A DNA stretch of 64,000 nucleotides, from the sequence record OP978391.1; one strand, given 5' to 3'. The notes below the pieces were generated by a model. It worked only from the letters and a program-made list of their open reading frames with translations. It was not told where the DNA came from and ran no database searches. How positions within the stretch are numbered: position 1 is the first letter of the stretch; each line of letters begins with the position of its first letter. The DNA is from Escherichia phage HP3.2. The translations under genes were made by a program, and so were the position numbers. Of the stretch, positions 1-64,000 are shown piece after piece.

Positions 1-186
1 TTCAACTTGGCGACCATCCATACGAAGCATTTCTTTAAAATGAACGATATAGTATAGTCCTTTTTTCTGAAGAATATGACAGGACTGATACAGAACTTTA
101 TCTTTATTATTAGCAATTCCCATACGAGTCAAAGTTTCTTTTACTTTCAGAAAATCTTCAGGTTTTTTAAGAGTAATTTCAATCAT
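1..186 (-). CDS. regA: Translational repressor RegA, N-terminal part (3' end cut by window edge)
   Basis: Minus-strand ATG at 186; translation MIEITLKKPEDFLKVKETLTRMGIANNKDKVLYQSCHILQKKGLYYIVHFKEMLRMDGRQVE matches T4 RegA as recalled; start sits 1 nt from the gene 62 stop. Confidence 0.85.
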   Translation of the reverse strand, partial: MIEITLKKPEDFLKVKETLTRMGIANNKDKVLYQSCHILQKKGLYYIVHFKEMLRMDGRQVE

Positions 187-187
187 T

Positions 188-751
188 TTACCATTCCAAT
201 GCTAGTTTTTTGAGTTGTTTCTGTTCTTTTACGTTCTTAGTCACTTCTTTCAAAAAATCATCCGTGACTAAACCTTTTAGTTCTTTTAATACTAAAGATA
301 GTTTTCCATTTTTAGTAAGAATTGATTTATAGTTAATTGCATCATTTGTATTAACTTGATACCGCTTAGCAAGTAACTTAATAATCAATACTTCGGTGGA
401 ATCTTCAACCAGTTTTGCCCATTTACCATATCTTTTACCCCGAGGAACAGCAGCCATCAGATAATTAAAATGAGCTTCATCACTTAATCCAGAACCGATT
501 AAATTCATAGCATATACAGCTGGCATGCACTCTGGAAATTGTGATAATGCATTCTCAACCATGTATTTTGAATAATCTTTTTGAGCAATAGAGCATTTAG
601 TTTTATTATTAATAGCTCCAATTATTTCAAAAAACTCATTTTCAGCTTTTTCTTTAAAAGAATCAGCAGCGGATTGGACAGCTGTCCAATCTTTTGAATA
701 CCAAGCAACTTGATGCTCGTTTAATTGAATATCATCTTCAAATAAGCTCAT
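188..751 (-). CDS. 62: Clamp loader small subunit gp62
   Basis: ORF 188..772; start taken at [22 protein letters not shown] (187 aa), matching T4 gp62 from memory and overlapping the gene 44 stop. Confidence 0.9.
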
Positions 752-752
752 A

Positions 753-1712
753 TCACTTCCACTGCATTTCACATGCTAACTGAATGAAAAGATAAGCTAA
801 ATGCAATTCAGTATTAGCTGCAATACCATGATACTGATTATTTTCGCCGACAATTTCGTACATACGAATAATACTCTGCGGAGTTACACGTGAATAGATT
901 TCTTCGGCAAGTTTACCTACGAACCACGAATAATCAGCTGCATATTTTGGTGCTAAAGCTCTGAGTTGTTTAACATCTTTATTTTTGAGAGACTCAAGAA
1001 CATCATCAATAGCACCACGATCGTTAGTAACCAGTGATAAAATACCAGCATCCAAAACACCTTTAGATGAATAACTATCGAGCTCGCCAATAGTTTTACG
1101 AAAATCAGGAAAATTCTTTTTAACCAAAGCTGCTACAACTTTCATATCAGCTATAGCAATTCCTTCATGCTTACAGATTTCAGTCAATCGACGAATCATC
1201 TGCTTCATCATTTCAATTTTATCTTCATCGGTCGGTTGACCGAACGTAATAACTCGGCAGCGTGACTGAAGTGGTTTAATAATACCATCAATATTGTTAG
1301 CAGTAATAATAATACTACAGTTTGAACTATAAGCTTCCATAAAGGAACGAAGATGTCGCTGAGACTCTGCTAATCCTGAGCGGTCAAATTCATCAATAAC
1401 GATTACTTTTTGACGACCATCAAATGAAGCGGCGCTGGCAAAATTAGTCAAAGGACCGCGAACGAAATCAATTTTACAATCTGATCCATTCACAAACATC
1501 ATATCAGCATTTACATCATGACACAATGCTTTTGCTACAGTTGTTTTACCTGTTCCTGGAGAAGGAGAATGAAGAATAATATGTGGAATCTTACCTTTAC
1601 TTGTAATAGATTTAAAGGTTTCTTTATCAAAGGCGGGAAGAATACATTCATCGATAGTAGATGGACGATATTTCTGTTCAAGAATGTGTTCTTTTTCATT
1701 TACGGTAATCAT
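753..1712 (-). CDS. 44: Clamp loader ATPase gp44
   Basis: ORF 753..1727; start taken at [11 protein letters not shown] (319 aa); Walker A GTGKTT; matches T4 gp44 from memory. Confidence 0.9.
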
Positions 1713-1744
1713 AATTTCCTCATTCAAGTTTTAGTGTAAATTAT

Positions 1745-1763
1745 AAAGGGCCGAAGCCCTTTA
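1745..1763 (-). terminator. GGGCTTCGGCCC stem-loop between genes 45 and 44
   Basis: Perfect 4-bp GC stem with UUCG loop on the minus strand directly after the gene 45 stop; same motif recurs at other gene junctions. Confidence 0.5.
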
Positions 1764-2450
1764 TTAAAAATCGTGGGTAGAATCAGCTTCAAGAGCTACC
1801 ACATAATTCGCGTGTTCACCTTCAAATTTAGCAGCACCTTGTTTACCTTTTGCCCAGAGCAGAAGTTTATAATTTCCTGGTTGCATTTTCATATTTGCCA
1901 TATTGATAATGAAATTAAATGTATTTTCACCATCATAATCACCAAGAGTCAAAGAATATTTAACACGGGTCAGAGCAGAATCTTCTACTTTATTAAAACC
2001 GTTAATTACGATTTTACCTTCTTTTACCGTGATAGCAATTGTATCAATTTGCAGACCACGAGATACACGCAACAGTTGTTGAAGGTCTTCAGCTTTAATT
2101 TCAGTAACAACAGATGCTACCGGAAATGGAATTGGTTTATTAGGAGCAACTACTGTACTCGGATCGGCTGCTGGCCAAAAAATTGTTGAACGAGCATCAG
2201 CAATTTTAATATTTCCATCTTCTGACTGGGAAATTTCTGCATCATCATTAACTAGCGACAGAATACCGAGAAAACCGTTCAAATCGTAAATTGCTACATC
2301 AAAATCAATAACGTCAGAAATATTTGCTTCCGCGTAAGTTGTACCATTAACTGCGCGAGTCATAATAAATTGACCGGATTTAAGCATAATGCCAGAGTTA
2401 ATAGTAGCGAAATTTTTCAAAATATTCAGTGTATCTTTAGACAGTTTCAT
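1764..2450 (-). CDS. 45: Sliding clamp gp45
   Basis: 228-aa ORF MKLSKDTLNILKNFATINSGIMLKSGQFIM...; matches T4 gp45 from memory. Confidence 0.92.
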   Translation of the reverse strand: MKLSKDTLNILKNFATINSGIMLKSGQFIMTRAVNGTTYAEANISDVIDFDVAIYDLNGFLGILSLVNDDAEISQSEDGNIKIADARSTIFWPAADPSTVVAPNKPIPFPVASVVTEIKAEDLQQLLRVSRGLQIDTIAITVKEGKIVINGFNKVEDSALTRVKYSLTLGDYDGENTFNFIINMANMKMQPGNYKLLLWAKGKQGAAKFEGEHANYVVALEADSTHDF

Positions 2451-2469
2451 GTAATTTCCTTCAATTCAA

Positions 2470-2505
2470 ATGAGATTTAATTTTATAACTAATTTAATAA
2501 AGCAA
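2470..2505 (-). promoter_or_regulatory. Candidate MotA-dependent middle promoter upstream of gene 45
   Basis: Minus strand reads TTGCTTTA (MotA-box-like) then about 10 nt then TATAAA/TAAAAT. Confidence 0.35.
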
Positions 2506-2895
2506 TTAACGATTAAAATCAGTTGCGATTGTTTCGGCAACAATTTGTGCAGCAACAATCAGACGTTCATCTGCATTACCACAATAATCATCTTCAAGGC
2601 GTTCACCACATGAAGTCATAATAAATTTAGCACCGGCGTTTAGGGATTCTGTAGTATGTTTGCGCATTAGTTCAATCCATTTATTACTTACTTCACGATC
2701 GATAGCTTCATAATACGCATGACGAGCAGGTGCAGATTTAATTTTGTTCTGAATAACTTCCATTGCGTTATCAGAAAGAGACAAAACCCATGCTCGACGA
2801 ATTTTATTTTGGTTTTGTGGATTTGATTCAGAACGCACGTGTTTTGGCTGAATATCTTTTACATCAACAGTATAATTCACAGTAATTTTAGTCAT
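2506..2895 (-). CDS. rpbA: RNA polymerase-binding protein RpbA
   Basis: 129-aa ORF in the T4 rpbA position between genes 45 and 45.2. Confidence 0.7.
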
Positions 2896-2904
2896 AATAC
2901 ACCT

Positions 2905-3093
2905 TTAGTCATAATAATCAGTAACAGTCCAAGCTTCATTTCTATTGGACATTATTTTTGTATATTCTGCTTTAAATGCATTCCTAAGCATAGATTCAGT
3001 AACTATATGCTCTTCATTAGAAAAATTATTTCTCAGAATATATCGTTTTATTTCAGGAAAAGTTAATAAATGCTGTCCAGTTGAATATTCCAT
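2905..3093 (-). CDS. Hypothetical protein, positional equivalent of T4 45.2
   Basis: 62-aa ORF between rpbA and gene 46. Confidence 0.5.
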   Translation of the reverse strand: MEYSTGQHLLTFPEIKRYILRNNFSNEEHIVTESMLRNAFKAEYTKIMSNRNEAWTVTDYYD

Positions 3094-3148
3094 GTTTTTC
3101 CTCCATAGAGATTATACTCTAATAAATTAAAGCATAATCTCTTATAAA

Positions 3149-4858
3149 TTAAACCATTACAGTAAATCGACCAACTTTCTTCATTTGAAGATGCTGACCA
3201 TATTCTTGCGGGTCATGGTCTTTATGCGAAATTATAAAAACATTAGTGTTTTTCATTGAATTTATAATATTAGCTACACCTTTAATACCTTCGGCATCAA
3301 ATGACCCATCAAACACTTCATCAAGAATTAATGTACTAATACTAACACCAGATACGATAGAAGCAATATCACGCCAAGTAAATAAAAGAGCAATATCAAT
3401 TCGTGCCTTTTCACCTTCACTAAATGAAGCATAACTAAAATCTTCACGACCACGGGATTTAATTGTCTCATTAAATTCTTCATCTAATGTAAACACATAA
3501 TCCGCTTCCATTATTTTAAGATAATGGTTAATCTGCTTATTAAATAATGGAATGTACTTTTTAATAATAGCACCTTTAATACCAGAATCTTTGAGCATAT
3601 CAGTCAAAATTCCTCGGTGGTATTTTTCCATTACTAAATTAGTTTTTGTCTTAACAATTTTATCAAGTTCTTCTTGAAGCAGTGCTATTTCATCAGCATG
3701 GTCAATAAACTCGGATGATGCTTTTTCTATAGCTGCTTTAACTTTTTTAGCTTTATCTACTGTCGTGATTAGAGATTGCTTTTTATTGCGAATATCATTT
3801 GCCAACGACTGCTGGGTTTTAATATTATCTCGGTATTCATCAACAAGAACTTTTAAATTATCACGGTGCGTTGAAAGCTGTTCAAACGAATGCGTACATT
3901 CAGAAACTTTATCTTTAATTTTAGAAACAACTTTATCACCGGAACTTAATTGTGACAAACAGGTTGGACATAATCCACCTTCGTGATACATATTAATGAC
4001 TTTATTATACGAGTCAATTTTTGATTTAATTAAAACTGCTTCTTGACCGATTTTATTAAATGCATCAGTCGGGTCTTCATCTAAAACAATATTAACTAAT
4101 CTTTCATTAGCTTCTTCTATTTCCGATTTTAGCGTTCTAGCTTCTTTTGCCAAATCATCATACATATTTTGTAGACGAGTAAGGTTGTCACCCGTTAATT
4201 TTTTCTGGCGTTCAACGTTATCATTATATATTTTAATTTGTTGGATAATACTATCTTTTTTAACATCAAGCACTTGGTTTTGTGAATTTAATTCACGTAT
4301 TAGTGCTTTATTAAGCTTATCCATTTCAGCTAATGTTCCTACCTCAAGCAGGTCTTCCACAAGCTTTCTTCGCGCAGGGGTCGACAAACCCATGAAAGGG
4401 GTATACCCTGCTGTACCAAGGACAACAATCTGCTTGAAACTGGCATATGACATTCCGATAAGCTGTTCAAATTCTGCTTGGAAATCTTTACTGCTGGCAG
4501 ATTCATTAAGACGTGTACCGTTAACGGTGATTTCGAAAACGTTTGGTTTTTGTCCTCTTTTGATATAGTACTTTTTCTCATCATATTCCATCCACAGTTC
4601 AACTAAAAGTTCTTTCTTATTTGTGCTGTTTATTAATTGACCTTTCTTAACATCACGAAATGGTTTACCGAAAAGTCCGAAAGTAATGGCTTCTAACATC
4701 GTAGATTTACCACCGCCATTTTTACCTGTGATTAAGGTCTTTTGGACTTTATCTAATTGGATATCGATAAAATTTTGCCCCTCGAATCCATCATCATCTT
4801 TAACGTCCATTTCGACTTCAAGCCTGAGTCCAGCATTGTTAAATTCATCTAAAGTCAT
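3149..4858 (-). CDS. 46: Recombination nuclease subunit gp46 (Rad50/SbcC-like ATPase)
   Basis: 569-aa ORF; Walker A GKNGGGKST, long coiled-coil middle, C-terminal LILDEVFDG signature; ATGA overlap with gene 47 stop; exact start uncertain. Confidence 0.85.
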   Translation of the reverse strand: MTLDEFNNAGLRLEVEMDVKDDDGFEGQNFIDIQLDKVQKTLITGKNGGGKSTMLEAITFGLFGKPFRDVKKGQLINSTNKKELLVELWMEYDEKKYYIKRGQKPNVFEITVNGTRLNESASSKDFQAEFEQLIGMSYASFKQIVVLGTAGYTPFMGLSTPARRKLVEDLLEVGTLAEMDKLNKALIRELNSQNQVLDVKKDSIIQQIKIYNDNVERQKKLTGDNLTRLQNMYDDLAKEARTLKSEIEEANERLVNIVLDEDPTDAFNKIGQEAVLIKSKIDSYNKVINMYHEGGLCPTCLSQLSSGDKVVSKIKDKVSECTHSFEQLSTHRDNLKVLVDEYRDNIKTQQSLANDIRNKKQSLITTVDKAKKVKAAIEKASSEFIDHADEIALLQEELDKIVKTKTNLVMEKYHRGILTDMLKDSGIKGAIIKKYIPLFNKQINHYLKIMEADYVFTLDEEFNETIKSRGREDFSYASFSEGEKARIDIALLFTWRDIASIVSGVSISTLILDEVFDGSFDAEGIKGVANIINSMKNTNVFIISHKDHDPQEYGQHLQMKKVGRFTVMV

Positions 4859-5874
4859 TGTGTTGCCTCTACATATAGCTGATTTGCATATTGAATAAGT
4901 GCTTCACGGTCAGAATCAGTGATGTCTGGAATTGCATTAATATACTCTTCCATTAATGTCTGAAGCGATTGGACTTCAACTTCTTCACTGTCATCTGACT
5001 CGACAGAGTTATCAATCTTTGACACAACTCGTAATGAATGCACAACTTTTTCTAGTTCAGATTCGAACTTCGTTAGATTTTTGTCTACTTCAGTTACTAT
5101 AACACGTACTGATAGATTTGTAAAATCTTTATAGTCAATTTTTCCTTTAAATGGATAATGAATTCTACGATGCCAGGTAGTATTGTTTGGAATAAATTCC
5201 ATTCGTTCTGTTTCTGTATCAAACATCCAGAACCCGCGAGGGTCATTCTCGTCACCTGCAGTTAGTGTCCATGGTGTCCCAATATATCTGACGTTAGCAG
5301 CCTCAGAGATAGTATGGAAGTGACCAGACCACACTTCTTTATAAGTCTTAAGGAAATCAGGTTCAAGACCATGAGATTTCATTCCTTTATAAAAATAAAA
5401 TCCATTCAGTTCCCAGTGACCAACACAAAAAGAAGCAGATGAAGTTTTGATGTGCTCAAGAATTTCACCAGTATTTTCTTCACACATCCAAGGAATTAAA
5501 TCAATTAAACATCCGTCAAAATCTACTGTAGTAGGCTTATCATATACTTTAACATTAGGATATTTAGCCAAAAGCTCAGTAGAGGCATTTGGATGCATTA
5601 CATTTTTGTAGTGGAGATCGTGATTTCCTACAATAGTATGTAATGTGATTCCAGCGTCATCAAGCATTTGAACTATTTCACGGGCAAACTCCATAGTTTT
5701 ATGCGTGATCGCTTTTCGTACATCAAAAATATCACCGTATTGAATCCATACAGTAATTCCATTTTTCTTAGAATATTCTATCGCTTGCTTAATTCCATCA
5801 ATTTGAATACCGCGAATCCATTCATCATCAGCTTTAACACCTAAATGCCAATCACCTAAATTTAAAATTTTCAT
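4855..5874 (-). CDS. 47: Recombination nuclease subunit gp47 (Mre11/SbcD-like)
   Basis: 339-aa ORF MKILNLGDWHLG...; phosphoesterase motifs GDxxD, GNHD. Confidence 0.9.
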   Translation of the reverse strand: MKILNLGDWHLGVKADDEWIRGIQIDGIKQAIEYSKKNGITVWIQYGDIFDVRKAITHKTMEFAREIVQMLDDAGITLHTIVGNHDLHYKNVMHPNASTELLAKYPNVKVYDKPTTVDFDGCLIDLIPWMCEENTGEILEHIKTSSASFCVGHWELNGFYFYKGMKSHGLEPDFLKTYKEVWSGHFHTISEAANVRYIGTPWTLTAGDENDPRGFWMFDTETERMEFIPNNTTWHRRIHYPFKGKIDYKDFTNLSVRVIVTEVDKNLTKFESELEKVVHSLRVVSKIDNSVESDDSEEVEVQSLQTLMEEYINAIPDITDSDREALIQYANQLYVEATQ

Positions 5875-6011
5875 ATATCAAGAACCGTCATTGAAATGCA
5901 AAATAAAATTATTGAAATAAATCCATCTGGAGTGCTAAAGAACCCAATCCAACATGCTCTAGTGAATAGATAAAACGCGAGAAAAAGTATCACATATCCA
6001 AGAAATATCAT
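5871..6011 (-). CDS. Small hydrophobic protein, positional equivalent of T4 47.1
   Basis: 46-codon ORF MIFLGYVILFLAFYLF... read by hand (below the ORF-track cutoff); ATGA overlap with the gene 47 start. Confidence 0.4.
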   Translation of the reverse strand: MIFLGYVILFLAFYLFTRACWIGFFSTPDGFISIILFCISMTVLDI

Positions 6012-6034
6012 TATATCAAACTCCGTATAAAGCT

Positions 6035-6050
6035 AAAGGGCCGAAGCCCT
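6035..6050 (-). terminator. GGGCTTCGGCCC stem-loop after a-gt
   Basis: Same hairpin motif as at 1745..1763, immediately 3' of the a-gt stop. Confidence 0.45.
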
Positions 6051-7253
6051 TTATTTTGTAATAATGTCAAACTGTTCTTTAAAGCAGAAGCTTGAATCTT
6101 GATGCTGATACAAAAATTCATATGCTTTTTCTCGCTCACGGTCATAAAGAGCTCGGTCAGATGACAGTTCTTTAATACGCTCGAATGTTGATTCCATGCC
6201 ATTTTCATCAAACCAAATGATACCGCTATCATGCGAGGTCAAAGGAGTATTATCAACACGGAATTTTAAATTTTCGCCAGTAGATTTCCAGAAAACAGGA
6301 ATTGTACCGCAAGCACCTAATTCAAGATGAGTATATTCTAGTGAGCGTTGTAAGTATTTCTGGTTAAGTTTACTCAACTGATATCCAAAGCCAGATTTAC
6401 TCATTCGTTCAAGCATTTCACTATTAATATAACAATCTAGGATTTGTGCCGGTTGATTCGGCGTGAGATTCATTTTATCGATCTCACGATTACCGTAATA
6501 TTCATACGGAATACCTTTTTCCTTAATTGCAATAAAAGCAGGGGAACGTTCAAGACCTTCCATTACAGTGGATTTACCAGCAGGTTTTAAGAATTTTTCG
6601 TGAAAATCAAACATCTGGTAAAAACCTTTCCATGTAGTCGTACGACCAATCCAACGATTGATATTCATGTTAATTTCAGAAACATCTTTCCAGTAGGTTG
6701 ATCGAACTTTCGCAATATCCATAGGAGGCTGAAAATTATATACTGTTGGTGCTTCTTCAATATCATCAAACAGAGAAACAGTTTCTGGATACCATTCTTT
6801 CATCAGAACTTTATTAAAATCGCCATTATCAGAATGACTAAAAATAACATCAGCTCGACGAACAGTTTCTTCTAATCCCAAATTTCGACGCAAAGAAAGA
6901 ACAGAATGATCATGCTGATAAACTACAACACGAATAGAAGGTTTAATATTATCTAAAAGTTTTTTATAGTTATTAATCGTGGCTTCTTGAACGGAAGTAG
7001 CAGGAACAGAATTAATAATTAGAATATCACAATCATTTACCAGCTTAAGTGCTTTATCGTATTCTTTAGCTAAAATAACTGGAATTGAAAATGATTTGTG
7101 GTCATGAGAACTTGTACGAGTAAATGATTTATCTTTAGCATAAACCAAAGTTACTTCATGACCATTCTTAATAAACCAATCACGTTGCTCGAGTGAGAAT
7201 TTTGTTACACCACAACCTTCAAGACCTCGAGCCATAAAAATACATACTTTCAT
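6051..7253 (-). CDS. a-gt: DNA alpha-glucosyltransferase
   Basis: 400-aa ORF MKVCIFMARGLEGCGVTKFSLEQRDWFIKNGHEV...; matches T4 alpha-gt in length and sequence from memory. Confidence 0.85.
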   Translation of the reverse strand: MKVCIFMARGLEGCGVTKFSLEQRDWFIKNGHEVTLVYAKDKSFTRTSSHDHKSFSIPVILAKEYDKALKLVNDCDILIINSVPATSVQEATINNYKKLLDNIKPSIRVVVYQHDHSVLSLRRNLGLEETVRRADVIFSHSDNGDFNKVLMKEWYPETVSLFDDIEEAPTVYNFQPPMDIAKVRSTYWKDVSEINMNINRWIGRTTTWKGFYQMFDFHEKFLKPAGKSTVMEGLERSPAFIAIKEKGIPYEYYGNREIDKMNLTPNQPAQILDCYINSEMLERMSKSGFGYQLSKLNQKYLQRSLEYTHLELGACGTIPVFWKSTGENLKFRVDNTPLTSHDSGIIWFDENGMESTFERIKELSSDRALYDREREKAYEFLYQHQDSSFCFKEQFDIITK

Positions 7254-7317
7254 TTAATATCCTCTTTGTTTTGGTTTATTTTACCAAAAATTTATAAAGC
7301 AATATAGGAGCCGAAGC

Positions 7318-7491
7318 TCCTATCCACATAATACGCCATACAAAGGCTCATTAGAGCTTCTAAATTTTCTGCGCCTATATGTTATAGTTCCTTCTGCTTT
7401 AGCTTTATCGTAAGACTCTTTAAAGCGTCTCATCATTTCTACTTTAGAGGAACGAATTTTATTATAATCTATTTCAGAAGTCTGGGTGTTC
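7318..7491 (-). CDS. Hypothetical small protein
   Basis: 57-codon ORF MNTQTSEIDYNKIRSSKVEMMRRFKESYDKAKAEG... read by hand upstream of a-gt. Confidence 0.3.
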
Positions 7492-7496
7492 ATCTT

Positions 7497-7703
7497 TCAT
7501 AACTGCCACCATTTTTTGACTTGATAAGAATCAACCCACACTTTCATATTAGGGTCTGCTCTTACAATAGGAGGATTAACTTCTTTAATTGAACTATCAT
7601 GGTATTCTTTTTCAGAAATTTTCACACAAAGATGACCATTCAAAGATTCAGTAAATCCTGCATTAATTTTAAGACGCTTGAATTTTACGTGTGTAAGCAT
7701 CAA
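7497..7703 (-). CDS. Hypothetical protein
   Basis: 68-aa ORF in the early-gene array. Confidence 0.35.
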   Translation of the reverse strand: MMLTHVKFKRLKINAGFTESLNGHLCVKISEKEYHDSSIKEVNPPIVRADPNMKVWVDSYQVKKWWQL

Positions 7704-7986
7704 TCATATCCTCAATCTGCGATCTAGTAGTCTTCCAAAGAATACTGATGAGTTCATCGTTATATGGCTGTTTTAGAATATCCCGACTTTTCTTGATAGC
7801 ATATTCGTATTGAGCAAAATTATTATTTTCAGCTGCGATCTGAGCGTGCTTATAAAGACGATTCAGTTCGCGTTTATTTTTAGACAATAACTTATTTGCT
7901 TTTCTTTCTGCTTCAAGACGGTTCTTTTCTTCAATAGAAGAAATAAGCTTTTTCACTTCATCATTAATTTCGGGTTTATCAGTCAT
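7669..7986 (-). CDS. Hypothetical protein
   Basis: 105-aa ORF, charged and coiled-coil-like. Confidence 0.45.
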   Translation of the reverse strand: MTDKPEINDEVKKLISSIEEKNRLEAERKANKLLSKNKRELNRLYKHAQIAAENNNFAQYEYAIKKSRDILKQPYNDELISILWKTTRSQIEDMIDAYTRKIQAS

Positions 7987-7987
7987 A

Positions 7988-8206
7988 TTATTTCTCTAAT
8001 ATAAAATAAAAATCATCATCTGTTAAATGATACCGATAGTTTAATTCTACACCATTAGATTTAAAAGCGGTATCATACGGATTTTCTGGATCAATATCAA
8101 TGTCAAGAGCTAAAACTTCCCTGAGATACATTTTAAGTAAATAGGGAATAGCTTCAACTTCAGGTATTTCTTCCAAGAATCCGGAGAGGTTAATCGTTAG
8201 CCTCAT
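7988..8206 (-). CDS. Hypothetical protein
   Basis: 72-aa ORF directly downstream of gene 55. Confidence 0.4.
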
Positions 8207-8747
8207 ATAAAAAATCCAAACTAGGAGAATCGTCTACAACACTTTTCTTTTCAGCCCCCGGTGTTCTATAGGTTGATTCTTCGTAATGCGTCATTTTATC
8301 GTAGATGTCTTGAATAAAAGTTTCATCTACTAACGCAACCATATCGTCGTCACGACTGTCATAGACATTGTGAACGAAGTAACTGTATTTCTTTGCAACT
8401 TCCTTACGTTCTTTTTTAATACGTTGGACGAATGCATTAAAACAAGCTTGAGTTATATATGCATGCGGGTTTTTATATTTCGTTTCATCAAAATTGTGAA
8501 GCCCCTTAATAGAAGCTTCTATACCATCTGCAATCATTTCTTGTTTCCAAGACTGGGTGTATCCTGAAAAGTTGAAACGTTTAGATAAGCCTTCTGCAAT
8601 AAGCATAATGGCTAATCCGATAGTATCATTCTGACGAACTACTTTATTTGGGTCTTTATTATTTGCTAATTCTGTTTTCCAATCAATAATAGCTTGTAAA
8701 AGCTCTTTATTGTTTACGTAATTATATTTAGGCTTAGTTTCTGACAT
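8190..8747 (-). CDS. 55: Late-transcription sigma factor gp55
   Basis: Start taken at [23 protein letters not shown] (185 aa); matches T4 gp55 from memory. Confidence 0.9.
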
Positions 8748-8825
8748 TTTCACCTCTTAGCTCAATTCATAGATCTATTATATCATAATATTTGAAGATC
8801 TATCTTAAAGCATAGAGGATATCAG

Positions 8826-9095
8826 TTATCTAAGTAAGCAGTATGCTTGGAATACTTTCTCCATCATCTTTTTAAATTCATGAATATCTATATAATGACT
8901 AGTTAGATCAGCATGATATAAAAAGTCTAAAAACTTTTCATGTGTACTAACATATTCACTTTCATTTAATTCAGAAACATGGCTTTCCCAATATCCAACA
9001 CCAGTCTTATTTGGGAAAAATGAAATTTTCATGTATTGGTCAACATAGAAAATGCCATAATTTTCAATAGTAATAGAAATATTAATAAATTTCAT
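8826..9095 (-). CDS. Hypothetical protein
   Basis: 89-aa ORF; ATGA overlap with the upstream neighbour. Confidence 0.45.
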   Translation of the reverse strand: MKFINISITIENYGIFYVDQYMKISFFPNKTGVGYWESHVSELNESEYVSTHEKFLDFLYHADLTSHYIDIHEFKKMMEKVFQAYCLLR

Positions 9096-9307
9096 ACATT
9101 CATCAACTTAGCCGCTTCAAGAGCTGCATCTAGTGAATCAAATTGGTCAACATATTCAATCAATTCGCCGTAATTGGCATATAACCACCATTGGCTAAAT
9201 TCATACTCAAGAATGAATCCATTTCCTTCAATTTGAGTTAAACCACTGCCGTTTGTATTTACTTCATACCCAGCAAGACGTAAATCGTTAATAAGAGCTT
9301 CATTCAT
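9092..9307 (-). CDS. Hypothetical protein
   Basis: 71-aa ORF. Confidence 0.45.
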   Translation of the reverse strand: MNEALINDLRLAGYEVNTNGSGLTQIEGNGFILEYEFSQWWLYANYGELIEYVDQFDSLDAALEAAKLMNV

Positions 9308-9309
9308 AA

Positions 9310-9636
9310 TTATGCCTTAGTAATTTTCAGGTCAGCAAATTTTTTCTTGCGTTGATTTTTCATGCGACGAATAGTTTTATCGGAAATTTCATGCTTTTGA
9401 TAAGCTTTAGATTCTACACCAAAAGCTTTAACATCAAATTCTGACAAGATATATTGAACCAACAATTCACGGACAGTATTGCGTCCAATCTTCTGATCAT
9501 TCTGTTTCATCGTCTGATGAAGCTCTTTTTCCCATTTATCCAAAATTTGAGGAGTTACAATATCGCCTTTTTCTAGCAAAGAAACTACTTTATCATATGC
9601 GTAAGAATTGATGGCGTTTTTAATTTGAATAGTCAT
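9310..9636 (-). CDS. Hypothetical protein
   Basis: 108-aa ORF. Confidence 0.45.
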   Translation of the reverse strand: MTIQIKNAINSYAYDKVVSLLEKGDIVTPQILDKWEKELHQTMKQNDQKIGRNTVRELLVQYILSEFDVKAFGVESKAYQKHEISDKTIRRMKNQRKKKFADLKITKA

Positions 9637-9670
9637 ACATTATCCTCAATTACGTTAAAATTTTATTATC

Positions 9671-9689
9671 CAAAAAAGGGCCGAAGCCC
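9671..9689 (-). terminator. Rho-independent terminator (GGGCTTCGGCCC plus U6)
   Basis: Minus strand reads GGGCTTCGGCCCTTTTTTGG immediately after the stop of ORF 9690..9890. Confidence 0.6.
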
Positions 9690-9890
9690 TTAGCTAAACT
9701 TTTTGGCACCCTTCCAGCCTTCGTACATCATTGCGACTGACAATGACAAAGCTCCTTCACATGCTGTGTACTTATTATTCCAGAACCAATTTAGAAAAAC
9801 TTCATCCTCAATACCATTGTGTTTCATGTTCTGGAAAAATTTGGCGCGTTCTTCAGCAATTCGCTGCGATAATTTAGATTCAGGATTCAT
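9690..9890 (-). CDS. Hypothetical protein
   Basis: 66-aa ORF followed by a terminator. Confidence 0.45.
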   Translation of the reverse strand: MNPESKLSQRIAEERAKFFQNMKHNGIEDEVFLNWFWNNKYTACEGALSLSVAMMYEGWKGAKKFS

Positions 9891-10106
9891 TTAAATTTCC
9901 CAATTGCCATTTTCATCAATAAATTTAATCCAGTCATTTACTGACCACTTAGTTGTATCGCCTTTTGGAGTAACATTTAAAGTATATAACCCCTGCTTAA
10001 AAAGCATTCGTTTGATATTCATATTTTCCTCAGCTATAACGATAACACTCGTTTGATTTACGTTTAGCAACTCGTTGAGAAGTATTATAATCAAAATCAT
10101 CGTCAA
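9891..10106 (-). CDS. Hypothetical protein
   Basis: 71-aa ORF. Confidence 0.4.
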   Translation of the reverse strand: MTMILIIILLNELLNVNQTSVIVIAEENMNIKRMLFKQGLYTLNVTPKGDTTKWSVNDWIKFIDENGNWEI

Positions 10107-10323
10107 TGTAAACTGATTTTTTCAACTTTCTTACTTCACCGCGTAATTGACGATTTAACTCATCTTTAACTTCTGAATCAATACCTTTCATTCTACGCCA
10201 TTTATCTGAGCGAAAAATGTTTTCAACCATATCTTTATGACTTACACCATCAGGAGCTTTACGCTTTCCGAAATAGTCATAATCACGAACTTTCAAGTCT
10301 TTACGACGATACGTTTTACCCAT
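10030..10323 (-). CDS. Hypothetical basic protein
   Basis: ORF 10030..10362; start taken at MGKTYRRKDLKV where it overlaps the upstream stop (TAATG-type). Confidence 0.4.
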   Translation of the reverse strand: MGKTYRRKDLKVRDYDYFGKRKAPDGVSHKDMVENIFRSDKWRRMKGIDSEVKDELNRQLRGEVRKLKKSVYIDDDFDYNTSQRVAKRKSNECYRYS

Positions 10324-10492
10324 GGAGTTTAATTTCCTTAGCAACTGAACTAAATGCAGCACGATCGCAAATCAAGCGTTTATTCCATTTAAGTAAAGTA
10401 TAGTGAACCTCAAAATCATCTACTGCTGTAACAATAACGATATGTCCATTAACACGATAATACTGATCTCTTTTAATCTCTTTATCAACCAT
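10316..10492 (-). CDS. Hypothetical small protein
   Basis: 58-codon ORF MVDKEIKRDQYYRVNGHIVIVTAVDDFEVHY... read by hand. Confidence 0.35.
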   Translation of the reverse strand: MVDKEIKRDQYYRVNGHIVIVTAVDDFEVHYTLLKWNKRLICDRAAFSSVAKEIKLHG

Positions 10493-10512
10493 ATCAATTC
10501 CTCAAAGGCAAT

Positions 10513-10552
10513 TCATATGTTAATAATACCACGGTTTGAACTTGTTGTAAAC
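10513..10552 (-). promoter_or_regulatory. T4-type early promoter
   Basis: Minus strand reads GTTTAC, about 18 nt, then GGTATTAT. Confidence 0.5.
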
Positions 10553-10650
10553 AACTTTGTGAAAAATATTTTAGGGAATGATAAGAAGGGAACGATAACT
10601 TAGAATGGTAATATACAGAATGTGAGAAAGAAAGGCCCAGAGGGCCCGTC

Positions 10651-10974
10651 TTAATCTTCTATGATATCTCTATCATATCCAAGTGAAATGAGAGTTTCTT
10701 TGAAGTGTTTAATGTTCTTTTGTCTAGAATCATTAATGAAAATGACTGGATAACGAATGTTAAGAGATGTGAATCCAGCACGTTTAGCAAGAGATACAAT
10801 CAGTGGACGATCATACTCAATCTTACCATTATTTGTAAGAACTTTATAGAAAGTAAAAGGAGCATTGAGCTCCTTTAGAAGTTTTGTAACTGATTGACAT
10901 CCAGGACAACGACCTACTTCTTCGGGGATGCCATAGATTTCAATCTTATTCTTTAAGTTCGAGTTTTGTTCCAC
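10651..10974 (-). CDS. nrdH: Glutaredoxin-like protein NrdH; probable GTG start
   Basis: CPGC redox motif in ...IEIYGIPEEVGRCPGCQSVTKLL...; no in-frame ATG clear of the upstream gene; a GTG with AAGGAA 9 nt upstream gives 107 aa. Confidence 0.55.
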   Translation of the reverse strand: MEQNSNLKNKIEIYGIPEEVGRCPGCQSVTKLLKELNAPFTFYKVLTNNGKIEYDRPLIVSLAKRAGFTSLNIRYPVIFINDSRQKNIKHFKETLISLGYDRDIIED

Positions 10975-11257
10975 GAGAAATAATTCCTTGATAAGCCCAG
11001 TATGGCGGGTTAACAGAATCCTCACCAGAGTTTTCTTCAGGAAAATAAACCTGGATAACAAATCCAGATGCATCAAAGGTAAAATAAACCGTAGGCAGTT
11101 CACCTAACAATTCGGCACGAGCATTAATTTCTTCGAGATCTCGTTCACGTCCAGCCCAAAAACTAGGATTTAGACTACATTCGTAAAAATAATAGTCATT
11201 ACCGAACATATCAAAACCCTTCCAACTCTCTACCACATACCGCTCAAAACTAATCAT
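10946..11257 (-). CDS. Hypothetical protein
   Basis: 103-aa ORF overlapping the nrdH start. Confidence 0.45.
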   Translation of the reverse strand: MISFERYVVESWKGFDMFGNDYYFYECSLNPSFWAGRERDLEEINARAELLGELPTVYFTFDASGFVIQVYFPEENSGEDSVNPPYWAYQGIISRGTKLELKE

Positions 11258-11259
11258 AA

Positions 11260-11475
11260 TTAAGCCTTTTTATCAAGAACAGAATTCAGCTTGTTAGTAA
11301 TTTTATCCAGACGCTCATTGAACTCGCTAGAAGATAAACTCTTTTCTGGAGAAATCAAACTAATCACGAAAAATATAGCAATAAAAGGAATAAGGAAAAT
11401 AGCTCCAACTGCCATAAACAGAAAGAACGTTACAGTTGTAAGAAAATCAGCTAAACCTTTACGAAATTTATACAT
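11260..11475 (-). CDS. Small membrane protein
   Basis: 71-aa ORF with hydrophobic core FFLFMAVGAIFLIPFIAIFFVISLI. Confidence 0.45.
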   Translation of the reverse strand: MYKFRKGLADFLTTVTFFLFMAVGAIFLIPFIAIFFVISLISPEKSLSSSEFNERLDKITNKLNSVLDKKA

Positions 11476-11590
11476 ATTTTACCCTTAATTGATTAACCAA
11501 GCATTGATAAGCACTAAACTATACTGCGAATAAAATTCTGGACCAAAATGAAAAATCATATCATTTATAGTATCCATAATGTAATTCAAT

Positions 11591-12061
11591 TTAATCATGT
11601 GTCCACACCCCATCGGTATTTGACCAAAGTCGCTGATTATCTGATCCTCGCCACAGCTTTTTGGTCGGAAGATTTTTCTCATACTTCCCATCAATAATAA
11701 CATCAACATATTTAAGCATTTCTAGTTGTTTAATATCTTCAAACTTATATCCTGTCCACAACCAAATGTCTTTCTCAGGAAATCTTGCTTTAACCCAAGA
11801 AACTAAATTTGAAATCTCTTCTCGGTTCTGTGGATAAAGTGGGTCACCACCGGTTAAGGTAAGGCCTTGGATATACGATTTGCTTAAATGGGACGCAAGT
11901 TCTTTAACGGTATTCATAGTGAATAACTGTCCGTTACGAGCATTCCAAGTACTACGATTATAACAACCTTCGCATTTATGCAAACATCCAGTGACGAAGA
12001 GAACGACCCTACATCCAGGGCCGTTAACGAAATCGCATGGATAAATTCTATCATAATTCAT
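11591..12061 (-). CDS. nrdG: Anaerobic ribonucleotide reductase activating protein NrdG
   Basis: Start at MNYDRIYPCDFVNGPGCRVVLFVTGCLHKCEGCYN (156 aa); radical-SAM cysteine cluster; matches T4 NrdG from memory. Confidence 0.9.
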   Translation of the reverse strand: MNYDRIYPCDFVNGPGCRVVLFVTGCLHKCEGCYNRSTWNARNGQLFTMNTVKELASHLSKSYIQGLTLTGGDPLYPQNREEISNLVSWVKARFPEKDIWLWTGYKFEDIKQLEMLKYVDVIIDGKYEKNLPTKKLWRGSDNQRLWSNTDGVWTHD

Positions 12062-12683
12062 CTTTATATTTCCAAGTATATCCCTTATGAATAGATTGAA
12101 TTCCTTTGCAACATTTATAAACAGCAGAATGAAAAAATCCTGCATTTCTTATTTCAGTTGCTCCAGTTAGTTCTATTGTATTTCCGTCTGGTGAATAGCC
12201 AATAACCGTTTTGGTGTTAAAGCGATTTCTAGAACTATTTTTGATATGCTCTTTATGACTAGTAGACAAAGTTCTTCCTGTTAGCCCATCAGATATCCTT
12301 TTTCCAAAATCATCAGGAAGAGTTACTTTAGACCTAGCTATGCTCATTAGCTTCTTAGTTTTATCGCTTCTTTTTGCGCCACGCTGATTTTCAAATTTCT
12401 TAGCTTTTGCATACGCGTATTGTGAAGAAGTAACTTTTCTATGCTTACTATTACTCATTATCCAATATGCATCATACATCTTTCCACCATATATTTTAGC
12501 CAATAAATGGTGAGCAGTATAGTGGGCCTTATAAGTTAAAAATACTAAGTTGTCTAAATCATCTGAACCACCCATACTTCTTGGAATTATATGATGAAGT
12601 TCATACCCGGCTTTAGTTTGACGGGGCTTAGATGGGTGTTCAGCAGAATTAACTAGATTTGAATAGATTCTGTCATAATTCAT
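12051..12683 (-). mobile_element. Free-standing HNH homing endonuclease gene inserted between nrdD and nrdG
   Basis: 210-aa ORF with HNH motif ELHHIIPRSMGGSDDLDNLVFLTYKAHYTAHH; its first 7 codons (MNYDRIY) duplicate the nrdG start; ATGA overlap with the nrdD stop; its stop lies inside nrdG codons 3-4. Confidence 0.8.
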
Positions 12684-14497
12684 TGGTGTTTAACCCTATG
12701 CATGATTTCTTTATTTTTACCGAGATTAAATCCGCGTTCGTTCGGGTTTCCCAAATAACCGCATGTTCTTCTTATTGTGTTCATCTTTTTAGGATCAGTT
12801 TCTCCACAAATAGAACAAACAAACCCGTTTTCAGTAGGAGTCATTTCATGGGTACTTCCACACGTAAAACATTTATCTACTGGCATATTAACACCAAAAT
12901 AATCTAAATGTTGTGCAGCATAATCCCATACAGCCTCAAGACCTTTTAAGTTATTTTTCATATCAGGAAGTTCAACATAAGAAATGTGACCACCTGTTGC
13001 AATGAAATGATACGGGGCTTCGCGAGAAATCTTTTCAAACGGAGTAATATTTTCTTCTACTGAAACATGGAAACTGTTAGTGTACCAGCCTTTATCAGTA
13101 ACATCCTTTACACTTCCATATTTTTCTGTATCAAGTTTACAGAAGCGATAGCAAAGGTTTTCAGCAGGAGTAGAATACAAGCTAAAAGCAAACCCAGTTC
13201 TTTCAGTCCACTGTTTAAGACGAGCATTCATTTTAGTTAAAATTTCCTGTCCAATATCACGACCGACAAGAATATTCAATTCGTGAATACCAATGTATCC
13301 TAAAGACACTGAACTTCTACCATTTTTAAATAACTCAATTATATCGTCATCAGGTTTAAGACGAACCCCGAATGCACCTTCTTGGTAAAGAATAGGAGCA
13401 ACAGTCGCTTTAACTCCTTTTAAGGAACTAATTCTACACATCAAAGCTTCAAAACATAAATCCATTCGCTCATTGAATAATTTAACAAATTTCTGTTCAT
13501 TGAACTGTGTTCCAATATAAGAATCCAACGCAATACGAGGAAGATTCAGTGTTACAACACCAAGATTATTACGTCCATCAAGAATTTCATTACCAGTCGA
13601 ATCTTTCCATACGCTCAAGAAACTACGGCAACCCATTGGAGAAACAGGAACAGATGAACCAGTGATAGCTTTATTGTTCTTAGCTGAAATAATATCAGGA
13701 TACATCCTTTTGCTTGCACACTCTAGAGCAAGCTGCTTAATATCATAGTTCGGATCGTCTTTATAAAGATTAACACCTTCTTCAACAAACATAACAAGCT
13801 TAGGGAAAATAGGAGTTATCCCATCACGACCAAGACCTTTAATACGATTTTTCAGAATTGCTTTCTGAATCATTCGTTCAGTCCAGTCAGTTCCCGTACC
13901 AAATGTAATTGTTACAAAAGGTGTTTGTCCGTTTGAACTAAAGAGAGTATTTACTTCATATTCATAAGCTTGGAATGCATCGTATACGTCTTTTTCTGTT
14001 TTAGATTGAGCATAATTCAACGCATCAGCGATTTGCCATTTTTCTGCATCCTCAATATGTTTTGCATATGTGCGTTTAACATAAGGAGAAAGTACTTTAT
14101 CTACATTCGCAAAAGTCGTTCCGCCATATTGATGGGAAGCAACCTGTGCAGTAATTTGTGCCATAATTGCAGTAGCAACACCGATTGATTTAGGAGTTTC
14201 AATCTGCGCATTACCAAGCTTAAATCCGTTCTCAAGCATTCCTTTTAAATCTACTAAACAACAATTAGTAAATGGAAGAGCAGGGGAATAATCAATATCA
14301 TGGAAATGAATAATTCCGCTTTCATGCGCTTTCATAATAAAAGACGGGACCATATTTTTGGCAATGTGTTTAGACACAATACCAGCCATAAGGTCCCGTT
14401 GAGTTGGAAAAACACGAGAATCTTTATTAGCATTCTCGTTCAAAAGGTCTTTATTAGTTTTATGAATCAATCCTTCAATTTCTTTTTCAATTGTCAT
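12680..14497 (-). CDS. nrdD: Anaerobic ribonucleoside-triphosphate reductase NrdD, uninterrupted
   Basis: Continuous 605-aa ORF MTIEKEIEGLIHKTNKDLL... with C-terminal glycyl-radical region and CxxC pairs. Confidence 0.9.
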   Translation of the reverse strand: MTIEKEIEGLIHKTNKDLLNENANKDSRVFPTQRDLMAGIVSKHIAKNMVPSFIMKAHESGIIHFHDIDYSPALPFTNCCLVDLKGMLENGFKLGNAQIETPKSIGVATAIMAQITAQVASHQYGGTTFANVDKVLSPYVKRTYAKHIEDAEKWQIADALNYAQSKTEKDVYDAFQAYEYEVNTLFSSNGQTPFVTITFGTGTDWTERMIQKAILKNRIKGLGRDGITPIFPKLVMFVEEGVNLYKDDPNYDIKQLALECASKRMYPDIISAKNNKAITGSSVPVSPMGCRSFLSVWKDSTGNEILDGRNNLGVVTLNLPRIALDSYIGTQFNEQKFVKLFNERMDLCFEALMCRISSLKGVKATVAPILYQEGAFGVRLKPDDDIIELFKNGRSSVSLGYIGIHELNILVGRDIGQEILTKMNARLKQWTERTGFAFSLYSTPAENLCYRFCKLDTEKYGSVKDVTDKGWYTNSFHVSVEENITPFEKISREAPYHFIATGGHISYVELPDMKNNLKGLEAVWDYAAQHLDYFGVNMPVDKCFTCGSTHEMTPTENGFVCSICGETDPKKMNTIRRTCGYLGNPNERGFNLGKNKEIMHRVKHQ

Positions 14498-14967
14498 TTT
14501 AAACTCTTTCTAAGCTGCTTCTTAAATGAAGCTATTAACTGTGTTTTAGTGTCAGATTCATTATATTCAAATCCTCTTTGAAGCATCTCAGCCATCATTT
14601 CCTCTTTTCCTAAACGAGAAAATTCCTTTGATTTATCTCCAATAAAGTTAGGGTGAATATTATTTTGGGTGTAATCGGATTTTAAATAAGTAAGTAAATT
14701 TTCTAACCATTCAAGATAATCAACACCTTGTCCCTTTAAGCCAGAACGATTAAATTTATGCTTCATTTGACCTTCTGCGGCATTGCAGAGATTACAAAGC
14801 AATCCACGTACCTTTCCTGCTTTTGGTCCATTTAATTCATGATCATGGTCAAGGTGATTAGCTTGAACATCAGGATTTAGTTCTCGTTGGCAAATTAAGC
14901 ATTTACCGTTTTGTGCATTATAAAATTTCTGTTTTTCTTCTTTGTATAATTTGCCAGTCAATAACAT
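14494..14967 (-). CDS. 49: Endonuclease VII (Holliday junction resolvase)
   Basis: 157-aa ORF MLLTGKLYKEEKQKFYNAQNGKCLICQRELNP...; matches T4 gp49 from memory. Confidence 0.9.
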   Translation of the reverse strand: MLLTGKLYKEEKQKFYNAQNGKCLICQRELNPDVQANHLDHDHELNGPKAGKVRGLLCNLCNAAEGQMKHKFNRSGLKGQGVDYLEWLENLLTYLKSDYTQNNIHPNFIGDKSKEFSRLGKEEMMAEMLQRGFEYNESDTKTQLIASFKKQLRKSLK

Positions 14968-15008
14968 AATAAACCCTTACCTTAAATAGATAAGGGTATT
15001 TATTATTT

Positions 15009-15494
15009 TCAAGTATTGTAAAACATTTGATTCAATCGCTTATATTGCCGAATCTTTTGGTCAGAAAAAGAAATTTGGGTTTCAAGCCATTCAATATATT
15101 CTGCCGCAGCTTGCATCAAATTTCCTTCATAGCCATCGTTATTTTCTTGTGCAGCTAATTTAGCTAATGCGTATGAAATACGTTCACCTTGAAAATCGGC
15201 TTTAGGCTTCTGAACAACTTGATTAGTTCGCTCTACAACTTCTTCAATTTCGCCATTTTCAATGGATTCAGTATTCCACAAGCACCAATACGTAATTGGC
15301 TTATCGTAGATGTTAATAATCTTTCCGTCGGAAAGTTCAATTTCAATAATTCCAGTATCAGGCTCTATATCATCTTCACATTCTTTTGCAAGTTCACGAA
15401 CTTTAAAGACAGTACCTGCACTAAGTTCCGGCCAGTAATTACACAGCCCTGTATCAGCACGATTAATTCTAAACCACTTATCTACTGTAATCAT
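15009..15494 (-). CDS. pin: Protease inhibitor Pin
   Basis: ORF 15009..15512; start taken at MITVDKWFRINRADTGL (161 aa), T4 pin position. Confidence 0.7.
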   Translation of the reverse strand: MITVDKWFRINRADTGLCNYWPELSAGTVFKVRELAKECEDDIEPDTGIIEIELSDGKIINIYDKPITYWCLWNTESIENGEIEEVVERTNQVVQKPKADFQGERISYALAKLAAQENNDGYEGNLMQAAAEYIEWLETQISFSDQKIRQYKRLNQMFYNT

Positions 15495-15616
15495 GTCCCA
15501 TCTCCATATCAATTAAGTCATTTATCGTTGGTTCATTATATATTGTTTCTTCATCAGTGTAAACCGGTTCTTCCGGCTCTGGCTCTACAGTTTCCCATCT
15601 AGCCGCCCACCAAGGT

Positions 15617-15787
15617 TTAACCCCGAAGCTTATTAAGTTCTTCATAATCAATCCAAGATTCTAGTCCTGATGGCAGGTCACATTCAATTTCCCAAAGAAG
15701 TTCTTCAATTTTCTGAAGACGATCTAGTTCTTCGGCTGGAATAGTAACCATTGACGGAGCTCGTGATACATTAATATCGTAAATCAT
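15617..15787 (-). CDS. Hypothetical small protein
   Basis: ORF 15617..15826; start placed at MIYDINV to clear the upstream gene. Confidence 0.35.
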   Translation of the reverse strand: MIYDINVSRAPSMVTIPAEELDRLQKIEELLWEIECDLPSGLESWIDYEELNKLRG

Positions 15788-15789
15788 AT

Positions 15790-16005
15790 TTACCCCAGTT
15801 TGACCATGCAATCGCCGTATTTCCACTTAGAAATAGACTTTTCGCCATTAGAATAATAAACTTCGAGTTTAGCACGATTATTTTTAATTTGAATAACCTT
15901 GGCTGTCATCAAAGTTCCATACCCATAATAAACTGCAACTTCATCACCTACATATACCGCGCTTCCGCGGTAATCATGAATATAGTCAGTTCCTTCGAGC
16001 ATCAT
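15790..16005 (-). CDS. Hypothetical protein
   Basis: 71-aa ORF with ATGA overlap to nrdC. Confidence 0.45.
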   Translation of the reverse strand: MMLEGTDYIHDYRGSAVYVGDEVAVYYGYGTLMTAKVIQIKNNRAKLEVYYSNGEKSISKWKYGDCMVKLG

Positions 16006-16265
16006 TTAAAATATTCTCGCAGTTGGTCAAATCCACCAATATGACTTCCATCAGGAGCAAATACCTGAGGCATTGTCAAGCCGATTTGAGTATCACGACC
16101 TAGTTTAGTCAGAAGCTCAGCGATTTTCTCATCATCAAAAACACCTTTTTCCGGCATAATGTTGATAAATTCAAACGGCTGTTTCTTCACAGTCAAAAGA
16201 CGTTTTGCATTATCGCAATACACGCATTTATGAATGTTGCTATCATAACCATATACTTTAAACAT
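16002..16265 (-). CDS. nrdC: Thioredoxin/glutaredoxin NrdC
   Basis: 87-aa ORF MFKVYGYDSNIHKCVYCDNAKRLL... with CVYC active site; matches T4 thioredoxin from memory. Confidence 0.9.
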   Translation of the reverse strand: MFKVYGYDSNIHKCVYCDNAKRLLTVKKQPFEFINIMPEKGVFDDEKIAELLTKLGRDTQIGLTMPQVFAPDGSHIGGFDQLREYFK

Positions 16266-16266
16266 A

Positions 16267-16509
16267 TTATTCCTTAATTCCTAGTACTTGTTTAAAAGTC
16301 TCGTCGTAATCAAGACTTTGGCCCGTTTGTTCTTTATGTTTGTATATAATATCACTTACTTCTGATAGCATATTTTTATATGAACGAGTTAAAGCAGATT
16401 TAAGCACGCTGTATCTATCAGGAAATTTACCGTGTTCATTATAATAAGCTATTGCTAATTCACGGACTGCCTTTTCAGCAGCCTCCATATATTCTTTACG
16501 CTTGGTCAT
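16267..16509 (-). CDS. Hypothetical protein
   Basis: 80-aa ORF. Confidence 0.45.
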
Positions 16510-16511
16510 TT

Positions 16512-16901
16512 TTAATCCAAAATATTATTAGGCATTGGTTGAACACTCACAAGTTCTTTAAAGAACTCAGTAGAGTCAGGCAATTTAACCATTTCCGGAG
16601 CATGCTTACTGAATTTATGTTTACATTGACGGCATTTATATTCAAGCTCTGGTTTACGCCAGTTAATCAACTGAACTTGTTCAGTACCGCATTCAGGGCA
16701 ATTAGGAACGTTTTTAGAAGCTCTTTCACGTCGTTCAACCATAGCCATAATAGCATCCCATGCTGGAGGTTTAAAATCTAAATCGTCGCAGCCGTGAATC
16801 TTTCCACGCATTTCCATATCATCTTCCTCACCAGCCATAATAATTTTAATTAAACTGGAATTACTTGAAGCTGCAATGTCTTCTAATAAACGCTTTTTCA
16901 T
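16512..16901 (-). CDS. Zinc-ribbon protein
   Basis: 129-aa ORF with CPECG...CRQC. Confidence 0.5.
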
Positions 16902-17827
16902 TTCAATACCTCAATAGCATTACGTAAACCATTTGCTTTTGCATTAAGAGCTTTTAACAATTTGGTGTGTTCTGCAATTTGGGCTTCAACTTCAATCAAA
17001 CGGGCATTGAGATATTCACGTTCTTCACTCAGATTATCAACCTTTTCTACTTTAGGCTCTTTTACAACTGTCTTATATGTATTAGGGTTCTTCAGTTTAA
17101 TTAGAATGCGTGAACTGTATAACATTGAACCATTATCTTCGGTTTCGTCATACATTTCCACTACGTCCATAATTTTTAACATCATGCGGAGTTTATAAGA
17201 CAACGAACGAATAGTTTTGTTGTGCTTATTAATTTCTTTAGCTGTCATGGTGCCAAGATTACGTGAGTAATAATAAGGAACCTGGATATTAATTAATACT
17301 GATGAACCACCTGGCTTGTGTGTTACTTCATCAGCAATAACCCAGTCCTTAACATGAACTGTATTTGTACGGTCATCGCCCGCGGTAAATAGTTTGCGAG
17401 CATGCTTAAAAAGCATATTCACTTGGTCATTGAATTGACAAGCAAATTTATCAGCAAATTTAGTTTCAGGAATGGTAGAAAACCAATCAGCCAAATGAGT
17501 CTTTTTAACATCATTAACAATAGTAAATTCAACCAAATCGGTTATAGATGTCTCAGATTTAATGAAGCTCGGCTTCATAAAGTTTTTAATGTTCTCATGA
17601 GCTACAGTAGAAGATAACATACGAGAACGTTTAAACCATTCAAGCAAATTGCCTAACGAATGAGAATAAGCGTTTTGAGTATCTTTACAGATATGATTTT
17701 CCTGACCAACATATTGAAGGAAATCACGAAGAATATTATTGATTACTGCTCTGTGCCCGATCTGATAATTACGGTGTTTAGTAATAAGACTGTCAAAATA
17801 ATCAATATAATGTTTACGAGTTTTCAT
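16898..17827 (-). CDS. Hypothetical protein with C-terminal coiled coil
   Basis: 309-aa ORF; last 45 aa heptad-rich ([44 protein letters not shown]). Confidence 0.55.
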   Translation of the reverse strand: MKTRKHYIDYFDSLITKHRNYQIGHRAVINNILRDFLQYVGQENHICKDTQNAYSHSLGNLLEWFKRSRMLSSTVAHENIKNFMKPSFIKSETSITDLVEFTIVNDVKKTHLADWFSTIPETKFADKFACQFNDQVNMLFKHARKLFTAGDDRTNTVHVKDWVIADEVTHKPGGSSVLINIQVPYYYSRNLGTMTAKEINKHNKTIRSLSYKLRMMLKIMDVVEMYDETEDNGSMLYSSRILIKLKNPNTYKTVVKEPKVEKVDNLSEEREYLNARLIEVEAQIAEHTKLLKALNAKANGLRNAIEVLK

Positions 17828-17879
17828 ATTCTTCTCACTTGGTTAATGGTTTATACTCCGAGCCATCCTTGGCTTTAAA

Positions 17880-18881
17880 TTACTTAATTAACTGTAAAGC
17901 TTGTTCAAGACGATCAAGACGATTAACGGATTCTTCCCAAATCTTTTTAGCCTGCTCATATTCTTTCTGCGCTTTATTAGAAATTTCTAGAACTTCTTTA
18001 TAAGCTTTTTCTAGTGCAATAACTTCTGGACGAATTTCTACTGGTTCAGGCGAATCGTCAAGACATTCCATTAGTTCCTCAAGGGTAGTTTCTTCTTTAG
18101 GAGTATTCACAATTTCATCACATTTTTGTTGGTAAATTTCTTTATCAGTCGGTGAGTACGCACACTTTACTTCACGGAGACTAACTACAATTTTATATCC
18201 TTCCCAACCGCATATATTCTTAAAAGGATAAGTATGAATATTTTCTACTGTTTCCATACAAAGTAATGCGGTCTCTAACTGACGAGTTATATCGCTAGCA
18301 ATTGAGAAAAATTTATTAATGTTCTTTTGATTAGCTTCTGGTGTAAAAAATTCATAATTCACAAAAATAGCTGCTTTATTTTTATCAAGCTCATATTCTT
18401 TTATGATAATCATATCAGAAGCCCAAGGATGGATTTGACGATAATCACCATAGCATAATTTAGAAGCTGATTTTAGAATTTGCTTCTTGAAAAGTCTAAA
18501 ATTACTAATCCAACGACGAGTAAAAATATTCTCAGGGTCTTCTTTATTATTAAGATGATAAGAATTAACATCACCGAACCAACTGTATCCTACTACATCT
18601 TTAGTTCGTTTAATTTCTTTCCCAAATTTACCAAGAATATCTTGATTAACTAAATATGAAAGAAGACGAGAACCTTTAAAAGTTTCCTTAATATCATCTT
18701 TATATTCGCGACTAGAAATTTTATGAACTTCATGAATAAATTTGCTTGAAGAAACAATACTTGCATCAATATTATTGAGCCATTGATTGATAATGGAAAT
18801 AACACTATTCTGACTAAACACAGGTTTAACTTTATCATCAATAACGCTATTGAATGATTTGATATATTCGTTACGAGTCAT
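17880..18881 (-). CDS. Hypothetical protein with C-terminal coiled coil
   Basis: ORF 17880..18932; start taken at MTRNEYIKS, preceded by GAGGAG and a TGTGGTATAAT promoter; shares motif RRWISNFRLFKKQILKSASKL with the next gene. Confidence 0.55.
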   Translation of the reverse strand: MTRNEYIKSFNSVIDDKVKPVFSQNSVISIINQWLNNIDASIVSSSKFIHEVHKISSREYKDDIKETFKGSRLLSYLVNQDILGKFGKEIKRTKDVVGYSWFGDVNSYHLNNKEDPENIFTRRWISNFRLFKKQILKSASKLCYGDYRQIHPWASDMIIIKEYELDKNKAAIFVNYEFFTPEANQKNINKFFSIASDITRQLETALLCMETVENIHTYPFKNICGWEGYKIVVSLREVKCAYSPTDKEIYQQKCDEIVNTPKEETTLEELMECLDDSPEPVEIRPEVIALEKAYKEVLEISNKAQKEYEQAKKIWEESVNRLDRLEQALQLIK

Positions 18882-18896
18882 ATTAATCTCCTCAGT

Positions 18897-18929
18897 AGAA
18901 AGTAAGAACATTATACCACATCCTTGTGG
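18897..18929 (-). promoter_or_regulatory. T4-type early promoter
   Basis: Minus strand reads GTTTAC, spacer, then TGTGGTATAAT. Confidence 0.5.
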
Positions 18930-18938
18930 CAAAGTAAA

Positions 18939-19961
18939 CTAGTTTAGTGCATTTAGTGCGTTGTTCAGTTTAGAACGTTGCTTCGTAAGATTTTTGACTT
19001 TTTCTTGAGCTTTTTCTAGCATCTTTTCAGCTTCTAACACTTCATTAGTTGCTTTAACGAGTTCATCATCTACTGCCTTGATAGACTTCTCAATCGCATC
19101 CGCGTGCCATTTTTCAACAGGTTTAAGACTCGGATTTTCAACAGGAAGAAAATTCACTTTATTGAATTTCCATGTATCTTTATTACCTGAACTATACATC
19201 CAAAATTTAGGATCGTTTGATGAGTAATTGGATAAATTTAAGATATCTTGCACTTCCTGCTTTTTCTCTTGCGGGACTTCGTCCTTTCTCAAAAAATCGT
19301 ATTTAAATGAAACGATCATATCAAGTTCATACGTTGTTGTATGTTCCCAATTTCGCTCAAAATGAGGTAAAATCTTAGACTGAACCGCGGCAACTACATC
19401 CATATACTTAAATGCTTCTGTCAACTGTGATTTAAGGCATTCACAAATTGAAAGAGAATTTTTTGTATTAGGTTTAAAGCTAATTCGTGCAGTTCTGTTA
19501 TTTTCTTTTAATGGTCTTACTTCCATCTGAAGAGTATAACCATCAAATTTCAGATTCTTTAAGTTAATATCAGAACCTTTTAATCGACTAGCAGTAGACA
19601 AAATTTGCTTTAATTGTTTACGGAATAGAGCAATAAATCTCCATTCAATACGATAATGATTTGGATTGAAAAATCCAGATGATAAATCGACCTTACTCTG
19701 ACCAACACCTTGAACAAATAGAGGATTTTTATAATCAATAGTTTTACAGAAATCGGTGAGCTGTTCACGAGCAGTCATTTGAGTAATATACCCAGCTTCA
19801 TTAAAATTACGCACCCATTCACTGCTGTTCAGATGTTTAAAGGCGTGAATGGAACAATTAACTTTACCAAGGTCTAAATTATTTTCGCACAAAAATGTCA
19901 TAGCATCACGAGTATAGCTGGCATTACGAACCATATCTTCAATTTGAGAACGAGTTTTCAT
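18939..19961 (-). CDS. Hypothetical protein with C-terminal coiled coil
   Basis: 340-aa ORF; motif RIEWRFIALFRKQLKQILSTASRL; C-terminal heptads. Confidence 0.55.
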   Translation of the reverse strand: MKTRSQIEDMVRNASYTRDAMTFLCENNLDLGKVNCSIHAFKHLNSSEWVRNFNEAGYITQMTAREQLTDFCKTIDYKNPLFVQGVGQSKVDLSSGFFNPNHYRIEWRFIALFRKQLKQILSTASRLKGSDINLKNLKFDGYTLQMEVRPLKENNRTARISFKPNTKNSLSICECLKSQLTEAFKYMDVVAAVQSKILPHFERNWEHTTTYELDMIVSFKYDFLRKDEVPQEKKQEVQDILNLSNYSSNDPKFWMYSSGNKDTWKFNKVNFLPVENPSLKPVEKWHADAIEKSIKAVDDELVKATNEVLEAEKMLEKAQEKVKNLTKQRSKLNNALNALN

Positions 19962-19969
19962 GGTGTTCC

Positions 19970-20878
19970 TTAAGATTTAAGTAAATCGATAATTTTAATT
20001 AACTTTTCACGCTCAGATTTAGCTTTACTACTCAGTCCAGATAGTCTGAAAATTTCATCATCATATTGTTGAATAGAAATATTCAGCTCTTCAATTTGCT
20101 TATTAAAATAATCAATTTGCTCAGAATGTTTTTCATTACTACGAACTGGTACAGGTTTTGTAGGCAATTTAGTTGAACTGGATTCATCCGGGCGATAAAT
20201 TAAAATACAACTTGAACCAATAGGGCATTTTGCACCAGATGAATATTCTAATGTTCCGGCTTCTTTTAAAACTTCAAAAGCTAAACAGAGATGATGCCCC
20301 ATATTAACATAATCTGTAGAGTGAGCTCTGATATAATAATCATCGCCACGAATACTAAATTTAAAGCATTTAAGGTCTTCTGTATTATTGGTCTTAAAAA
20401 TCATTTGTTTATCTAGACCTTTAGCTAATCGAGCGCCTAATGCTAATAATCGTCGTTGATTTTCCCACAAATCTGCGATCATTTGGTCAAATGATAATTT
20501 CGGCATTAATCGACCATAAAGGTCATATCCTTTATTATAATTGCGAAGGATTTCACTCGCATTAATACGAGACAACGCTCCAATTTTATTAAGGGCTTTC
20601 ATGATGCGATTAGATAAACCCATTCCAGACCCGTTTGTTCGTTGTAAATGTTTATCTAATCCAAACCCAATATCAACTTTAAATTTATCTAAAATTTCAG
20701 CATGAACATCTCTGTCAATAACATTCAAATCCAAAGTTGGGTTAAATCTATGAAAAAATTTATCTGGCTCTCCACGACGAAGTACAGTCCATTCATTCAA
20801 TTTTTTATTAACTAAAGATTTAATTACTGCATTGACATTATTAATTACTACTGACATATTTTCCTCACTCAATTTCAA
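19970..20878 (-). CDS. Hypothetical protein with C-terminal coiled coil
   Basis: 302-aa ORF; C-terminus EQIDYFNKQIEELNISIQQYDDEIFRL... Confidence 0.5.
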   Translation of the reverse strand: MKLSEENMSVVINNVNAVIKSLVNKKLNEWTVLRRGEPDKFFHRFNPTLDLNVIDRDVHAEILDKFKVDIGFGLDKHLQRTNGSGMGLSNRIMKALNKIGALSRINASEILRNYNKGYDLYGRLMPKLSFDQMIADLWENQRRLLALGARLAKGLDKQMIFKTNNTEDLKCFKFSIRGDDYYIRAHSTDYVNMGHHLCLAFEVLKEAGTLEYSSGAKCPIGSSCILIYRPDESSSTKLPTKPVPVRSNEKHSEQIDYFNKQIEELNISIQQYDDEIFRLSGLSSKAKSEREKLIKIIDLLKS

Positions 20879-21272
20879 TTTTACTAAATATACAGAATAA
20901 GATGGAACAGACTATATAAGCACCACACACAGATTGAACTAATACCATTCCAAAGAACCAAACAATATTATCAAACAATGTCTGTTTTACGTCGAAAGGA
21001 CGTAAACTTACAGTAATATTATCGCCTTTTTCTATTGATGAATACATCTCTGGTGAAATATATTCGCTAAATCTATAACCGTCTTTGAGTTCATATACAG
21101 CAATAAACGATAAACTAGACCCCTTTCCTTGAGTTCCTGTAAAGGTATTAACTACAGTAACATCATAATCTTTATAATGCATATAATCATTAATTGCGTA
21201 ATAACCATATGCAACTACTACACATAAACAACATATCAATAAATTCAATCTTTTAATTATCAACTGTTTCAT
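20865..21272 (-). CDS. Membrane protein
   Basis: 135-aa ORF with N- and C-terminal hydrophobic segments. Confidence 0.5.
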   Translation of the reverse strand: MKQLIIKRLNLLICCLCVVVAYGYYAINDYMHYKDYDVTVVNTFTGTQGKGSSLSFIAVYELKDGYRFSEYISPEMYSSIEKGDNITVSLRPFDVKQTLFDNIVWFFGMVLVQSVCGAYIVCSILFCIFSKIEIE

Positions 21273-21327
21273 AATAATCTCAATTAAAAGGGCTTAGAAC
21301 CATTATACCATCCTTGGTATAAAGCGG

Positions 21328-21855
21328 TTATGCGAGTACCGTCTTTAACCGTTCTTCAAACTTCCGAAGAGTATTTTGGCGTTCAGCTCTTTGCTTTTTG
21401 TAAGTTTCAATACGCTCTGAAATGAGAGTGTATCGTTCATTTACTGATTCTTTCATAAAATCAGGAATTTCACGAGAAGCTTTAATCTCATCAAATTTAT
21501 CAATAACAGCTTGCTCTTCAGCAATTAAGTTATCATACATCAAAATATCTTTCTTGATGAACTCAATATCTTCTTGAGTTACACGAGATAATTTAGATGC
21601 TTTATCCTTTTTGTACTGTTCGTTAGTATCACGAGACCAGTGTAATGTACGATTTTTATTCGTATTCTTGTAAATTTCTACAATACCAATCTCATCGATA
21701 ATAACGATCCAATTCCAACGAGATTTGTAAATTTGTCCTCCGTCAACCGTGATTTCACCTCCGATTGAGATGTCATTAAAGAACTTGCTTTGTGCTTCAG
21801 ATTTAAATTTACCATCGTTGTAATTTACCAGGTTGAAAATATCTTTAGCGTTCAT
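21328..21855 (-). CDS. Hypothetical protein
   Basis: 175-aa ORF, charged C-terminal half. Confidence 0.5.
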   Translation of the reverse strand: MNAKDIFNLVNYNDGKFKSEAQSKFFNDISIGGEITVDGGQIYKSRWNWIVIIDEIGIVEIYKNTNKNRTLHWSRDTNEQYKKDKASKLSRVTQEDIEFIKKDILMYDNLIAEEQAVIDKFDEIKASREIPDFMKESVNERYTLISERIETYKKQRAERQNTLRKFEERLKTVLA

Positions 21856-21871
21856 TTTGTGTTCCTCCGTA

Positions 21872-21912
21872 GTTGATAGTTGTATAGTACCACAGAGGAA
21901 CAGTCTTGTAAA
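21872..21912 (-). promoter_or_regulatory. T4-type early promoter (conserved cassette)
   Basis: Minus strand reads GTTTAC, 18 nt, then GGTACTATACAACTATCAAC; same core recurs at 23311, 26901 and 37562. Confidence 0.5.
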
Positions 21913-21915
21913 CCA

Positions 21916-22218
21916 CTAAAAGAAACTTCTTTCACAATTTTTTCCACTGAACCATGCGCTTACCGCTTTCTTAGTCTCAGGAGCAGTGTTATCCATAAAC
22001 CATTCAAAGGCAGCCTTTTTATGATTCTGGAGGGCTTCTCGGGCTTTAATCTGCTCACGGTCTATTAACACTAACATATGAGCCTTTCTTGTCACCAAGG
22101 GCTTCTTATGATTCTTGGAGTATTCCCAGTCATTTGTCCAACGCATTGTCGTTGCGAACTGATGAACCGCGTCTTTAATTTTAGTTTCGTAAATTTCACG
22201 AGCCTTTGAGTATAACAT
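21916..22218 (-). CDS. Hypothetical protein
   Basis: ORF 21916..22230; start taken at MLYSKAREIYE, preceded by GGAGGTAG. Confidence 0.45.
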   Translation of the reverse strand: MLYSKAREIYETKIKDAVHQFATTMRWTNDWEYSKNHKKPLVTRKAHMLVLIDREQIKAREALQNHKKAAFEWFMDNTAPETKKAVSAWFSGKNCERSFF

Positions 22219-22319
22219 CACTACCTCCATTTACCAGTTTAATTCTAATCATCTTTTTGATGGCAGTCCATATAATCTATTTCTGAACTGCCTTTTTGTC
22301 ATAGAAGGCCTCTTATGAA

Positions 22320-23288
22320 TTATTTCAGAAGAGTAACCTCAGCGATTTCTTCCCAACCGTTTTTGTCGGTCATAATAAAGTCAGCAAGATAAAGTGCAGT
22401 ACGCAGTGAAACATTGCGTAAACGATTAACATTGACTTTCATCCATGATAATGCTTTATAAGTTTCTTCATCAGAAAGACCGCGTTTTTGCATCATGTCA
22501 GTTGAAAGAATAACATCTTCAACCCTGACCATAATTTCTTCATTAGTGTGAACACCCAAATCTAAATAAACCGAGCGGGAAACTAATGCTTGTAAATGTG
22601 GAGCAAGTTTAGTACCACGGTCTAATTCGCGGTCAATGTCAACGTTTGTGATAAAAACAATCGTTCCTTTAAATTCAAACTCACGCTCAATGCCTTTTTC
22701 TTCTAAGTAAGAAGATGCAGTGCTCCAGCAGACTTTGCGGGTCTCTCCGGTGTCCAGAGCAGCTTTCAGAAGATTAAGAATGTCCATATCAGAGAAAACA
22801 TCCACATCATCAATCAAAAGTACAGAATTCTCTTCACGATTATTCCAAAGCTGCTCATAAAGACCAATACCAGAGATTTTACCATTAATGCTTTTATATT
22901 CAATGTATCCAATATCATTTGCTTTATTTAAAGCTTTATCTAAAGAATACGTTTTACCAATACCCGCCGCACCAGAGATAATTAATGAACGAATGTTTCC
23001 GTTAATAATACCATTCGTCATCATTCCCATAACATTAAATCTTTTATTAATGCGGGTTTTCATATCTTCATACGATTCTTTAACTTCTTCAACTTTTACA
23101 CCATCATATGAAATGTCTGATTTGTAAACCCAAACACCGCGACGCTTACCGTCAATTTCAACAAAAACTTTACCATCTCCTTGTGCATCTACCGGAGCAT
23201 TATCTGGGAACCATTCACCTAAGAGCTCAAAAGTTCCAGAGATTTCTTTACCGAAGTAGATACCCTTATTGATAGTTACAGTTTTCAT
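22320..23288 (-). CDS. P-loop ATPase (AAA-like)
   Basis: Walker A GAAGIGKT and Walker B VLLIDDVD; start taken at MKTVTINKGIYFG after GGAGA (the ORF-track N-terminal extension crosses a promoter). Confidence 0.6.
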   Translation of the reverse strand: MKTVTINKGIYFGKEISGTFELLGEWFPDNAPVDAQGDGKVFVEIDGKRRGVWVYKSDISYDGVKVEEVKESYEDMKTRINKRFNVMGMMTNGIINGNIRSLIISGAAGIGKTYSLDKALNKANDIGYIEYKSINGKISGIGLYEQLWNNREENSVLLIDDVDVFSDMDILNLLKAALDTGETRKVCWSTASSYLEEKGIEREFEFKGTIVFITNVDIDRELDRGTKLAPHLQALVSRSVYLDLGVHTNEEIMVRVEDVILSTDMMQKRGLSDEETYKALSWMKVNVNRLRNVSLRTALYLADFIMTDKNGWEEIAEVTLLK

Positions 23289-23310
23289 TTTATTCTCCAA
23301 ATCCGTATCA

Positions 23311-23352
23311 GTTGATAGTTGTATAGTACCATAAAGCTTTATGCTTGTAAAC
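23311..23352 (-). promoter_or_regulatory. T4-type early promoter (conserved cassette)
   Basis: Minus strand reads GTTTAC, 18 nt, then GGTACTATACAACTATCAAC. Confidence 0.5.
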
Positions 23353-23375
23353 AATTTTGTGAAAAATTTTTGAAA

Positions 23376-23401
23376 TAAAAAAAGGGAGCCCGAAGGCTCC
23401 C
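23376..23401 (-). terminator. Rho-independent terminator
   Basis: Minus strand reads GGGAGCCTTCGGGCTCCC followed by TTTTTTT, directly after the stop of the 337-aa gene. Confidence 0.65.
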
Positions 23402-23403
23402 TA

Positions 23404-24417
23404 TCATTTATAATAACTTCGGTGGTTTTCAAGATAAACCCTCTCAAGGAAGTCATCCCAAAAACCCATGTCTACTTTTTGCTGCATACCGTTCTTAGAA
23501 GCTTCAGTAGATGCTGCTTCTACTTGATCGACCACATCTTCCAAAAACTCTTGAACCGTTTTAAATGGATGTTTACCCAACTTCACGTCGAGAATAAATG
23601 GAGCATCTTGGAGTGGATAAACCAAGTCACCAGTTTTGTAAATTTCCAATAGTTGGAGTCCACCACGGCAAGCATGACTCATAGCTTTCCAGTCAATACC
23701 TTCATTGGCTTCGGCCTTACGAGCACGTTCACCGTATTCAGCATCTAATTTGTTCAGTGACTGCTTAAGCTCAATAAGAGAAAGCGTTGTCTGATATTTA
23801 CGACCCAACACTGTGTAGAACGTCTGTGGGCCTGTTTTCTCATGATTATGGAACACCCATTCACAGAATTCGTTTTCTGGAAGACGATGCTTAATATCTT
23901 CAACTTTAGTACGACGCTGCTTAATAGAACCATCTTCTTGGTAATCAACCCATTGCTCAGGGATTTGATTAACTACTTTCAATACATCACGTAATGCAGC
24001 CAAACGAGAACCCTTAACGCCGTATTTAGAAGCTTGCTTACGGACATATCCTAAATAGGATTTCATGTTAGTCGTATAAAAACGAGAACGGTTGTCTTGA
24101 ATAAACTTCCACACATCAGGCAAATCAGATTTAACCACTAGTTCAGGTGGAGTGTGAAGCATATCTAACGCTACAGTTTCACCATCTGCTGCTAATTTAA
24201 AGAAATATTTAAGACTGTATAGTTCATGGTCAATATCATCTTTAGTGTTTTTAGATGATGTGTTGTTAGTGTTTTTACTCATGTGCTCTTTAACATTTCC
24301 GATAAGAATATCACGAGCAGGAGGAACAAAGATTTCTTTAAAATCTACATCAGATTCTGGGGTAGAAGTTCCATAAAGATGACTACCAAAATAGCTTTTC
24401 ATTACTGTTTTCATCAT
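23404..24417 (-). CDS. Pol-beta-superfamily nucleotidyltransferase-like protein
   Basis: 337-aa ORF; N-terminal GSHLYGTSTPESDVDF fits the G[GS]-x(9-13)-Dh[DE]h nucleotidyltransferase signature. Confidence 0.55.
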   Translation of the reverse strand: MMKTVMKSYFGSHLYGTSTPESDVDFKEIFVPPARDILIGNVKEHMSKNTNNTSSKNTKDDIDHELYSLKYFFKLAADGETVALDMLHTPPELVVKSDLPDVWKFIQDNRSRFYTTNMKSYLGYVRKQASKYGVKGSRLAALRDVLKVVNQIPEQWVDYQEDGSIKQRRTKVEDIKHRLPENEFCEWVFHNHEKTGPQTFYTVLGRKYQTTLSLIELKQSLNKLDAEYGERARKAEANEGIDWKAMSHACRGGLQLLEIYKTGDLVYPLQDAPFILDVKLGKHPFKTVQEFLEDVVDQVEAASTEASKNGMQQKVDMGFWDDFLERVYLENHRSYYK

Positions 24418-24875
24418 TCAGCCTTATATTCAATAACAGGACATACTTTAGCTTTACGAGCTTTTAAAAATTCAACGATAATCGATTTCTTGGGTTGAAT
24501 AGGAGGTAAACCTTTATACGCCCTATCAATATTTTCTACGTGTAAAGCATAATCCTTTTTCCATTTATAATCTTTATATTTTTCACGCAGTTGTGCAGGA
24601 ATAACAAATGAACCGACAATAAGTAAAACAAGCAAAATGGCAAGTATAAATGCTGATGGAATAAGAGTCCATAAACTACCAAAAATAAGCCATTTCTGTA
24701 TGATTTCTGCGCAGATGATAGTTAGACCTACGAGTATAGTACATCCGAAAAAAGAAACGAAAAATGTAGGGATAACAATAGACCAAAAGTATGCGCACAG
24801 CGTCTTAGGTCGTTGCCATTCATCGTTAAACAATTTGAATAATTTATAGTGCCAAGAGTTTTCATTAATAATCAT
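24414..24875 (-). CDS. Membrane protein
   Basis: 153-aa ORF with two long hydrophobic segments. Confidence 0.5.
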   Translation of the reverse strand: MIINENSWHYKLFKLFNDEWQRPKTLCAYFWSIVIPTFFVSFFGCTILVGLTIICAEIIQKWLIFGSLWTLIPSAFILAILLVLLIVGSFVIPAQLREKYKDYKWKKDYALHVENIDRAYKGLPPIQPKKSIIVEFLKARKAKVCPVIEYKAE

Positions 24876-24877
24876 AA

Positions 24878-25399
24878 TTATCCTTTCATTGAAGGTGTAA
24901 CAGTTGTTAAATACTTAATCATAGCTTCAGCTTCTGATTTTGATAATGAAATTTCTTCATTGTTTTGACGAATAGAAATAAAATCCGGATGACGGTCACC
25001 ACCAGCTTTTAAAACACACATATAAGTATCAGTTTCATCTTCAATATCTGAAATGATTGAAGCAGTTCCACATGAATGTGGTTTTTGATAAATCAATACA
25101 GCTTTTCTTCCACCGTTTGACTGTTCATAAACTTTTAACACATCAAACAAATCGCTTCTTTTATCAATAGCTAAGATGTTGTTTTCATCTTCAATATTAA
25201 ATCCTTCGGATACTTCATAAAGTGTCACCCATAAATCACCAATATCAATAACAGCGTTCACTTTTCCATGACTTTCAAGAGCATTACAAATTTTCTTAAT
25301 TTCATCATAACTCATTTTAATAATATCATCTCCTTGAATAAGGAAGATGTCATTTTTAAATTCAACACGAATTAAACCACTTCCACTTGAAATAAACAT
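24878..25399 (-). CDS. Hypothetical protein (paralog of the next gene)
   Basis: 173-aa ORF; C-terminus KSEAEAMIKYLTTVTPSM resembles KDEAIALKTYLDSVIPTM of its neighbour. Confidence 0.5.
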   Translation of the reverse strand: MFISSGSGLIRVEFKNDIFLIQGDDIIKMSYDEIKKICNALESHGKVNAVIDIGDLWVTLYEVSEGFNIEDENNILAIDKRSDLFDVLKVYEQSNGGRKAVLIYQKPHSCGTASIISDIEDETDTYMCVLKAGGDRHPDFISIRQNNEEISLSKSEAEAMIKYLTTVTPSMKG

Positions 25400-25405
25400 A
25401 TTTCC

Positions 25406-25963
25406 TCACTTTGAAATCATAGTTGGAATGACAGAATCGAGATAAGTCTTTAGCGCAATAGCTTCGTCTTTGGTAAATGTGACAATATACGATCGAAAAT
25501 CATCAATTTGACGAATAGTTAAGACATCACCATCTTCATAGCATTTTGATACGTTTAAAACAGTTTCATCATTCTGATTGCAAGCGTTAGTAATAATAGC
25601 ATTGCAATTTTTGAGCCATTTTAAACTATGTTTTCTTTCATTAGAATAATAAAAATATTTAATCTTAGCTATAAAGCTATCCCAATGGATAACTGATAAA
25701 CACATTGACTCACTTTTAATATTAAATCCTGGGCATGAAGAATAAAAATGAATTTTGTGCTCATCATTGATGCTTACTATTTTATCAGTATAAGGATATT
25801 CAATTTGGGTTAAATGAATGATTTCACTAGGCGTAAAATATAGCATATCGTCTTCTTGTGTCAAACGATACATATTATTTACTTTTTCTATAGCTAATTC
25901 ACCAAAAAGCGGACTAACTTCTAATACTAATCGTTTCATATTGATTCTCTTCGACTCACCCAC
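25406..25963 (-). CDS. Hypothetical protein (paralog of the previous gene)
   Basis: 185-aa ORF; start may instead be MKRLVLEV at 25939. Confidence 0.5.
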   Translation of the reverse strand: MGESKRINMKRLVLEVSPLFGELAIEKVNNMYRLTQEDDMLYFTPSEIIHLTQIEYPYTDKIVSINDEHKIHFYSSCPGFNIKSESMCLSVIHWDSFIAKIKYFYYSNERKHSLKWLKNCNAIITNACNQNDETVLNVSKCYEDGDVLTIRQIDDFRSYIVTFTKDEAIALKTYLDSVIPTMISK

Positions 25964-26087
25964 AATTACATACTCCTTTGAATAATATCAATAATGTTGT
26001 TCACCAGATTATAAGTAAACATTGGATAATTATATTGAATCATCACATACACAACAAACAAAACTTTCATTCTCTTCTCCTTGGCAG

Positions 26088-26129
26088 TTGACAAGATTAC
26101 TATATCATAATCTTGTCAACTTGTAAACC
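26088..26129 (-). promoter_or_regulatory. Early promoter overlapped by a perfect 13-bp inverted repeat
   Basis: Minus strand reads GTTTAC, 18 nt, then TATAGT; spacer and -10 lie inside the palindrome GTTGACAAGATTA-N8-TAATCTTGTCAAC. Confidence 0.45.
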
Positions 26130-26130
26130 A

Positions 26131-26304
26131 TTAAATGACGTTTTCAATAAAATTCTGAAGCTTTGTGTGAGCATCAACCATGATTTTCATTTCTTCCTTT
26201 GCGAAAGCTGTACCTCTTTCCCGAGCAGAATACTCATAGTCAGAAACTGCATTAGCATATTCTTCAATTAGCTTCATTAAAAACATCTGCTTTTCAGTTT
26301 TCAT
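26131..26304 (-). CDS. Hypothetical small protein
   Basis: 57-codon ORF MKTEKQMFLMKLIEEYANAVSDYEYSARERG... read by hand. Confidence 0.35.
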   Translation of the reverse strand: MKTEKQMFLMKLIEEYANAVSDYEYSARERGTAFAKEEMKIMVDAHTKLQNFIENVI

Positions 26305-26488
26305 TATTCCACCTAATCATTTCAAGATATTGAACTAACTTAGCTTTGGATTTATCCAAATCCTTTTTAGCTGCTTCTATACCGTCGTATGAATATCCTT
26401 CACAATGCTCAACTGCTAATTGGTATGAATCTATTTCAATATCACGTGCTAATTTAATGATTTTTTCAAACTGTTCACGTGTTAGCAT
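26294..26488 (-). CDS. Hypothetical protein
   Basis: 64-aa ORF. Confidence 0.4.
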   Translation of the reverse strand: MLTREQFEKIIKLARDIEIDSYQLAVEHCEGYSYDGIEAAKKDLDKSKAKLVQYLEMIRWNNEN

Positions 26489-26490
26489 AA

Positions 26491-26694
26491 TTAAACTCTC
26501 GTATTATGATCGATAATTTCATCAAGAAACATATCTAACGCTTCTAAAGCATTATCAACTTTAGCTTCAAATTTTTCAATACCTTTATTTGCAATGCCTG
26601 CCGAAAACCAAGCAAAGTCACTAAGTTCCTCATCTGCTTTGCGAATTAAAGCTACCAATTCTTTAATTTTATCTGCTTGTTCAATTCTAGTCAT
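26491..26694 (-). CDS. Hypothetical protein
   Basis: ORF 26491..26730; start taken at MTRIEQADK where it overlaps the upstream stop (TAATG). Confidence 0.4.
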   Translation of the reverse strand: MTRIEQADKIKELVALIRKADEELSDFAWFSAGIANKGIEKFEAKVDNALEALDMFLDEIIDHNTRV

Positions 26695-26927
26695 TATTCC
26701 ACCACATATGAAAGAGAGAATATTGCACACGCCATATGAGTTGCAGCTTCATCACACATATCATAACGTTTCTTAAGAAGTTCTACAAGTTCTTCACTAG
26801 TAACTTCATCCATGTCGACGAAAAAATCACCATTAATGATGACGTAGATATTTCCTTCTTGATTAAGTGCTTCAATTTTCATGATGTTCTCCTCTTTATC
26901 CGATAGTTGTATAGTATCACAGCTCAA
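26694..26927 (-). CDS. Hypothetical acidic protein
   Basis: 77-aa ORF downstream of an early promoter. Confidence 0.45.
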
Positions 26928-26940
26928 ATGGAAAGTAAAC
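26901..26940 (-). promoter_or_regulatory. T4-type early promoter
   Basis: Minus strand reads GTTTAC, spacer, then GATACTATACAACTATC. Confidence 0.45.
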
Positions 26941-26949
26941 CGGTAAAAT

Positions 26950-26973
26950 GAAAAAAGTCTCCCGAAGGAGACT
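26950..26973 (-). terminator. Rho-independent terminator
   Basis: Minus strand reads AGTCTCCTTCGGGAGACT followed by TTTTT, after the stop of ORF 26978..27364. Confidence 0.6.
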
Positions 26974-26977
26974 AATG

Positions 26978-27364
26978 TTATTCGAGGGAAAGAAGATATT
27001 TACTCTGGTAAAACATCCCAGTAATATCATCTATCGTGCTTTGAATGGCTGGAGGCATTTCTTTATAAATGCTGTTAGATTGGTCTAGTATGCGATCAAT
27101 CATTTTAATTGTGTCGGTAGGAAGTTTACTGGCATCTGGAATAGAAGGCGTGTATTTTCTACCAGAATACCCCAAATATTGCTCACCAAATTTATCAATC
27201 AAATCTGGCAACTCAGAGAAAATAAAATCGTATGCTTTGTGTCTAGCATAACTTTTAGTTTCAAAATGCGCAGAATGAAAATAAGCTTGTGCAGCCATTA
27301 ATAAACCTAAGTATTCATCTGCCTTTGAAGGTTTTCCACTTTGTGAAAAGTCGCTGAATTTCAT
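26978..27364 (-). CDS. Hypothetical protein, positional equivalent of T4 rI.1
   Basis: 128-aa ORF directly downstream of rI with ATGA overlap. Confidence 0.5.
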
Positions 27365-27654
27365 TCAGTCTCCAATTTAATGTTCATAATTCTAGCGTAT
27401 GATTGTGCCATCTCCGCGCCTCGCTCTATACATTCAAAATCAGAAGAGCACGGGTCATTTTTATAGGTCGTTCTCATAAAACTATAGAATTGTTCAGACG
27501 ATTCTACGCTTTTATTTTCAAAAAGCATATAAACGTGCCTAATACCAGATTCCATAAATTTATCAAAATGAGGATCGACATTCGCTTCAATTGGTGGAGA
27601 TAAAGCAAACGCTAATCCTAGCATGGCAAATAGTGCCGTTGCTTTTAAGGCCAT
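27361..27654 (-). CDS. rI: Lysis-inhibition regulator RI
   Basis: 97-aa ORF MALKATALFAMLGLAFALSPPIEANVDPHFDKFMESG...; matches T4 RI from memory. Confidence 0.85.
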   Translation of the reverse strand: MALKATALFAMLGLAFALSPPIEANVDPHFDKFMESGIRHVYMLFENKSVESSEQFYSFMRTTYKNDPCSSDFECIERGAEMAQSYARIMNIKLETE

Positions 27655-27666
27655 AAAGGCCTCCTA

Positions 27667-27879
27667 TCATTTTTGTCCTGCATTTACTTTATGCCGATGC
27701 ACGGCCTTAACTTTATCAAGGTATTTTTCAAAATTTCGCAATCTAGTATAGTCTGCCGGAGATTGGTTGAGTGATACTTCTCGACGCAAAGCTGAAATGA
27801 TATTTCCAACTTCCCTACGAATTTCATCTAATTGAAGAACAGTAAGATTGCGAAGTTGCTTTTCAGTTAATTGTAGCAT
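27667..27879 (-). CDS. Hypothetical protein, positional equivalent of T4 rI.-1
   Basis: 70-aa ORF upstream of rI. Confidence 0.45.
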
Positions 27880-27921
27880 ATATACCCCTTTAGTTAGATA
27901 AACCTATTTATAACTTTTGCA

Positions 27922-28503
27922 CTAACCGAGCTTTTTAGTTAATTCATTCCAATGTTTTCTACACAAAGAAACATAAATTTCATCACCAATACAGATTTGA
28001 TTACCTTCTTTAACTGGTGTTCCATCTTCCATTAATCGAGCTGTCATAATAGCTTTTTTACCACAATGACAAACTGCCTTTAGTTCAATAAGTTTATCTG
28101 CAATCGCCAAAAGTTCTTTAGAACCTTCAAATAATTTTCCAGCGAAATCAGTCCTTAGCCCATAAGCCATAACAGGAACATTATATGTATCAACAATTCG
28201 ACTTAATTGATGCACCTGTTCAGTTTTTAAAAACTGAGCTTCATCTACAAATACACAATGAATATCTTTTTGTGCTTCAGCCCATTTATAGAACTCAAAA
28301 ATATCCATATCATCCGTAATAATATTCGCTTCCTGCTTAATTCCAATGCGAGAAACGACTTCACAGACAGAATCGCGAGTATCAATAGCAGGCTTAAGAA
28401 CTAATACACCCATTCCGCGTTCTTTATAATTATGTGCAGCAGTCAAAAGAGAAGCAGATTTTCCAGCATTCATTGCTGCGTAAGTAAAAATTAAACTCGC
28501 CAT
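27922..28503 (-). CDS. tk: Thymidine kinase
   Basis: 193-aa ORF with P-loop AAMNAGKS; matches T4 Tk from memory. Confidence 0.9.
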   Translation of the reverse strand: MASLIFTYAAMNAGKSASLLTAAHNYKERGMGVLVLKPAIDTRDSVCEVVSRIGIKQEANIITDDMDIFEFYKWAEAQKDIHCVFVDEAQFLKTEQVHQLSRIVDTYNVPVMAYGLRTDFAGKLFEGSKELLAIADKLIELKAVCHCGKKAIMTARLMEDGTPVKEGNQICIGDEIYVSLCRKHWNELTKKLG

Positions 28504-28512
28504 ATCACCTTC

Positions 28513-28698
28513 TTAAAGCATATTCACATAAGCTATTAATTCGTTTTCTTTCTTATCAAACCGATCAGCAAATTCTTCTTGCTGTTCGGGAGATAGCGGG
28601 CCGTATTCATCATAAAAGGTGTTTGCTTCTGTATGCTCATCTAGAAGTTCATGGATAAGCTCAAACAATTTATCTTTTTGTTCTTTACTCAGACTCAT
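28513..28698 (-). CDS. Hypothetical acidic protein
   Basis: 61-aa ORF. Confidence 0.4.
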   Translation of the reverse strand: MSLSKEQKDKLFELIHELLDEHTEANTFYDEYGPLSPEQQEEFADRFDKKENELIAYVNML

Positions 28699-28868
28699 AT
28701 ATTAATTTCCAGGAGTTTTAAAATAATTCGCTTTTGCTTAAATATTTCCATAGTTAAATGACCAGTATCTTTTTGACCGATTCCAATGGCAAAACCTTTA
28801 TTGACAGCGAGTTCAATTAAATTATCAAGCTCACGTAACACTTCATACTGTAACTCAAAACTATTCAT
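28696..28868 (-). CDS. Hypothetical small protein
   Basis: 57-codon ORF MNSFELQYEVLRELDNLIELAVNKG... read by hand; ATGA overlaps on both sides. Confidence 0.35.
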
Positions 28869-29077
28869 TTCGGTTTACCTTCTTTAACGAAATCTGGATA
28901 AGGATAAAATCCCGAATAAAATCCTTCACCTTTATGATTGATGCATCCTTTATTAGAACAATAGCACCAATAATCGAAATCACAAGCCATTTCATCGTTG
29001 CATAAAGCAAAAACAACTGGCCATTTACACTTTTCACAATGGGCATTTTTAAGAATACTAGTTTGGCTCATAACCAT
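28865..29077 (-). CDS. Cysteine-rich small protein (probable zinc binding)
   Basis: 70-aa ORF with CEKCKW...CNDEMACDFDYWCYCSNKGCINH. Confidence 0.45.
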   Translation of the reverse strand: MVMSQTSILKNAHCEKCKWPVVFALCNDEMACDFDYWCYCSNKGCINHKGEGFYSGFYPYPDFVKEGKPK

Positions 29078-29295
29078 GTAACCTTTAAGCAGTATTCTTC
29101 TACATGCTGTTTACGACCTTTCTTATCAATAAAGGTATATTCAACGAATGTTCCAATGTAGTCTTTATCTACATCATGCGGACTATTAATTGGACATTTA
29201 GTACGGCAAATGCGTTCCCATTGACGAATAATTACTGCCTTATTCTTTGGGTCATATGGATGTGGATAATGTATATTCATAATAACGGTTCCCAA
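29068..29295 (-). CDS. Hypothetical protein
   Basis: 75-aa ORF. Confidence 0.4.
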   Translation of the reverse strand: MGTVIMNIHYPHPYDPKNKAVIIRQWERICRTKCPINSPHDVDKDYIGTFVEYTFIDKKGRKQHVEEYCLKVTWL

Positions 29296-29744
29296 TCAAC
29301 AATCACAATTTCTAATTTAGAGGAATATGTATCTAAAATCCCCTCAATAATATCCCAGTTCCCTTTACCTATGCCTGCACCAATCCTAGGCATATAGATT
29401 GTAGGTTTAATCAGTTTATTTTCACCAAACTCATTTAATTCTAACATACAATTCATTAAAGCGGAATACTCAAAATTTGGCCCTGGTTGAAATTGAGTAT
29501 AAAGGTTGAAGCAATACGCTTTATGAGTCCTAAAGTATTTTTCATAGACTGAGTAAGAACCGAGTTTAGTTACATCACCCCATTCAGTCTGTAATTTATC
29601 AGCTTCCAAAATTTTAGGGAAAGCTTTGGTTAATTGACCCGCTACGCCTGAACCCATAGTATGAAAACAATTGCATCCATGCGCAATATTTTTACCTTCA
29701 GCGAAAAGGGCGACAATATCGCCCTTGATATATTTTACAATCAT
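29277..29744 (-). CDS. Macro-domain-like protein
   Basis: 155-aa ORF; KGDIVALFAEGKNIAHGCNCFHTMGSGVAGQL and PRIGAGIGKGNW resemble macro-domain phosphate-binding loops. Confidence 0.45.
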   Translation of the reverse strand: MIVKYIKGDIVALFAEGKNIAHGCNCFHTMGSGVAGQLTKAFPKILEADKLQTEWGDVTKLGSYSVYEKYFRTHKAYCFNLYTQFQPGPNFEYSALMNCMLELNEFGENKLIKPTIYMPRIGAGIGKGNWDIIEGILDTYSSKLEIVIVDWEPLL

Positions 29745-30082
29745 CTAGTACTCAATCCTCGATTATAAGAATCTACCAAACGGTCAACCATTGAATGACA
29801 AGCGGCTTTATCTTTCTCCTCCGCAACTGAACATTCTAAGGTATTCCACTTTTTAGCATATCGTTTTAATAATGTATCGTTTTTGTATCTGCTTGATTTA
29901 TCTCTTTCTCCGTCTTTATATGCATATATTAATTTCTGCGCAAATTCAGCTTGGCATGCTTTATTTTTCCCACAATAATCCGCGGCAGTACGGTTTACAT
30001 ACTCTCTAATTTCAGTATATGATGTATCTGCTAACGCAGAAAATGAAATTAATCCTATACATAAAACCAAAATTTTAGTCAT
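29741..30082 (-). CDS. vs: Secreted small protein, positional equivalent of T4 vs
   Basis: 113-aa ORF with signal peptide MTKILVLCIGLISFSALA; named by position between tk and regB. Confidence 0.5.
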   Translation of the reverse strand: MTKILVLCIGLISFSALADTSYTEIREYVNRTAADYCGKNKACQAEFAQKLIYAYKDGERDKSSRYKNDTLLKRYAKKWNTLECSVAEEKDKAACHSMVDRLVDSYNRGLSTR

Positions 30083-30620
30083 TTACTATTTCCAAAAGTT
30101 TATTATTTTTAAGGTAATTAGCCTTTTCTAGGACTTCAGAAGCATATTTAGAACCAGCTTTAACATTCCATCCCGAATTATAAGAGGATATTGCTTTTCT
30201 TATATCGCCCTTATGTATATTTAACCAATAAGAAAGTTCAATGTACGCCCAGGAAGCTGAATTGGACCGTTTATTCAACATTCTTTTTATTTCAGCATCG
30301 GTCATATTATAACCAAGTTCCTTGACTCTCGCTCGCATAGTAGGCAAATAATTTTGGAACATTCCATAGGCATGATGCTTTGGTTTAGATTTTAAATTAA
30401 CTCCGCCAGAGCTTTCTTGCCATAAAATAGCAGCCATTATATGACCTAATCCGCTCTTGTGGATATTTTTGTGTGTTTTATATTTTCCATCCTTAGAAAA
30501 TTGTTCCCCGAATTGATACGCGTAACGCATGTTATCGAGTTGGACATTACTGAAAGTATGCTCGGAGCTATGTGCCATCATTGAAATGGCCAATAGACCA
30601 GCGAGTAGTGCTTTTCTCAT
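30075..30620 (-). CDS. Secreted lytic-transglycosylase-like protein, positional equivalent of T4 vs.1
   Basis: 181-aa ORF with signal peptide and motif ILWQESSGG. Confidence 0.55.
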   Translation of the reverse strand: MRKALLAGLLAISMMAHSSEHTFSNVQLDNMRYAYQFGEQFSKDGKYKTHKNIHKSGLGHIMAAILWQESSGGVNLKSKPKHHAYGMFQNYLPTMRARVKELGYNMTDAEIKRMLNKRSNSASWAYIELSYWLNIHKGDIRKAISSYNSGWNVKAGSKYASEVLEKANYLKNNKLLEIVND

Positions 30621-30627
30621 GCTTACC

Positions 30628-31089
30628 TCATTGAGTTTTAATTACTGCTTTAGAAGCCTTTCCTGGTAAACGACGACTATTGATAATTGCCATCCTGCAT
30701 TGAAGCGACGGGTCTTTGAACTTCGCATTAGGTTTACAAACTGTAAATCCAAGCCAAAGATTTCCATCTGTGATTTCTAAACGTCCAGGACGGTATTCAA
30801 CCCCATCAATAAAATCCTCATCAATGTCAGGACGCGGAGGCATACTCAGGAATTCATTAACTTCTAAAACATGGTCTTTTATTTTGTGGAATAATTCAAA
30901 AACATATGTCTCATCAATCTCCCGTTGAATTGCACGATCAAGAAGATGCTGAGAATATTTTAGATGAAACGATGAGACCCCTGCTGCTTTTGATGCCTCA
31001 CGAATCTCATTGTTAATTTGACGAAACTCCGACTCAAAGTGACGACGAAGCTTATTTCGACGGATAAAAACTTCTGTGTTGATAGTCAT
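30628..31089 (-). CDS. regB: Endoribonuclease RegB
   Basis: 153-aa ORF MTINTEVFIRRNKLRRHFESEF... in the T4 regB position and size. Confidence 0.7.
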   Translation of the reverse strand: MTINTEVFIRRNKLRRHFESEFRQINNEIREASKAAGVSSFHLKYSQHLLDRAIQREIDETYVFELFHKIKDHVLEVNEFLSMPPRPDIDEDFIDGVEYRPGRLEITDGNLWLGFTVCKPNAKFKDPSLQCRMAIINSRRLPGKASKAVIKTQ

Positions 31090-31109
31090 GTTATTCTCCT
31101 CTTAACTGA

Positions 31110-31146
31110 TAGAAAAATTATACCACAGTCAAGAGGAAAAGTAAAC
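31110..31146 (-). promoter_or_regulatory. T4-type early promoter upstream of regB
   Basis: Minus strand reads GTTTAC, spacer, then GTGGTATAAT. Confidence 0.5.
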
Positions 31147-31148
31147 AG

Positions 31149-31469
31149 TTATTCTTTAAATCTAATCAATTTATTCATAGACTTTGAAACTTCGGCACGA
31201 ACCTCATGTAGATTTTTGAGCTGTTCAAGACGCTGCGTATAGTAAGCAATTTCATCTTCTTCGAGACAGTCCTGTGAATCTTCTTTAAGATACCGTGCAT
31301 AGTCCTGGAAAGCGTTACGGACTACTTCCTGGAAGTCATCAAGACTTTGAATTTTCTTAGGAGCAGCAGACACACGACGAGGGGCAGTATAATACTCATA
31401 ACCAAACCCTGCGCTTAATTGAGCCATTAGTATTTTTCCTCTGGTTGGAACACAGCACGACAAGCCCAC
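31149..31469 (-). CDS. Hypothetical protein, positional equivalent of T4 vs.3
   Basis: 106-aa ORF. Confidence 0.45.
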
Positions 31470-31729
31470 ATACTGGCTTCTTTGAGTTTCGTTTTAGCAA
31501 TAGCTAACTGATCGAGGCTTTCAGCATAATTCTTCGCGAGTTCAAAGTCTTCGCAATTATCTAGTGCTTCCCAGAATTCATCATATAAAGCATCAAAGAT
31601 AAGTCCTAAACGAACTTCAGCGTCTTTAATAGCATTTACTTTACCGATTTTTTCGTCGGTATGTGGCTTATAACCTTTAATATCTTCAATCATATTTGAC
31701 TTCCTCACCAGTACATAAATCGTATTCAA
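31427..31729 (-). CDS. Hypothetical protein, positional equivalent of T4 vs.4 (Acb2 candidate)
   Basis: 100-aa ORF; assignment by gene order only, sequence not verified. Confidence 0.4.
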
Positions 31730-31907
31730 CTAAACGAATAGGTTCATGAATGCCATATCCCTGAACAGAAATTTCTGTCGTAGGATAAATTCCACTAATA
31801 TCACCCATATTCCACGCTTCATTAAATTGCTGTTCGCCTGAATTACTAAACCATTCTGCGAAAGCATTTAACACATCTTTAGAACCTTCAATAATTATCT
31901 TTGCCAT
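31686..31907 (-). CDS. Hypothetical protein
   Basis: 73-aa ORF. Confidence 0.4.
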   Translation of the reverse strand: MAKIIIEGSKDVLNAFAEWFSNSGEQQFNEAWNMGDISGIYPTTEISVQGYGIHEPIRLVEYDLCTGEEVKYD

Positions 31908-32269
31908 TACAAGCTCTCAGTAAAGGTACGAGCGATAACGTCGCGCTGCTGTTCCGGAGTCAGAGAGTTAAAGCGAACTGCATAACCGGATACACGGATG
32001 GTCAGCTGCGGATATTTTTCCGGATGCTTAACTGCATCTTCCAGAGTTTCACGACGCAGAACGTTAACGTTCAGGTGTTGACCACCTTCAATTTTAACTG
32101 TAGGCTGTGGCTCAATTTCAATTTCACGGGCATGCAAACCGTAGAAAATTTCTGGGTCTACAAAAGAGTCCTCTTTAAAGGTTTTAGAAACAATAATTCG
32201 TGCTTGAATACCATCTTCAAAATAAATAGTACCTTTATGCGTGCCTTCAAGAATTTGATATGCTTTCAT
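31907..32269 (-). CDS. Glycyl-radical spare-part protein (GrcA/YfiD-like)
   Basis: 120-aa ORF ending ...[29 protein letters not shown], the glycyl-radical RVSGY motif. Confidence 0.7.
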
Positions 32270-32275
32270 ATAACC

Positions 32276-32656
32276 TCAATTAGAAAATAAATTTATCCAA
32301 GACTGTTCTTTAATTAAAAATGGCTCAGAATCATATGCCATTAAACTTTGGGTGATTAGTCCTTTAAAAGGTCCATCAATAAATTCCATGGTAAAATATG
32401 GAATTTTATTCATTAATCTTGCATTAGGAGCAGTACACAAAACTCTGCATCCTTTGAATACACCTTTTTGTAATTTGTATTGCTTAGGATAAAATTCGCT
32501 CAAGACGTTGTTATTTGCCAAAATTTCAAAATGATTCACCAATTTATTTTTAATAGTTTTTGGCGAAAAATAAAGATATTCGAAAAGCTGAGTGTCTGTC
32601 ATCATTGCATTCCGATTACGAAAAACTGTGGACGAGTAATACCACCAATGCAACAT
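32276..32656 (-). CDS. Hypothetical protein
   Basis: 126-aa ORF. Confidence 0.45.
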   Translation of the reverse strand: MLHWWYYSSTVFRNRNAMMTDTQLFEYLYFSPKTIKNKLVNHFEILANNNVLSEFYPKQYKLQKGVFKGCRVLCTAPNARLMNKIPYFTMEFIDGPFKGLITQSLMAYDSEPFLIKEQSWINLFSN

Positions 32657-33189
32657 TTAATATTACAGCAGCAGTGTACAGTGTCAATATGGACACTATA
32701 AATCTTATCCATATCAGGAGATTTGACAGGCTCATCAATTATATACAAAATTCGCGAAAGCGATAAACCTCTGAACTTGCTTCCTTTATTACCAATAAAA
32801 CTGCGCACAGAATCAGTAAATAAACGAAAACGTATATCATCATTAGAATAACGCGAAAATTCCTTTTTAATATTATCTGCGGAAATTTTAGCGTAAGCTG
32901 AAGTATTAGAAAGAACAATAACTGTTCCACCGTCATACAACCAATTAGCGGCAAAATTAGTTACTGCAGTTGATTTACCAGATTGACGCCCACCATCTAG
33001 TCGAAGTGTACAATACTGTTTAAGTAAGTCTTCAAATGGCGGGATATATTCGTTTTTACAAATTTCTTCTACTCTAGCATCAGAATGGTGTGTAAAAGCA
33101 TTCATCAGGGATAGATAAGGACCAGTTAAAAATGTTCTCATTTTGTTCTCTCTAGGTTTGGGCCATTCCATGGCGCATGAATTGTCCAT
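32602..33189 (-). CDS. Small P-loop NTPase-like protein
   Basis: Walker A GGRQSGKST and Walker B-like ILYIIDEP; start uncertain (M1 at 33189 or MRTF at 33141). Confidence 0.45.
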   Translation of the reverse strand: MDNSCAMEWPKPRENKMRTFLTGPYLSLMNAFTHHSDARVEEICKNEYIPPFEDLLKQYCTLRLDGGRQSGKSTAVTNFAANWLYDGGTVIVLSNTSAYAKISADNIKKEFSRYSNDDIRFRLFTDSVRSFIGNKGSKFRGLSLSRILYIIDEPVKSPDMDKIYSVHIDTVHCCCNIKCCIGGITRPQFFVIGMQ

Positions 33190-33286
33190 TTCTGTATTTA
33201 CCCATTACCGCACTTGGGCTCGACCTTATTACAGGTTGGCGGGAATCCCTCACAGAATCATGAGGTCCAGGTTATTCCCATGTTAT

Positions 33287-33703
33287 TTAAATGTAAATAT
33301 TTTTGCCGTAATACTTATACCAGTGTGGCTTCATTAAAATTTTTTCATCGAGTCGTTGTTGACTCAACTTAATAGCTGATTTGCATGGATTATAATCATT
33401 TTTCCATTCTACTGGAATATCGCTGATGTCAGGAACTTCAGTATCTTTTATACTGAACCCGCGTTTTAAGCATTCCGTTATAATGTCCGATTGACGCTTT
33501 CGCAAAAATTCTAACTTATCGTAAAAGAAAGTAACATGACCAGAACCTAAAATAAATTTAGAAGATATTTTAAAATCTTTAACGCGCTTACCGTTTGCCA
33601 CATGCTTACGAACTATACCAAAAACACGCGGCAATTCACGGTATTCTGCGATTAAATGTTGATCAGCAAGTTCAGATACTAAAGTCAAATTAATACGAGT
33701 CAT
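33287..33703 (-). CDS. denV: Endonuclease V (pyrimidine-dimer DNA glycosylase)
   Basis: 138-aa [32 protein letters not shown]...; matches T4 DenV from memory. Confidence 0.9.
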
Positions 33704-33721
33704 TTTATCCCTCCAAGTAAC

Positions 33722-33758
33722 TGTGAATATACTATCACAATTCTAGGAGAAAGTAAAC
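33722..33758 (-). promoter_or_regulatory. T4-type early promoter upstream of denV
   Basis: Minus strand reads GTTTAC, spacer, then TGATAGTAT. Confidence 0.4.
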
Positions 33759-33762
33759 AACT

Positions 33763-34293
<531 letters not shown>

Positions 34294-34734
34294 TTAAAAG
34301 AGGCTGTTCATTATTCGGTAAAGTGAAGGACCCATCACATATTGCCACTGAGTACGAGGAATAAGAGCAAAAGCATCCATCTCTGGAATCATAACGCCAT
34401 CTTTATTTTCAAAATAAGACTCGCAATGGCAATTTCTAAACATCTCATGCTCTACTGGAATCGTATAATAAAATAACTGTAAGTCTTTATTACTAGAATA
34501 TTTAAATACACCTAGGTCTTCTAGAAGGTCTGGATTATAATTGCTAAAACCGGTCTCTTCTAAGCATTCTCTTTTTGCAGCTTCCAGTGCATTCAAATCA
34601 GAACTTTCTACACGTCCCTTTGGAATATCCCAGCGATGTGCCATCATTCCAGGCTTACGAGAACCAGTAACCCGACCCATAAATAAATCTTTATCTTCTG
34701 TCATGAAGATAATACCAGCTGATAATGTTTTCAT
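34294..34734 (-). CDS. nudE: Nudix hydrolase NudE
   Basis: Nudix box GRVESSDLNALEAAKRECLEETGF; start placed at MKTLSAGIIF to give an ATGA overlap (ORF track extends to 34749). Confidence 0.75.
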   Translation of the reverse strand: MKTLSAGIIFMTEDKDLFMGRVTGSRKPGMMAHRWDIPKGRVESSDLNALEAAKRECLEETGFSNYNPDLLEDLGVFKYSSNKDLQLFYYTIPVEHEMFRNCHCESYFENKDGVMIPEMDAFALIPRTQWQYVMGPSLYRIMNSLF

Positions 34735-35219
34735 TTTAATTTCCTGCATTCAGTGATAAAGTTATTTAAATTTTGAGCATATTTCTTTTCATCAAAAATC
34801 TTTTGTTGTCTGCGTAAACGCCATGGCATTTCAATGAACATACGCCATATTCCTGATAATACTGCTGCTGTAAAAATATTAACAAGTATAGTTAAAAGAA
34901 CCCAATCTCCTATTCTGTCCATTGGATTTTTTATAAAAAAGTAAAATACGAACGATGATATAGGAAGACTAATGATATACCACAGAAGAACCTTCTTATC
35001 TGTGAACCAATCAGCATTCGTTAACTTAGCGCGACCGTTTTGAATACATACGAACTTATCATCTGTTACAGTAAATGGCTTAGCTGCTTGATATCCCATT
35101 CTAAACTCCCTAATCAACAAATTTTTCATATCTTCGGAACAACCATTCCAGTCAACTCTATCAACTGAAATGCCATCATCCCCATCATCTAAATCATACC
35201 AGCGAGTTTTTAAAATCAT
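34731..35219 (-). CDS. Membrane protein in tandem array
   Basis: 162-aa ORF with C-terminal hydrophobic segments; ends NFITECRKLK. Confidence 0.5.
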   Translation of the reverse strand: MILKTRWYDLDDGDDGISVDRVDWNGCSEDMKNLLIREFRMGYQAAKPFTVTDDKFVCIQNGRAKLTNADWFTDKKVLLWYIISLPISSFVFYFFIKNPMDRIGDWVLLTILVNIFTAAVLSGIWRMFIEMPWRLRRQQKIFDEKKYAQNLNNFITECRKLK

Positions 35220-35578
35220 TTAATTTTCCTACAATCACTCACAAACTCTTTCATTGACTCATTTTCAATATAAGACATGTAGCTATTATATTCTTTTAAT
35301 TGTATTTTGTAATCTTTTTTTCTTTGCCAATTTATTTTAAAATTATCATAATGAAAATATAAAATGATACCAAAGAATGAAAACAATGAAATAATTTTAG
35401 TATAACAAAGCTCACTCCAAACTTCTGTTATATTTACTGTGCCGTCGATGTTTAAAATAAGACAGTCAATTAACAATCCAAAAAGACTACCTGCAAGAGC
35501 TGCAGCCAACGCCACAGCAAAAATTAAAAATGACTCAGAAAACGAATATTTGACTTTATTTAGTTTTGGCTTTTGCAT
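35216..35578 (-). CDS. Membrane protein in tandem array
   Basis: 120-aa ORF with two hydrophobic segments; ends KEFVSDCRKIK. Confidence 0.5.
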   Translation of the reverse strand: MQKPKLNKVKYSFSESFLIFAVALAAALAGSLFGLLIDCLILNIDGTVNITEVWSELCYTKIISLFSFFGIILYFHYDNFKINWQRKKDYKIQLKEYNSYMSYIENESMKEFVSDCRKIK

Positions 35579-35973
35579 CGTGATTCCTTAACAAATTTCA
35601 TAATTTCATCAAATTCATACGCAGCAAGTTTAAGCTGATGTTCCTTTTTAATCTTTTTACACTGTGCTTTCCAATCACGTACGCGTTTACGATAATGCCT
35701 TCCTTGATACCAGTATCCTACCCAATTTACGGGTACTAATAAAAGTGGAACTATTAATGGAAGAATTAGCATTAACACAAGTATTTCGCCAGAATCAATA
35801 TCAGTCATAACATCTAAAACACCTCCAATAATCAATAGAATTACAAATGATATGAGTATAACAGGACCTATTAACACATCAGTAGAAATTATCTGACGCT
35901 TTAATTCATACTTCAACGGTTTACTTGGAAGGTATAGTGATGGCTTTGACATATTCTCTACATTCCTTAACAA
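35560..35973 (-). CDS. Membrane protein in tandem array
   Basis: 137-aa ORF with two hydrophobic segments; ends MKFVKESRCKSQN. Confidence 0.5.
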   Translation of the reverse strand: MLRNVENMSKPSLYLPSKPLKYELKRQIISTDVLIGPVILISFVILLIIGGVLDVMTDIDSGEILVLMLILPLIVPLLLVPVNWVGYWYQGRHYRKRVRDWKAQCKKIKKEHQLKLAAYEFDEIMKFVKESRCKSQN

Positions 35974-36529
35974 ATTTTTCTAGTAATAAATCACTTTCAA
36001 AATTGGGATTTTCTACAAATTTATCAAAAAGATCATCAACAATAGTTAAGATATTCTTTTTACTAAGAATACGTTTATTTTCATGCTTCGTTTCAGAATC
36101 AACTATAAGAGTAAAGAAATATTTCTTGCCCTGAAATTTTACAGTAGTATCAATATAAAATAAATTTGACTTTTGTAAATTACGTTTAAACCATGCGTCA
36201 CTTAAACTATAAACACCGAGATAATCAAAATCGTCGTTTAAATAACAAACCGTCCATTCAGGAGAAATGAAATCAGTAAATTCAACATCAAAATCACACG
36301 TCAATGAATGAATTGATTCAATACTGTTAATGAGTATTCCAGGACGTATTAAAGACTTTTTACCTCTAGAAAATCTTCCGGAAAGGCTTTCATCAGTTTC
36401 ATATGAAGACCCCCAATAGTAATTACGTCCTTCTGCCATGCGTTTAAGAGCATTTAGTAATTGGTCTGGAACATCAACCTGTCTTTGAAACTCTTCAAAC
36501 ATTGAATTGAAATCACTTTGCATTTTCAT
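35921..36529 (-). CDS. Hypothetical protein in tandem array
   Basis: 202-aa ORF; ends EKFVKECREYVKAITIPSK. Confidence 0.5.
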   Translation of the reverse strand: MKMQSDFNSMFEEFQRQVDVPDQLLNALKRMAEGRNYYWGSSYETDESLSGRFSRGKKSLIRPGILINSIESIHSLTCDFDVEFTDFISPEWTVCYLNDDFDYLGVYSLSDAWFKRNLQKSNLFYIDTTVKFQGKKYFFTLIVDSETKHENKRILSKKNILTIVDDLFDKFVENPNFESDLLLEKFVKECREYVKAITIPSK

Positions 36530-36548
36530 TCCTATTTACTCCAAGTAA

Positions 36549-36568
36549 TAGGGGCCCGAAGCCCCTTA
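36549..36568 (-). terminator. GC-rich stem-loop (GGGGCTTCGGGCCCC)
   Basis: Hairpin directly after the stop of ORF 36572..37165. Confidence 0.45.
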
Positions 36569-36571
36569 TCA

Positions 36572-37165
36572 TTATTTCAGAGAATTAATATATTCCTGAA
36601 CATCGGCAGAGGTAGTTTCAACCCCAGAAATATTACCATTAAAGGTTTCAACTCGAGCAAGAGTATCTTCAATATCAACCTTAGTCAGTGCTGCAATTTC
36701 AACTACATCATCAGCAGTACTAATTCCAAGGGCATTCGCTGCACGAGTTTCACGGATATATTCCAATTTAACCGCAAGTTCTTGACGAGCATCATCTAAC
36801 TCAACTACTTTCTTGGCGATTTCAATTCGCATTTCAGCATAACCGTCAGCCTTAGTAGTCAACTGCTCAGCTGTTCGACGATATAGTAAACCGAGTTTAG
36901 CATGCATTGTTACATCTTGGCCTTCGGAAAGAAGTTTACGAATTTCACGCTCTTTTGATTCGGCCTGTCGATTCTTTTCGATAACAAGTTCACGAATACG
37001 TTTTTCTTCGTTAATAGATTTAACAGAAGCAGTTTTTAGATCTTTAATTTTATCAAGTAGTTTTGCTGCTGCAGCAGTATACTGTTCTTCGACAGATAGA
37101 TTTTTAGCCATAGCAGAACCAAGTTTAGTGCGAATAAACTCAACAATTTTCTTCAGTGTGTTCAT
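36572..37165 (-). CDS. PspA/IM30-like coiled-coil protein
   Basis: 197-aa heptad-rich ORF; segment [11 protein letters not shown] resembles PspA VDDTLARMK. Confidence 0.45.
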
Positions 37166-37266
37166 AGTATTTCCTTAGGTTAATTGAGATTTAAAATCCG
37201 TAGGAGTATAATACTCTATCGTCAAATTATAGGCTCATAATATCTCAATCATGAGCCTGCGTAAAC

Positions 37267-37530
37267 TTATTTCATATTATTGAAATATTCTTCTGCGATT
37301 TCGTCGTTATCATGGTAAACTTTAGAAGACAGTTTAACATAACCTTCTGCTGTGAACATATTAATCACAACTTTTACAGTATACCACTGACCGTCTTCAT
37401 TACCCATTACTGCGTAAGTTTCAAACATCGGATGATCAGGACCGATAACTTTAATATCATTCACTGTACGACCGAAATCTTCTGAAACGCATTTCATAAA
37501 GAAGTTGAACAGTTCGCCGTAATTATCCAT
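37267..37530 (-). CDS. Hypothetical protein
   Basis: Start taken at MDNYGELFNFF after GGAGAATGAA (the ORF-track N-terminal extension crosses a promoter). Confidence 0.45.
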   Translation of the reverse strand: MDNYGELFNFFMKCVSEDFGRTVNDIKVIGPDHPMFETYAVMGNEDGQWYTVKVVINMFTAEGYVKLSSKVYHDNDEIAEEYFNNMK

Positions 37531-37561
37531 TTCATTCTCCAAGTTGTTTTCTGTATCAGTA

Positions 37562-37603
37562 GTTGATAGTTGTATAGTACCATGGAAGAACAGAGATGTA
37601 AAC
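37562..37603 (-). promoter_or_regulatory. T4-type early promoter (conserved cassette)
   Basis: Minus strand reads GTTTAC, 18 nt, then GGTACTATACAACTATCAAC. Confidence 0.5.
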
Positions 37604-37725
37604 AGTTTTGTGAAAAAATTTTTAGGGAATTCTAGGGCAGGGATGGGCAATTAAAGGATAGGATAATATATTATAAAGGGTATAAACTAAATGATGCCTA
37701 GAGAGGTCCAGAAAGGCCTAGATAC

Positions 37726-37751
37726 CAAAAAGCCCTATCATTTAGATAGGG
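37726..37751 (-). terminator. Rho-independent terminator
   Basis: Minus strand reads CCCTATCTAAATGATAGGG followed by CTTTTT, after the stop of ORF 37760..38323. Confidence 0.55.
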
Positions 37752-37759
37752 ATTTAAAA

Positions 37760-38323
37760 TTATTTACCTAGTTTACTTATTATAGCTTCTGCAGCAGCTT
37801 TTAGCTTAGATGCAGTGTTAATACGATTTTTAATTTCAGTATACGCATCGCCAAGAACATCAAGGCTATCAGAATAAACACTTACACTATTGCGTTCGCT
37901 ATTTGAAATAGAACCTTTAGTTTTGCGGTCAAAATCGGTGTACACGTCTTGAAGATCGCGGGCTGCCTTCTTTGCATCATCCAATGCATCAAGAGCTTTA
38001 TTCAAAGCATTAACGTATTTTTTAGTGTCGAACATATTCTTAGAAATTTTAACAGGTGCGCGTTCAGGAGTAGCTAACACAGATTTAGGAACCTGAGCGC
38101 CAGATGCCAATTTCTTAGAAATTTTGAAAAATGCTTTATTGAATTTATTTTCTTGACTCATTGTAAAAGAACTATTATCGATGTTGTACATTTCAATAGC
38201 TTTAGCTTTCCACTTAAGAAAATCGCCGCGGTCTTTTGGGTCCAATTGGAAGAATACTTTAGTAAGATCTGCTTCAGATGGTAATTTTGCTGCTTCGGTT
38301 AAAAATTCGGCATAGGTTTTCAT
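37760..38323 (-). CDS. Internal-protein-like protein with capsid-targeting N-terminus
   Basis: 187-aa ORF starting MKTYAEFLTE, which resembles the T4 internal-protein capsid-targeting sequence MKTYQEFIAE with an LxE cleavage site. Confidence 0.6.
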   Translation of the reverse strand: MKTYAEFLTEAAKLPSEADLTKVFFQLDPKDRGDFLKWKAKAIEMYNIDNSSFTMSQENKFNKAFFKISKKLASGAQVPKSVLATPERAPVKISKNMFDTKKYVNALNKALDALDDAKKAARDLQDVYTDFDRKTKGSISNSERNSVSVYSDSLDVLGDAYTEIKNRINTASKLKAAAEAIISKLGK

Positions 38324-38413
38324 TTAAAATCCTTGAAATAATTTATCGGTTGGTTATTAATTATTTATTACTTTGTTACTATCCGTAACAGCGTTATCCG
38401 AGTGATTCAAACT

Positions 38414-38444
38414 AAAAAGCCCCAACCTTTCGGTCGGGGCTAAG
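38414..38444 (-). terminator. Rho-independent terminator (repeat copy 1)
   Basis: Minus strand reads GCCCCGACCGAAAGGTTGGGGC followed by TTTTT; 31-nt sequence identical to 38971..39001. Confidence 0.6.
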
Positions 38445-38448
38445 AATG

Positions 38449-38922
38449 TCATTTGATTTGTTTAGCAGACCAAATGCGGTCTTTAATAATTTTTTGGATG
38501 TCTTCAACATACTCAAGAGAGTGAACATGTGGATTATCTTTGAAACTATAAGCACGGGCTAACTTTTGGCCTTCGGTTTTGATTACTAAAAGCTCTTTAA
38601 GGATAGCTTCATATTTAGCGATAATTCCTTTAACGATATTTTTTTCTTGTGCCGCTTTAGGATCTGCTTTAGGAGCAGGTTTACCCGAAGCCTTTGCAAA
38701 AGCAGCGCCAGTAGCAACTAAACTTTTCCAGGCCATACTAACTGCATTTCCCGTAAATCCTTCCGCTTTCATGTCGCGTGCAAACTGGAATCGCGATTCA
38801 TCAGAAGCATCTTTATAGGAATATTTACCCGCGGCAATGGCAGCTTTTGCAACAGCTTGAATTTCGGTGCTAGATGCTTCATTTAACACCGCTTCATTTA
38901 AAAATTGAGTATATGATTTCAT
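38449..38922 (-). CDS. Internal-protein-like protein with capsid-targeting N-terminus
   Basis: Start taken at MKSYTQFLNE (157 aa) after AGGAAA; Ala/Lys-rich body; the longer track ORF crosses the promoter and terminator. Confidence 0.55.
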   Translation of the reverse strand: MKSYTQFLNEAVLNEASSTEIQAVAKAAIAAGKYSYKDASDESRFQFARDMKAEGFTGNAVSMAWKSLVATGAAFAKASGKPAPKADPKAAQEKNIVKGIIAKYEAILKELLVIKTEGQKLARAYSFKDNPHVHSLEYVEDIQKIIKDRIWSAKQIK

Positions 38923-38950
38923 CTTATTTCCTATTTTAATTTGTAGATTT

Positions 38951-38970
38951 AATATACTAATATTTATACC
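38951..38970 (-). promoter_or_regulatory. T4 late promoter (TATAAATA) for the 38449..38922 gene
   Basis: Minus strand reads GGTATAAATATTAG, with TATAAATA about 40 nt upstream of the ATG. Confidence 0.55.
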
Positions 38971-39001
38971 AAAAAGCCCCAACCTTTCGGTCGGGGCTAA
39001 G
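38971..39001 (-). terminator. Rho-independent terminator (repeat copy 2)
   Basis: Identical 31-nt hairpin plus U-tract as at 38414..38444. Confidence 0.6.
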
Positions 39002-39039
39002 CCTTGCGGCAACCTTGTCGGGGTTCCACCTGCTAAGGC

Positions 39040-39300
39040 AAGTGTTTGTACGAAACGCCGGGATTCGAACCCGGTTATTAAGTAGTTGACGCTACTCAAT
39101 ATTTTTAAAAGGCCATATCTCGACCATATCCGAACGTTCCGTCAAAAACGCTACTCGGCTTACGGCAAAGATATTTCCTCGAATCGATAATTCGGTGCGC
39201 CGTTTCTGCTGTGATAGTAAAGAGCCAGAACACAGTAAAACTGTGGGAGGAAACTATACTCCAGGGAACATCAGTCCGACGACTTACCGGTAGCGACCCG
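39040..39300 (-). ncRNA. Candidate structured non-coding RNA
   Basis: About 260 nt with no ORF on either strand, locally GC-richer, several stem-loops including a tRNA T-arm-like hairpin CCGGGTTCGAATCCCGG; bounded 3' by the 38971..39001 terminator. Confidence 0.35.
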
Positions 39301-39305
39301 GTTTC

Positions 39306-39656
39306 TTAATATTCTTTTAAAGAATCAATATATTCACGGCGTTTACGCCACAAATCAATTGCTTCATACGCGGATTCAGCATTTCGAATTAGCCGGCATT
39401 TATGTAAAGACTTATGATTTTGATATTGTGTAGATAACGGAATTGTATCTAAAAGGTCTTTACGATCAAAATATTTGTAACCATCTAAACCAAATGAACG
39501 ATTTTTGAGAAATTGCCAATGACCATATTCGTTTTCGACATAAACATAATCTGCATGCTGATAAAGCAAATTAATTACACGTTCAGAAATAACAGTATCA
39601 TTATGATTAAAATAGAATGTTAAATCATGAACTACTAAATAAACATTACCTTTCAT
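39306..39656 (-). CDS. Hypothetical protein
   Basis: 116-aa ORF immediately 3' of the tRNA array. Confidence 0.5.
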   Translation of the reverse strand: MKGNVYLVVHDLTFYFNHNDTVISERVINLLYQHADYVYVENEYGHWQFLKNRSFGLDGYKYFDRKDLLDTIPLSTQYQNHKSLHKCRLIRNAESAYEAIDLWRKRREYIDSLKEY

Positions 39657-39664
39657 ATTTTCCT

Positions 39665-39740
39665 CACTTATAATTGGTCGAGGCAGTAGGGATCGAACCT
39701 ACGACCTAGGACTTAGAAGGTCCTTGCTCTTCCTTCTGAG
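39665..39740 (-). tRNA. tRNA-Arg (anticodon UCU)
   Basis: 76-nt cloverleaf folded by hand: acceptor CGGGGCA/TGCCTCG, anticodon loop CUUCUAA, T-loop GGTTCGATCC, encoded CCA. Confidence 0.8.
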
Positions 39741-39744
39741 CTAT

Positions 39745-39820
39745 GCCCCGTAATTGGGGTGACCGATGGGAGTCGAACCCATGACTACGAGAATCACAAT
39801 CTCGAGTTCTACCAACTGAA
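39745..39820 (-). tRNA. tRNA-His (anticodon GUG)
   Basis: 76 nt: acceptor GTGGCCG/CGGTCAC, discriminator C, anticodon loop UUGUGAU, T-loop GGTTCGACTCC, encoded CCA. Confidence 0.7.
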
Positions 39821-39944
39821 CTACGGCCACATTAATACCTACTCCAACAATCAAGATGTCTTCACACGAAATTAAGAGAAGAGTGATCAGTTCAACCCCT
39901 ATAATCGCGTCAAGTAGATATTAATGTGACAGTTGTCACAAATT

Positions 39945-40019
39945 TGGCGGACGTGATAGGATTCGAACCTATAACCAATCGCTTAACAGGCGATCGCTCT
40001 GCCATTGAGCTACACATCC
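39945..40019 (-). tRNA. tRNA-Asn (anticodon GUU)
   Basis: 75 nt: acceptor GGATGTG/CACGTCC, anticodon stem ATCGC/GCGAT, loop CUGUUAA, T-loop GGTTCGAATCC, encoded CCA. Confidence 0.7.
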
Positions 40020-40023
40020 AAAT

Positions 40024-40110
40024 TGGTGGGGAGTGGTGGAGTCGAACCACCCGAGTCGCAATGACAATGAATTTACAGTCCACACCGCTACCTCTACGGG
40101 ATAACTCCCC
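40024..40110 (-). tRNA. tRNA-Tyr (anticodon GUA), long variable arm
   Basis: 87 nt: acceptor GGGGAGT/ACTCCCC, anticodon loop CUGUAAA, variable arm resembling E. coli tRNA-Tyr, T-arm GGTGGTTCGACTCCACC, encoded CCA. Confidence 0.65.
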
Positions 40111-40119
40111 AAATTAATT

Positions 40120-40194
40120 TGGTGGCCCTGGGTGGAATTGAACCACCATCTGGCGATTATGAGTCGCTTGCTTGAACCTTCCAGCTACAGGGCC
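40120..40194 (-). tRNA. tRNA with CAU anticodon (Ile2-lysidine type or Met)
   Basis: 75 nt: acceptor GGCCCTG/CAGGGCC, anticodon loop CUCAUAA, T-loop GGTTCAATTCC; sits where T4 has tRNA-Ile. Confidence 0.7.
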
Positions 40195-40195
40195 T

Positions 40196-40271
40196 TGGTG
40201 CTGATTGACGGAATCGAACCGCCGACCTTCTCATTACAAGTGAGTTGCTCTACCTACTGAGCTAAATCAGC
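40196..40271 (-). tRNA. tRNA-Thr (anticodon UGU)
   Basis: 76 nt: acceptor GCTGATT/AATCAGC, anticodon loop CUUGUAA, encoded CCA. Confidence 0.8.
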
Positions 40272-40276
40272 AAAAC

Positions 40277-40366
40277 TGGCGGAGGCGATAGGATTTGAAC
40301 CTATGAGTCGCCGGAGCGACTGCCGGTTTTCAAGACCGGTGCATTAAACCACTCTGCCACGCCTCC
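40277..40366 (-). tRNA. tRNA-Ser (anticodon UGA), long variable arm
   Basis: 90 nt; sequence GGAGGCGTGGCAGAGTGGTTTAATGCACCGGTCTTGAAAACCGG... matches T4 tRNA-Ser from memory. Confidence 0.85.
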
Positions 40367-40368
40367 AG

Positions 40369-40442
40369 TCTCCGTGGCAGGATTTGAACCTACGACATTC
40401 TGCTCCCAAAGCAGACGCTCTACCAAACTGAGCTACACGGAG
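40369..40442 (-). tRNA. tRNA-Pro (anticodon UGG), CCA not encoded
   Basis: 74 nt: acceptor CTCCGTG/CACGGAG, anticodon loop UUUGGGA; ends 2 nt before tRNA-Ser with no CCA (Pro-Ser dimeric precursor layout). Confidence 0.8.
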
Positions 40443-40452
40443 TAAATTAAAT

Positions 40453-40526
<74 letters not shown>

Positions 40527-40531
40527 AAATT

Positions 40532-40618
40532 TGGTGCGAGAAGTGGGACTCGAACCCACAAGGAAATCATTCCGCAGCATTTTAAGTGCTGTGCCTTTAC
40601 CAATTTGGCCATTCTCGC
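40532..40618 (-). tRNA. tRNA-Leu (anticodon UAA), long variable arm
   Basis: 87 nt GCGAGAATGGCCAAATTGGTAAAGGCACAGCACTTAAAATGCTGCGG...; matches T4 tRNA-Leu from memory. Confidence 0.85.
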
Positions 40619-40619
40619 G

Positions 40620-40692
40620 CTGGGAATAAAGGACTCGAACCTTTGCATCCTGGAATCAAAATCCAGTGCCTTACCAACTTGGCTAATTCCCA
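40620..40692 (-). tRNA. tRNA-Gln (anticodon UUG), CCA not encoded
   Basis: 73 nt: acceptor TGGGAAT/ATTCCCA, anticodon loop UUUUGAU; abuts tRNA-Leu with a 1-nt spacer (Gln-Leu dimer layout). Confidence 0.8.
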
Positions 40693-40789
40693 ATTATTAA
40701 CAAAGGCTCTTAAGCAAGAACCCTTGATGATAGAGGGTATTAATCAGTGCGATATGAGTTAATAATAACAAATAATTCTTAAAGCATAT

Positions 40790-41077
40790 TTACCATTTAT
40801 AATAATACATATTTACGATGCATTCAAGACCCAAAGGATTCTTGAAAATATCATATTCAAGAGGACCTTTTTCTGTTTCAATAAAGAAATCAAAATTTAC
40901 TGTATTAAATTTACGTTCTTCCTTCACTAATTTAACTTGAGAAGATGAACGGTCAATGTAAACCTTTTCAACTTCAAAACATGTTAAAATGCCATAATCA
41001 TCAATCAAAGCTTTAGCCGCGTCTTGATCATATTTATATCCATTTTCAATGGATGATACTTTCGCATAAAGAATCAT
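40790..41077 (-). CDS. Hypothetical protein
   Basis: 95-aa ORF 5' of the tRNA array. Confidence 0.45.
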   Translation of the reverse strand: MILYAKVSSIENGYKYDQDAAKALIDDYGILTCFEVEKVYIDRSSSQVKLVKEERKFNTVNFDFFIETEKGPLEYDIFKNPLGLECIVNMYYYKW

Positions 41078-41079
41078 TA

Positions 41080-41478
41080 TCAGCCTTCATCAACAATAGT
41101 GTGAGTATTAGCATTTACGATTTGCCACCAATCAAAGCGATTAGAATCCATCGGTTTGTTTTCATTTTCTTTGATAATGTCACGGAGTTCATCTTCAGAG
41201 AATGCTTTAGCAATTAAATCGGTATACCCACCACGGGGATAATAATTATCACCTGCAAACAAAAGGAAATTTACCTTCCCGGAAGCAACATATGCTTCCT
41301 TAGGATACTTGTTTCCTGCGTGGTCAACCACTTCAATATAACGGTAAGGAATATCGGTTCTTTCAACCCATTGCCATGCCGCCGCAGGGGAATCGAAAGC
41401 ATCTACACCTAAACGATTATCTTCATCTTTAGACGGATTATTTTCGTAATCCGCATATACATAATATTCAACGTTCAT
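41080..41478 (-). CDS. Hypothetical protein
   Basis: 132-aa ORF. Confidence 0.5.
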   Translation of the reverse strand: MNVEYYVYADYENNPSKDEDNRLGVDAFDSPAAAWQWVERTDIPYRYIEVVDHAGNKYPKEAYVASGKVNFLLFAGDNYYPRGGYTDLIAKAFSEDELRDIIKENENKPMDSNRFDWWQIVNANTHTIVDEG

Positions 41479-41663
41479 TATTCACCTTTAGAAATTTTAT
41501 CCATAACAATAGCAATTAAACCAATTAAAAATGCTACTACAAGTGAAAACACATTTTCTGCTGTAGTCAATAATCCACATATAAATCCAACAAACATTGA
41601 AAAACTAAAAGCGGAAGCAGAAATTGCAATAGCAACATTTCGAATTAATTCACAACGTTTCAT
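41478..41663 (-). CDS. Small membrane protein
   Basis: 61-aa ORF with two hydrophobic segments. Confidence 0.45.
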   Translation of the reverse strand: MKRCELIRNVAIAISASAFSFSMFVGFICGLLTTAENVFSLVVAFLIGLIAIVMDKISKGE

Positions 41664-41680
41664 TTTATTCTCCTCAGTAG

Positions 41681-41721
41681 TAGATAGGGTAATAGTATCA
41701 CTACCCTATCTAAAAGTAAAC
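41681..41721 (-). promoter_or_regulatory. Early promoter overlapped by a stem-loop
   Basis: Minus strand reads GTTTAC, spacer, then TACTAT, lying within inverted repeat AGATAGGGTA...TACCCTATCT. Confidence 0.45.
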
Positions 41722-41955
41722 TTATTTTTTACGAAAAATTGATTTATTTTCTGCTGCCCATTTTTCAATAACTGCAGCAGGACCAGTAACAACAATTTTA
41801 TCACCGTAATCTTCTGCGGCGAGTTGACCGAAATTATCTAATGCATCACGAAGAACTCCATGAGGCATTTCACCCATTTTATCTTTCTTGCCAATGTAAA
41901 TAAACTCAACTTTTACATCAGCAGTTTCAGCAATAAATTCTTGGTAAGTTTTCAT
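41722..41955 (-). CDS. Internal-protein-like protein with capsid-targeting N-terminus (ipI-locus type)
   Basis: Start at MKTYQEFIAE, identical to the T4 internal-protein capsid-targeting sequence as recalled; 77 aa. Confidence 0.65.
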   Translation of the reverse strand: MKTYQEFIAETADVKVEFIYIGKKDKMGEMPHGVLRDALDNFGQLAAEDYGDKIVVTGPAAVIEKWAAENKSIFRKK

Positions 41956-41980
41956 TTTGATTTCCATTTGGTTTTGTTTT

Positions 41981-42019
41981 GATAAGGTAATAGTATCACA
42001 ACTAAAACCCTATGTAAAC
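41981..42019 (-). promoter_or_regulatory. Early promoter overlapped by a stem-loop
   Basis: Minus strand reads GTTTAC, 18 nt, then TACTAT, with a flanking inverted repeat. Confidence 0.45.
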
Positions 42020-42031
42020 AACTTTGTGAAA

Positions 42032-42289
42032 TTATTTTAAATCTTCTAATCGTTTCTTCATCTTAGAACCATTTTTAGCAATTTCTCCTGCATCGGAGCA
42101 TAATGCTAAAAGTGCTTTAACTTTAGTTTGGTCTCCTTTAAAAGATGAAGGATCGACCGCAGCAGCAAGTTCTTTAATACGAGAGAAAAGACGCTCAGCT
42201 TCAGCTAAAGCCATTCCAAGCTTTACTTCCATACCGTGGGAAGATTCAGTGATAGTAGTTTTTGTAGCAAACTCTTTGAAAGTTTTCAT
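42032..42289 (-). CDS. Internal-protein-like protein with capsid-targeting N-terminus
   Basis: 85-aa ORF starting MKTFKEFATKTTITE. Confidence 0.55.
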   Translation of the reverse strand: MKTFKEFATKTTITESSHGMEVKLGMALAEAERLFSRIKELAAAVDPSSFKGDQTKVKALLALCSDAGEIAKNGSKMKKRLEDLK

Positions 42290-42310
42290 TTTTATTTTCC
42301 TAATTAATTT

Positions 42311-42350
42311 TGATGAGGTAATAGTATCACTACCTCATCAGTATGTAAAC
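42311..42350 (-). promoter_or_regulatory. Early promoter overlapped by a stem-loop
   Basis: Minus strand reads GTTTAC, 18 nt, then TACTAT; inverted repeat TGATGAGGTA...TACCTCATCA spans spacer and -10. Confidence 0.5.
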
Positions 42351-42362
42351 AACTTTGTGAAA

Positions 42363-43047
<685 letters not shown>

Positions 43048-43048
<1 letters not shown>

Positions 43049-43773
43049 TATAGTACCTTTAGTGTATTTTTAATTTTAGAAAAAAGTTCTTCAAGAGAAC
43101 CATCGTTTGTAATTACTAAATCGCCATCACGAATTGGCAATCCAGCTTCTGTAATATGTGTATCATTGGATTTTTGGCCAGGACGAACTACATGAATTAC
43201 TGTAGCACCCATCGCCCTAGCCGCATCCATTTCATGATCTTGACGGGTATCAGGAACGATATAATAATCATAACCTGAGTTAAATTTATCAAGATAATCT
43301 AAAGAAAATAATTTTACCCAGTACATGCGGTCGAAGTTATTAACAATCAAATCCGTACCTAGGGCTTGCATCAGACGACGGACTGACCATTGATCTTCAA
43401 TATTATTTATAACGTCAGTAATTTTGTTAAATGCTACGAAATTAACTGATTCTTTTCCTTCGTCATCAAAAACAAACACACCTTTAATTGGGCTTTTACC
43501 ATTAAGATAGCAAAATGCTTGTTCCATAATCATAATTACTTCTAATTTAGTCAAATTCAAATTAGTCTCACGATCATAGTCAATTCCTTCAAACTCTCTA
43601 CGAGTTAAGCAAGGATAGTCAGTGTTTGCTGCAAATACACCCCATGCATAAGCCAATGCATCTTTAATAGGACCAGCAAGTTGATATTTAACTGCAGAAT
43701 AATTATTCATGATAAAATCTGCAGTAGTATCTTTTCCACTACGCTTTACACCACTTAAAAAGATTAGTTTCAT
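43048..43773 (-). CDS. 1: dNMP kinase gp1
   Basis: 241-aa ORF MKLIFLSGVKRSGKDTTADFIMNNYS... with P-loop; matches T4 gp1 from memory. Confidence 0.9.
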
Positions 43774-43794
43774 GTGTTTCTCCTCAAATTTAGT

Positions 43795-43828
43795 TAAGAT
43801 TATAACACATGAAACTGAAGCATTAAAC
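43795..43828 (-). promoter_or_regulatory. Candidate MotA-dependent middle promoter for gene 1
   Basis: Minus strand reads TAATGCTTCA (MotA box), 11 nt, then TGTTATAAT. Confidence 0.5.
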
Positions 43829-44353
43829 TTCTGCTATAATTTTGCCATCTTTTTCTACTTGAAAATACGTATAAGGAATCGTTGCTGTGCATACTAAAGC
43901 TGGGTCTGAATCTTCCGTGTAGCTAAATTCTACTTCAGACAGGTCAGAAACCCAAGGCTTATAAAAATTTATTGACATCACGATTTCAGTTTTACTATTA
44001 TCTAAAATGTAAAGCGTAATGTATTCAGGACCTGTTTTTTGGGCAGTATTTTCGCCTGTAAGATAGTTACTAGTTCCTAGCATCCATTCATACATTCCTA
44101 TCCACGACTTAAGCTCTTCGTCAACTATAAATCTCACGATGAGTGGATCGTATTCAAATGTAACTCCTGGACGTTGTGCTCTGCCTAGTCCAAACGGCCC
44201 AGTCACGGTATCAGTAACAGGTATCCTAATTCCTGGAATAGGAACTGACTGAGCATTTAAAGTAAAAGCAGATGTAGTATTACTATGTGGTATTGATACT
44301 ACAAAGTTAGTTGTATTTGCTTGGTTAAAAATTTGTTGCAGTGCTTGCGACAT
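43823..44353 (-). CDS. 3: Tail-tube terminator/sheath stabiliser gp3
   Basis: ORF 43823..44434; start taken at MSQALQQIFNQ (176 aa). Confidence 0.75.
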   Translation of the reverse strand: MSQALQQIFNQANTTNFVVSIPHSNTTSAFTLNAQSVPIPGIRIPVTDTVTGPFGLGRAQRPGVTFEYDPLIVRFIVDEELKSWIGMYEWMLGTSNYLTGENTAQKTGPEYITLYILDNSKTEIVMSINFYKPWVSDLSEVEFSYTEDSDPALVCTATIPYTYFQVEKDGKIIAEV

Positions 44354-44459
44354 ATATTCCTCATAATGCTTTATAAATGTTGGTGGTATAATGGGTCTAA
44401 GTCCCTTCCATTCAATTCCAATTAGAACAAACAATAGAAAAGAATGGAAGATAATAGAA

Positions 44460-45284
44460 TTAGATATTTGACCAGACTTTGTTTGCAGAGAAACGTTTTC
44501 CTTTTGAAACGAACTGCTGAAGTGGCATTAACACAACGTTCGCCCAGTCTTTCGGGGCGATTTCAACAAGGCTACCCATAATATTACCAGGTATATATGC
44601 CTTAATCATTTGGTCTGCACCCCTAAATCCTTTCACTTGACTCCAATCAATTTTTAATTTCGTTTTATTAGTAATAGTAGGTGTATTTGCATATTGCTTT
44701 AAAAGCTCTTCTAGAAATTGCTGACGAGCTTTAGGTGGAATATAGTGCAAGTTTAATCCGTACATTAAATTATGTTTACCTAAACCAAGGTAAATTATTA
44801 AAGGAAATTTATCCCAGTAAGGAAGAGTTTCCTTGTGTTTAGCATCATAAGCAAAAGCATATATTCGTCCCGGCTGCGGGCGAACAACTTTATGTCCTTT
44901 TACTTGCTTAATAGTTTCAGCAAACCACTTTCTGGTTTTATTATTAATTGCTGCACCTTCATTACGAATTTTATCACGCAATGTTTGTCTGAATGAATTT
45001 ATCATAAGCAGTTGTCTTTCTTGCTTATTGAGTTTATTCATTGGTTTTGATTCAAGCTTTTGAATCTTTTCAGCCGTTTTAATTCCTGAAGCATATTTTG
45101 ACATTGCTGAAGTAAACGTAGAGTATTTGATTCCTCTTTCTTCAGCAAATTGCTTTCCTGTCATTCCTTTTGCTTTGGCCTTTTTATATTCAAGACCTAT
45201 CTGAATCCATTTCTTTTCGTTTAATGATTGCTTAACCTTTGGAACTTGGGGAGTGCTTTCATTAATTATTTGAAAAATAGCCAT
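44460..45284 (-). CDS. 2: DNA end-protector protein gp2
   Basis: 274-aa ORF in the T4 gene 2 position. Confidence 0.8.
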
Positions 45285-45736
45285 TATGCCCCCTTAAAGC
45301 CAAGAGCTCGTAATCCATCTTCTGTCAGAATTCTAAATTTTATTCCACGCTTTTCAGCTAAAGATTGCGCTGCTTTCCATTTGTCAGTATTAACGGAATA
45401 TGTATAAATTTCATTCATAAATCTTTTCTTCGCTGCAGTTGTTAGATGTGCCGGTTTAACTGGTGGTTGTGTTTCTTTTTTAGGTTTTATTTCAATAAAA
45501 AATTCTTGTCCAGAAGAATCTTTCATCCAAATATCCATGAAGTATCTACGTTTTTTCCCTTCTGCATTACAAAAATAAGGAATTACTGCTGTTTCACTAC
45601 CCCATGCAATAATTTCTGGATTTTTATCTAACCATTCAAAAAAGAATTTTTCCCAATTTGATCTATACGTAATTTTTTTAGGGTCACCTCTATACTTTGA
45701 TATATTTTTAGGAACCCATTTTCCAGAATATGCCAT
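45284..45736 (-). CDS. 4: Head completion protein gp4
   Basis: 150-aa ORF; shares 1 nt with the gene 2 start. Confidence 0.8.
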
Positions 45737-45745
45737 TGGATTCTC

Positions 45746-45772
45746 CTTATAAATAGATAATATATTTATAAA
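45746..45772. promoter_or_regulatory. Divergent late promoters between genes 4 and 53
   Basis: TATAAATA on the plus strand at 45748..45755 (gene 53) and on the minus strand at 45763..45770 (gene 4). Confidence 0.65.
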
Positions 45773-45783
45773 CAGGAGGGCCC

Positions 45784-46374
45784 ATGCTCTTTACATTTTT
45801 TGATCCGATTGAATATGCGGCCAAAACGGTGAATAAAAACGCGCCGACTATTCCTATGACAGATATTTTTAGAAACTATAAAGACTATTTTAAACGCGCT
45901 CTTGCGGGATACCGCTTACGTACTTATTATATCAAAGGTTCACCACGCCCGGAAGAATTAGCAAATACTATATATGGAAATCCACAGTTGTATTGGGTTT
46001 TATTGATGTGTAATGATAATTATGACCCGTATTATGGATGGATTACTTCACAAGAAGCAGCTTATCAAGCATCTATACAAAAATACAAAAATGTAGGTGG
46101 AGACCAAATAGTATATCATGTGAATGAGAACGGTGAAAAATTTTATAATTTAATATCATACGATGATAATCCATATGTTTGGTATGATAAAGGTGATAAA
46201 GCTAGAAAATATCCTCAATATGAAGGAGCACTTGCTGCTGTTAATACGTATGAAGATGCTGTTCTTGAAAATGAAAAACTTCGTCAAATAAAAATAATAG
46301 CAAAATCAGACATTAATTCATTTATGAACGACCTTATACGTATAATGGAGAAATCTTATGGAAATGATAAGTAA
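45784..46374 (+). CDS. 53: Baseplate wedge protein gp53
   Basis: 196-aa ORF at the start of the plus-strand late block. Confidence 0.8.
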   Translation: MLFTFFDPIEYAAKTVNKNAPTIPMTDIFRNYKDYFKRALAGYRLRTYYIKGSPRPEELANTIYGNPQLYWVLLMCNDNYDPYYGWITSQEAAYQASIQKYKNVGGDQIVYHVNENGEKFYNLISYDDNPYVWYDKGDKARKYPQYEGALAAVNTYEDAVLENEKLRQIKIIAKSDINSFMNDLIRIMEKSYGNDK

Positions 46375-48085
46375 TAACCTTAATTGGTTTGTTGGTGTTG
46401 TTGAAGATAGAATGGACCCATTAAAATTAGGTCGTGTTCGTGTTCGTGTGGTTGGTCTGCATCCACCTCAAAGAGCACAAGGCGATGTAATGGGTATTCC
46501 AACTGAAAAATTACCATGGATGTCAGTTATTCAACCTATAACTTCTGCAGCAATGTCTGGAATTGGAGGTTCTGTTACTGGACCGGTAGAAGGAACTAGA
46601 GTTTATGGTCATTTTTTAGACAAATGGAAAACTAACGGAATTGTCCTTGGCACGTATGGTGGAATAGTTCGCGAAAAACCGAATAGACTTGAAGGATTTT
46701 CTGACCCAACTGGGCAATATCCTAGACGTTTAGGAAATGATACTAATGTATTAAACCAAGGCGGAGAAGTAGGATATGATTCGTCTTCTAACATTATCCA
46801 AGATAGTAACTTAGACACTGCAATAAATCCCGATGATAGACCACTATCAGAGATTCCAACCGATGATAATCCAAATATGTCAATGGCTGAAATGCTTCGC
46901 CGTGATGAAGGATTAAGATTAAAAGTTTATTGGGATACCGAAGGATATCCGACAATTGGTATTGGTCATCTTATCATGAAGCAGCCAGTTCGTGATATGG
47001 CTCAAATTAATAAAGTTTTATCAAAACAAGTTGGTCGTGAAATTACTGGAAACCCAGGTTCTATTACGATGGAAGAGGCGACGACTTTATTTGAACGTGA
47101 TTTGGCTGATATGCAACGGGACATTAAATCACATTCTAAAGTAGGACCAGTCTGGCAAGCTGTCAACCGTTCTCGTCAAATGGCGTTAGAAAATATGGCA
47201 TTTCAGATGGGTGTTGGTGGTGTAGCTAAATTTAACACAATGTTAACTGCTATGTTAGCAGGAGATTGGGAAAAAGCGTATAAAGCCGGTCGTGATTCAT
47301 TATGGTATCAACAAACAAAAGGCCGTGCATCCCGTGTTACCATGATTATTCTTACGGGAAATTTAGAATCATATGGCGTTGAAGTGAAAACCCCAGCTAG
47401 GTCTCTATCAGCAATGGCTGCTACTGTAGCTAAATCTTCTGACCCTGCTGACCCTCCTATTCCAAATGACTCGAGAATTTTATTCAAAGAACCAGTTTCT
47501 TCATATAAAGGTGAATATCCTTATGTGCATACAATGGAAACTGAAAGTGGACATATTCAGGAATTTGATGATACCCCTGGGCAAGAACGATACAGATTAG
47601 TTCATCCAACTGGAACTTATGAAGAAGTATCACCGTCAGGAAGAAGAACAAGAAAAACTGTTGATAATTTGTATGATATAACCAACGCTGATGGTAATTT
47701 TTTGGTAGCCGGTGATAAAAAGACTAACGTCGGTGGATCAGAAATTTATTACAACATGGATAATCGTCTTCACCAGATAGATGGAAGCAATACAATATTT
47801 GTACGTGGCGACGAAACGAAAACTGTTGAAGGCAATGGAACTATCCTAGTTAAAGGTAATGTTACTATTGTAGTTGAAGGTAATGCTGACATTACAGTTA
47901 AAGGAGATGCTACCACTTTAGTTGAAGGAAATCAAACTAACACAGTAAATGGAAATCTTTCTTGGAAAGTTGCTGGGACAGTTGATTGGGACGTTGGTGG
48001 TGATTGGACAGAAAAAATGGCATCTATGAGTTCTATTTCATCTGGTCAATACACAATTGATGGATCGAGGATTGACATTGGCTAA
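46358..48085 (+). CDS. 5: Baseplate hub and tail lysozyme gp5
   Basis: 575-aa ORF MEMISNNLNWFVGVVEDRMDP...; internal lysozyme domain paralogous to gene e; C-terminal VxGxxxxx beta-helix repeats. Confidence 0.92.
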   Translation: MEMISNNLNWFVGVVEDRMDPLKLGRVRVRVVGLHPPQRAQGDVMGIPTEKLPWMSVIQPITSAAMSGIGGSVTGPVEGTRVYGHFLDKWKTNGIVLGTYGGIVREKPNRLEGFSDPTGQYPRRLGNDTNVLNQGGEVGYDSSSNIIQDSNLDTAINPDDRPLSEIPTDDNPNMSMAEMLRRDEGLRLKVYWDTEGYPTIGIGHLIMKQPVRDMAQINKVLSKQVGREITGNPGSITMEEATTLFERDLADMQRDIKSHSKVGPVWQAVNRSRQMALENMAFQMGVGGVAKFNTMLTAMLAGDWEKAYKAGRDSLWYQQTKGRASRVTMIILTGNLESYGVEVKTPARSLSAMAATVAKSSDPADPPIPNDSRILFKEPVSSYKGEYPYVHTMETESGHIQEFDDTPGQERYRLVHPTGTYEEVSPSGRRTRKTVDNLYDITNADGNFLVAGDKKTNVGGSEIYYNMDNRLHQIDGSNTIFVRGDETKTVEGNGTILVKGNVTIVVEGNADITVKGDATTLVEGNQTNTVNGNLSWKVAGTVDWDVGGDWTEKMASMSSISSGQYTIDGSRIDIG

Positions 48086-48095
48086 TATACTTCCA

Positions 48096-48614
48096 ATGAG
48101 CGCTGATTTAGGAGAATCCATGGAAGGTTCTTCTATCGACGTCACCTTTACCGCTCAATTAGAAACAGGTGAAACGTTAGTATCTATAAATATAACTAGT
48201 TACGAAGAAACTCCTGGGGTTTTAGTAGAAGAAAATCGCTTATACGGAACATATGAATCTGTGTTTGGATTTGGAAATGACGCGTTGAAATATCGTTTAG
48301 GCGATGAATTTAAAACTGCTGCTTCATGGGAAGAACTTCCTACTGATTCTGATACTCAGTTGTATTTATGGAAAGCTCCTCAAAACCTCCAGAAGACATT
48401 CACTTACGAAGTAACATTAATATATGACTACCAAGAACAAAGTGAATCTGGAGGTTCTGGCAGTAATTCTAGGTCATCTTCTGATACTACTGAACCGACA
48501 GATCCTCCTGCTCCAGTAAGAAAAACTCTCGTTAAAAATTATACTAAAACTATAGTTGGAAATTGGAGTCGTTGGGCTAATAAATTAAGAAGCTATGTGT
48601 ATGAGAGGTCATAG
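48096..48614 (+). CDS. Hypothetical protein, positional equivalent of T4 5.1
   Basis: ORF 48057..48614; start moved to the first ATG after the gene 5 stop. Confidence 0.5.
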
Positions 48615-48908
48615 ATGTCAGGATTAAGTTATGATAAGTGTGTTACTGCCGGCCATGAAGCATGGCCTCCAACAGTTGTGAATGCTACACAAAGTAAAGT
48701 ATTCACTGGAGGAATTGCTGTTCTCGTAGCAGGTGATCCAATTACAGAACATACAGAAATTAAAAAGCCATATGAAACACATGGCGGAGTGACACAACCT
48801 AGAACTTCTAAGGTATATGTCACTGGAAAGAAAGCGGTTCAAATGGCTGATCCAATATCATGCGGTGATACTGTGGCTCAGGCATCATCTAAAGTATTCA
48901 TTAAATAG
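48615..48908 (+). CDS. 5.4: PAAR-repeat spike-tip protein gp5.4
   Basis: 97-aa ORF in the T4 gp5.4 position and size. Confidence 0.7.
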
Positions 48909-48916
48909 GATTTAAA

Positions 48917-50899
48917 ATGGCAAATACCCCTGTAAATTATCAATTAACAAGAACAGCAAATGCTATTCCCGAGATATTCGTCGGGGGTACGTTTGCTGAA
49001 ATAAAACAAAACCTCATTGAATGGCTTAATGGCCAAAATGAATTTTTGGATTATGATTTTGAAGGCTCAAGATTAAACGTTCTGTGTGACCTTTTGGCTT
49101 ATAATACATTGTACATTCAGCAGTTTGGTAATGCTGCTGTGTATGAAAGCTTTATGCGTACTGCTAACTTACGAAGTTCAGTTGTTCAAGCTGCACAAGA
49201 TAACGGATATTTACCTACTTCAAAATCCGCTGCGCAGACCGAAATTATGTTAACATGCACCGACGCATTGAATAGGAATTACATTACTATTCCTCGCGGA
49301 ACTCGCTTTTTAGCATATGCAAAAGATACTTCTGTTAATCCATATAACTTCGTTTCTACCGAAGACGTTATTGCTATTCGTGATAAAAATAACCAATATT
49401 TTCCGCGTTTAAAATTGGCCCAGGGACGTATAGTAAGAACTGAAATCATTTATGATAAATTAACACCTATTATCATTTATGATAAAAATATTGATAGAAA
49501 CCAGGTTAAATTATATGTTGATGGAGCGGAATGGATTAACTGGACGAGAAAGTCAATGGTTCATGCTGGTTCAACATCAACGATTTACTATATGCGTGAA
49601 ACTATTGATGGAAACACTGAATTCTATTTTGGTGAAGGTGAAATTTCTGTTAATGCTTCTGAAGGAGCTTTAACTGCCAATTATATCGGAGGTCTTAAAC
49701 CTACTCAGAACTCTACGATTGTTATTGAGTACATCAGTACTAATGGTGCTGACGCGAACGGAGCAGTCGGATTTTCATACGCAGATACATTAACAAATAT
49801 AACTGTCATCAATATTAATGAAAATCCAAACGATGACCCAGATTTTGTTGGGGCAGATGGCGGCGGTGATCCAGAAGATATTGAGCGTATCCGCGAATTG
49901 GGTACTATTAAACGCGAAACCCAGCAACGCTGCGTAACTGCGACTGACTATGATACATTCGTTTCAGAGAGATTTGGTTCTATTATTCAAGCAGTTCAGA
50001 CTTTCACTGATTCTACTAAACCTGGTTATGCATTTATTGCTGCTAAACCTAAATCAGGTCTGTATTTAACTACTGTACAGCGCGAAGATATTAAAAATTA
50101 TCTCAAAGACTATAATTTAGCTCCTATTACGCCATCAATTATTTCTCCTAATTATCTTTTTATTAAGACTAATTTAAAAGTCACATATGCTTTAAATAAG
50201 CTGCAAGAATCCGAACAGTGGCTCGAAGGTCAAATAATTGATAAAATTGATCGTTATTATACCGAAGATGTAGAAATTTTTAACTCGTCTTTCGCTAAAT
50301 CTAAGATGTTAACTTATGTAGATGATGCAGATCATTCTGTCATTGGTTCATCAGCGACTATTCAAATGGTTCGTGAAGTACAAAACTTCTATAAAACACC
50401 TGAAGCAGGTATTAAATACAATAATCAAATAAAAGATCGTTCTATGGAATCTAATACGTTTTCATTTAATTCTGGACGAAAGGTTGTAAATCCTGATACT
50501 GGTTTAGAAGAAGATGTATTATATGATGTTCGTATAGTATCAACAGACCGAGATTCTAAAGGAATTGGTAAAGTTATTATTGGTCCATTTGCTTCTGGCG
50601 ATGTTACAGAAAATGAAAACATTCAGCCATATACAGGCAATGATTTTAATAAATTAGCAAATTCTGATGGACGCGACAAATACTATGTTATCGGTGAAAT
50701 AAATTATCCGGCTGACATGATTTATTGGAATATCGCTAAAATTAATTTAACATCTGAAAAATTTGAGGTTCAGACTATTGAATTATATTCTGACCCAACC
50801 GATGATGTTATCTTTACCCGTGATGGTTCACTGATTGTATTTGAAAATGATTTACGTCCGCAATACTTAACTATCGATTTGGAGCCTATATCACAATGA
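48917..50899 (+). CDS. 6: Baseplate wedge protein gp6
   Basis: 660-aa ORF, T4 gene 6 size and order. Confidence 0.85.
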   Translation: MANTPVNYQLTRTANAIPEIFVGGTFAEIKQNLIEWLNGQNEFLDYDFEGSRLNVLCDLLAYNTLYIQQFGNAAVYESFMRTANLRSSVVQAAQDNGYLPTSKSAAQTEIMLTCTDALNRNYITIPRGTRFLAYAKDTSVNPYNFVSTEDVIAIRDKNNQYFPRLKLAQGRIVRTEIIYDKLTPIIIYDKNIDRNQVKLYVDGAEWINWTRKSMVHAGSTSTIYYMRETIDGNTEFYFGEGEISVNASEGALTANYIGGLKPTQNSTIVIEYISTNGADANGAVGFSYADTLTNITVININENPNDDPDFVGADGGGDPEDIERIRELGTIKRETQQRCVTATDYDTFVSERFGSIIQAVQTFTDSTKPGYAFIAAKPKSGLYLTTVQREDIKNYLKDYNLAPITPSIISPNYLFIKTNLKVTYALNKLQESEQWLEGQIIDKIDRYYTEDVEIFNSSFAKSKMLTYVDDADHSVIGSSATIQMVREVQNFYKTPEAGIKYNNQIKDRSMESNTFSFNSGRKVVNPDTGLEEDVLYDVRIVSTDRDSKGIGKVIIGPFASGDVTENENIQPYTGNDFNKLANSDGRDKYYVIGEINYPADMIYWNIAKINLTSEKFEVQTIELYSDPTDDVIFTRDGSLIVFENDLRPQYLTIDLEPISQ

Positions 50900-53800
50900 C
50901 AGTAAAAGCACCTTCAGTCACTAGTCTCAGAATTTCCAAGTTATCCGCAAATCAGATGCAAGTACGCTGGGATGACGTTGGTGCTAATTTCTACTATTTT
51001 GTAGAAATCGCTGAGACAAAAACAGACTCGGGGGAAAATCTCCCGAGTGATCAATATCGTTGGATTAATTTAGGATATACAGCAAACAATAGTTTCTTTT
51101 TTGATGATGCTGATCCACTAACATCATACATCATTAGAGTAGCTACAGCTGCACAAGATTTTGAGCAATCTGATTGGGTTTATACGGAAGAGTTTGAAAC
51201 TTTTGCTACGAATGCTTACACATTTCAAAACATGATTGAAATGCAATTAGCCAATAAATTCATTCAGGAAAAGTTTACTCTTAACAATTCTAATTATGTC
51301 AATTTTAATAATGACACTATAATGGCTGCATTGATGAATGAATCATTTCAATTCAGCCCATCGTATGTTGATGTTTCATCAATAAGTAATTTTATTATTG
51401 GTGAAAATGAGTATCATGAAATACAAGGTTCTATTCAGCAAGTATGTAAGGATATTAACCGAGTTTATTTGATGGAATCAGAAGGAATTCTATATCTTTT
51501 TGAGCGCTATCAACCTGTAGTTAAAGTATCCAATGATAAAGGACAAACCTGGAAAGCCGTAAAGCTCTTCAATGACCGTGTAGGATATCCTTTATCTAAG
51601 ACAGTATATTACCAATCTGCGAACACAACATACGTTCTAGGATACGACAAGATTTTCTATGGCCGTAAATCGACTGACGTTAGATGGTCAGCAGATGATG
51701 TCAGATTCAGTTCGCAGGATATAACATTTGCTAAACTTGGCGACCAGTTACATTTAGGATTTGATGTAGAAATCTTTGGTACTTATGCGACTTTACCAGC
51801 GAATGTATATCGTATAGCTGAAGCCATTACTTGTACGGATGATTATATCTATGTTGTTGCCAGAGATAAAGTTAGATATATAAAAACGAGCAATGCACCT
51901 ATAGATTCTGATCCATTATCTCCAACATATTCAGAAAGGCTATTTGAACCTGATACAATGACTATAACTGGAAATCCTAAAGCAGTATGCTATAAAATGG
52001 ATTCTATTGGTGATAAAGTTTTTGCTCTTATTATCGGTGAAGTTGAAACATTAAATGCTAATCCTAGAACGTCAAAAATAATTGATTCTGCTGATAAAGG
52101 AATATATGTTTTAAATCATGACACAAAAACGTGGAAAAGAGTTTTTGGCAACACTGAAGAAGAAAGAAGACGTATTCAACCTGGGTATGCGAATATGTCA
52201 ACTGATGGTAAATTAGTTTCTCTATCTTCGAGTAATTTTAAATTTTTAAATGATAACGTTGTTAATGACCCTGAAACTGTAGCAAAATATCAGTTAATCG
52301 GTGCCGTTAAATATGAATTTCCTCGTGAATGGTTAGCTGATAAGCATTATCATATGATGGCATTTATAGCAGATGAAAAGTCTGATTGGGAAACTTTTAC
52401 GCCTCAGCCAATGAAATACTATGCAGAACCATTCTTTAACTGGTCTAAAAAGTCTAATACACGGTGCTGGATAAACAACTCTAATAGAGCTGTAGTAGTT
52501 TATGCTGATTTAAAATACACTAAAGTTATAGAAAATATTCCGGAAACATCACCAGATAGATTAGTTCATGAATACTGGGATGATGGTGATTGTACGATAG
52601 TAATGCCAAATGTTAAATTCACGGGATTTAAAAAATATGCGTCTGGGATGCTTTTTTATAAATCTTCTGGTGAAATAATTTCTTATTATGATTTTAACTA
52701 TCGTGTGAGAGATACAGTAGAAATTATTTGGAAGCCGACTGGAGTATTTTTAAAAGCATTTTTACAAAACCAAGAGCATGAGACTCCTTGGTCGCCAGAA
52801 GAAGAGCATGGATTAGCTGACCCTGATTTAAGACCATTAATTGGCACAATGATGCCTGATTCTTATTTGTTGCAGGATTCGAATTTTGAGGCATTTTGTG
52901 AAGCATATATTCAATATCTTTCTGACGGATACGGAACTCAGTATAATAATTTACGAAATTTAATTCGTAATCAGTATCCACGAGAAGAGCATGCGTGGGA
53001 ATATTTGTGGTCAGAGATATATAAAAGAAACATTTATTTAAATGCTGACAAACGTGATGCTGTTGCAAGATTTTTTGAATCACGTAGTTATGATTTTTAT
53101 TCTACTAAAGGAATTGAAGCATCATACAAATTTCTTTTTAAAGTTCTTTATAATGAAGAAGTTGAAATTGAAATTGAATCTGGGGCTGGTACTGAATATG
53201 ACATAATCGTTCAATCTGATTCTTTGACTGAAGATTTAGTAGGACAAACGATTTATACAGCCACAGGAAGATGTAATGTTACTTATATAGAAAGAAGTTA
53301 TTCTAATGGTAAATTGCAATGGACCGTAACTATTCATAATCTTTTGGGAAGATTAATTGCTGGTCAAGAAGTTAAAGCAGAAAGACTCCCTAGTTTTGAA
53401 GGCGAAATTATTCGTGGAGTTAAAGGAAAGGATTTGCTTCAAAACAATATAGACTATATTAATAGAAGTAGATCATACTATGTAATGAAAATTAAATCCA
53501 ATTTACCTTCTTCCCGCTGGAAATCTGACGTTATTCGTTTTGTTCATCCAGTAGGATTTGGATTTATAGCAATTACCCTTTTAACGATGTTTATTAATGT
53601 TGGTTTAACTCTTAAACATACAGAGACTATAATTAATAAATACAAAAACTATAAATGGGATTCTGGATTGCCTACTGAATATGCTGATAGAGTAGCTAAA
53701 TTAACTCCAACCGGTGAAATTGAGTATGATTCAGTAACAGGCGAAGCAATTTATGAGCCTGGCCCAATGGCTGGTGTAGAATATCCTCTTCCTGATGACT

Positions 53801-53994
53801 ATAATGCTGAAAATAATAATTCAATATTTCAAGGTCAATTGCCGTCTGAACGACGTAAATTAATGAGTCCCCTATTTGATGCTTCTGGAACAACATTTGC
53901 GCAATTTAGGGATTTAGTTAATAAACGTCTAAAAGATAATATAGGAAATCCAAGAGACCCTGAAAATCCAACACAGGTTAAAATAGATGAATGA
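50896..53994 (+). CDS. 7: Baseplate wedge protein gp7
   Basis: 1032-aa ORF, T4 gene 7 size and order; ATGA overlap with gene 6. Confidence 0.85.
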   Translation: MTVKAPSVTSLRISKLSANQMQVRWDDVGANFYYFVEIAETKTDSGENLPSDQYRWINLGYTANNSFFFDDADPLTSYIIRVATAAQDFEQSDWVYTEEFETFATNAYTFQNMIEMQLANKFIQEKFTLNNSNYVNFNNDTIMAALMNESFQFSPSYVDVSSISNFIIGENEYHEIQGSIQQVCKDINRVYLMESEGILYLFERYQPVVKVSNDKGQTWKAVKLFNDRVGYPLSKTVYYQSANTTYVLGYDKIFYGRKSTDVRWSADDVRFSSQDITFAKLGDQLHLGFDVEIFGTYATLPANVYRIAEAITCTDDYIYVVARDKVRYIKTSNAPIDSDPLSPTYSERLFEPDTMTITGNPKAVCYKMDSIGDKVFALIIGEVETLNANPRTSKIIDSADKGIYVLNHDTKTWKRVFGNTEEERRRIQPGYANMSTDGKLVSLSSSNFKFLNDNVVNDPETVAKYQLIGAVKYEFPREWLADKHYHMMAFIADEKSDWETFTPQPMKYYAEPFFNWSKKSNTRCWINNSNRAVVVYADLKYTKVIENIPETSPDRLVHEYWDDGDCTIVMPNVKFTGFKKYASGMLFYKSSGEIISYYDFNYRVRDTVEIIWKPTGVFLKAFLQNQEHETPWSPEEEHGLADPDLRPLIGTMMPDSYLLQDSNFEAFCEAYIQYLSDGYGTQYNNLRNLIRNQYPREEHAWEYLWSEIYKRNIYLNADKRDAVARFFESRSYDFYSTKGIEASYKFLFKVLYNEEVEIEIESGAGTEYDIIVQSDSLTEDLVGQTIYTATGRCNVTYIERSYSNGKLQWTVTIHNLLGRLIAGQEVKAERLPSFEGEIIRGVKGKDLLQNNIDYINRSRSYYVMKIKSNLPSSRWKSDVIRFVHPVGFGFIAITLLTMFINVGLTLKHTETIINKYKNYKWDSGLPTEYADRVAKLTPTGEIEYDSVTGEAIYEPGPMAGVEYPLPDDYNAENNNSIFQGQLPSERRKLMSPLFDASGTTFAQFRDLVNKRLKDNIGNPRDPENPTQVKIDE

Positions 53995-54991
53995 TTCAAG
54001 TGTTATCTATCGTGCGATAGTTACTTCAAAATTTAGAACAGAAAAAATGCTGAATTTTTATAATTCAATTGGAAGTGGTCCGGATAAAAACACTATCTTT
54101 ATCACATTTGGAAGATCAGAACCGTGGTCATCAAATGAAAATGAGGTGGGCTTTGCCCCACCTTATCCAACCGATTCTGTATTAGGCGTAACTGACATGT
54201 GGACGCATATGATGGGAACAGTAAAAGTTCTTCCATCAATGCTTGATGCTGTTATTCCTCGCAGAGATTGGGGAGATACTAGATATCCGGATCCATACAC
54301 ATTTAGAATTAACGATATTGTAGTGTGTAACTCAGCTCCTTACAACGCTACTGAATCAGGCGCAGGCTGGTTAGTATATCGTTGTTTAGATGTTCCTGAT
54401 ACCGGAATGTGTTCAATAGCATCTTTAACTAATAAGGATGAATGCCTCAAATTAGGCGGAAAATGGACTCCTTCTGTTAGGTCAATGACTCCTCCTGAAG
54501 GTCGAGGAGATGCGGAAGGAACAATCGAACCTGGAGACGGATATGTTTGGGAATATCTTTTTGAGATTCCGCCCGATGTATCTATAAATAGATGCACAAA
54601 TGAATATATCGTAGTTCCTTGGCCTGAGGAATTAAAAGAAGACCCAACTAGATGGGGGTATGAAGATAATCTCACTTGGCAACAAGATGATTTTGGATTA
54701 ATTTACCGGGTTAAGGCAAATACTATCCGTTTTAAAGCATATTTAGATTCAGTTTACTTTCCTGATGCTGCATTGCCAGGAAATAAAGGATTTAGACAAA
54801 TATCAATAATCACAAATCCTCTTGAAGCTAAAGCTCATCCAAATGACCCAAATGTTAAAGCTGAAAAGGATTATTATGATCCAGAAGATTTAATGAGGCA
54901 TTCGGGCGAAATGATTTATATGGAAAATAGGCCACCTATTATCATGGCAATGGATCAGACAGAAGAAATCAATATTCTGTTTACATTTTAA
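53987..54991 (+). CDS. 8: Baseplate wedge protein gp8
   Basis: 334-aa ORF. Confidence 0.85.
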   Translation: MNDSSVIYRAIVTSKFRTEKMLNFYNSIGSGPDKNTIFITFGRSEPWSSNENEVGFAPPYPTDSVLGVTDMWTHMMGTVKVLPSMLDAVIPRRDWGDTRYPDPYTFRINDIVVCNSAPYNATESGAGWLVYRCLDVPDTGMCSIASLTNKDECLKLGGKWTPSVRSMTPPEGRGDAEGTIEPGDGYVWEYLFEIPPDVSINRCTNEYIVVPWPEELKEDPTRWGYEDNLTWQQDDFGLIYRVKANTIRFKAYLDSVYFPDAALPGNKGFRQISIITNPLEAKAHPNDPNVKAEKDYYDPEDLMRHSGEMIYMENRPPIIMAMDQTEEINILFTF

Positions 54992-54996
54992 ATTAA

Positions 54997-55019
54997 GGGA
55001 GCCCATGGGCTCCCTTTTT
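54997..55019 (+). terminator. Rho-independent terminator after gene 8
   Basis: GGGAGCCCATGGGCTCCC followed by TTTTT. Confidence 0.65.
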
Positions 55020-55022
55020 CTT

Positions 55023-55030
55023 TATAAATA
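55023..55030 (+). promoter_or_regulatory. T4 late promoter (TATAAATA) for gene 9
   Basis: Exact TATAAATA about 25 nt upstream of the gene 9 ATG. Confidence 0.65.
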
Positions 55031-55054
55031 CTATAAACTCATAAGGAAACCGCT

Positions 55055-55921
55055 ATGTTCATTCAAGAACCAAAGAAATTGATTGATACCGGCGAAATTG
55101 GTAACGCTTCTACTGGTGATATCTTATTCGACGGTGGTAATAAAATTAATAGTGATTTTAACGCAATTTATAATGCGTTTGGCGATCAGCGTAAAATGGC
55201 AGTAGCAAATGGCACTGGAGCAGATGGTCAAATTATCCATGCTACTGGATATTATCAAAAGCACTCTATCGCGGAGTACGCAACTCCAGTGAAAGTTGGC
55301 ACTAGACATGATATTGATACCTCTACTGTAGGTGTTAAAGTTATTATTGAAAGAGGAGAACTTGGCGATTGTGTTGAATTCATTAACTCTAATGGATCAA
55401 TATCAGTTACTAATCCTTTAACGATTCAGGCTATTGATTCAATTAAAGGCGTTTCAGGTAATTTAGTAGTAACTAGTCCATATAGTAAAGTTACTTTACG
55501 TTGTATTTCATCTGATAATTCTACGTCGGTTTGGAATTATTCTATTGAAAGTATGTTTGGTCAAAAGGAATCACCGGCCGAAGGTACATGGAATATTTCT
55601 ACATCTGGGTCAGTTGACATTCCATTGTTTCATCGTACTGAATATAACATGGCTAAATTGTTAGTTACATGCCAATCAGTAGATGGAAGAAAAATTAAAA
55701 CGGCAGAAATAAATATTCTTGTAGATACTGTTAATTCAGCGGTCATTTCTTCTGAATATGCTGTCATGCGGGTTGGAAATGAAACAGAAGAAGACGAAAT
55801 CGCTAATATTGCATTTAGTATTAAAGAAAATTATGTAACGGCAACTATAAGTTCTTCAACTGTCGGTATGAGAGCAGCAGTTAAAGTTATCGCTACGCAG
55901 AAAATCGGGGTGGCTCAATAA
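55055..55921 (+). CDS. 9: Baseplate protein gp9 (long-tail-fibre socket)
   Basis: 288-aa ORF. Confidence 0.85.
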   Translation: MFIQEPKKLIDTGEIGNASTGDILFDGGNKINSDFNAIYNAFGDQRKMAVANGTGADGQIIHATGYYQKHSIAEYATPVKVGTRHDIDTSTVGVKVIIERGELGDCVEFINSNGSISVTNPLTIQAIDSIKGVSGNLVVTSPYSKVTLRCISSDNSTSVWNYSIESMFGQKESPAEGTWNISTSGSVDIPLFHRTEYNMAKLLVTCQSVDGRKIKTAEINILVDTVNSAVISSEYAVMRVGNETEEDEIANIAFSIKENYVTATISSSTVGMRAAVKVIATQKIGVAQ

Positions 55922-57726
55922 TGAAACAAAATATTAATATCGGTAATGTTGTTGATGATGGTACCGGTGACTACCTGCGTAAAGGTGGTATAAAAATAAA
56001 TGAAAACTTTGATGAACTTTATTATGAACTTGGCGATGGAGATGTTCCATATTCAGCCGGTGCCTGGAAAACTTATAATGCTTCATCCGGTCAAACATTA
56101 AAAGCTAAGTGGGGAAAATCATACGCTATTAATACCTCTTCTGGAAGAGTAACTTTACAACTTCCTAAAGGAACTGTTAATGATTATAATAAAGTAATTA
56201 GAGCTAGGGATGTATTTGCAACATGGAACATTAATCCAGTTACTTTAGTAGCTGCTTCTGGGGATACAATTAAAGGGTCGTCATCGTCAGTTGAAATTAA
56301 TATTCAATTTAGTGATTTAGAGCTCGTTTATTGTGCTCCAGGACGTTGGGAATATGTCAAAAACAAACAAATTGACAAAATTATTAGTTCAGATATTAGT
56401 AATGTAGCACGTAAAGAATTTTTAGTCGAAGTTCAAGGACAAACAGACTTTTTAGATGTTTTCCGCGGAACTAGCTATAATGTTAATAACATCCGAGTAA
56501 AACACCGTGGTAATGAATTATATTACGGCGATGTATTTAGTGAAAACAGTGACTTTGGCTCTCCTGGGGAAAATGAAGGAGAATTGATTCCTCTTGATGG
56601 ATTTAATATTAGGTTAAGACAGCCTTGTAATATTGGTGACACTGTTCAAATTGAAACATTTATGGATGGTATATCACAATGGAGAAGTTCATATACAAGA
56701 CGCCAAATAAAAGTATTAGATTCAAAATTAACGTCAAAAACTTCTTTAGAAGGAAGTATTTACGTTACTGATTTATCAACAATGAAATCAATTCCATTCT
56801 CTGCATTTGGATTAATTCCTGGAGAACCTATTAATCCTAATTCTCTTGAAGTTCGTTTTAATGGAATTTTACAACAACAAGCTGGAACAGCAGGATATCC
56901 TCTGTTTTTGTGTGAAGGTGCTAACTCAGATACGCAAGCAGGATGTATATCTCTTGGTGGTGAATGGAAAGAATCTAACACAGATTATTCTATAGAATAT
57001 GAAGATGGAAAACCTGTTAGTCTTTTATTTGATAGAAAATTTGAATCAGGTGATATAATCGTTATAACGTGGTTCAATAATGATTTAGGAACTCTTTTAG
57101 AAAAAGATGACATCATTGAATTAACGGATGACCGTTATGTTAGTAAAGGATCATCTACCGAAGTTACTGGTGATGTAGCCTTAACAGATTTTGATAAAAT
57201 CGGTTGGCCAAATGTTGAAAAAGTTGATTCTTATACTAGAACGTATAATTCAATATCATCTATTTTCGATAGCATTTATCCTGTAGGTTCAATTTATGAA
57301 AATGCTATAAATCCAAATAATCCGGTGACTTATATGGGATTTGGTTCATGGAAATTATTTGGTAAAGGACAAGTTTTAGTAGGATGGAATGATGATGTTA
57401 CGGATCCAAACTTTGCTTTAAACAATAATGATTTAGATTCTAGCGGAAATCCTTCACATACTGCCGGTGGAACAGTTGGAACAACATCGGTGACACTTGA
57501 GAACGCAAATCTTCCTGCGACTAAAACTGATGAAAAAGTTTTAATTGAAGATGAAAACGGATCAGTTATTATTGGAGGTTGTCAATATGACCCAGACGAA
57601 ACTGGTCCTATATATACAAAATATCGTGAAGACTACGCAACAACAAACTCTTCACATACTCCTCCTACTAATATTAGTAATATTCAACCGTCTATTACTG
57701 TATACCGTTGGATAAGGATTGCATAA
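55921..57726 (+). CDS. 10: Baseplate wedge protein gp10
   Basis: 601-aa ORF. Confidence 0.85.
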
Positions 57727-58385
57727 TGAGTTTACTTAATAATAAAGCGGGAGTTATTTCCCGCTTAGCAGATTTTCTTGGTTTTAGAACTAAGAAAAAT
57801 GATATTTCGGTTATGAATAATCAGCCAGTAGGCGCTGTAACAATTTCACAAATAGCAAAAGGTTTTTATGACCCGAATGTAGAATCTGCTATCAATGATG
57901 TTAGAAATATGGCAGAGCAACCGGTTGGAGCTGTATTAGTTAATATAAGCGGCGTATCTCCTACTGGCGTGCAACAAACCGACTATTGGTCATTTGAAGG
58001 AACTGTTACTGATACTTCAGTCAAATCAGGTGACCCAGTTATTGTTAACATGTTTGGTATTCCAGTTAAAGCTACTAATGGAATGACTTCAATTGAATTT
58101 ACTAGTGCCGTTAGAATAGCTCTACAGGAAATGGTTGTAAAATTTATTGCAATTGATTCATTTGAAGACCATCCTACCATAGGAAATAAAATACAAGTTA
58201 AGTATTTAGATAACCAAGAACATATCTTAGAACAATACTCTGATAAAGGAATTACTTTCAAACAGGAAATAATTTCTCCTTCTAAACCTGGGTATGGAAC
58301 TTGGCAATTATTAGGTGCGCAAACTGTTACGCTAGATAGTCACACACAACCTACAGTATTTTATTATTTTGAGAGAGTAGCATGA
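57726..58385 (+). CDS. 11: Baseplate protein gp11 (short-tail-fibre attachment)
   Basis: ORF 57708..58385; start taken at [17 protein letters not shown] (219 aa), TAATG overlap with gene 10. Confidence 0.8.
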
Positions 58386-59932
58386 GTAACAATACATATC
58401 AGCACGTATCAAATGAATCAAAATATGTTAAATTCGATCCTACTGGATCGAATTTTCCTGGCACTGTTACGACAGTACAGTCTGCATTATCAAAAATAAG
58501 TAATATCGGCGTAAATGGTATTCCTGATGCAACTATGGAAGTTAAAGGAATAGCAATGATTGCGTCAGAGCAAGAGGTTTTAGATGGAACTAATAATTCT
58601 AAAATCGTTACACCAGCTACATTAGCAACAAGATTATTGTATCCAAATGCTACTGAAACTAAATATGGTTTAACGCGTTATTCAACAAATGAAGAAACAT
58701 TAAAAGGCTCAGATAATAATTCATCAATAACACCACAAAAACTGAAATACCACACTGACGATGTGTTCAAAAATAGATATTCGTCTGAGTCATCAAACGG
58801 GGTTATTAAAATATCATCTACACCTGCAGCTTTGGCTGGAGTTGATGATACTACTGCGATGACTCCGCTAAAAACCCAAAAACTTGCAATAAAATTAATT
58901 TCGCAAATAGCTCCTTCAGAAGACACTGCAACAGAATCGGTGAGAGGAGTAGTTCAATTATCTACTGTTGCACAAATTCGTCAAGGAACTCTCCGCGAAG
59001 GATATGCAATTTCCCCGTATACCTTTATGAATTCTGTTGCAACACATGAATATAAGGGTGTTATACGCCTAGGAACGCAGACTGAAATTAATAATAATTT
59101 GGGTGGTGTTGCAGTAACAGGTGAAACACTAAATGGTCGAGGAGCTACCGGTTCTATGCGTGGAGTAGTTAAATTAACGACGCAAGCCGGTATTGCCCCT
59201 GAAGGTGATAGCTCTGGAGCATTAGCATGGAACGCAGATGTAATTAATACTCGTGGTGGACAAACTATTAATGGTTCTTTAAATTTAGACCATCTTACAG
59301 CAAATGGAATTTGGTCACGCGGTGGAATGTGGAAAAATGGCGATCAACCTGTTGCCACTGAAAGATATGCGTCCGAACGAGTTCCGGTTGGAACTATTAT
59401 GATGTTTGCGGGTGATTCAGCACCTCCAGGTTGGATTATGTGTCATGGTGGAACCGTGTCAGGTGACCAATTTCCTGATTATAGAAACGTAGTTGGAACA
59501 AGATTTGGTGGCGATTGGAATAATCCTGGCGTTCCTGATATGCGGGGTCTTTTCGTCAGAGGAGCCGGCACAGGCGGTCATATTTTAAATCAACGTGGAC
59601 AAGATGGCTATGGAAAGGATAGACTGGGCGTAGGATGTGACGGAATGCATGTTGGTGGTGTTCAGGCACAACAAATGTCATACCATAAACATGCTGGTGG
59701 TTGGGGTGAATATAACAGAAGTGAAGGCCCATTTGGCGCGTCAGTTTATCAAGGATATCTTGGAACTAGAAAATATTCCGACTGGGATAATGCTTCATAC
59801 TTCACTAATGATGGATTTGAATTAGGTGGACCGAGAGATGCTCATGGTACACTTAATCGTGAAGGATTAATTGGTTATGAAACTAGACCATGGAATATAT
59901 CATTAAACTATATTATTAAAGTTCATTACTAA
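58382..59932 (+). CDS. 12: Short tail fibre gp12
   Basis: 516-aa ORF; conserved N-terminus [13 protein letters not shown]... and C-terminal ...[15 protein letters not shown]; central and distal regions differ from T4 as recalled. Confidence 0.85.
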
Positions 59933-59941
59933 GGATTACAA

Positions 59942-61399
59942 ATGATTGAATTAAAAGAGTTACCTTTTGTTGATAGCGTTCCTGACGAAGGTCAGGAACG
60001 TATTTCATGGATTAAAAATGGTGAAGAAATATTAGGAGCTAGTACTAAGTATGGAAATGATGGATCAATGAATAGACCAATTGTTTCCGTGTTTAAAAAC
60101 GTCGAAGTTCTTGATGAAAATGTGGGAATTCTTAAAACTGCCATTGAAACATCACAGAAAGATATTAAAACAATTCAAGGAGTTTTAGATGTATCAGGAG
60201 ATATAGAAGCACTATCGCAGATCAGTGTTAATAAAAATGACATATCGAATTTAAAGACACTTACCAGTGAACACACTGATATATTAACTGGAACTAATAA
60301 TACAGTTGACAAAATTATTGCTGATATAGGTCCATTTAATGATGAAGAAAACTCTGTTTATAGAACAATTAGAAATGATTTATTGTGGATTAAACAGGAA
60401 TTAGGACAATATTCTGGCCAAGACATTAACGGTCTTCCTGTTGTTGGTAATGCTAGCACAGGAATGAAACACAGAATAATAACAAATAGTACATTATTAT
60501 CTTCACAAGGCATTCGTTTAAGTGAATTAGAAAATAAATTTACTGAATCTGACGTAGGATCATTAACTGTTGAAGTTGGTAAATTACGTGATGAACTTGG
60601 TAATAAACCAGTAGATTTTGGGCCAAATATTTATAATAGATTAAACACCATAGATGATAAACAAACTTTAATAATTTCTGATATAGCAGAAATTAAATCT
60701 TCTATTGGATACCCAGAAAATGTTTCTATAATAACAGAAATTAATAATAACAAAAGTAGCATTGAAGCTATTAATAATGAATTAAATCAGAGTGAAGGTG
60801 TTAAACAGCGCTTAACGGCTATTGAAACTTCTATAGGTTCAGATGATATTCCTTCTAGTATTAAAGGAAAAATTAAAAATCACACAACTTCTATTGAGTC
60901 TTTAAACGGAATTGTTGGTGAAAACACTTCGTCTGGTTTAAGAGCGAATGTTTCGTGGTTAAATCAAATTGTTGGAACTGACTCCAGCGGAGGACAACCG
61001 TCTCCTTCTGGATCTCTATTAAATAAAGTTTCAGTGCTTGAAGGAGAAGTTTCAGTTTTAAACAATAATGTTCAAAATATACAAGTTGAAATAGGAAATA
61101 ATAGAACAGGAATTAAAGGTCAAGTTATTGAACTTACTTCACTTATAAATGGAAATAATCCTGACGGATCAACTGTTGAAGAACGAGGATTAACTAATTC
61201 TATAAAAACGAATGAAACTAACATTGCGGTAGTCACGCATGAAGTAAATACAGCTAAAGACAATATATCCTCTTTACAGAGCAGCGTTCAAGCTCTACAA
61301 GAAGCAGGTTATATTCCTGAAGCTCCAAAAGATGGCCAAGCTTACGTTCGTAAAGACGGCGAATGGGTACTACTTTCTACCTTTTTATCACCAGCATAA
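59942..61399 (+). CDS. wac: Fibritin (whisker) Wac
   Basis: 485-aa ORF with segmented coiled coil and C-terminal foldon-like [27 protein letters not shown]. Confidence 0.9.
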
Positions 61400-61402
61400 C
61401 AT

Positions 61403-61418
61403 GGGGCCGCAGGGCCCC
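61403..61418 (+). terminator. GC-rich stem-loop after wac
   Basis: GGGGCC-GCAG-GGCCCC hairpin; no clear U-tract. Confidence 0.35.
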
Positions 61419-61430
61419 AAAGGATTTTAA

Positions 61431-63132
<1,702 letters not shown>

Positions 63133-63173
63133 TAAATATTATAAACTAATTAAAGCCCAGATTAGGAGAAATC

Positions 63174-63992
63174 ATGTTTGGTTATTTTTATAATTCGTCT
63201 TTTAGACGATATGCTACCTTGATGGGCGATTTGTTTTCAAATATCCAAATCAAACGTCAGTTAGAATCTGGTGATAAGTTTATACGTGTTCCTATTACGT
63301 ATGCATCAAAGGAACACTTTATGATGAAATTGAATAAATGGACATCGATAAATTCACAAGAAGATGTGGCCAAGGTTGAAACTATTCTACCTCGTATAAA
63401 TTTGCATTTAGTTGATTTTAGCTATAATGCTCCATTTAAAACAAACATTTTAAATCAGAATTTACTGCAAAAAGGCGCAACTTCTGTAGTATCACAGTAT
63501 AATCCATCTCCTATTAAAATGATTTATGAATTGAGTATCTTTACTCGTTACGAAGACGATATGTTTCAAATAGTTGAACAGATTCTTCCATATTTTCAAC
63601 CTCATTTTAATACAACTATGTACGAACAGTTTGGAAATGATATTCCATTTAAAAGGGATATTAAAATTGTACTGATGTCTGCTGCTATAGATGAAGCTAT
63701 AGATGGAGATAATTTATCTCGTCGTAGAATCGAATGGTCACTAACATTTGAAGTAAACGGATGGATGTATCCTCCAGTAGATGATGCAGAAGGATTAATT
63801 CGTACTACTTATACAGATTTTCACGCCAATACAAGAGATTTGCCTGATGGCGAAGGTGTTTTTGAATCTGTTGATAGCGAAGTTGTTCCTCGAGATATTA
63901 ACCCAGAGGACTGGGATGGAACAGTAAAACAAACTTTCACTAGCAATGTAAATAGACCAACACCGCCAGAACCTCCTGGCCCAAGAACATAG
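63174..63992 (+). CDS. 15: Tail sheath stabiliser/tail terminator gp15
   Basis: 272-aa ORF. Confidence 0.85.
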   Translation: MFGYFYNSSFRRYATLMGDLFSNIQIKRQLESGDKFIRVPITYASKEHFMMKLNKWTSINSQEDVAKVETILPRINLHLVDFSYNAPFKTNILNQNLLQKGATSVVSQYNPSPIKMIYELSIFTRYEDDMFQIVEQILPYFQPHFNTTMYEQFGNDIPFKRDIKIVLMSAAIDEAIDGDNLSRRRIEWSLTFEVNGWMYPPVDDAEGLIRTTYTDFHANTRDLPDGEGVFESVDSEVVPRDINPEDWDGTVKQTFTSNVNRPTPPEPPGPRT

Positions 63993-64000
63993 AGGTTATT

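Follow-up and report, generated by a model that had tools for sequence, protein, structure and literature searches.

Bacteriophage T4 encodes two small stable RNAs, rnaC (species 1 RNA) and rnaD (species 2 RNA), which have been known since the 1970s. Species 1 RNA was reportedly sequenced in the 1970s by Paddock and Abelson. RNase III cleaves species 1 RNA in vitro, its precursors build up in RNase P and RNase E mutants, and phages lacking the entire tRNA region are viable. The question of what these two abundant RNAs do is about 50 years old. The two RNAs are real and stable in T4, and their function was given as unknown in 2010, 2022 and 2025 (PMC3014915; PMC9697503; PMC12685909). In a 2022 transcriptome study, Northern blotting showed RNAC as a stable, discrete RNA of about 140 nt during T4 infection; the authors classed both RNAs as late and called their functions unknown, and the term 'small regulatory RNAs' has been used for both in published descriptions (PMC9697503). 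In a 2025 evolution experiment, a single convergent SNP, located inside rnaD, was found in three of three T4-like phage lines adapted to E. coli ECOR34, and the virulence of the lines carrying it rose from 0.17 to 0.98 on this host (PMC12685909). Among other RNAs that resemble tRNA, some mimics of the YrlA type are substrates of RNase P (PMC4201824).

Identity and context of the two RNA genes

We analyzed a 64,000-nt stretch of the genome of Escherichia phage HP3.2 (OP978391.1), hereafter the window, which belongs to Tequatrovirus. The original prediction had described positions 39040-39300 as one structured non-coding element next to the tRNA array and had proposed, among other readings, an RNA comparable to T4 RNA species C/D. 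This leading guess was exactly right, since the interval consists of the orthologues of T4 rnaD and rnaC, as determined by blastn and alignment with T4. When 38960-39320 was compared with 50,697 phage genomes using blastn, 808 phage records matched, almost exclusively those of T4-like phages infecting Enterobacterales; for rnaC there were 750 matching phage records, and in 727 the match covered 80% or more of its length. Escherichia phages HP3 and YUEEL01 match the window at this locus with 100% identity. The records of RB59, RB3, RB68 and T4 carry the labels rnaD ('species II RNA') and rnaC on the matched DNA, and the T4 annotation (NC_000866) places rnaC at 70908-71046 and rnaD at 71053-71171. 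Pairwise alignment of T4 with the window revealed two differences across the 139-nt rnaC, near-identical ends of rnaD, and differences at a few positions of the trailer and terminator. Judged by this homology, from which the ends given in Table 1 were also placed, the two genes on the minus strand are rnaD and rnaC. The element is already known, not new, and in a T4-like genome it is a routine find. What had been taken for one element is two independent RNA genes followed by a trailer, and the predicted extent was roughly right but slightly short, as the two genes together span 39049-39309 and the conserved trailer reaches 39002.

Table 1. Coordinates of rnaD, rnaC and associated features in the window, with predicted structural elements
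Feature	Position	Strand	Description and support
rnaD homologue (T4 species 2 RNA)	39194..39309	-	116 nt; T4 alignment, T4 and RB59 annotation, 17 distinct homologues
H1 hairpin of rnaD	39286..39302	-	ACCGG-GUCGCUA-CCGGU, 5 bp, 7-nt loop; loop invariant in 17/17
Spacer between rnaD and rnaC	39188..39193	-	GAAUUA, 6 nt, A/U-rich; like the 5-9-nt inter-tRNA spacers of arrays
rnaC homologue (T4 species 1 RNA)	39049..39187	-	139 nt, tRNA-like four-way junction; homology and covariation
P1 of rnaC	39180..39186 with 39051-39057	-	7-bp acceptor-like stem, CGAUUCG with CGUUUCG; tandem U.U mismatch
P2 of rnaC	39110..39179	-	70-nt irregular arm in D-arm position; 3-bp base helix; compensatory change in 19/25 pairs
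P2 apical loop	39141..39145	-	UUGAC; exact complement of 39086-39090
P3 of rnaC	39076..39101	-	10-bp arm in anticodon-arm position, 6-nt loop CGUCAA; compensatory change in 8/10 pairs
P3 loop part	39086-39090	-	GUCAA; putative partner of UUGAC
P4 of rnaC	39058..39074	-	T-arm, CCGGG-UUCGAAU-CCCGG; compensatory change in 2/5 pairs
3' trailer	39002..39048	-	47 nt: CAAA, 7-bp hairpin, hairpin of 4 bp with 7-nt loop, small GCAA hairpin; nearly identical in T4
Intrinsic terminator of the tRNA/rnaD/rnaC unit	38970..38998	-	10-bp stem and T-run (38998-38975); same in T4

On the minus strand, 11 tRNA genes (39675-40692) are followed by an ORF of 116 aa (39306-39656), rnaD, rnaC, the trailer and the terminator, so that rnaD and rnaC occupy the end of the tRNA operon farthest from the promoter. 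T4 has the same order of tRNA array, rnaD, rnaC, trailer and terminator, and the same spacer and terminator. There, however, rnaD starts 2 nt after tRNA-Arg, whereas here the 116-aa ORF (phrog_3355), which also occurs in L011, L020, L021 and L025, intervenes between tRNA-Arg and rnaD. As this is a difference of context, it is no argument against homology of rnaD. The two phages also differ in the bases after the rnaD 3' end, CACC-A in T4 and CACC-G here, and in the central hairpin of rnaD, which is of the T2 type here. The flanking ORFs belong to PHROG families without assigned function and gave no significant Pfam domain.

The repeated terminator that had been predicted on the 3' side was confirmed, an identical copy being located at 38441-38418 on the minus strand. 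A scan for an own promoter of the sigma-70 type found 9 candidates compared to 7.2 +/- 2.4 in shuffled sequence, which is not above expectation. The nearest late-promoter box, TATAAATA (38961-38968), was considered and rejected, because it is situated beyond the terminator and belongs to the gene that follows.

General properties of the interval were in agreement with a structured RNA locus as originally described. The GC content was 0.47 at 39000-39249 compared to 0.29-0.39 in the flanking coding DNA, and similar to that of the tRNA array (0.43-0.54). The minus strand of 38965-39310 folded at -124 kcal/mol (z = -4.2), and none of 100 shuffles was as good; the rnaD part alone is unexceptional (z = -0.2). 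The longest ORFs over 39040-39300 were mechanical ones of 32-42 aa, leaving about 310 nt without an ORF above 42 aa. The absence of a normal cloverleaf was likewise borne out: ARAGORN found neither tRNA nor tmRNA in the interval, its 11 tRNAs all being located at 39675-40692, and the Rfam scan proposed with the original prediction returned no family there at the gathering threshold. In permissive mode Rfam gave only a weak tRNA-Sec match of 17 bits (E = 3), against a gathering score of 47, and the Rfam tRNA model was also below threshold. Host origin was rejected, since no match turned up on either strand at E <= 1 when the entire interval was searched by blastn in 5,426 complete E. coli genomes. 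Likewise, the rnaC pattern had no hit among 185,579 scanned bacterial and archaeal genomes.

The tRNA-like fold of rnaC

To obtain a comparative fold, 30 distinct rnaC sequences from at least eight genera of T4-like phages were used, with pairwise identity down to 50%. The Tequatrovirus sequences are very similar to each other, and five or six outlying lineages supply most of the covariation. Because MAFFT alignment of the 30 sequences shifted one column of P2, a covariance-model alignment comprising 52 pairs was used and all counts were taken from it. In this alignment 93.4% of cells were paired, compared to 37-48% when the 3' partners were slid by 1-3 columns, and compensatory change was found in 32 of the 52 pairs, compared to 5-11 in the slid controls. 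The observed pairing values were reached by none of 500 shuffles. RNAalifold on 20 rnaC sequences returned 46 pairs, 21 of them compensatory. Moreover, rnaC folded on its own (39049-39187) had z = -4.56, with 0 of 200 shuffles as good, and its MFE fold was the same as the comparative fold. The covariation analysis across T4-like genomes, which had been suggested as a check, therefore shows a tRNA-like four-way junction in rnaC, with the four helical arms P1 to P4 listed in Table 1.

In P1, the third pair is A-U in 13 sequences and G-C in 17. Its tandem U.U is replaced by U-A and C-G in Tegunavirus, and here the stem has five Watson-Crick pairs plus the U.U mismatches. P4 is the T-arm-like sequence that had been noticed in the original prediction; it reads CCGGGUUCGAAUCCCGG at 39074-39058, the T-arm motif CCGGGTTCGAATCCCGG being the reverse complement of 39058-39074. 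Its pairing is supported by covariation, with G-C changed to U-A in 14 sequences and C-G changed to U-A in 2. With its 5-bp stem and 7-nt loop, P4 begins one nucleotide after P3 and runs without break into the 3' strand of P1, in the fashion of tRNA. The single-stranded linker of rnaC carries a near-invariant AAAAU. P2 measures 70-71 nt and P3 26 nt in all 30 sequences, even where the sequence of P2 is almost wholly replaced.

Two other pairings were considered. In the tRNA-Sec alignment an internal CGGAACG takes the place of the acceptor strand; it was rejected as a false strand because this pairing breaks in other genera (G.U to A.C), whereas the true 5' strand co-varies. The MFE fold of the locus paired GAAACG of rnaD with CGUUUC of rnaC. 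This was rejected as well, since rnaC occurs without rnaD elsewhere and CGAUUCG co-varies with CGUUUCG.

The apical loop of P2 is exactly complementary to part of the loop of P3, which indicates a putative kissing contact between UUGAC and GUCAA. This combination was present in most lineages (23 distinct sequences). Tegunavirus had UUGAU in P2 and AUCAA in P3 (2 distinct sequences), and the Klebsiella phages of Marfavirus had UUGGC and GCCAA (5 distinct sequences). All five loop-loop pairs can form in 30 of 30 sequences, with double changes in two of the five pairs and one-sided changes in none. The test is not circular, since these columns were unpaired in the covariance model behind the alignment. 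Further phages with divergent P2 showed the same correspondence: Kosakonia 305 and Citrobacter Ursula had UUGAC with GUCAA, and Klebsiella phage EI had UUGGC with GCCAA. The fixed lengths of P2 and P3 are what a closed intramolecular geometry would demand. The kissing contact could instead be intermolecular, in a dimer.

An elbow between the T-loop and a GG, as in tRNA, may also be present in rnaC. An unpaired GG lies directly 5' of the 3' strand of the 3-bp base helix of P2, which is the position of G18 and G19 if P2 is taken as an insertion in the D-loop. Paired with positions 2-3 of the T-loop, it would form G-C in 30 of 30 sequences and, at the other position, G.U in 27 and C-G in 3. The C-G variant was restricted to three sequences with the T-loop UGCAUGC or UGCAUUC, and as one or two evolutionary events lie behind it, the pattern is only suggestive of an elbow.

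At the 3' end of rnaC, the tail after the acceptor strand differs between lineages: Tegunavirus has U-UCA-A, the Marfavirus clade U-CCA-A and the phage studied here U-ACA-A, so that an NCA triplet occupies the place that CCA has in a tRNA gene. The T4 annotation of rnaC ends with '...GUA'. Its T4-annotated 5' nucleotide precedes the first acceptor pair by one base, which is hard to reconcile with canonical RNase P cleavage.

Compared to canonical tRNA (RF00005), rnaC shares a 7-bp acceptor stem stacked on a 5-bp T-stem, the 7-nt T-loop UUCGAAU, a GG able to dock on U-C of the T-loop, and a seat in tRNA arrays with tRNA-like spacers. In contrast to the approximately 76 nt of tRNA it is 139 nt long, with a 70-nt arm replacing the D-arm. 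Instead of a 7-nt anticodon loop it has the 10-bp P3 with a 6-nt loop complementary to the P2 loop. Furthermore, rnaC carries a tandem U.U in the acceptor stem and ACA instead of CCA, and it is missed by ARAGORN and the Rfam tRNA model. The lack of both a 7-nt anticodon loop and an encoded CCA argues against a role in decoding.

Architecture of rnaD and distribution of the two RNAs

Over its 5' 47 nt and its 3' 24 nt, rnaD is identical or near-identical to that of T4, whereas the centre has diverged, resulting in approximately 79% overall identity to T4-type rnaD. The variant present here is that of T2, to which the T2 record PV648364.1 is 99.2% identical. The 17 distinct aligned rnaD sequences have in common the invariant H1, AAGUCGUCGGACUGA, and the 3' segment CACAGC-GAAACGGCGCAC; between these invariant segments the central hairpin varies, with three or more versions that are unrelated in sequence. 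In this set 97% of cells were paired, compared to 33-51% in slid controls, and compensatory change was seen at 6 pairs. The closing pair of H1 changes from A-U to G-C in 3 of the 17 sequences. According to RNAalifold, the 3' end of rnaD pairs with an internal GUCGUCG to give helix 2 (GUCGUCG/CGGCG-CAC). Helix 2 is invariant and hence beyond the reach of covariation; the two helices enclosed by it show covariation (U-A replaced by A-U in 6 sequences; GUAAG/CUUAC). In place of helix 2, a local hairpin (AGUC-GUCG-GACU) could form just as well. The long-range helix stops one base short of the annotated mature 3' end of rnaD. Four variants of rnaD, with one shared architecture, folded no better than shuffled sequence (z = -0.2 to -1.6). 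Taken from the alignment, the covariation support for the predicted rnaD fold is weaker than that for rnaC, but real.

Within Tequatrovirus, rnaC is more than 97% identical. Homologues with 70-88% identity were found in Kanagawavirus, Karamvirus, Winklervirus, Tegunavirus, Gelderlandvirus, Marfavirus and unclassified Straboviridae, and pattern scans of IMG/VR and metagenomes recovered more copies. The gene is located in tRNA arrays in at least eight genera: it lies 5-9 nt after or before a tRNA in Kanagawavirus, Karamvirus, Winklervirus, Tegunavirus, Gelderlandvirus and Citrobacter phage Ursula, and in Marfavirus it lies within the tRNA cluster, 66 nt after tRNA-Met. The distribution of rnaD is different. 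It was seen only at T4-like loci, namely in Tequatrovirus, in phages such as VR20 and VR25, and in unclassified IMG/VR contigs, and it was not found at the rnaC loci of the other genera. Conversely, in five contigs (L027 and L029-L032) rnaC is missing to the nucleotide and rnaD is joined to the trailer, GGCGCACCGAA being followed directly by CACUUGCC; in L026 unrelated DNA follows rnaD. The precise deletions of rnaC and the restricted spread of rnaD indicate that the two are independent, dispensable modules. The trailer belongs with the end of the operon and not with rnaC.

Biogenesis and possible roles

We propose that rnaD and rnaC would be transcribed by read-through of the tRNA cluster and then cut out in the fashion of tRNAs. 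RNase P, the CCA-adding enzyme, the enzymes that modify the T-loop and further readers of tRNA shape recognise the stack of acceptor stem and T-arm, together with the elbow. In rnaC, a 12-bp stack of this kind and the putative elbow may be offered to the tRNA-processing enzymes. The leader of rnaC is 6 nt long and A/U-rich, as before the tRNAs of the array. RNase P would free the 5' end of rnaC, and the 3' end of rnaD would then be trimmed back to its stem by an exonuclease. Most of the conserved nucleotides of rnaC, the AAAAU linker excepted, lie in helices or in the two proposed tertiary contacts, so selection seems to act mainly on shape. We regard as very probable, taken as a whole, an account that combines orthology with T4 rnaD and rnaC, tRNA-type biogenesis, a tRNA-like architecture of rnaC and, as its low-confidence part, a possible function based on shape.

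The interval is very unlikely to represent decayed tRNA genes, that is, functionless pseudogenes in drift, as the original prediction had also considered. Such decay would account for the T-arm-like motif and the acceptor-like stem, for the labels 'tRNA-OTHER' and 'tRNA-Lys' on part of rnaC in some records, and for the weak tRNA-Sec match. However, the compensatory changes in rnaC extend to arms without tRNA counterpart, its loops are invariant or co-varying, its arm lengths stay fixed at 50% identity, it is kept in at least eight genera, and the RNAs accumulate stably in T4 infection (PMC9697503). The tRNA-like character thus held for the rnaC half, with its acceptor stem and T-arm, whereas decay did not, the non-tRNA arms being under strong structural selection. 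It appears extremely improbable that rnaC is a tmRNA or a bacterial Y RNA (YrlA, RF02553), both of them known classes of tRNA mimic. All of them join a tRNA-like module to a long extra helix not found in tRNA, and YrlA-type RNAs are present in some phages (PMC4201824). Nevertheless, ARAGORN detected no tmRNA and rnaC has no mRNA-like tag reading frame; the sole Rfam match to YrlA scored 17.7 bits against a gathering score of 69 and fell on true tRNAs at 39725-39787, outside the interval. The ends of the RNA make up the Ro-binding stem in YrlA but the acceptor stem in rnaC, and rnaC has neither a stem with the Ro-binding GNCGAA motif nor an adjacent rsr gene. There is a practically negligible chance of a protein-coding gene in the interval, be it small, spliced or frameshifted. 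Many GenBank records do carry 'hypothetical protein' CDSs over it, for example one of 45 aa in phage Marfa, but among the mechanical ORFs there is no conserved frame, homologues differ by 1-nt indels, and substitutions keep RNA pairing, not codons.

Concerning the role of the two RNAs, we tentatively favour, at low confidence, a mimic of tRNA shape. In this reading rnaC may be a stable imitation of the top half of tRNA on a closed, rigid scaffold and may engage a host or phage factor that binds tRNA, in a host-dependent and non-essential way, while rnaD may be a separate module with a host-dependent role of its own. The rnaD SNP, whose effect is specific to the host, speaks for an accessory role in interaction with the host. 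It is conceivable, if rather doubtful, that rnaC represents a widespread, unmodelled family of phage tRNA mimics that serves as decoy or inhibitor of a host reader of tRNA shape, such as a defence nuclease or a toxin modifying tRNA ends, with rnaD as a second, independent determinant of host range. If true, this would explain both the presence of rnaC within phage tRNA arrays and its loss from certain lineages. Next in our ranking, and improbable, is a purely cis-acting role, in which rnaC and rnaD would be processing punctuation of the operon and 3'-end stabilisers that guide cleavage by RNase P and RNase E and shield the transcript, their stable products having no function in trans. Their location at the 3' end of the operon right before the terminator, the features for tRNA-end enzymes retained in rnaC, and their dispensability in some natural phages are consistent with this. 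Against it, rnaC is internal in the arrays of other genera, with tRNAs on both sides, and so is no 3'-end protector; a minihelix of acceptor stem and T-arm suffices as processing signal, leaving the fixed arms of 70 nt and 26 nt with co-varying loops unneeded; and changing a single position of rnaD produces a strong phenotype that is specific to the host (PMC12685909). Equally improbable is that rnaD, and possibly rnaC, acts in trans as an sRNA that base-pairs with host or phage mRNAs through invariant single-stranded segments, which is more plausible for rnaD. The (near-)invariant ends of rnaD around a centre swapped among at least three sequence types, the wording 'small regulatory RNAs' (PMC9697503) and the adaptive nature of the rnaD SNP on one host (PMC12685909) point in this direction. 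On the other hand, intramolecular contacts account for most of the conserved loop nucleotides of rnaC, and the interval has no match among the 5,426 E. coli genomes, a result that excludes long complementarity only and not a short seed.

To the earlier descriptions of the T4 RNAs, the present analysis adds the covariation-backed structural model of rnaC, including the putative kissing contact, for which no description was found in the searchable literature, and the finding that rnaC constitutes a family across the tRNA arrays of many T4-like genera that is absent from Rfam and often mis-annotated. The model of rnaC is concrete and testable, and together with the published adaptive SNP in rnaD it makes loop mutants and partner pull-downs easy to design. 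Its practical value lies in annotation, as Rfam has no family for these RNAs and many GenBank records are left blank or mislabelled.

Over the interval, the labels in GenBank vary between records, from blank to 'hypothetical protein', 'tRNA-Lys' and 'tRNA-OTHER'.

Genes and terminators flanking the small RNAs

Two adjacent paralogues of the phrog_2280 family lie in the window, and the same 24-nt terminator hairpin, AGCCCCGACCGAAAGGUUGGGGCU, follows each gene (see the table below). The arrangement looks like a tandem duplication of a gene-plus-terminator unit. In several relatives (L015, L020, L021 and L027-L032) the terminator hairpin is instead GCCCCUUCCGAAAGGUUGGGGC, and its stem carries a tandem U.U mismatch at the positions occupied by G.U and A-U in the window. 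This mismatch is of the same kind as the one conserved in the acceptor stem of rnaC.

In T4, rnaD begins 2 nt past tRNA-Arg, whereas in the window an ORF of the phrog_3355 family intervenes. This ORF, in which no Pfam domain was detected, ends in a TAA codon that overlaps the position equivalent to the 5' end of rnaD in T4. L011, L020, L021 and L025 carry this insertion too. Neither an ORF nor a tRNA was found in the 114-nt gap within the tRNA array itself, and Rfam gave no match there.

Coordinates of features around rnaC and rnaD in the window
Feature	Position	Strand	Remarks
phrog_2280 ORF	38449-38922	-	PHROG family of unknown function
phrog_2280 ORF, neighbouring paralogue	37760-38323	-	PHROG family of unknown function
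Terminator hairpin, copy 1	38975-38998	-	24 nt
Terminator hairpin, copy 2	38418-38441	-	24 nt, identical to copy 1
Late-promoter box TATAAATA	38961-38968		directly beyond terminator copy 1
phrog_3355 ORF	39306-39656	-	116 aa; PHROG family of unknown function; between tRNA-Arg and rnaD
Gap in tRNA array	39831-39944	-	114 nt; between tRNA-Asn (39945-40019) and tRNA-His (39755-39830)

RNA-like sequences near rnaC in other phages

On contig L018, the rnaC covariance model gave, besides the true rnaC, a second and weak hit (24 bits, E = 0.002) at 1073-1188 (-). This site lies approximately 575 nt upstream of that rnaC and might represent either a tRNA or a distant paralogue. In Kanagawavirus-type phages (L004, L010, L022 and L019), a long, GC-rich and apparently structured non-coding stretch lies immediately downstream of rnaC, the start of which resembles a tRNA 5' half (GGUGAAAUUUGGUAGACACG...). 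This stretch might represent a tRNA that is interrupted, or a structured RNA of another kind. Directly upstream of rnaC in Kosakonia phage Kc304 (L006, ~612-691) is an unannotated tRNA-like sequence with a non-canonical T-arm (GGGAGUU...AGCUCCCACCA), and in Klebsiella phage Marfa (L052, 1135-1200) a 66-nt hairpin-forming spacer (GGGGUGG...CCCACCCC) sits between tRNA-Met and rnaC.

Annotation of rnaC and rnaD in sequence records

In the Marfa record, rnaC (1217-1354) is annotated as coding for a 'hypothetical protein' of 45 aa, and a ribosome-binding site is entered along with it. Labels placed on rnaC or rnaD in other records were 'hypothetical protein', 'tRNA-Lys' and 'tRNA-OTHER'.

Follow-up and report, generated by a model that had tools for sequence, protein, structure and literature searches.

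In phage T4, the annotated order of the stable RNA genes is Gln-Leu-Gly-Pro-Ser-Thr-Ile-segB-Arg-rnaD-rnaC, and the slot between tRNA-Ile and tRNA-Arg is held by segB, a gene of 666 nt that codes for a homing endonuclease of the GIY-YIG type. The tRNA-Tyr and tRNA-Asn of phage T2L were described as early as 2008, together with the findings that SegB has its preferred cleavage site inside this tRNA-Asn and that SegB homing excludes tRNA-Met, Tyr, Asn and Arg, in a region that was termed non-essential for phage development (PMC2330249). Extra tRNAs have been annotated in hundreds of Tequatrovirus genomes, and their absence from T4 found its explanation, in 2008, in the homing of segB.

Published and ongoing work deals with phage tRNAs that serve against defences cleaving tRNAs, with T5, T6, PARIS, Retron-Eco7 and Septu as its cases. 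It was shown in 2026 by Chihara et al. that the tRNA-Tyr of T6 counters Septu, a system that T4 is unable to escape, and also that Septu cuts T6 tRNA-Tyr and host tRNA-Tyr alike (PMC13096335). The phage molecule being itself a substrate, protection therefore needs over-expression or amplification. In a similar way the tRNA-Tyr of T5 and of SP15 counters Retron-Eco7 (PMC11555353). For AriB, of the PARIS system, tRNA-Asn(GUU) is a secondary target, which is cut in the anticodon stem, between C40 and C41; U39 is critical in the related target tRNA-Lys, and the nuclease also reads distal positions of the tRNA (PMC12409363). The tRNA-Asn of T5 contributes to rescue from PARIS, being needed in some phages only, and the phage Bas34 has a tRNA-Asn of its own that is insufficient (PMC12409363).

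A segB-free form of the T-even tRNA cluster

The window, by which we mean the whole stretch of 64,000 nucleotides that was analysed (record OP978391.1), carries the segB-free form of this T-even cluster, in the Tequatrovirus HP3, which it matches at 100%, a T4-like phage isolated on E. coli CP9 as its host. ARAGORN, run over the window, finds 11 tRNAs on the minus strand at 39675-40692, exactly the number given by an earlier note made from the letters of the DNA, in the order Gln, Leu, Gly, Pro, Ser, Thr, Met/Ile(CAT), Tyr(GTA), Asn(GTT), His(GTG) and Arg(TCT); Rfam RF00005, with its gathering score of 29, was used for scoring. Between Ile(CAU) and Arg(UCU) the same note had placed genes for Tyr(GUA), Asn(GUU) and His(GUG), and there they are, by ARAGORN for the three of them and by Rfam for Asn and His. 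They class as elongator tRNAs, for which one expects an acceptor stem of 7 bp, U33 in an anticodon loop of 7 nt, GTTCRA in the T-loop and a score above the family threshold. To call them three canonical cloverleafs is nevertheless only partly right: all are called by ARAGORN, but Tyr is weak on generic models and His is without an encoded G-1. Nor are the three genes contiguous, as a conserved structured RNA of 114 nt (39831-39944) parts Asn from His.

The array had also been credited with eight tRNAs of T4. This is correct for the six upstream genes, Gln, Leu, Gly, Pro, Ser and Thr (40196..40692, minus strand, ARAGORN), which are common to T4 at 84-100% identity, but the two others are divergent, at about 61-63%. 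The tRNA-Ile/Met(CAU) at 40120..40194 (minus strand, ARAGORN; 47/75 identical to T4 tRNA-Ile) makes the upstream edge of a variable cassette, and homology to T4 ends inside it, at about 40175. The tRNA-Arg(UCU) at 39675..39750 (minus strand, ARAGORN; 48/76 identical to T4 tRNA-Arg) is the downstream member of this cassette, and shares 97% identity with the Arg gene of bov10K1. Next comes a 116-aa ORF from the list of reading frames (39306..39656, minus strand), a non-T4 part of the cassette that matches phrog_3355 in PHROG with E = 5e-52 and sits between tRNA-Arg and the homologue of rnaD; the tRNA array of Karamvirus is likewise flanked by a phrog_3355 gene. The homologues of rnaD (species 2 stable RNA; 39194..39306, minus strand, 78.8% over 118 nt by BLASTN against the T4 gene) and of rnaC (species 1 stable RNA; 39049..39187, minus strand, 99.3% over 139 nt by BLASTN) follow. 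In the annotation of phage G29, the 3' 94 nt of this rnaC homologue are labelled as a tRNA-Lys(ttt).

The earlier note had rnaC and rnaD standing between the Ile and Arg genes of T4. This was a mistake, for that place is taken by segB, rnaD and rnaC being downstream of Arg; the idea that the trio sits in the rnaC/rnaD position was rejected, since the window has its own, separate homologues of both downstream of Arg and of one ORF. T4 was also looked at for genes identical to the trio, and it is without Tyr, Asn and His. We can understand that T4 is deprived of Tyr, Asn, the leader RNA and His because a mobile segB cassette takes up the slot. The full Tyr-Asn-leader-His block is found in 186 phage records and the T4-type Ile-segB-Arg cassette in 126, with intermediate forms of the slot such as Tyr-segB-Arg (T6 and Pu-Krd-SF3), Tyr-Asn-Arg (bov10K1) and Tyr-Asn-leader-Arg (UFV-AREG1). 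The extra Tyr, Asn and His tRNAs thus make up a form of the T-even cluster that is common and has been described before. In the list of reading frames, the window's cassette holds no homing-endonuclease ORF. By analogy with T2L, the tRNA-Asn(GUU) of the window (39945..40019, minus strand, ARAGORN; RF00005 74.1 bits) is the probable target of SegB homing: SegB would cut inside this gene, and homing would then overwrite the stretch from Ile through Tyr and Asn to Arg.

Comparison of identities across phages makes the trio a mosaic, with Tyr, Asn and His of separate origins. The tRNA-Asn is 100% identical to that of bov10K1, 79% to that of UFV-AREG1 and 57-58% to those of Jiaodavirus and Karamvirus, in contrast with tRNA-His, which is 97-99% identical to the His genes of these two genera. 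That the trio might simply have been inherited as part of the array of Jiaodavirus, which is collinear (Tyr-Lys-Asn-Asp-Met-Gln-leader-His), was rejected for this very reason, Asn being about 58% identical where His is 99% identical.

Demand and defence as probable roles of tRNA-Tyr and tRNA-Asn

We consider it probable that this segB-free cluster is kept with a double benefit, Tyr and Asn both meeting the demand of the phage and buffering it against tRNA-depleting defences, while His stands apart and the shared GUN anticodon is a by-product. The trio would be transcribed along with the rest of the array, matured by host RNases and added to the tRNA pool during infection, where Tyr and Asn would add capacity for two of the three amino acids with the strongest rise in demand. 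Demand was estimated by applying one and the same ORF method to the window and to 50 kb of MG1655. The three highest phage/host ratios for amino acids are those of Tyr (1.77), Lys (1.72) and Asn (1.67); among codons, AAT has the largest absolute excess (+34 per 1000, with TAT at +21.7), in a phage of 35% G+C. The eight T4-type tRNAs read top phage/host codons, AGA, ATA, TCA, GGA, ACA and TTA having ranks 1-4, 6 and 8. His is depleted, at 0.65x, with CAT at 1.0x and CAC at 0.33x.

It would be natural to stop at this point, and to see in the trio nothing more than a supplement of codons and amino acids for an AT-rich phage proteome, without a role in defence. Supplementation was the alternative offered by the earlier note, and for Tyr and Asn it fits well: both are among the three amino acids most enriched in the phage, the absolute excesses of AAT and TAT are very large, the T4-type tRNAs are already devoted to the codons with the highest phage/host ratios, and Asn and Tyr tRNAs recur in the AT-rich chlorella viruses (PMC4810235). 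As a complete account it is nevertheless unlikely, as it leaves unexplained His, the second most depleted amino acid of all. Further, the codons with which G34 tRNAs pair directly are the NAC codons, under-used by the phage (TAC 0.83x, AAC 0.61x), and the excess lies in NAU codons, read by wobble; T4 and many relatives manage without these genes, the tRNA region of T2L has been termed non-essential (PMC2330249), and a defence phenotype has been shown experimentally for the identical tRNA-Tyr of T6 (PMC13096335).

The tRNA-Tyr(GUA), at 40024..40110 on the minus strand (ARAGORN), is of class II, with a long variable arm. It is identical to the anti-Septu tRNA-Tyr of T6 over its entire length (87/87), 95.6% identical to its counterparts in rV5-like phages, about 86% in Felix O1-like and about 82% in T5-like ones, and its variable arm and T-arm are those of T5 tRNA-Tyr without any change; its anticodon loop, CUGUAAA, is the loop of E. 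coli tyrU. Its best match in the tRNA clan of Rfam is tRNA-Sec, with 30.9 bits, under the threshold of that model, and its D-arm is unusual, a D-stem of 3 bp being set 4 nt from the acceptor stem. The labels tRNA-OTHER and tRNA-Pseudo have been given by some annotators to this gene or to homologues; in rV5 the homologue's Cove score is 43.9. Covariation nevertheless gives the cloverleaf strong support, 98.4% of the cells being paired and 12 of the 23 pairs displaying double changes, a level that none of 500 shuffles attained.

The view that the trio may replace host tRNAs and so counter a defence that targets them, which came with the earlier note, finds support for Tyr in its identity with the T6 gene and is plausible for Asn; the unifying colicin E5 idea is not supported. 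The buffering effect against Septu was shown experimentally for the identical T6 gene, and by analogy the tRNA-Tyr of HP3 would buffer depletion of tRNA-Tyr by Septu and by PtuAB of Retron-Eco7. There is a difference that counts against our preferred account: segB adjoins Tyr in T6, whereas HP3 has no segB beside Tyr to drive amplification.

For tRNA-Asn, the anticodon loop CUGUUAA is that of the host, and the difference comes just after: positions 36-41 read UAAGCG, against UAAUCC in the host. Both this tRNA-Asn and that of T5 have G39, so that in the window's molecule the U36-A-A-U39 motif common to AriB targets is lost, along with the C40|C41 context, as expected of a tRNA that evades AriB. 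By analogy with T5, and in view of this substitution, it is plausible that the window's tRNA-Asn counters PARIS, buffering the depletion of tRNA-Asn by AriB, G39 being an indirect predictor of AriB resistance. The likeness to T5 is partial. There the tRNAs that counter PARIS are Lys, Thr and Asn, and the window shares G39 in its Asn but has no tRNA-Lys, and its tRNA-Asn is only 52/79 identical to that of T5. The roles in demand and in defence are compatible, and from sequence alone they would be inseparable. If the analogies hold, the presence of tRNA-Tyr and tRNA-Asn predicts that HP3 should do better than T4-type phages on strains with Septu, Retron-Eco7 or PARIS.

tRNA-His and its leader RNA

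The tRNA-His(GUG), at 39755..39830 on the minus strand (ARAGORN; RF00005 65.1 bits), has G1-C72, C73 and an encoded CCA. Its GUG anticodon is set in a canonical tRNA-His body, with a loop, UUGUGAU, identical to that of E. coli hisR, to which it is identical at 61 of 77 positions overall. In bacteria an encoded G-1 paired with C73 is the major identity element for HisRS; in this gene, position -1 is a T (U). Each of 8 phage His genes, drawn from 6 genera, has a T at this position, and so have 11 of the 17 array-borne viral His genes, as against 0 of the 37 lone, host-type ones; the T5 record also annotates its tRNA-His with a 5' U-1. Searches of the literature found nothing relevant on phage tRNA-His lacking G-1, nor any His-specific anti-phage nuclease, and this loss of an identity element, specific to phage arrays, may be unreported. 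The gene fits neither a role in demand nor one in defence, which counts against the explanation that we favour; it travels as a unit with the leader helix, and its role is uncertain.

Directly 5' of tRNA-His lies a structured leader RNA (39831..39925, minus strand), in which a 14-bp A/U-rich helix closes around two hairpins, its last paired base being position -1 of His. The 114-nt gap as a whole has a minimum free energy (MFE) of -32.7 kcal/mol (z = -4.36), and none of 200 shuffles is as stable. Alifold gives 4 compensatory pairs, and the helix is kept in 7 variants around 3 unrelated interiors; 99% of its cells are paired and 5 of its 14 pairs have double changes, where slid controls reach about 39% paired, counts that are biased towards structure as the helix strands were drawn from MFE predictions. 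The covariance model of the leader scores 115 bits and finds a single copy in the window. A smaller hairpin, UGUGAC-AACU-GUCACA, sits at the 5' end of the gap (39925..39940, minus strand, from the fold of the gap); the alignment has it in HP3 and UFV-AREG1 and not in the Jiaodavirus loci, and among the sequences examined it was seen only in Tequatrovirus. Several other identities were considered for the gap. A degenerate tRNA or a known RNA family was rejected, with no Rfam match at E <= 1, and a promoter was as well, the scan having found none on the transcribed strand; TTGACG, a candidate picked by eye, is not conserved in Jiaodavirus. A similar helix before the first tRNA, Gln, was dropped, being unused in the MFE structure, with z = -1.5. 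The gap before His is a conserved structured RNA that may be unreported. Its covarying helix, together with the loss of G-1, bears on the way phage tRNA-His is processed and charged.

One may ask whether leader helix and U-1 tRNA-His form a special module, the main role of which is not ordinary decoding of His: an element of processing or insulation that sets the non-canonical 5' end, a stable RNA released in the manner of T5 RNAIII, or a decoy for a host factor that binds tRNA. The helix that abuts position +1 of His is conserved by compensatory and G-U changes, around the three interiors and in hairpin-only forms; over three genera the unit stays 97-99% conserved, which the neighbouring tRNAs do not; UFV-AREG1 has kept the leader without His; the excess of T at -1 in array-borne genes goes in the same direction, and His is not in demand. 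The closest parallel is T5 RNAIII, a stable RNA of 106 nt, similar in size, which lies directly 5' of the U-1 tRNA-His of T5 and is built alike, with internal hairpins enclosed by a long closing helix. The leader has no detectable homology with it, however: a global alignment yields 52/106, without sequence similarity, and the leader's covariance model has no match in the T5 locus. In T5 the helix stops 3 nt short of U-1, whereas that of the window includes U-1, and it is only in T5 that stable accumulation is annotated. A literature search on T5 RNAIII found nothing relevant.

Other observations speak against such a module. According to the T5 record, its U-1 tRNA-His turns into an effective amber suppressor, so that a U-1 tRNA-His can work in translation, and the bias of the pair counts noted above weakens the case of the helix. 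Nor is a long leader the universal partner of a U-1 His gene, as four such genes have a gap of at most 34 nt to the upstream tRNA, among which L029 and L033 keep the hairpin-only form and L077 and L096 give no match to the covariance model. On balance we think it quite unlikely that the main role lies outside ordinary decoding. We give an equally small chance to the more specific proposal, that leader helix and U-1 tRNA-His make a conserved phage-specific module through which the tRNA-His escapes or decoys a host factor. That factor would recognize the G-1:C73 end or the GUG anticodon of tRNA-His, and the module would yield a tRNA-His whose 5' end is non-bacterial, and perhaps a small RNA released with it. 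Were this true, the range of the module would be that of enterobacterial T4-like phages, with RNAIII and tRNA-His of T5 as its parallel, and the His gene would have an anti-defence role unrelated to codon demand.

Cassette exchange, GUN anticodons and known systems

The slot is a place of exchange, and its content might be near-neutral cargo, set mainly by horizontal transfer and by cassette replacement that homing endonucleases drive. There are at least five alternative arrangements at this one slot among close relatives; the homology break falls inside tRNA-Ile, with divergent alleles of Ile and Arg; SegB targets the 3' ends of tRNAs and is enriched near them (PMC2330249; PMC13096335); and the three genes are of mosaic origin. 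Still, cargo of this kind would hardly display intact, covarying cloverleafs, with near-identical sequence over hundreds of isolates, nor a leader helix maintained through compensatory changes, and the gene of T6 has a functional phenotype (PMC13096335). We therefore find near-neutrality even less likely than the module.

There remains the anticodon class. Colicin E5 cleaves tRNA-Tyr, -His, -Asn and -Asp, with YGUN as its determinant and no need for modification (PMC1635277), and a link between E5 and coliphage tRNAs had already been raised in eLife in 2023 (PMC10264068). The earlier note saw in the trio queuosine-family tRNAs, of the kind that E5-type nucleases cleave, which may counter a host defence or toxin. 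Taken in full, this makes the trio a coordinated answer to a nuclease that cuts Tyr, His, Asn and Asp at 34/35, the phage copies either resisting or replacing. All three anticodons are indeed GUN, three of the four substrates are present, and a naive, post-hoc estimate, drawn from the 12 amino acids that T4 leaves uncovered, gives about a 2% chance that three random additions fall in the set. An adjacent Asn-Tyr-Asp run is present in Felix O1-like phages and the complete set of four GUN tRNAs in Jiaodavirus, and this is the sole explanation offered that covers tRNA-His.

The detail of the loops does not follow. The Y33-G/Q34-U35-N36 motif is intact in CUGUAAA, CUGUUAA and UUGUGAU, and mutations of the anticodon loop, the signature of resistance in the model of van den Berg et al. 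2023, are absent from the three 7-nt loops, which are those of E. coli, the differences being confined to the stems. With loops identical to the host's and an intact YGUN, these tRNAs are therefore predicted substrates of E5 rather than resistant variants. Colicin E5 itself reaches the cell from outside, as a bacteriocin, and is not a defence triggered by phage. As E5 cleaves unmodified minihelices, hypomodification would not protect them either (PMC1635277). The known defences against Tyr and Asn cut elsewhere, in tRNA-Tyr's variable loop (PMC13096335), not at Q34-U35, and at the C40/C41 step of tRNA-Asn. Asp is missing from the window, the three genes differ in origin, and related Tequatroviruses carry Tyr alone or Tyr with Asn. 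The larger T4-like arrays have Lys, Met and Gln genes set among their GUN tRNAs, and a general clustering of GUN tRNAs was borderline only: over 27 arrays chosen for containing His, 15 adjacencies were observed against 10.3 +/- 2.5 expected, with P = 0.05 when kinship is ignored. A coordinated answer to an E5-type nuclease is thus very unlikely; the likeness to E5 substrates is one of anticodon class only, and that all three have a GUN anticodon most likely follows, as a by-product, from which phage tRNAs circulate and are retained.

The account that we prefer, a segB-free cluster with useful Tyr and Asn genes and His apart, is best seen against the T-even clusters with which we began. T4 has in common with the window the six upstream tRNAs, rnaC (99%), rnaD (79%) and the flanking ORFs trna.2-trna.4; it differs by segB, in place of Tyr, Asn, the leader and His, by its Ile and Arg alleles and by the lack of the 116-aa ORF after Arg. 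T6 shares the backbone, with Gln, Leu, Gly, Thr, Met, Tyr and segB, the latter coming after Tyr, as in Pu-Krd-SF3 and unlike the window. T2L has the same backbone too, with Gln, Leu, Gly, Pro, Ser, Met(Ile), Tyr, Asn and Arg (PMC2330249). To what T2L and T6 possess, the window adds a leader RNA and a tRNA-His, between Asn and Arg.

A cassette distinct from that of T4

ARAGORN calls eleven minus-strand tRNA genes within 39675-40692, arranged as Gln, Leu, Gly, Pro, Ser, Thr, Met/Ile(CAT), Tyr, Asn, His and Arg. The Tyr-GUA, Asn-GUU and His-GUG genes that the earlier note had placed between Ile and Arg are all there: tRNA-Tyr(GTA) at 40024-40110, tRNA-Asn(GTT) at 39945-40019 and tRNA-His(GTG) at 39755-39830. 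The region matches that of Escherichia phage HP3 (Tequatrovirus) at 100% identity, and coverage of 39400-41000 reaches 80% or more in 258 phage records, which in most cases have these tRNAs annotated, so that this is no chance pattern and the three extra tRNAs are genuine. Their description as canonical cloverleafs holds for Asn (74.1 bits with the Rfam tRNA model) and for His (65.1 bits) save for its position -1 (39831), which is T and not the G encoded by E. coli hisR. It holds less well for Tyr, which has an odd D-arm: ten of the eleven tRNAs score 60-74 bits, and the best tRNA-clan match of tRNA-Tyr is tRNA-Sec, at 30.9 bits, under the threshold of that model.

The T4 stable RNAs C and D had been placed between Ile and Arg. 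The T4 record reads Gln-Leu-Gly-Pro-Ser-Thr-Ile-segB-Arg-rnaD-rnaC, which rules them out of a slot occupied by segB, a GIY-YIG homing endonuclease gene. Coming from upstream, BLAST homology between window and T4 stops near 40175, inside tRNA-Ile, and restarts only at 39306-38966, where the window has its homologues of rnaD (39194-39306, minus strand, 79% to T4) and rnaC, or species 1 RNA (39049-39187, minus strand, 99%). Identity to T4 is 84-100% for the six upstream tRNAs, whereas tRNA-Ile(CAU) (40120-40194, minus strand) and tRNA-Arg(TCT) (39675-39750, minus strand) are divergent alleles, with 47/75 and 48/76 identities (about 61-63%). The break inside Ile, together with this divergence, argues that the stretch from Ile to rnaD is an alternative cassette, rather than the T4 arrangement with an insert. 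A hypothetical 116-aa ORF of phrog_3355 (39306-39656, minus strand) separates tRNA-Arg from the rnaD homologue and is not found in T4 at the corresponding position; the tRNA array of Karamvirus vB_VIPECLOM01 is also flanked by a phrog_3355 gene. In phage G29, the 3' 94 nt of the rnaC homologue (2150-2243 of its locus L002) are annotated as 'tRNA-Lys(ttt)', which ARAGORN calls in that record but does not recover from the window; probably a stable RNA resembling a tRNA has been mistaken for one.

Variants and ancestry of the block

The Tyr-Asn-gap-His block is complete in 186 phage records and the T4-type Ile-segB-Arg cassette is found in 126, while close relatives show intermediate orders: Tyr-Asn-Arg (bov10K1), Tyr-Asn-Arg with the structured leader of tRNA-His kept before Arg (UFV-AREG1), or Tyr-segB-Arg (Pu-Krd-SF3 and T6). 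Elsewhere in these arrays, bov10K1 (L003 630-1238) carries a homing endonuclease gene at the position of the window's tRNA-Pro, and T6 (L009 469-968) has neither Pro nor Ser. The T2L cluster, devoid of segB, has Met(Ile)-Tyr-Asn-Arg; the 27-bp site preferred by SegB lies within its tRNA-Asn gene, and about 1250 bp with tRNA-Met, Tyr, Asn and Arg are replaced during SegB homing (Brok-Volchanskaya et al., 2008, PMC2330249). The lack of these tRNAs in T4 is therefore a documented result of segB invasion, and the gene order of the window reads as the state not invaded by segB, to which, unlike in T2L, a His unit is added.

It is worth emphasizing how unequal the relationships of the three genes are. 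The window's tRNA-Tyr is identical to that of T6 (87/87), 95.6% identical to the rV5-like gene, and about 86% and 82% to its Felix O1-like and T5-like counterparts; His with its leader shares 97-99% identity with Jiaodavirus and Karamvirus; Asn shows 57-58% to the Asn of these two genera and 79% to that of another Tequatrovirus. Such figures point to a mosaic of genes differing in ancestry, rather than to one inherited or co-acquired unit.

Defence, codon demand and anticodon nucleases

The D-arm of tRNA-Tyr, with an invariant 3-bp D-stem located 4 nt from the acceptor stem, is common to the tRNA-Tyr lineage of T4-like, rV5-like, Felix O1-like and T5-like phages, and it accounts for the low generic scores and for the 'Pseudo' or 'OTHER' labels of some GenBank records. 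Taken over nine sequences, pairing in the cloverleaf amounts to 98.4%, with double changes in 12 of 23 pairs; 0/500 shuffles reach this value, and slid versions are 45-56% paired. The T6 tRNA-Tyr, identical to the window's, is expressed and active (Chihara et al., 2026, PMC13096335). This phage tRNA is functional, despite its low covariance-model scores. Septu Ec-B88 restricts T6 by cutting tRNA-Tyr within its variable loop; infection is rescued by over-expression of the T6 tRNA-Tyr or by its SegB-driven amplification, removal of the tRNA-rich region sensitises T6, and T4, which has no tRNA-Tyr, is unable to escape (PMC13096335). Retron-Eco7 is likewise neutralised, depending on expression level, by the tRNA-Tyr of T5 and SP15 (Azam et al., 2024, PMC11555353), and the resistance of the T5 molecule has been attributed to its distinctive variable loop (PMC13096335); its variable arm is the same as that of the window's tRNA-Tyr. 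As for Asn, tRNA-Asn(GUU) is a secondary target of PARIS AriB, a UAAU motif at positions 36-39 is common to the AriB targets, U39 is critical in the target tRNA-Lys, and T5 tRNA-Asn contributes to rescue (Belukhina et al., PMC12409363). Positions 36-41 read UAAGCG in the window vs UAAUCC in the host, so that G39 of the anticodon stem, also present in the T5 tRNA-Asn, abolishes the motif; by analogy, an anti-defence replacement role of this tRNA is plausible. No anti-phage system specific for tRNA-His was found in the literature searched. The proposal of replacement tRNAs countering a host tRNA-targeting defence survives in spirit for Tyr, through the identical T6 gene, and plausibly for Asn; an E5-type nuclease as the opponent is not supported.

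Codon supplementation, the other role suggested, also divides the trio. When codons are counted by one and the same crude ORF method in the window (68 ORFs, 17,030 codons) and in 50 kb from MG1655, the top phage/host amino-acid ratios are those of Tyr (1.77), Lys (1.72) and Asn (1.67), AAT having the largest absolute codon excess (+34 per 1000; TAT, +21.7), whereas only one amino acid is more depleted than His (0.65; CAT 1.0x, CAC 0.33x). Demand accounts for Tyr and Asn, not for His; demand and defence are mutually compatible, and inseparable by sequence alone.

That the trio is a joint answer to a colicin E5-type nuclease cutting GUN anticodons, a link proposed earlier for coliphage tRNAs (van den Berg et al., 2023, PMC10264068), is not supported, even if Felix O1-like phages do have an adjacent Asn-Tyr-Asp run: the determinant of E5 is Y33-G34-U35-N36, and E5 cuts unmodified minihelices completely (Ogawa et al., 2006, PMC1635277), yet the phage loops CUGUAAA, CUGUUAA and UUGUGAU (Tyr, Asn, His) are those of the host, with this determinant intact, making the three tRNAs predicted E5 substrates devoid of resistance-type changes; tRNA-Asp is absent from the window array, relatives have Tyr alone or Tyr with Asn, and larger T4-like arrays mix other tRNAs between the GUN ones. 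Permutation of 27 distinct arrays, chosen for containing His and with kinship between them ignored, gives an expectation of 10.3 +/- 2.5 adjacent GUN pairs, vs 15 observed (P = 0.05), a borderline outcome. The Felix O1-like run, which surrounds a homologue of the window's tRNA-Tyr in tootiki (L015 61-314) and Moogle (L017 59-316), means that there may be a weak tendency of this kind.

tRNA-His and its leader

T-1 together with G1-C72 and C73 recurs in all eight phage His genes compared, which represent six genera and differ in upstream context. Among 17 distinct array-borne viral His genes, 11 have T-1 and six G-1; the viral-contig sample also has 37 lone or near-lone genes, for the most part of host type and located at prophage borders, and all 37 have G-1. 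G-1 is well established as the major HisRS determinant (PMC9976931); no paper on how a U-1 phage tRNA-His is processed and charged was found in the literature searched. The upstream tRNA lies at a median distance of 93.5 nt from U-1 genes (n=16) and of 27 nt from G-1 genes (n=5). Since the gap does not exceed 34 nt in four of the U-1 genes, a long leader is not universal.

In the window, the 114-nt gap between tRNA-Asn and tRNA-His (39831-39944, minus strand) folds at -32.7 kcal/mol (z = -4.36; 0/200 shuffles equally stable), and about 98 nt of it accompany His in Jiaodavirus and Karamvirus, with 82-91% conservation. Modelling makes it a conserved structured RNA, the consensus having two hairpins inside a 14-bp A/U-rich closing helix whose final paired base is position -1 of His. 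Seven variants keep an uninterrupted helix of 14-15 bp around three unrelated interiors, and hairpin-only forms of 33-35 nt occur in other contigs, which makes the helix the conserved core and the interior a variable insertion. Across the seven, 99% of cells are paired, with double changes in 5/14 pairs and slid controls about 39% paired, counts biased towards structure by the choice of strands from MFE predictions. Compensatory changes span Tequatro-, Jiaoda- and Karamvirus, and the G-U pairs of the helix, being A-C mismatches on the opposite strand, argue for selection on the tRNA-sense RNA. Searched with a covariance model of the leader, the window yields one copy, and T4, T6, bov10K1 and T5 yield none; no Rfam family matched. 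E. coli RNase III is reportedly involved in T4 tRNA maturation (PMC4810235), which makes RNA processing one candidate role that we may infer for the helix.

What is stated about these tRNAs had been published before, the comparison first drawn with T4 was wrong, and the E5 unification is unsupported; modest curiosities, possibly unreported, are found in the leader helix and in the U-1 tRNA-His. They have a parallel in T5. While homology to the leader is not detectable, T5 RNAIII, 106 nt long and recorded as a 'stable RNA with unknown functions', shares the architecture of a closing helix with it, as well as the position directly 5' of tRNA-His. That tRNA, annotated as 78 nt with a 5' U, shares the -1 base of the window's, and the T5 record notes that an effective amber suppressor can be made from it, so that a U-1 tRNA-His evidently works in translation.

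What the first reader, a model, noticed from the sequence alone, without database searches (positions are those of the whole stretch)
41722..42289. ipI-type locus with two further capsid-targeted small proteins
Directly upstream of 57B are two small ORFs starting MKTYQEFIAE (77 aa) and MKTFKEFATKTTITE (85 aa), each behind its own early promoter with a stem-loop. This is the position of the hypervariable ipI locus in T-even phages. Together with the 37760..38922 pair, the phage encodes four candidate injected proteins.
Basis: partly seen in the sequence, partly recalled or inferred. Interest (0 to 1): 0.55.

Follow-up and report, generated by a model that had tools for sequence, protein, structure and literature searches.

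The report
Known T-even internal-protein genes ip5 and ip6

Summary
Two minus-strand ORFs, 42032-42289 (85 aa, MKTFKEF...ITE) and 41722-41955 (77 aa, MKTYQEFIAE), lie between 57B (Acb1) and the trna.4 homolog. This is where T4 carries ipI. In the direction of transcription they are downstream of 57B, not upstream.

Each follows a T4-type early promoter whose -10 box sits in a hairpin. A third such cassette closes the locus.

They are not new. The 85-aa protein is Ip5: 100% identical to T6, 98.6% to T2, and named in RB70 and RB32. The 77-aa protein is Ip6: 97% identical to T6, and named ipVI in phage PST and ip6 in VR20. The whole 722-nt locus is 99% identical to T6, and about 200 sequenced phages share the arrangement.

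The mature domains are unrelated to T4 IPI, IPII or IPIII and have no homologs outside T4-like phages. Models give a helical hairpin for Ip5 and a generic ferredoxin-like fold for Ip6. Both genes are under purifying selection, and the locus varies by cassette swapping at the repeated promoter-hairpin sequences.

The most likely function is a capsid-packaged, gp21-trimmed, injected anti-defence protein, probably aimed at a type IV (GmrSD-family) restriction variant. T6 carries both proteins and is still restricted by GmrSD-ECOR21 and GmrSD-ECOR17, so those two are unlikely targets. Novelty: already known. Interest: low.

The parts
42363..42821 (-). 57B (anti-CBASS Acb1), the conserved left flank of the ipI locus
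   Evidence: Pfam PF23474 Acb1, E 2.7e-60. Syntenic with T4 57B.
42308..42378 (-). Cassette P1: early promoter (-35 TTTACA 42349-42344, -10 TACTAT 42326-42321, extended TG) with a 10-bp perfect stem (42311-42320 / 42331-42340) whose loop holds the -10 box. The repeat starts in the last codons (DLK*) of 57B.
   Evidence: It is 100% identical over 96 nt to the cassette in front of T4 ipI.
42032..42289 (-). ip5, 85 aa. Leader MKTFKEFATKTTITE (42245-42289), predicted gp21 cleavage after E15, mature 70 aa with pI 9.2.
   Evidence: phrog_3499 'internal head protein', E 1.2e-49. Identical to T6 Ip5, 98.6% to T2 Ip5, and named Ip5 in RB70 and RB32. AF2 model is a helical hairpin, pLDDT 71. dN/dS 0.06 or lower against close alleles.
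41977..42047 (-). Cassette P2: 87% identical to P1 over 71 nt, with the same -35/-10 (42018-41990) and an imperfect stem. The repeat starts in the last codons (DLK*) of ip5.
   Evidence: The left half is shared with the T4 pre-trna.4 and T2 pre-ip7 cassettes while the right halves differ.
41722..41955 (-). ip6, 77 aa. Leader MKTYQEFIAE (41926-41955), predicted cleavage after E10, mature 67 aa with pI 6.5.
   Evidence: phrog_8111 'internal virion protein', E 2.7e-52. 97% identical to T6 Ip6. Called ipVI in PST and ip6 in VR20. AF2 model is a ferredoxin-like alpha/beta fold, pLDDT 83.
41681..41721 (-). Cassette P3: GTTTAC-N15-TGATACTAT (41721-41692) with an 11-bp perfect stem (41681-41691 / 41702-41712). 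It lies in front of the trna.4 homolog and closes the locus.
41478..41663 (-). trna.4 homolog (61-aa membrane protein), the conserved right flank
   Evidence: phrog_1692. Syntenic with T4, T2 and T6 trna.4.

Best explanation
The locus is the ipI-type internal-protein locus of a Tequatrovirus, carrying the known alleles ip5 and ip6 in the T6 configuration.

Shown here: each gene is a self-contained cassette made of a T4-type early promoter with a hairpin over its -10 box, a ribosome-binding site and an ORF. The ORFs begin with the T4 capsid targeting sequence followed by an (I/L/T)-x-E site.

Inferred from established T4 biology (Mullaney and Black 1996, as summarised in PMC9026906): the leader takes the protein into the prohead scaffolding core. 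The prohead protease gp21 then removes it, after E15 in Ip5 and after E10 in Ip6. The roughly 7.5-kDa mature proteins stay in the DNA-filled head and are injected with the DNA.

Inferred by analogy with T4 Ip1, Ip2 and Ip3 (PMC12373910): once in the cell, each protein binds and blocks one particular host defence that acts on entering glucosyl-hmC DNA, most probably a GmrSD-family type IV restriction enzyme. That enzyme would differ from GmrSD-ECOR21 and GmrSD-ECOR17.

Shown here: the locus varies between phages by whole-cassette replacement, through recombination in the near-identical promoter-hairpin repeats. It does not vary by fast point mutation.

My graded belief: the genes are Ip5 and Ip6, about 0.97. 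They are packaged, processed and injected, about 0.85. They have an anti-defence role, about 0.7. The target is a GmrSD-family enzyme, about 0.45.
For: Identity. The Ip5 mature domain is at least 90% identical in 268 phage records, including T2, T6, RB3 and RB32, several of them annotated Ip5. UniProt Q38378 is 'Ip5, phage RB70'. Ip6 is found in 230 records, annotated ip6 or ipVI in some. The T6 record notes 'Ip5 ... replaces ipI' and 'Ip6'. The locus is 99% identical to T6 over 722 nt.

Targeting and processing. The Ip6 leader matches T4 IPII/IPIII at 10 of 10 positions, and the Ip5 leader resembles the IPI leader. Almost all of the 66 leader-bearing proteins compared have an (aliphatic)-x-E ending at residue 10. 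The Ip5 mature domain occurs behind different leaders: two of them (the 15-aa window leader and the 10-aa leader in L020) join it at the same residue...E|SSHG, and RB69ORF127c carries a third, unrelated 15-aa leader.

Real genes. dN/dS is 0.06-0.24 for Ip5, with dS 0.23 and no amino-acid substitutions against T2. It is 0.17-0.34 for Ip6 against divergent alleles.

Cassette exchange. P1 is identical to the cassette in front of T4 ipI although the gene behind it differs. The cassettes are mosaics with breakpoints at the invariant GTGATACTATTACC. The locus holds 0-4 genes from about 17 families in 36 contigs. The RB69 Ip5 homolog sits in the other IP locus, between e and denV.

Function by analogy. 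T4 Ip1, Ip2 and Ip3 each block one GmrSD variant, and the authors propose the same for all genes of the two Ip loci (PMC12373910). IPIII works in the cytoplasm without its leader (PMC9391042).
Against: I found no direct evidence that Ip5 or Ip6 is in virions or is injected, and no accessible proteomics.

No target is known. T6 carries Ip5 (100% identical) and Ip6 (97% identical), and T2 carries Ip5. Both phages are nevertheless restricted by GmrSD-ECOR21 and GmrSD-ECOR17 (PMC12373910). From memory of Bair and Black 2007, which I could not read, they are also restricted by the CT596 enzyme. Two, and probably all three, of the characterised GmrSD variants are therefore not neutralised.

No late promoter (TATAAATA) lies directly upstream of either gene. 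Synthesis at the time of prohead assembly must therefore rely on read-through or continued early-promoter use. I did not test this.

The folds give no hint of mechanism.
Confidence: 0.6

Rival explanations
1. Ip5 and/or Ip6 are injected anti-defence proteins whose target is not a GmrSD enzyme. The target would be another first-response system that meets incoming modified DNA, for example an hmC-directed glycosylase, BREX or another type IV family.
For: T6 and T2 carry these proteins and are still restricted by GmrSD-ECOR21 and GmrSD-ECOR17. The mature domains share nothing with Ip1, Ip2 or Ip3. The neighbouring gene 57B is an anti-CBASS enzyme, so the region is not devoted to one defence. A new hmC-directed glycosylase defence against T-even phages has been reported recently (listed, not read).
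Against: All three T4 Ips that have been characterised hit GmrSD variants, and GmrSD is extremely diverse (PMC12373910). A miss on two or three variants therefore says little.
Confidence: 0.25
2. They are mainly structural or physical components of the packaged head. They would act as small core-filling or DNA-charge-neutralising proteins with no specific host target, and the allelic diversity would be neutral turnover.
For: T4 heads hold about 1000 internal protein molecules, and their lysines contact DNA phosphates (PMC3012670). Mature Ip5 is basic and lysine-rich, with pI 9.2 and 13 K+R in 70 residues.
Against: Mature Ip6 is near neutral, pI 6.5. Each allele is under strong purifying selection over its whole length, which is unexpected for a mere counter-ion. 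Unrelated folds occupy the same slot, and some phages have none there. T4 Ip1-3 have specific targets.
Confidence: 0.1
3. They are early cytoplasmic proteins that keep a vestigial leader and are not packaged. They would act only after gene expression.
For: Only early-type promoters lie directly upstream, and no late promoter motif does.
Against: The leader is conserved across about 17 unrelated families, including the residues known to matter for targeting (4 and 7) and for processing (8 and 10) (PMC9026906). T4 ipI has the identical upstream cassette, and its product is packaged.
Confidence: 0.05

Closest known systems
Ip5 of phages T2, T6, RB70, RB32 (Repoila et al. 1994 nomenclature)
   Same: Same protein: 100% identical to T6, 98.6% to T2 and 92% to RB70. 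Same position directly after 57B.
   Different: Nothing of substance. More distant homologs (about 54% identity), such as RB69ORF127c, sit in the other IP locus behind a different leader.
Ip6 of phages T6, PST (ipVI), VR20/VR7
   Same: 97% identical to T6 and 95.5% to PST in the mature part, 77% to VR20 over the full length. Same position before trna.4. The predicted fold matches the BFVD model of VR7 Ip6, TM 0.96.
   Different: Two conservative substitutions relative to T6 (I21T, V62I).
T4 IPI / IPI* (Ip1), inhibitor of GmrSD-CT596
   Same: Same genomic slot, an identical upstream promoter-hairpin cassette, and a similar leader (MKTFKEF...ITE) in Ip5. Similar size, and for Ip5 a similar basic pI.
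   Different: The mature domains are unrelated in sequence; BLASTP aligns only the leader region (residues 1-26 for Ip5, 1-14 for Ip6). Ip5 is modelled as all-helical and Ip6 as ferredoxin-like, whereas IPI* is described as two beta sheets flanked by helices (PMC3012670). T6 and T2 lack IPI; from memory, not checked here, they are restricted by the CT596 enzyme.
T4 IPII and IPIII (Ip2, Ip3), inhibitors of GmrSD-ECOR21 and GmrSD-ECOR17
   Same: The Ip6 leader MKTYQEFIAE is identical. Same logic of an injected small protein.
   Different: Different locus: T4 ipII and ipIII lie between denV and e, a site that is empty in this phage. The mature domains are unrelated. Phages carrying Ip5 and Ip6 are not protected from those two enzymes.
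PeSL / PeSL-like promoter-stem-loop cassettes of T4-type phages (Arbiol 2010; Comeau 2014; first seen at the IP loci by Repoila 1994)
   Same: A near-identical early promoter plus stem-loop flanks each variable gene. TTTACA-N17-TACTAT fits the PST/T4 consensus TTTACW-N17-TAYWAT. The mosaic breakpoints are consistent with recombination in the repeats.
   Different: The stems are AT-rich and lack the polyG/polyC stems of the RB49-type PeSLs, as the literature already notes. There is no T-run after the stem, so they are not canonical intrinsic terminators.

Membership tests
T4-type internal head proteins (leader-bearing injected proteins) | N-terminal capsid targeting sequence of about 10 residues, with aromatic residues at positions 4 and 7 | tested here: met
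   Ip6 MKTYQEFIAE matches T4 IPII/IPIII at 10 of 10 positions. Ip5 MKTFKEF matches the first 7 residues of T4 IPI. The roles of the residues come from PMC9026906.
T4-type internal head proteins (leader-bearing injected proteins) | gp21 prohead-protease site (aliphatic-x-Glu) at the end of the leader | tested here: met
   IAE at residues 8-10 in Ip6 and ITE at 13-15 in Ip5. T4 IPI has ITE at 17-19. The Ip5 mature domain joins two different leaders at the same residue...E|SSHG. Cleavage itself was not observed.
T4-type internal head proteins (leader-bearing injected proteins) | Encoded in one of the IP loci (57B-trna.4, or denV-e) | tested here: met
   Between 57B and trna.4, syntenic with T4 ipI, T2 ip5-ip7 and T6 ip5-ip6.
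T4-type internal head proteins (leader-bearing injected proteins) | Physically present in the mature head and injected with the DNA | not testable with these tools
   Needs virion mass spectrometry or injection assays. No published data were found.
Ip5 / Ip6 orthologous groups | Full-length similarity of the mature domain to the named proteins | tested here: met
   Ip5 is 100% identical to T6 and 92% to RB70 (Q38378). Ip6 is 97% identical to T6 and 77% to VR20 'Ip6'. phrog_3499 and phrog_8111 match end to end.
T4 IPI (Ip1) family | Homology of the mature (IPI*) domain | tested here: not met
   BLASTP aligns only the leader region. In clustering of leader-stripped sequences, IPI groups with one other protein and not with Ip5 or Ip6.
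GmrSD (type IV restriction) inhibitors | Relieves restriction by a GmrSD-family enzyme | not testable with these tools
   Indirect negative evidence exists for two variants. T6 (Ip5 and Ip6) and T2 (Ip5) are restricted by GmrSD-ECOR21 and GmrSD-ECOR17 (PMC12373910; alleles).
PeSL-like promoter-stem-loop cassettes | Early promoter overlapped by a stem-loop, repeated nearly identically around variable genes | tested here: met
   Three copies, 74-87% identical to one another, with z-scores of -3.3 to -5.2. The motif is enriched 10 against 0.23 expected.

The most novel reading that the evidence does not exclude
Ip5 or Ip6 neutralises a host immune system that is not yet linked to any phage inhibitor. 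This could be an uncharacterised GmrSD clade or a non-GmrSD sensor of glucosyl-hmC DNA. Each protein would then define a new anti-defence family with its own fold and would explain part of the host range of T6-like and HP3-like therapeutic phages.
Probability: 0.3. Interest if true: 0.5.

Novelty: already known. Interest (0 to 1): 0.15.

Why it matters
For genome annotation the locus adds nothing. It is the T6 allele combination of a hotspot described in 1994.

Its remaining value is practical. Ip5 and Ip6 are among the most common internal-protein alleles in sequenced Tequatrovirus phages, with about 270 and 230 records. Those phages include therapy candidates such as HP3, yet neither protein has a known target. 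T4 Ip1-3 were recently shown to be variant-specific GmrSD inhibitors, so Ip5 and Ip6 are obvious next candidates for finding which host defences limit T6-type phages.

This analysis narrows the search in two ways. GmrSD-ECOR21 and GmrSD-ECOR17 are unlikely targets. The alleles are conserved modules moved by cassette exchange rather than fast-evolving sequences.

Tried and rejected
Profile libraries. Pfam, NCBIfam and PADLOC gave nothing above noise for either protein. A PDB sequence search found no relatives.

Remote homologs. A full HMMER search of 1.84 billion representative proteins with an Ip6 profile found 5 clusters. The three read over their N-terminus (P0018, P0019, P0020) carry the leader, as does the alignment member P0011; P0017 is an N-terminally truncated fragment. 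I found no cellular homolog and therefore no hint of origin.

Late promoter. The nearest upstream TATAAATA on the coding strand is inside gene 1 at 43404-43411. None lies in the cassettes.

Terminator reading of the hairpins. The scan found no canonical terminator and no T-run.

Literature. Repoila 1994, Bair 2007 and Rifat 2008 are not held. A search on 'ip5' and 'ip6' returned only inositol-phosphate papers. The T4 omics paper, the BASEL paper and the Durham collection paper say nothing about these proteins. No virion proteomics for Ip5 or Ip6 was found.

One pattern search used the wrong spacer length and found nothing. It was corrected.

The idea that these are orthologs of T4 IPI was tested and rejected.

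Full report
**What is there.** The window is a Tequatrovirus genome segment. Bases 41400-42900 are 99.9% identical to Escherichia phage HP3 and to many other T4-like coliphages. All genes from 40.7 to 45.3 kb are on the minus strand. In the direction of transcription they are:
- gp2, gp3, gp1 (dNMP kinase) and 57A;
- 57B (42363-42821; Pfam Acb1, E 2.7e-60);
- an 85-aa ORF (42032-42289);
- a 77-aa ORF (41722-41955);
- homologs of T4 trna.4, trna.3 and trna.2;
- a cluster of 11 tRNA genes.

T4 has the same frame, with the single gene ipI between 57B and trna.4. The only slip is 'upstream of 57B': the ORFs are downstream of it in the direction of transcription.

**Is it more than chance?** A six-frame scan for the leader motif finds exactly four ORFs in 64 kb. 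All are on the coding strand and all are real ORFs of 77-187 aa.

Each of the two ORFs is preceded by TTTACA-17 nt-TACTAT with an extended-10 TG. The stricter motif GTTTAC-N15-TGATACTAT occurs ten times in the window, always on the minus strand, against 0.23 expected. Three perfect copies sit at this locus: before the 85-aa ORF, before the 77-aa ORF, and after it in front of trna.4.

In each cassette the -10 box lies in the loop of a hairpin. The first and third have perfect 10- and 11-bp stems, and the middle one has an imperfect stem. Predicted energies are -17.4, -15.4 and -18.5 kcal/mol, with z-scores of -5.2, -3.6 and -3.3. None is followed by a T-run, so they are not canonical terminators. 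The first two cassettes are 87% identical over 71 nt. The repeat begins inside the last codons (Asp-Leu-Lys-stop) of the preceding gene, both in 57B and in the 85-aa ORF.

**What the proteins are.** Both are already named.

The 85-aa protein is Ip5:
- Its mature part is at least 90% identical in 268 phage records, including T2 (98.6%), T6, RB3 and RB32 (100%). Several of these are annotated 'Ip5 internal head protein'.
- The protein database returns 'Ip5, Enterobacteria phage RB70' (UniProt Q38378) and 'Ip5 internal head protein' of T2.

The 77-aa protein is Ip6. It is found in 230 phage records and is annotated 'ipVI' in Yersinia phage PST and 'ip6' in VR20, VR26 and fFiEco06.

The GenBank record of classical phage T6 has 57B, then Ip5 ('replaces ipI'), then Ip6, then trna.4. 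The window's 722-nt locus is 99% identical to T6 at the DNA level. Ip5 is identical and Ip6 differs at two residues. T2 has ip5 followed by ip7. About 200 phage records cover at least 80% of the 1.5-kb query that spans both genes and their flanks. PHROGs places the two proteins end to end in 'internal head protein' and 'internal virion protein' families.

**Relation to the T4 internal proteins.**
- The Ip6 leader MKTYQEFIAE is identical to that of T4 IPII and IPIII.
- The Ip5 leader MKTFKEFATKTTITE resembles the 19-residue IPI leader MKTFKEFTSTTTPVSTITE.
- Beyond the leaders nothing aligns.

According to the review of Black's work (PMC9026906), residues 4 and 7 of the leader carry the targeting function and residues 8 and 10 carry the processing function. 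All four are present here.

I compared 66 leader-bearing proteins: those from 36 IMG/VR contigs anchored on 57B, plus the T4, T2, RB69 and window proteins. Almost all have an aliphatic-x-Glu motif ending at residue 10. The Ip5 mature domain occurs behind three different leaders. These are the 15-aa IPI-like leader here, a 10-aa MKTYQTFMTE in contig L020, and a 15-aa MKTYMNFYQNLSLNE in RB69. The first two join the mature domain at the same residue (...E|SSHG...), which supports the predicted cleavage point; the RB69 junction is not the same sequence.

**The mature domains.**
- Ip5 (70 aa, pI 9.2) is modelled as a two-helix hairpin (pLDDT 71).
- Ip6 (67 aa, pI 6.5) is modelled as a small beta-alpha-beta sandwich (pLDDT 83).
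- Foldseek against viral models finds only Ip6 itself and two weak T4-like phage proteins for Ip6, and nothing for Ip5.
- Pfam, NCBIfam, PADLOC and PDB sequence searches are empty.
- A full HMMER scan of 1.84 billion representative proteins with an Ip6 profile returns five clusters. Those with an intact N-terminus carry the leader, so I see the family only in T4-like phages.

**How the locus evolves.** In the 36 contigs the space between 57B and trna.4 holds zero to four leader-bearing genes, drawn from about 17 mutually unrelated families. Yet each allele is conserved:
- Ip5 in the window and in T2 differs at synonymous sites (dS 0.23) with no amino-acid substitution.
- dN/dS is 0.06 for Ip5 and 0.17 for Ip6 against the alleles in L020.
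- dN/dS is 0.24 and 0.34 against the most distant homologs.

Variation is therefore by replacement of whole cassettes.

The cassette alignment shows how this happens. The cassette before ip5 is 100% identical over 96 nt to the one before T4 ipI, although the genes behind them are unrelated. The left half of the cassette before ip6 is shared with the T4 cassette before trna.4 and with the T2 cassette before ip7, while the right halves differ. The switch point is the invariant GTGATACTATTACC, that is, the -10 box and the loop.

The RB69 homolog of Ip5 sits in the other IP locus, between e and denV, so modules also move between loci. This is what Repoila et al. (1994) described, and what Arbiol et al. 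(2010) and Comeau et al. (2014) generalised as PeSL-mediated shuffling. The promoter here fits their PST/T4 consensus TTTACW-N17-TAYWAT.

**Likely mechanism.** By inference from T4, the leader directs each protein into the prohead core, gp21 removes it, and the mature protein is injected with the DNA.

T4 Ip1, Ip2 and Ip3 each inhibit one GmrSD-family type IV restriction enzyme without cross-protection. Silas et al. (2025) propose that all genes in the two Ip loci do the same for other variants. Srikant et al. showed that IPIII acts in the cytoplasm even without its leader. I adopt that as the most likely function.

The data add one constraint. T6 carries both Ip5 and Ip6, and T2 carries Ip5. 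Both phages are restricted by GmrSD-ECOR21 and GmrSD-ECOR17 in that paper. From memory of Bair and Black 2007, which I could not read, they are also restricted by the CT596 enzyme. The characterised variants are therefore not the targets.

Rival readings, in decreasing order of belief, are:
- a non-GmrSD defence as the target;
- a mainly physical role in the packed head, which fits basic Ip5 but not near-neutral Ip6 or the strong purifying selection;
- non-packaged early proteins.

One open point is expression timing. No late promoter motif lies in front of either gene. T4 ipI has the identical upstream cassette, and its product is packaged, so this is not specific to Ip5 and Ip6.

**Verdict.** What remains unknown is the host target of Ip5 and Ip6. 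That question is already posed in the literature, and the experiments listed under next steps can address it.

Noticed in passing
window 37760-38323 (-) and 38449-38922 (-): The other pair of leader-bearing ORFs (187 aa MKTYAEFLTEA..., 157 aa MKSYTQFLNEA...) lies at a third site, between the e.x genes and the tRNA cluster. That is in neither of the two classical IP loci. Both match phrog_2280 'unknown function'. The 187-aa protein is annotated 'hypothetical protein' in all 40 records sampled from the 164 phage records that carry it. Unlike ip5 and ip6, these look like unannotated internal-protein candidates.
   Followed up: partly
window 38414-38443 and 38971-39000 (-); 38961-38968 (-): The 157-aa leader-bearing ORF is bracketed by two identical 30-nt GC-rich hairpin-plus-T-run elements (TTAGCCCCGACCGAAAGGTTGGGGCTTTTT; 2 copies against 0 expected). 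A late-promoter motif TATAAATA lies just upstream. This is a different kind of flanking cassette from the early-promoter hairpins at the ipI locus.
   Followed up: partly
window 33287-34257: denV (33287-33703) and e lysozyme (33763-34257) are adjacent with only about 60 nt between them. The classical ipII/ipIII locus of T4 is therefore empty in this phage.
   Followed up: partly
L005 (RB69) 2438-2719: RB69ORF127c, annotated as hypothetical, is a roughly 54% identical homolog of the Ip5 mature domain. It has a different 15-aa leader and sits in the e-denV locus. About 226 Mosigvirus-type records carry it.
   Followed up: partly
window 42363-42821: 57B is annotated 'RNA ligase' in RefSeq and PHROGs but matches Pfam Acb1 (anti-CBASS phosphodiesterase) at E 2.7e-60. 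The ipI locus is therefore directly downstream of another counter-defence gene.
   Followed up: no
window 39306-39656 (-) and 39675-40692: A 116-aa ORF (phrog_3355, unknown function) and an extra tRNA-His make this region about 550 nt longer than in the otherwise near-identical phage JK08. There are 11 tRNA genes here, against 10 in JK08 and 8 in T4.
   Followed up: no
NC_041919.1 (HP3 RefSeq record): The taxonomy line of the HP3 RefSeq record reads 'Rosemountvirus'. The sequence is a Tequatrovirus, 99.9% identical to this window and syntenic with T4 and T6. This looks like a database labelling error.
   Followed up: no
window 41956-41967: Gene callers disagree on the ip6 start: 81 aa from ATG 41967 in HP3 RefSeq against 77 aa in JK08 and T6. 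The longer form would bury the targeting leader behind MEIK.
   Followed up: partly
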